Assembly (NCBI GenBank): GCA_000004985.1
Contig: GG739312.1
DNA length: 1,889 nt
Source: Naegleria gruberi
Lineage: Eukaryota
Reading direction: 5' to 3' (one strand)
Shown: positions 1 through 1,889 of the stretch, in pieces
How positions within the stretch are numbered: position 1 is the stretch's first letter
Layout: every line of letters begins with the position of its first letter
Translations under genes and position numbers: made by a program
The notes under the pieces: generated by a model
Told to the model about the DNA's origin: nothing
Seen by the model: the letters and a program-made list of their open reading frames with translations, nothing else
Database searches by the model: none

Positions 1-2
1 CT

Positions 3-551
3 CATTTTGGAGTGTTTAGTTCAATGAAATTAACTTGTCTCGACCTATACAGTAACACTACGACCGAACAAGATCTGATTCATATCAGTAGATTGAAGAA
101 TTTGAAATACTTGAATGTTCGTTATTGTGATATGGATGACAAAAGTGTTAAATATATTGGCAAACTCGAAAATCTTACACACCTCAATGTAAATGAGAAT
201 TACATTTCTGATAAAGGTGTTAAATTCATAAGTGAGCTCAAACAACTTGTCGAATTAGAGATTGAAGATAACCCAACGATTAGTCCACAGGGAGTTGAAT
301 TAATATGTGGTATGACTCAACTAACTCATCTCAATATCGGTTGTAATTATTTAAATTTTGAGAATACCAGAGAATTAACCAAATTGAAAAACCTGACATC
401 CCTCGATTTAAATGGAAATGAAATCGGTAACGCTACGTATTTGAGTGAGCTAAGTAAACTCACCTATTTAAATATTGGATACTCATGTATGAACAATGAG
501 AATGTAGCCGGAAAGATTTTTCCTCTGGTCTTTCGAGGAAAGTTTCGCTGA
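3..551 (+). CDS. Leucine-rich repeat (LRR) protein, probably truncated at the window's 5' edge. The ORF track starts it at a GTG at 12, but the frame is open back to position 3 and the first residues are already an LRR unit. The stop is TGA at 549-551.
   Basis: The translation shows about six tandem 22-25-aa repeats matching the LRR consensus LxxLxxLxLxxNxIxxxG. Examples are LKNLKYLNVRYCDMDDKSVKYIGK, LENLTHLNVNENYISDKGVKFISE, LKQLVELEIEDNPTISPQGVELICG, MTQLTHLNIGCNYLNFENTRELTK, LKNLTSLDLNGNEIGNATYLSE and LSKLTYLNIGYS. The frame is open for 180 codons in AT-rich DNA, where stop codons are frequent. The first in-frame ATG is at 24, and GGAG at 9-12 sits slightly far upstream of it. The antisense ORF at 45..245 is therefore spurious. 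Confidence 0.8.
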   Translation, partial: HFGVFSSMKLTCLDLYSNTTTEQDLIHISRLKNLKYLNVRYCDMDDKSVKYIGKLENLTHLNVNENYISDKGVKFISELKQLVELEIEDNPTISPQGVELICGMTQLTHLNIGCNYLNFENTRELTKLKNLTSLDLNGNEIGNATYLSELSKLTYLNIGYSCMNNENVAGKIFPLVFRGKFR

Positions 552-555
552 AAAA

Positions 556-579
556 TGTTTCCTGGAAATTCCAGTAAAC
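556..579. repeat. Left arm of a 24-bp imperfect inverted repeat (candidate left TIR). It contains the perfect 13-bp palindrome CTGGAAATTCCAG at 562-574.
   Basis: Positions 556-579 read tgtttcctggaaattccagtaaac. The reverse complement of 1824-1847 is tctttcctggaaaatccagtaagc, giving 21/24 identity. Similarity stops immediately outside both arms. Confidence 0.55.
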
Positions 580-833
580 AATATTGATTCATCCTTATTT
601 GAGTTGGTTTATTACCATAATGGCAAAAGTGACTGTATGTGAAGAATCCACCTTAATTTGTAATTTTTTGTTCTGAAGCAGCAAACCAATGATATTAGGA
701 AAAGACATCATGTACTAATTTACTATTTTATTTGATGAAATCAAGTGGAGAATACATAAAACAGATGTTGCTACAAGAAAACACAATGCTAATAATAAAA
801 ATATAATTTTAATTAATTATTGAAATAATTCAA

Positions 834-847
834 GGTGGAAAATCAGC
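834..847 (+). repeat. Copy 1 of the dispersed motif GTGGAAAATTCCAC (ggtggaaaatcagc).
   Basis: One of five same-orientation copies, all related to the TIR core TGGAAAtTCCA. Confidence 0.35.
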
Positions 848-874
848 AAGATTTACGACCTTGAAATTACCTTG

Positions 875-888
875 TTGGAAAATTCACC
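875..888 (+). repeat. Copy 2 of the motif (ttggaaaattcacc). It overlaps the left arm of the 879-901 hairpin.
   Basis: Motif alignment by eye. Confidence 0.35.
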
Positions 889-901
889 ATTAGTGAATTT
901 T
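879..901. repeat. Perfect 9-bp inverted repeat or hairpin, aaaattcac-catta-gtgaatttt. It ends in a T-run, so it resembles a weak AT-rich intrinsic terminator on the plus strand.
   Basis: The reverse complement of 879-887 equals 893-901 exactly, with a 5-nt loop. It is followed by ttttatt. Confidence 0.45.
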
Positions 902-913
902 ATTGATGGTGTG

Positions 914-1024
914 ATGATGATGACCATTAAGATATTTACCTTAATGATCGGAAGTGGACTTGCTGATGATATTGATGATAAAAGATATGATGAAGTGAAA
1001 ATTCCACAACTCTATGAATACTAA
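914..1024 (+). CDS. Speculative small ORF of 36 aa, MMMTIKIFTLMIGSGLADDIDDKRYDEVKIPQLYEY. It has a signal-peptide-like N-terminus (K, a hydrophobic core, then an SGLA/DD cleavage-like site) and an acidic tail. The frame is open from 824.
   Basis: ATG triplet at 914-922 preceded by ggtg at 908-911, stop TAA at 1022-1024. A 66-codon open stretch is about what chance predicts in 1.3 kb of this composition, so support is weak. Confidence 0.12.
   Translation: MMMTIKIFTLMIGSGLADDIDDKRYDEVKIPQLYEY
995..1007 (+). repeat. Copy 3 of the motif (gtgaaaattccac).
   Basis: Motif alignment by eye; 12/13 match to a perfect palindrome gtggaaAttccac. Confidence 0.4.
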
Positions 1025-1040
1025 GTGGAAAAATTCCAAC
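1025..1040 (+). repeat. Copy 4 of the motif (gtggaaaaattccaac).
   Basis: Motif alignment by eye. It lies 17 bp downstream of copy 3, and both are preceded by aagtg. Confidence 0.4.
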
Positions 1041-1139
1041 TCTTGATGGTGATATTAGACATCCCTAATGATACTATGTTGTTGAAATTCAATCATCATG
1101 ATGAAAATATATGGTGAATGATGAATACACCACCAACAA

Positions 1140-1153
1140 GGTGAAAACTCCAA
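1140..1153 (+). repeat. Copy 5 of the motif (ggtgaaaactccaa), more diverged.
   Basis: Motif alignment by eye. Confidence 0.3.
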
Positions 1154-1491
1154 ATATCCAAAAATTATTATTCGGAGTGTTGTTGATGAAGTATTTGAAT
1201 GGTACTATTCGAAGAAAGTTTGGTTGATGATGAAGTACATGTTGAAATATGGTCAATGTATATTTTGAATATATACATAGTATATAGCAATACATATTCG
1301 AGTTTCATAGATTGGAATTTTGTTTTCATATGATAGGTATTACAAATAATCCCACATTTGAATTTCTGATAATGGTCTAGTACATCGGAAGATATTGGCC
1401 AATTTAGTGAAAAATTAACTTTTGTCAAAATAATACTATTCTCAAATTAAAGTCTACAAATACTATTCTGTAGGTAAAAATTAATGATGAT

Positions 1492-1525
1492 GGTTGGTGT
1501 GTGTTCTGATGATGATTCACCAACT
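1492..1525 (+). other. Stem-loop with stem gttggtg/caccaac (7 bp plus a G-U pair). The 18-nt loop carries ctgatgatga. A T-run at 1530-1534 follows.
   Basis: Positions 1493-1499 and 1518-1524 are exact reverse complements. The loop contains C-box-like TGATGA and D-box-like CTGA motifs. Confidence 0.3.
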
Positions 1526-1636
1526 TGAATTTTTCCTATATCAAAATTACTATCTAATTCCATAACGATAAACTTCCACATAAAACTACTATCATTACTA
1601 TTATATTGATGATGTATAGATGATGAGGTTCAATTC

Positions 1637-1666
1637 TTGGAGTGGGAAGATGAAGAACCACTCCGA
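1637..1666. other. Stable, locally GC-richer stem-loop. The 9-bp stem is ttggagtgg/ccactccga with one G-U pair, and the 12-nt loop is gaagatgaagaa.
   Basis: Positions 1639-1645 (ggagtgg) and 1658-1664 (ccactcc) are exact reverse complements, extendable by two more pairs. This is the most GC-rich and stable secondary-structure element in the non-coding region. Confidence 0.4.
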
Positions 1667-1797
1667 AAATAAGCTACTCATAAAATTGATATTTTTTATG
1701 AATGCAAGATACGTCTTTGTTGAGTTTACTGTGAATATTCTTTCGATGTCTTTGAGGTTCAAAACTGTGCAATTAGCTTCGGACTCAAAACTATTAA

Positions 1798-1823
1798 GGA
1801 AGTATTGCTTCCGTTTTTATTTT
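1798..1823 (+). terminator. Candidate intrinsic terminator. The hairpin ggaag-tattg-cttcc is followed by g, T5, A, T4.
   Basis: A 5-bp stem with 3 GC pairs and a 5-nt loop, followed directly by tttttatttt. It ends exactly where the right TIR begins, at 1824. The stem is short and weak. Confidence 0.3.
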
Positions 1824-1847
1824 GCTTACTGGATTTTCCAGGAAAGA
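1824..1847. repeat. Right arm of the 24-bp imperfect inverted repeat (candidate right TIR).
   Basis: Positions 1824-1847 read gcttactggattttccaggaaaga, the reverse-complement match to 556-579 at 21/24. With a rough AT-biased random model I expect about 0.007 such matches in a window this size. Confidence 0.55.
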
Positions 1848-1871
1848 TTTCTTTAAGAAACTCTTTCCTGG
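1838..1871. repeat. A 34-bp near-perfect palindrome. The 10-bp arms ccaggaaaga (1838-1847) and tctttcctgg (1862-1871) flank a 14-nt centre, tttctttaagaaac, which is itself partly self-complementary.
   Basis: Read directly from the sequence. The right arm is a direct-orientation partial copy of the left TIR (tgtttcctggaa versus tctttcctggga). The core is TTCC(A/T)GGAA. Confidence 0.5.
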
Positions 1872-1889
1872 GATACCCCAGCCAGAAAT

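Follow-up and report, generated by a model that had tools for sequence, protein, structure and literature searches.

The window, by which we mean the whole 1,889 nt stretch of DNA that was analysed, contains an inverted repeat of about 60 nt whose two copies, at 525-584 and 1819-1881, are palindromic and hairpin-forming and carry none of the hallmarks of transposon ends. Our preferred reading, to which we give a probability of roughly 0.45, is that these arms represent a duplicated 3'-end hairpin module (a terminator, a processing signal or a REP-like element), present as two copies of opposite orientation that flank an AT-rich spacer and point into it, and do not form the ends of a 1.29-kb element. 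The left copy would mark the end of a leucine-rich repeat (LRR) gene on the plus strand, while the right copy, on the minus strand, would serve a putative transcription unit that lies beyond the right edge of the window and points inward. The module would operate in RNA, its 3'-end hairpin terminating, stabilising or guiding the 3' processing of transcripts that come into the spacer from one side or the other, in the manner of REP/BIME palindromes, factor-dependent terminators and the 'hairpin rule' signals of giant viruses; the 1.24 kb between the copies would then be mere spacer. In AT-rich genomes, hairpins immediately downstream of genes have been documented as 3'-end signals (PMC4402537).

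The first-pass annotation had described a 24-bp inverted repeat at 556-579 and 1824-1847, and comparison of 556-579 with the reverse complement of 1824-1847 does give 21 identities in 24 positions. This repeat is non-random, the score of its core being attained in none of 2000 shuffles. A repeat finder returned the same pair as 541-584 and 1819-1862 (44 nt, 80% identity), and a scan of the whole window gave a score of 49 for the long-range repeat and 51 for a local palindrome, compared with a mean of 32.6 +/- 5.1 in dinucleotide shuffles, where 51 was attained in 2 of 300. Similarity had also been said to fall to background immediately outside both arms. This holds for the inner side, where it drops at about 584 and 1819, but not for the outer side, where it continues: a collinear global alignment of the outer flanks, 525-555 with the reverse complement of 1848-1881, scored 19, a value attained by one of 5000 shuffles (-8.6 +/- 5.8). 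Over its full extent of approximately 525-584 and 1819-1881 the repeat shows 49 identical columns out of 64 with five gap positions, and the global alignment score of 525-584 with the reverse complement of 1819-1881 was reached by none of 2000 shuffles. The arms are 77-88% identical and the copies of about 60 nt approximately 77% identical, with identity peaking in the middle of the arms (558-578) and not at their tips. On the left 27 nt of LRR coding sequence lie within the repeat, which covers the last nine codons with the stop codon at 549-551, and on the right the window extends just 8 nt past the repeat.

Both cores of the repeat are themselves palindromes. The left core (TGTTTCCTGGAAATTCCAGTAAACA, 25 bp at 556-580), which corresponds to the left arm of the first-pass annotation, pairs at 11 of 12 positions about a centre at 568, the exception being the mismatched pair 561/575, and the right core (CTGGA-TTT-TCCAG, 1823-1847), corresponding to the right arm, is centred on 1835. 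Because each arm is a palindrome, the two 25-bp cores match one another well even in direct orientation (19/25, versus 22/25 inverted); when longer segments are compared the inverted match (28/33) exceeds the direct one (21/33), which identifies inverted as the true orientation. The 34-bp palindrome that had been reported for the right end, at 1838-1871, was recovered with 28 of 34 positions self-complementary and supplies the right unit with its main stem. A further partial copy of the motif had been seen at this end too and is indeed present, but it is not unique to the right: the left end carries TTTCGAGGAAA at 531-541, and the two ends are therefore symmetrical. The motif TTTCCWGGAAA, with up to two mismatches allowed, occurs five times where 1.0 would be expected, a count attained in one of 200 shuffles; all occurrences lie at the two ends, with two copies per arm placed 27-28 nt apart.

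Folding showed that both units adopt one common long-hairpin architecture. The left unit (about 60 nt, 525-584, plus strand), delimited by folding and global alignment, has a minimum free energy of -16.8 to -16.9 kcal/mol and is built from the stems CTGG (525-528)/CCAG (571-574), TTTC (531-534)/GAAA (565-568) and AGGAAA (536-541)/UUUCCU (558-563), with the stop codon inside the loop at 542-557 and the 3' tail TAAACAATAT; the shorter hairpin at 552-584 folds at -9.2 kcal/mol (z = -4.2). Its inverted copy, the right unit (about 63 nt, 1819-1881, minus strand), delimited in the same way, folds at -24 to -26 kcal/mol (z = -4.5 to -5.2), and the region 1815-1889 at -26.2 kcal/mol (z = -5.2). Here an outer CTGG/CCAG stem is followed by a middle stem of 10 bp (CCAGGAAAGA/UCUUUCCUGG) and an inner stem of 5 bp closed by the loop TAA, and the minus-strand tail is TAAGCAAAAT. 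All 26 alignment columns that are paired in both copies are identical, compared with three of the eight that are unpaired in both. When the 'coding' part of the alignment was read codon by codon the differences were mostly non-synonymous, so that conservation tracks the hairpin and not the protein. Relative to inward transcription the two units have the same polarity, running from the coding end through the hairpin to an A-rich tail of the form TAARCAAWAT, and on the inward-reading strand of each a stop codon falls within or beside the loop. No covariation was found between the two copies, and none lends support to a selected structure because there are just two copies in which every paired position is identical. 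The tails are A-rich and neither unit is followed by a U-tract; the units are therefore not canonical bacterial intrinsic terminators.

The gene that ends in the left unit is the 3' part of an LRR gene (RNI-like, LRR_6; 3-551, plus strand, open at the left edge of the window), as given by the list of open reading frames and by Pfam (LRR_6, E = 1.2e-17; LRR_8, E = 2.7e-14). Its final full LRR ends at about 521 and its stop codon is the TGA at 549-551, the left hairpin unit encoding the whole eight-residue tail LVFRGKFR and the stop. The nearest relatives of the LRR protein are 33-45% identical to it: a word-index protein search placed a Naegleria protein at the top with 33% identity, and an exhaustive search reached 45% at most. 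Exact-product look-ups for the LRR fragment, and for two spurious reading frames, matched no entry. The contig that carries the relative with 45% identity is eukaryote-like and rich in Tc1/mariner, Merlin and gypsy genes, and the other top matches come from a context of bacterial Roco genes.

The spacer (585-1818, 1.24 kb, 25-33% GC) contains no credible open reading frame and no recognisable protein remnant. No frame of more than 92 codons was present in the block under any stop-codon reassignment tried, and reading TGA, TAG and/or TAA as sense codons produced no convincing gene. That no transposase lies inside the block, as the first-pass annotation had stated, was confirmed, and no decayed transposase or pseudogene was detectable either: the six-frame translation, read with stops as X, gave no Pfam or NCBIfam family at E <= 1, and tblastn of the most open plus-strand spacer frame against plasmids found no match. 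The plus strand of the spacer is strongly asymmetric (TGATGA, positive GC skew) and contains about 17 UGAUGA motifs. A cluster of C/D-box snoRNAs was rejected as an explanation of TGATGA, the Rfam matches being sub-threshold and CTGA boxes too few. All 20 hits to Rfam 15 at E <= 10 were far below the gathering threshold, the generic resemblance of the hairpin to miRNA precursors reached 24.7 bits where the threshold is 90, and a tRNA search found no tRNA. A DnaA-box cluster marking an oriC was also discarded (TTWTCCACA with up to one mismatch, two hits versus 2.0 expected), and both promoter-like sites (12 versus 12.5 expected) and the Mimivirus early promoter octamer AAAATTGA (one hit versus 0.65 expected) occur at chance level. 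A terminator consensus scan called one site on the plus strand, with 0.5 expected, consisting of GGAAGTATTGCTTCC followed by GTTTTTATTT at 1798-1822; this site abuts the right unit, the call covers just 1798-1812 and the T-run and does not extend to the repeat units, and it is no more than suggestive. A hairpin telomere or fold-back assembly artefact was dismissed, given so short and imperfect a palindrome and the lack of mirror symmetry between its flanks.

The first proposal, in which the 24-bp repeats terminate a MITE or decayed transposon of 1.29 kb, is not supported, there being no sharp outer edge, target-site duplication or transposase remnant. An enlarged model would take approximately 525-1881 as a non-autonomous or decayed transposon (a MITE, decayed IS or foldback-like element) with terminal inverted repeats of about 60 bp, each carrying two palindromic binding motifs in an IR/DR-like arrangement, inserted at the end of or inside the LRR gene. 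At about 1.36 kb the segment would have the usual size of an IS or a non-autonomous DNA transposon, its inverted repeat is genuine and statistically significant, its interior is non-coding, the regular spacing of the two motifs within each arm would fit, and a transposon-rich host is conceivable given the contig on which the 45% relative resides. We nevertheless regard this model as quite unlikely. No target-site duplication flanks the repeat at 525/1881, 541/1862 or 556/1847 in a scan of 1845 boundary pairs, whose reach on the right is set by the end of the window 8 nt beyond the right unit, and the best hit, an 8/9 direct repeat at 506-514 and 1880-1888, is about 10-12 nt out of register and of a quality expected approximately 0.8 times by chance. 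Identity highest in mid-arm is not what transposon tips would show, and no transposase fragment was detected by Pfam, NCBIfam or tblastn. Searches for the 20-mer core, in exact or degenerate form, in three large collections, comprising 596 Gb of genomes (GTDB), 241 M metagenome records (JGI) and IMG/VR, gave singleton hits only, with counts of 6, 9 and 0 across the collections, all unrelated and without flanking similarity. Only unrelated singletons were returned by an exact 36-mer in IMG/VR, as by the hairpin-stem pattern in IMG/VR (14 singletons), and blastn against phages and plasmids gave no match. There is thus no second copy in the prokaryotic genomes, JGI metagenomes, IMG/VR, phages and plasmids, collections from which the source genome and its close relatives are absent; a REP-like family is not demonstrated because these collections yielded no further copies. 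None of the tests run shows that the 1.3-kb stretch is mobile.

An inverted segmental duplication would account for the repeat by common descent of two gene ends, with no function of its own, with the right unit as the 3'-terminal part of a paralogous (LRR) gene or gene remnant that converges on the window from just beyond its edge. In its favour, similarity continues outward to take in coding sequence and to reach the window's final bases, the net indel of 3 nt between the copies leaves them mutually in frame, two minus-strand frames are open inward from 1889, and the LRR frame meets a second in-frame stop, the TGA at 582-584, just where the repeat has its inner edge (584). The window moreover begins and ends in such sequence, as would a contig broken at paralogous repeats. 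We still hold this to be unlikely: the part downstream of the stop codon is the best conserved, no purifying selection on a protein is apparent as the change is synonymous in only two of about 12 differing codons, the 8 nt past the right unit are too few to reveal LRR coding sequence, and descent alone leaves the palindromic nature of the duplicated piece unexplained. The first-pass annotation had offered as a fallback that palindromic sites with the core TTCC[A/T]GGAA bracket the region, and in this respect it survives, both ends being palindromic and hairpin-forming. As operators of a dimeric regulator, the palindromic cores and adjacent TTTCCNGGAAA motifs would enclose a regulatory or ncRNA region; the cores are near-perfect dyads, the motifs cluster at the two ends only, and the plus-strand asymmetries together with the terminator-like site at 1798-1822 are compatible with a spacer transcript of its own. 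Conservation of a 60-nt hairpin architecture exceeds, however, what an operator would require, neither a regulator gene nor a promoter was identified, with promoter-like sites at their expected number, and we judge the operator reading very unlikely. Slighter still are the chances that a site-specific recombinase acts at the inverted sites as crossover sites and flips the 1.24-kb segment. The hix and gix sites are dyads of half-sites of about 12 bp with a comparable layout, each site here is likewise a dyad of two half-sites of about 12 bp, the asymmetric mismatched pair (561/575 versus 1828/1842) is kept in inverted orientation and the length is near that of Hin- or Gin-type segments. Against this, the arms are just 77-88% identical, no recombinase gene lies in or beside the segment within the window, there is no open reading frame or promoter whose orientation would matter, and inversion at the centres would alter no coding sequence. 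A long shot of another kind is that the units represent something undescribed, being either palindromic insertion elements analogous to Rickettsia palindromic elements (RPEs) at the 3' ends of LRR genes, or modules that delimit a plus-strand ncRNA locus of about 1.2 kb. On the former version a module of about 60 nt could insert into or next to the 3' ends of LRR (effector-like) genes of an AT-rich lineage, giving them a hairpin and a stop codon along with a short C-terminal tail; on the latter the locus could be marked by its approximately 17 UGAUGA motifs.

The locus illustrates that what looks like a pair of terminal inverted repeats may consist of a palindromic 3'-end hairpin present twice, and that with palindromic arms the inverted and direct readings become nearly equivalent. 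As it stands the significance of this is small; it would matter more if the 60-nt module were a multi-copy element remodelling LRR C-termini, or if the spacer were a long structured RNA. With MITEs, non-autonomous TIR transposons and decayed bacterial IS elements the locus shares an imperfect inverted repeat that brackets about 1.3 kb without a transposase, but it differs in its lack of a target-site duplication, sharp outer edge, further copies and transposase remnant, in having its best conservation internally, and in that the arms themselves are palindromes. Rho-independent terminators resemble it in placing a stable stem-loop at the stop codon, and a canonical-looking terminator is present at 1798-1822, whereas the repeat units have AT-rich stems and no U-tract. 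The hairpin rule of the Mimiviridae and Pithovirus is similar in its AT-rich setting and in a palindromic hairpin at the gene end that requires no U-tract. Nothing shows a viral origin, there being no relatives in IMG/VR, and a non-coding gap of 1.2 kb would be unusual for viruses of the Mimiviridae or Pithovirus type. These viral 3'-end and polyadenylation signals are described as not conserved in sequence between genes (PMC4402537), while the two copies described here share about 77% identity. REP/BIME palindromes and RPEs are short imperfect palindromes that form hairpins, occur at the 3' ends of genes in either orientation and, in the case of RPEs, can be embedded in a coding sequence and add residues to the protein (PMC1458961, PMC1779305). 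They form genome-wide families of tens to hundreds of copies, often with a gene for a RAYT-type transposase, as opposed to the two copies visible here in 1.9 kb, and no fetched locus is similar in sequence to ours. The likeness lies in an imperfect palindrome with a stable hairpin at the 3' end of a gene, the left unit spanning the stop codon and giving the LRR gene its tail LVFRGKFR.

The inverted repeat in the 1889-nt window (GC ~30%) is real and not a product of chance. The 24-bp arms reported in the first-pass annotation, 556-579 and 1824-1847, had been paired correctly, 21 of 24 positions of the left arm matching the reverse complement of the right, and the score of this core was reached by none of 2000 shuffles. 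Across the window the long-range repeat scored 49 and a local palindrome at the right end 51, against 32.6 ± 5.1 for dinucleotide shuffles (2/300 reached 51); this 34-bp palindrome (1838-1871), also described earlier, is self-complementary at 28 of 34 positions. The first-pass account of the repeat is incomplete. The sharp drop in similarity that it placed outside both arms exists at the inner edge (584/1819) but not on the outer side: the repeat search already stretches the pair to 541-584 and 1819-1862 (35/44), and a collinear global alignment of the outer parts alone, 525-555 and the reverse complement of 1848-1881, scored 19 versus -8.6 ± 5.8 for shuffles, of which one in 5000 reached 19. 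Since this alignment is significant and the full units, 525-584 and the reverse complement of 1819-1881, are identical at 49 of 64 alignment columns, the repeat reaches into the leucine-rich-repeat (LRR) gene, taking in its stop codon and the nine codons before it.

Both ~60-nt units fold into one common long hairpin, in which an outer CTGG/CCAG stem is followed by AGGAAAG-type and CTTTCCT-type stems, the loop holds a stop codon of the strand that reads inward and the 3' tail is TAAACAATAT or TAAGCAAAAT. The left unit folds at -16.9 kcal/mol, the right unit at -26.2 kcal/mol (z = -5.2) and the left core alone at -9.2 kcal/mol (z = -4.2). This core (556-580, TGTTTCCTGGAAATTCCAGTAAACA) is a dyad with 11 of 12 positions paired around 568, and the right core is a dyad around 1835. 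Because each arm is itself a dyad, the direct match of the cores (19/25) is nearly as good as the inverted one (22/25); wider windows give 28/33 inverted versus 21/33 direct, and the true orientation of the two units is inverted. The extra partial copy noted previously at 1862-1873 is present, but it is not peculiar to the right end, having a left counterpart (TTTCGAGGAAA, 531-541) inside coding sequence. With up to two mismatches TTTCCWGGAAA occurs five times (1.0 expected), always within 531-578 and 1835-1874. Columns paired in both copies are identical throughout (26/26), those unpaired in both at 3 of 8, and codon-by-codon differences in the 'coding' part of the repeat are mostly non-synonymous, which indicates that conservation tracks the hairpin and not the protein; this is a description of two copies with no compensatory changes, not a proof of selection.

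The LRR gene (3' part, 3-551, plus strand, TGA at 549-551) codes for the last 182 amino acids of a leucine-rich-repeat protein of RNI type (LRR_6, E = 1.2e-17). The LRR domain proper stops at ~521, and the tail LVFRGKFR and its stop codon are encoded wholly within the left hairpin unit. A further in-frame TGA (582-584) falls on the inner repeat edge, and the peptide between the two stops, KMFPGNSSKQY, has a minus-strand mirror at the right end, EIFPGKSSKQN. No relative of the LRR protein above 45% identity was found among 1.8 billion cluster representatives, and a word-index protein search placed Naegleria at the top with 33% identity. The nearest representative (45% identity) is on a eukaryote-like contig of 41% GC which carries Tc1/mariner, Merlin and gypsy genes, while further good matches are bacterial LRR-Roc-COR-TIR proteins. 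Searches of phages, plasmids and IMG/VR gave no match to the window.

Between 552 and the right edge, ORFs in the standard code are at most 92 codons long, and no convincing gene appears 3' of the LRR gene when TGA, TAG and/or TAA are read as sense. Neither Pfam nor NCBIfam gave a family at E <= 1 for six-frame translations of 552-1889, and the most open of the plus-strand frames had no tblastn match in 72,556 plasmids; these searches gave no transposase remnant, bearing out the earlier statement that no transposase lies inside. The window has no tRNA and no Rfam family near gathering score, the sole Rfam matches on the repeat being generic miRNA-hairpin look-alikes (~25 bits versus thresholds of 77-94). 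A small plus-strand ORF (1620-1856, 78 codons, 52 from ATG 1697), whose exact product is not on record, terminates at a TAA (1854-1856) that falls precisely within the right hairpin's apical loop; just upstream of this ATG the octamer AAAATTGA (1682-1689) occurs once, which is chance level (0.65 expected).

In the AT-rich spacer between the units (585-1818), TGATGA is found within 733-1626, with 17 plus-strand occurrences and a single minus-strand one (3.8 ± 1.9 expected for both strands together; 0/200 shuffles reached the observed count), and never in the LRR ORF. About 9-10 of the 17 read as GAT GAx in plus frame 2, and the excess could come from RNA motifs or from the decay of (TGA)n microsatellites or of acidic coding sequence. 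GC skew across 733-1626 is strongly positive (0.2-0.37), and the TGATGA richness and skew of this interval account for several sub-threshold C/D-box snoRNA matches, all on the plus strand. The segment 800-1060 far exceeds shuffles in folding stability (-62.5 kcal/mol, z = -4.9, plus strand; z ~-4.7 for 120-nt windows on both strands), with discrete hairpins at 829-865 (16-nt arms, 88% complementary) and 886-912 (12-bp stem). GTGRAAAW occurs four times in 835-1414, all on the plus strand (0.69 expected; 0/200 shuffles reached four); a DnaA-box reading was tested and rejected, and looser variants, e.g., GTGGAAAAATTCCA (1025-1038), are dyads akin to the arm core TGGAA/TTCCA. A GC-rich 7-9-bp hairpin in AT-rich surroundings (1637-1666, GGAGTGG ... 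CCACTCC, 12-nt loop) adds to the z of ~-3 of 1561-1720 and is followed by no T-run on either strand. A single site in the window resembles an intrinsic terminator (1798-1822, plus strand, GGAAGTATTGCTTCC then GTTTTTATTT); it immediately precedes the right hairpin unit and hints at a plus-strand transcript that may end inside the block 3' of the LRR gene.

The most likely explanation, at a probability of roughly 45%, is that a ~60-nt hairpin module is present in two copies, which face inward from the boundaries of the AT-rich spacer, and that it probably works as a hairpin at 3' ends, where it would serve termination, processing or stabilisation; the lack of a U-tract after the repeat units counts against this function. 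The right unit could instead be no more than the end of a paralogous gene running convergently, an unlikely alternative with which the net indel of 3 nt between the copies, the open minus strand at the edge of the window and the coincidence of the inner repeat edge with the second TGA all agree.

The transposon ends originally proposed failed every test run, namely outer edge, target-site duplication, transposase remnant and further copies of the core in the collections searched. Left boundaries of 515-559 were combined with right boundaries of 1845-1885, and across all 1845 pairs, in a scan ending with the window at 1889, no target-site duplication was found at the repeat-consistent boundaries 525/1881, 541/1862 or 556/1847. 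The best flanking direct repeat, AGCCGGAAA (506-514) versus AGCCAGAAA (1880-1888), matches at 8 of 9 positions, with ~0.8 expected by chance across the scanned boundaries, and is offset by 10-12 nt from the register of the repeat alignment; it is unusually GC-rich for the window. Singleton matches to the degenerate core TTTCCTGGAAAWTCCAGTAA numbered six in 596 Gb of GTDB genomes, nine in JGI metagenomes and zero in IMG/VR, counts of about the order expected by chance, and none of the matches, one of which was inspected, shares more than 20-28 nt with the window. An enlarged model with ~60-bp terminal inverted repeats of two sites each is a long shot, which owes its remaining weight to a possibly transposon-rich host and to the end of the window at 1889, past which a duplication would not be seen. 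The earlier fallback of palindromic sites bracketing a region came nearer the mark than the transposon, both arms being dyads; operator sites at the palindromic cores are nonetheless improbable and unsupported, and an invertible segment between the units, likewise unsupported, is more improbable still.

The feature is of an ordinary kind, a repeated hairpin where a gene ends, the significance of which would be raised by a multi-copy family in the source genome or by a spacer transcript. The 3'-end action suggested for the hairpin module resembles that of REP/BIME-type palindromes, of terminators without U-tracts and of the 'hairpin rule' signals of giant viruses in AT-rich genomes (PMC4402537). 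Rickettsia palindromic elements provide the precedent that such palindromes may sit inside coding sequence (PMC1458961, PMC1779305), as the left unit does.

Follow-up and report, generated by a model that had tools for sequence, protein, structure and literature searches.

A possible non-autonomous inverted-repeat transposon at the 3' end of an LRR gene, with a loose internal motif cluster

The stretch of DNA considered here, referred to throughout as the window (1889 nt, ~30% GC), contains two ~50-nt inverted arms, each internally palindromic, whose existence is solid. The segment that runs from one arm to the other (536-1867, ~1.33 kb) may be a non-autonomous class II (TIR) transposon, or the decayed remnant of one, located at the 3' end of an LRR gene, a reading to which we give a probability of roughly 0.4. 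Because the inverted repeats are real and are accompanied by a local group of GGAAAA(T)TCC-type words, a transposon-like frame is a reasonable one for this DNA. The original prediction had gone further and connected the arms to five copies of a short motif between them. These copies are loose, and their clustering is barely beyond chance. Stronger signals, which are absent from that prediction and are as yet unexplained, come from two other families of short words in the interior, TGATGA and TACTAT.

The LRR gene

The only long open reading frame of the window enters from its left edge.

3..551, plus strand: 3' part of a leucine-rich-repeat (LRR) open reading frame (RNI-like, 24-residue units), truncated by the left edge of the window.

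This frame matches the Pfam families LRR_6 (1.2e-17) and LRR_8 (2.7e-14) and has a strong period-3 signal (reached in 1 of 500 shuffles). An exhaustive protein search returned 36,381 matches, the top ones at 40-45% identity, and these are generic LRR relatives only: the closest named relative is a Naegleria gruberi protein with 33% identity, and unnamed LRR proteins reach at most 42-45%. The contigs that carry the relatives encode bacterial ROCO proteins, except for one, rich in transposons and at 41% GC, which is probably eukaryotic and lacks DNA similarity to the window. Viral contigs searched with the LRR protein gave no match, and exact look-ups of the LRR fragment, of its version beginning at ATG, and of a 78-aa open reading frame returned no recorded protein. 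The length of the non-coding stretch, together with this type of LRR, points to a protist-like eukaryote as the likeliest source. At its 3' end the frame runs into the left arm and ends there, with its final ~5 codons and its TGA stop (549-551) inside the repeat, which is what one expects when an insertion lands in, or close to, the 3' end of a gene.

The inverted-repeat arms

The two arms are as follows.

536..584, no strand assigned: left inverted-repeat arm, holding an imperfect palindrome (525-574) with the core CTGGAAATTCCAG at 562-574.

1819..1867, no strand assigned: right inverted-repeat arm, holding an imperfect palindrome (1829-1880), a hairpin stem (1837-1872), and the core CTGGATTTTCCAG at 1829-1841.

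How good is the match between them? A repeat search pairs 541-584 with 1819-1862 (44 nt, 80% complementarity), and a gapped alignment pairs 536-584 with 1819-1867 at a score of 49, compared to 16.7±2.6 in dinucleotide shuffles (0/300 and 0/500; z≈12). With this score the terminal inverted repeats that had been proposed for the window prove to be real, and their cores had been read correctly, namely CTGGAAATTCCAG at 562-574 and CTGGAAAATCCAG as the reverse complement of 1829-1841. Similarity between the arms is ~80% over 44-52 nt and is interrupted by indels of 1-2 nt, so that it does not represent coding conservation. It is not significantly extended either inward (585-700 against 1700-1818) or outward (500-535 against 1868-1889), which means that both arms are complete in the window and bound a unit of ~1332 nt.

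Each arm taken alone is also an imperfect palindrome, made up of GGAAA/TTTCC half-sites. When aligned to its own reverse complement, the left arm scores 35 (4/500 shuffles) and the right arm 51 (0/500). Both fold as hairpins, that of the right arm at -13.6 kcal/mol (z -4.35, 0/200 shuffles) and that of the left with a z of -2.3. Weak, sub-threshold Rfam matches to miRNA precursors at the right arm are due to this hairpin and to nothing more. Since each arm is itself palindromic, the two also align in direct orientation, with a score of 35 (16.6±2.4 in shuffles, 0/500). The inverted alignment beats the direct one, 49 versus 35, because both arms carry a non-palindromic tail, GTAA(A/G)CAA(T/A)AT, on their inner side.

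Could the arms be something other than the two ends of one unit? It is conceivable, though unlikely, that they are independent insertions, in opposite orientations, of a palindromic hairpin element of ~50-60 nt resembling a miniature MITE. The 1.2 kb between them would then be ordinary repeat-rich intergenic or 3'-flanking DNA, and the motif cluster an unrelated local duplication. Much of what has just been described agrees with such a history: the palindromes at 525-574 and 1829-1880, the hairpins, the direct alignment, and the sharp end of the similarity at ~50 nt on both sides, as well as outer boundaries that carry no target-site duplication and an interior that is not palindromic (36/300 shuffles). 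What speaks against two insertions is the clear superiority of the inverted alignment with its symmetric inner tail. In addition, neither module alone is surrounded by a target-site duplication (read from the sequence), and further copies were not found in the collections searched, which exclude the source genome. The non-palindromic interior also removes from consideration a foldback palindrome that would span the whole element.

Evidence bearing on mobility

Mobility of the 536-1867 unit, like any binding of protein to it, is something that we infer, and the usual traces of transposition were looked for in several ways. Every pair of boundaries with terminal complementarity of 8/10 or better was enumerated; no plausible pair is flanked by a target-site duplication of ≥3 nt, and the best direct repeat seen there is 2 nt long. 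The insertion may be an old one whose target-site duplication was short and has mutated. Scans of genome, viral, and metagenome contigs with the arm pattern found no second copy or relative in these collections, which exclude the source genome; nine metagenome matches (37-59% GC) have the 20-mer alone in common. A blastn search of phages and plasmids returned nothing, and the 185,579 prokaryotic species genomes scanned yielded no family of such arms. Of the features of a non-autonomous TIR transposon, the window has the terminal inverted repeats and lacks a target-site duplication and a relationship to a transposase. A relation to an autonomous element or to a transposase remnant is not obligatory for non-autonomous elements.

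Two more specific assignments were tried and rejected. PiggyBac-like termini agree at 9/13 positions (CCCAGGAAAGAGT against CCCTAGAAAGATA of piggyBac), but a TTAA flank is missing and CCC is absent from the left arm. A Mutator-type target-site duplication of 10 nt, GGAAAGATTT, can be found at 510-519 and 1841-1850; the sequences directly inside it are not inverted repeats.

The five motif copies

Within the interior, the motif GTGGAAAATTCCAC (named box A, AAGTGGAAAATTCCA) was proposed to occur in five copies. These copies, and a stem-loop in which the first of them takes part, are listed here.

835..847, plus strand: copy 1, GTGGAAAATCAGC, 1 edit from TGGAAA[AT]TCCA and at the same time the 5' arm of a hairpin (829-865).

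829..865, no strand assigned: 16-bp stem-loop, 14/16 paired, with a 5-nt loop, TTCAAGGTGGAAAATC / GATTTACGACCTTGAA (88% in the repeat search).

875..888, plus strand: copy 2, TTGGAAAATTCACC, one C missing, with TTGAAAT ~15 nt upstream as in copy 1.

995..1007, plus strand: copy 3, GTGAAAATTCCAC, one G missing; first unit of a ~30-nt tandem duplicate.

1025..1039, plus strand: copy 4, GTGGAAAAATTCCAA, the duplicate's second unit and, of all five copies, the best palindrome (TGGAA-AAA-TTCCA).

1141..1152, plus strand: copy 5, GTGAAAACTCCA, weak; it differs from the arm core by 2 edits and agrees with copy 3 at 11/12 positions.

The positions given for these copies stand, as does the 17-nt gap noted between 995-1007 and 1025. 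The claim that all five share TGGAAAA(T)TCCA is too generous: three are good (876, 996, and 1026), two are half-matches (836 and 1142), and indels are needed to bring them together. Read from 834, the first is GGTGGAAAATCAGC, the left half alone without TCCA. The copy read at 1025, GTGGAAAAATTCCAAC, has one A extra, and that at 1140, GGTGAAAACTCCA, has one G missing and a T changed to C. The half-sites are separated by spacers of 1-3 nt, and the sites themselves follow each other at irregular distances (41, 120, 30, and 116 nt).

Are the copies at least uniform in orientation, as was emphasized originally? The five listed copies do lie on the plus strand, but in the 3' arm of the hairpin (850-865) the left half of the motif recurs on the minus strand in degenerate form, paired with copy 1 (fold -10.5 kcal/mol, z -6.25, 0/200 shuffles). 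Shared orientation is in any case weak evidence, because the core is near-palindromic and its orientation rests on the A-run alone.

The copies are not independent of each other either, as several similarities between them indicate. One is the recent-looking tandem duplicate of ~30 nt at 995 and 1025, AAGTG(G)AAAA(A)TTCCA(C)AACTCT. TTGAAAT precedes the copies at 835 and 876, copies 3 and 5 are linked by a direct repeat (D4) of the repeat search, the copies at 876 and 995 have GAAAATTC(C)AC…TGAAT in common over 24 columns, and those at 835 and 1025 have AAT.C.A.GTGGAAAA in common. Overall, the similarity between copies reaches 12-24 nt past the core.

Is the cluster more than chance?

The answer depends on how the question is put. 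The 14-mer of the original prediction has 2 matches at ≤3 mismatches, where 0.29 are expected; 10/200 shuffles equal this, and no copy matches it free of indels or at <3 mismatches. A fixed pattern derived from the arms, TGGAAA[AT]TCCA with indels allowed, gives a more favorable picture. At ≤1 edit it has 3 plus-strand matches in the interior, where 0.21 are expected (0/300 shuffles). Relaxing the limit to ≤2 edits yields 6 plus-strand matches and 1 minus-strand match, where 2.25 are expected (4/300). In the whole window, all six non-arm matches at ≤2 edits fall within 834-1153 (836-1152) and none in the other 1330 nt. The segment 1154-1767 has no match at this level, just loose minus-strand look-alikes at 1313-1322 and 1527-1537.

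Most of this significance is lost on closer analysis, because the arm word was chosen for its matching, the copies depend on each other, and de novo tests are marginal. When all 11- and 12-mers of the arms are admitted, the most recurrent arm word is matched by 47/150, 47/150, 97/150, and 66/150 shuffles, and the best local alignment of arm and cluster is at chance level. The postulated relationship of the motif to the TIR core therefore does not exceed chance when the freedom to pick an arm word is counted (47/150 to 97/150 shuffles). With no word specified in advance, the maximum copy number (k=12, ≤2 edits) is 5, compared to a null maximum of 6.9±1.1. The count per 320-nt window is also 5, for which the null is 3.2±0.5 among words with ≥4 G/C (2/120) and 4.3±0.6 among all words (35/120), so that the p value of the cluster ranges from ≈0.02 to 0.3 according to the set of words admitted. 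GGAAA itself is over-represented in the whole window (9 versus 3.5 expected, 1/300). The main lesson is a negative one: choice of word, tandem duplication, and base composition together remove the apparent tie between the motif and the terminal repeat.

Does it follow that the cluster is nothing but composition? In its simplest form this explanation holds that DNA of 30% GC, rich in A-tracts and skewed between strands, together with one small tandem duplication, lets a loose 11-13-mer recur at 1-2 edits, the result being functionless and unrelated to the arms. The ordinary de novo copy number fits this account, as do the ordinary recurrence of arm words, the ordinary alignment of arm to cluster, the all-words result (35/120), the 10/200 shuffles that equal the 14-mer, the dependence between 995 and 1025, and a GC and AT skew that favors GGAAAA on the plus strand. 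It has more difficulty with the three matches of the fixed pattern at ≤1 edit (0/300), the confinement of all six ≤2-edit matches to 320 nt, the 2/120 obtained for words with ≥4 G/C, and the window-wide excess of GGAAA. On balance we regard it as improbable as the whole explanation.

A functional alternative is that the copies are homotypic sites for a dimeric host DNA-binding protein that recognizes GGAA-N(1-3)-TTCC or GAAnnTTC, an enhancer- or operator-like module that could exist whether or not a mobile element carries it. The near-palindromes TGGAA-AAA-TTCCA (1026) and GAA-AA-TTC (876 and 996), the arm cores, and the clustering of the sites are compatible with such a protein. Spacers that vary from 1 to 3 nt are much less so, as are the irregular site spacing, the two copies reduced to one half-site, the marginal statistics, and the lack of any gene or promoter downstream within the window. 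An operator or iteron array has uniform spacers and regular sites beside a promoter or origin, an arrangement not seen here, and a host-factor module is decidedly unlikely.

Strand-specific words in the interior

Two other families of short words set the interior apart.

733..1626, plus strand: TGATGA words, 17 on the plus strand and 1 on the minus strand; 17 versus 2.65 expected (0/300 shuffles, z 9.3); starts at 733, 912, 915, 918, 964, 973, 988, 1099, 1119, 1184, 1225, 1228, 1485, 1507, 1510, 1607, and 1621.

721..1601, plus strand: TACTAT(T) words, 8 on the plus strand and 1 on the minus strand; 8 versus 0.50 expected (z 10.6); starts at 721, 1072, 1203, 1434, 1461, 1548, 1587, and 1596.

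No word family other than TGATGA passes the de novo tests, and TGATGA words often lie shortly upstream of the motif copies. The full heptamer TACTATT occurs 5 times where 0.15 are expected. TACTAT(T) is usually followed by TGATGA within 11-27 nt, and the order TACTAT, TGATGA, (A)AGTGGA(A)AAT recurs from ~721, 1072, 1203, 1461, and 1596, as read from the sequence. Direct pairs of 6-mers are likewise in excess (788 versus 427±31 expected), with peaks in their offsets near 130, 255, 385, and 635 nt that hint at a loose period of ~128 nt. The recurring words and the 6-mer pairs together indicate an interior made up of a patchwork of degenerate same-strand repeats, the motif being one of the boxes. 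Larger units could not be made out: a duplicated unit of ~150 nt with two motifs is not significant (13/300 and 77/300), and when 130-nt slices of the interior are aligned, the result does not convince (37% column identity).

Might the TGATGA words belong to RNA genes? Box C/D snoRNAs have a C box (RUGAUGA), a D box (CUGA) 60-100 nt downstream, and a terminal stem, and the excess of TGATGA prompted a look for a cluster of them. By eye, the interior has just four CTGA; one candidate, 911-967, has no complementary termini on its flanks, and a match to the Rfam family sR5 scores 17.4 bits against a gathering score of 40. A snoRNA cluster was accordingly rejected. A tRNA and Rfam search gave no tRNA and no Rfam family above threshold. 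A scan for bacterial promoters and terminators stayed at background level (promoter-like matches, 12 versus 12.5±3.5).

The interior is also non-coding as far as can be tested. Its list of open reading frames has none above 92 aa, and alternative genetic codes produce no convincing open frame. A joined six-frame query of all 33 interior reading frames of at least 28 aa had no relative among 5.8 billion proteins, and a Pfam search of the interior frames found nothing, including no remnant of a transposase. It is most unlikely that the interior is a decayed coding sequence, once encoding, for instance, an acidic protein rich in Asp or a transposase, in which case the DNA repeats would reflect peptide repeats (Asp-Asp from GAT-GAT, Val-Lys-Ile-Pro from GTGAAAATTCCA): 10/17 TGATGA words do place GAT in window frame +2, the plus frame poorest in stops (20 versus 37 and 48), which reads ADDIDDKRYDEVKIPQL, LVDDEVHVE, and IDDEVQFLEWEDEEP, and goes with a weak period-3 excess, but no frame is significantly open (stop depletion reached in 40/500 shuffles), the period-3 signal is not significant (51/500, compared to 1/500 for the LRR frame), and the copies lie in different frames with stops between them.

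Comparison with known elements

How does the 536-1867 unit compare to systems that are better described? It resembles non-autonomous TIR (class II) elements, such as MITE-like deletion derivatives and foldback-type elements with degenerate internal repeats, in its ~50-nt arms and their hairpins, in its ~1.2 kb of non-coding, AT-rich, repeat-rich interior, and in its position at or within the end of a gene. Unlike these elements, it comes without a target-site duplication, a demonstrated second copy, or an autonomous partner; its termini match no superfamily signature that we could recognize, and its arms are only ~80% identical, with indels. If mobility were established, the unit would add to the non-autonomous TIR elements that carry internal repeats, here in an AT-rich genome and cutting into or adjoining an LRR gene.

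The comparison made in the original prediction was with the subterminal repeats of transposons, where the internal motifs resemble the sequence of the terminal repeats. Such arrays, as found in hAT (Ac/Ds), CACTA (En/Spm), P, Tn7, and Mu, lie ~50-300 bp from both ends of the element and in opposite orientation at each end. The present cluster looks similar in its motif but differs in its placement, 250-570 nt in from the left arm with no mirror-image counterpart near the right one, and in a link to the arms that is not beyond chance.

Each arm, being an imperfect palindrome of ~50 nt, can also be likened to small palindromic repeats that are possible units of their own (miniature MITEs and the REP-, Correia-, and RPE-type repeats of bacteria). 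In contrast to those, there are two visible copies, symmetrically placed, and no family in the prokaryotic genomes searched.

Finally, there are literal matches in the arm cores and in copies 2-4 to several eukaryotic binding-site consensus sequences: Rel/NF-kappaB (GGAAATTCC), NFAT5/TonE (TGGAAAATTCCA), STAT GAS (TTCCNGGAA), and the heat-shock element (GAAnnTTC). The NFAT5/TonE string occurs in PMC4847014, and a string search of the literature gave unrelated matches only. Unlike kappaB, TonE, GAS, and heat-shock-element sites, the sequences here are only short AT-rich palindromes with variable spacing and no functional context, and the resemblance is a coincidence of strings that has no evidential weight.

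What the boxes may do

On the preferred reading, a non-autonomous TIR element or its remnant, the mosaic of degenerate same-strand short repeats in the interior probably arose by local duplication or slippage. Its boxes would be (i) TACTATT, (ii) TGATGATGA, and (iii) (A)AG(G)TGGAAAA(T)TCCA, the five motif copies being examples of the third. If the resemblance of the GGAAA(A)TTCC core to the arm core is functional, the copies could act as extra sites of low affinity for the protein that recognizes the arms, presumably a transposase supplied in trans. Should the box A copies act at all, additional binding by this arm-recognizing protein would be the most economical function for them. As mentioned, the transposon-like frame survives through its inverted repeats. 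The array of transposase-binding sites that was built on it is not supported, given a one-sided cluster, irregular spacing, two copies that form a tandem duplicate, and a link to the arms at chance level; nor is there a target-site duplication, a transposase, or a second copy (in collections without the source genome). A transposase-binding role for the motif is possible but unsupported.

The least likely proposal of those considered, and one that we would give very little credence, is that the element is a mobile carrier of homotypic palindromic GGAA-N-TTCC sites, or, in a variant, an intron-generating insertion of the "introner" kind. A single dimeric protein, either a transposase or a host factor derived from it or co-opted by it, would read both the sites and the arms, and if this were true, the element would spread a ready-made cis-regulatory module beside genes such as the LRR gene.

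Two small observations concern the introner variant. GTAAAC follows the left core, and TTTTCCAG|G closes the right core. The in-frame stop at 549-551, which lies upstream of this donor site, argues against the variant.

Repeated words of the interior

The most over-represented word family of the interior, the non-coding, repeat-rich DNA between the two inverted-repeat arms, is TGATGA, with 17 copies on the plus strand and a single one on the minus strand in window 733-1626 (2.65 expected). These words frequently take the form TGATGATGA, and copies of GTGGAAAA often have a TGATGA directly upstream. They may be the decayed relics of a (GAT)n microsatellite, or what is left of an acidic coding sequence, or they may form a repeat box. 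A second word, TACTAT(T), has a similar strand distribution (eight plus-strand copies and one minus-strand copy in window 721-1601; 0.5 expected, z 10.6) and is concentrated in the right half. TGATGA usually follows TACTAT(T) after 11-27 nt, which suggests a composite repeat unit with a loose period of about 128 nt.

The interior also holds a strong stem-loop, in which the first of the TGGAAAA(T)TCCA-type motif copies is found together with a degenerate inverted copy of the same motif:

829-865: stem-loop at -10.5 kcal/mol (z -6.25), 5-nt loop closed by a stem of 16 bp (14/16 paired)

Arms and their edges

An exact 10-nt direct repeat, GGAAAGATTT, is present at window 510-519 and 1841-1850. 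Is it a target-site duplication? This reading was rejected because the sequences immediately inside the two copies do not form an inverted repeat. The direct repeat probably arises incidentally from the palindromic structure of the arms. If both GGAAAGATTT copies were joined, the reading frame of the leucine-rich-repeat (LRR) open reading frame (ORF) would stay open to the window end (…NENVAGKISLRNSFLGYPSQK).

At their inner edges, both arms resemble splice signals, which would allow a speculative reading as an intron-generating, introner-like element. The left edge, at window 574-579, has the donor-like CCA|GTAAAC, and the right edge (1834-1842) has TTTTCCAG|G, preceded by a pyrimidine-rich run. 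However, the candidate donor comes only after the in-frame stop (549-551). Just inside the right arm is a terminator-like site on the plus strand (window 1798-1822), GGAAGTATTGCTTCC followed by GTTTTTATTT; it is the only one in the window, against 0.5 expected in shuffles, which is not significant.

Relatives of the LRR ORF

For the LRR ORF (3-551, plus strand), no exact protein match is on record, and no relative exceeds about 45% identity among some 15 billion predicted proteins. The closest relative, P0031, is encoded on contig L010 (1-20247; ENA ERZ25039592), which shows no DNA similarity to the window beyond the LRR repeats. L010 has a GC content of 41% and is crowded with transposon genes, namely, RT/RNase H, rve, DDE_Tnp_IS1595, DDE_3, and Tc3 HTH.
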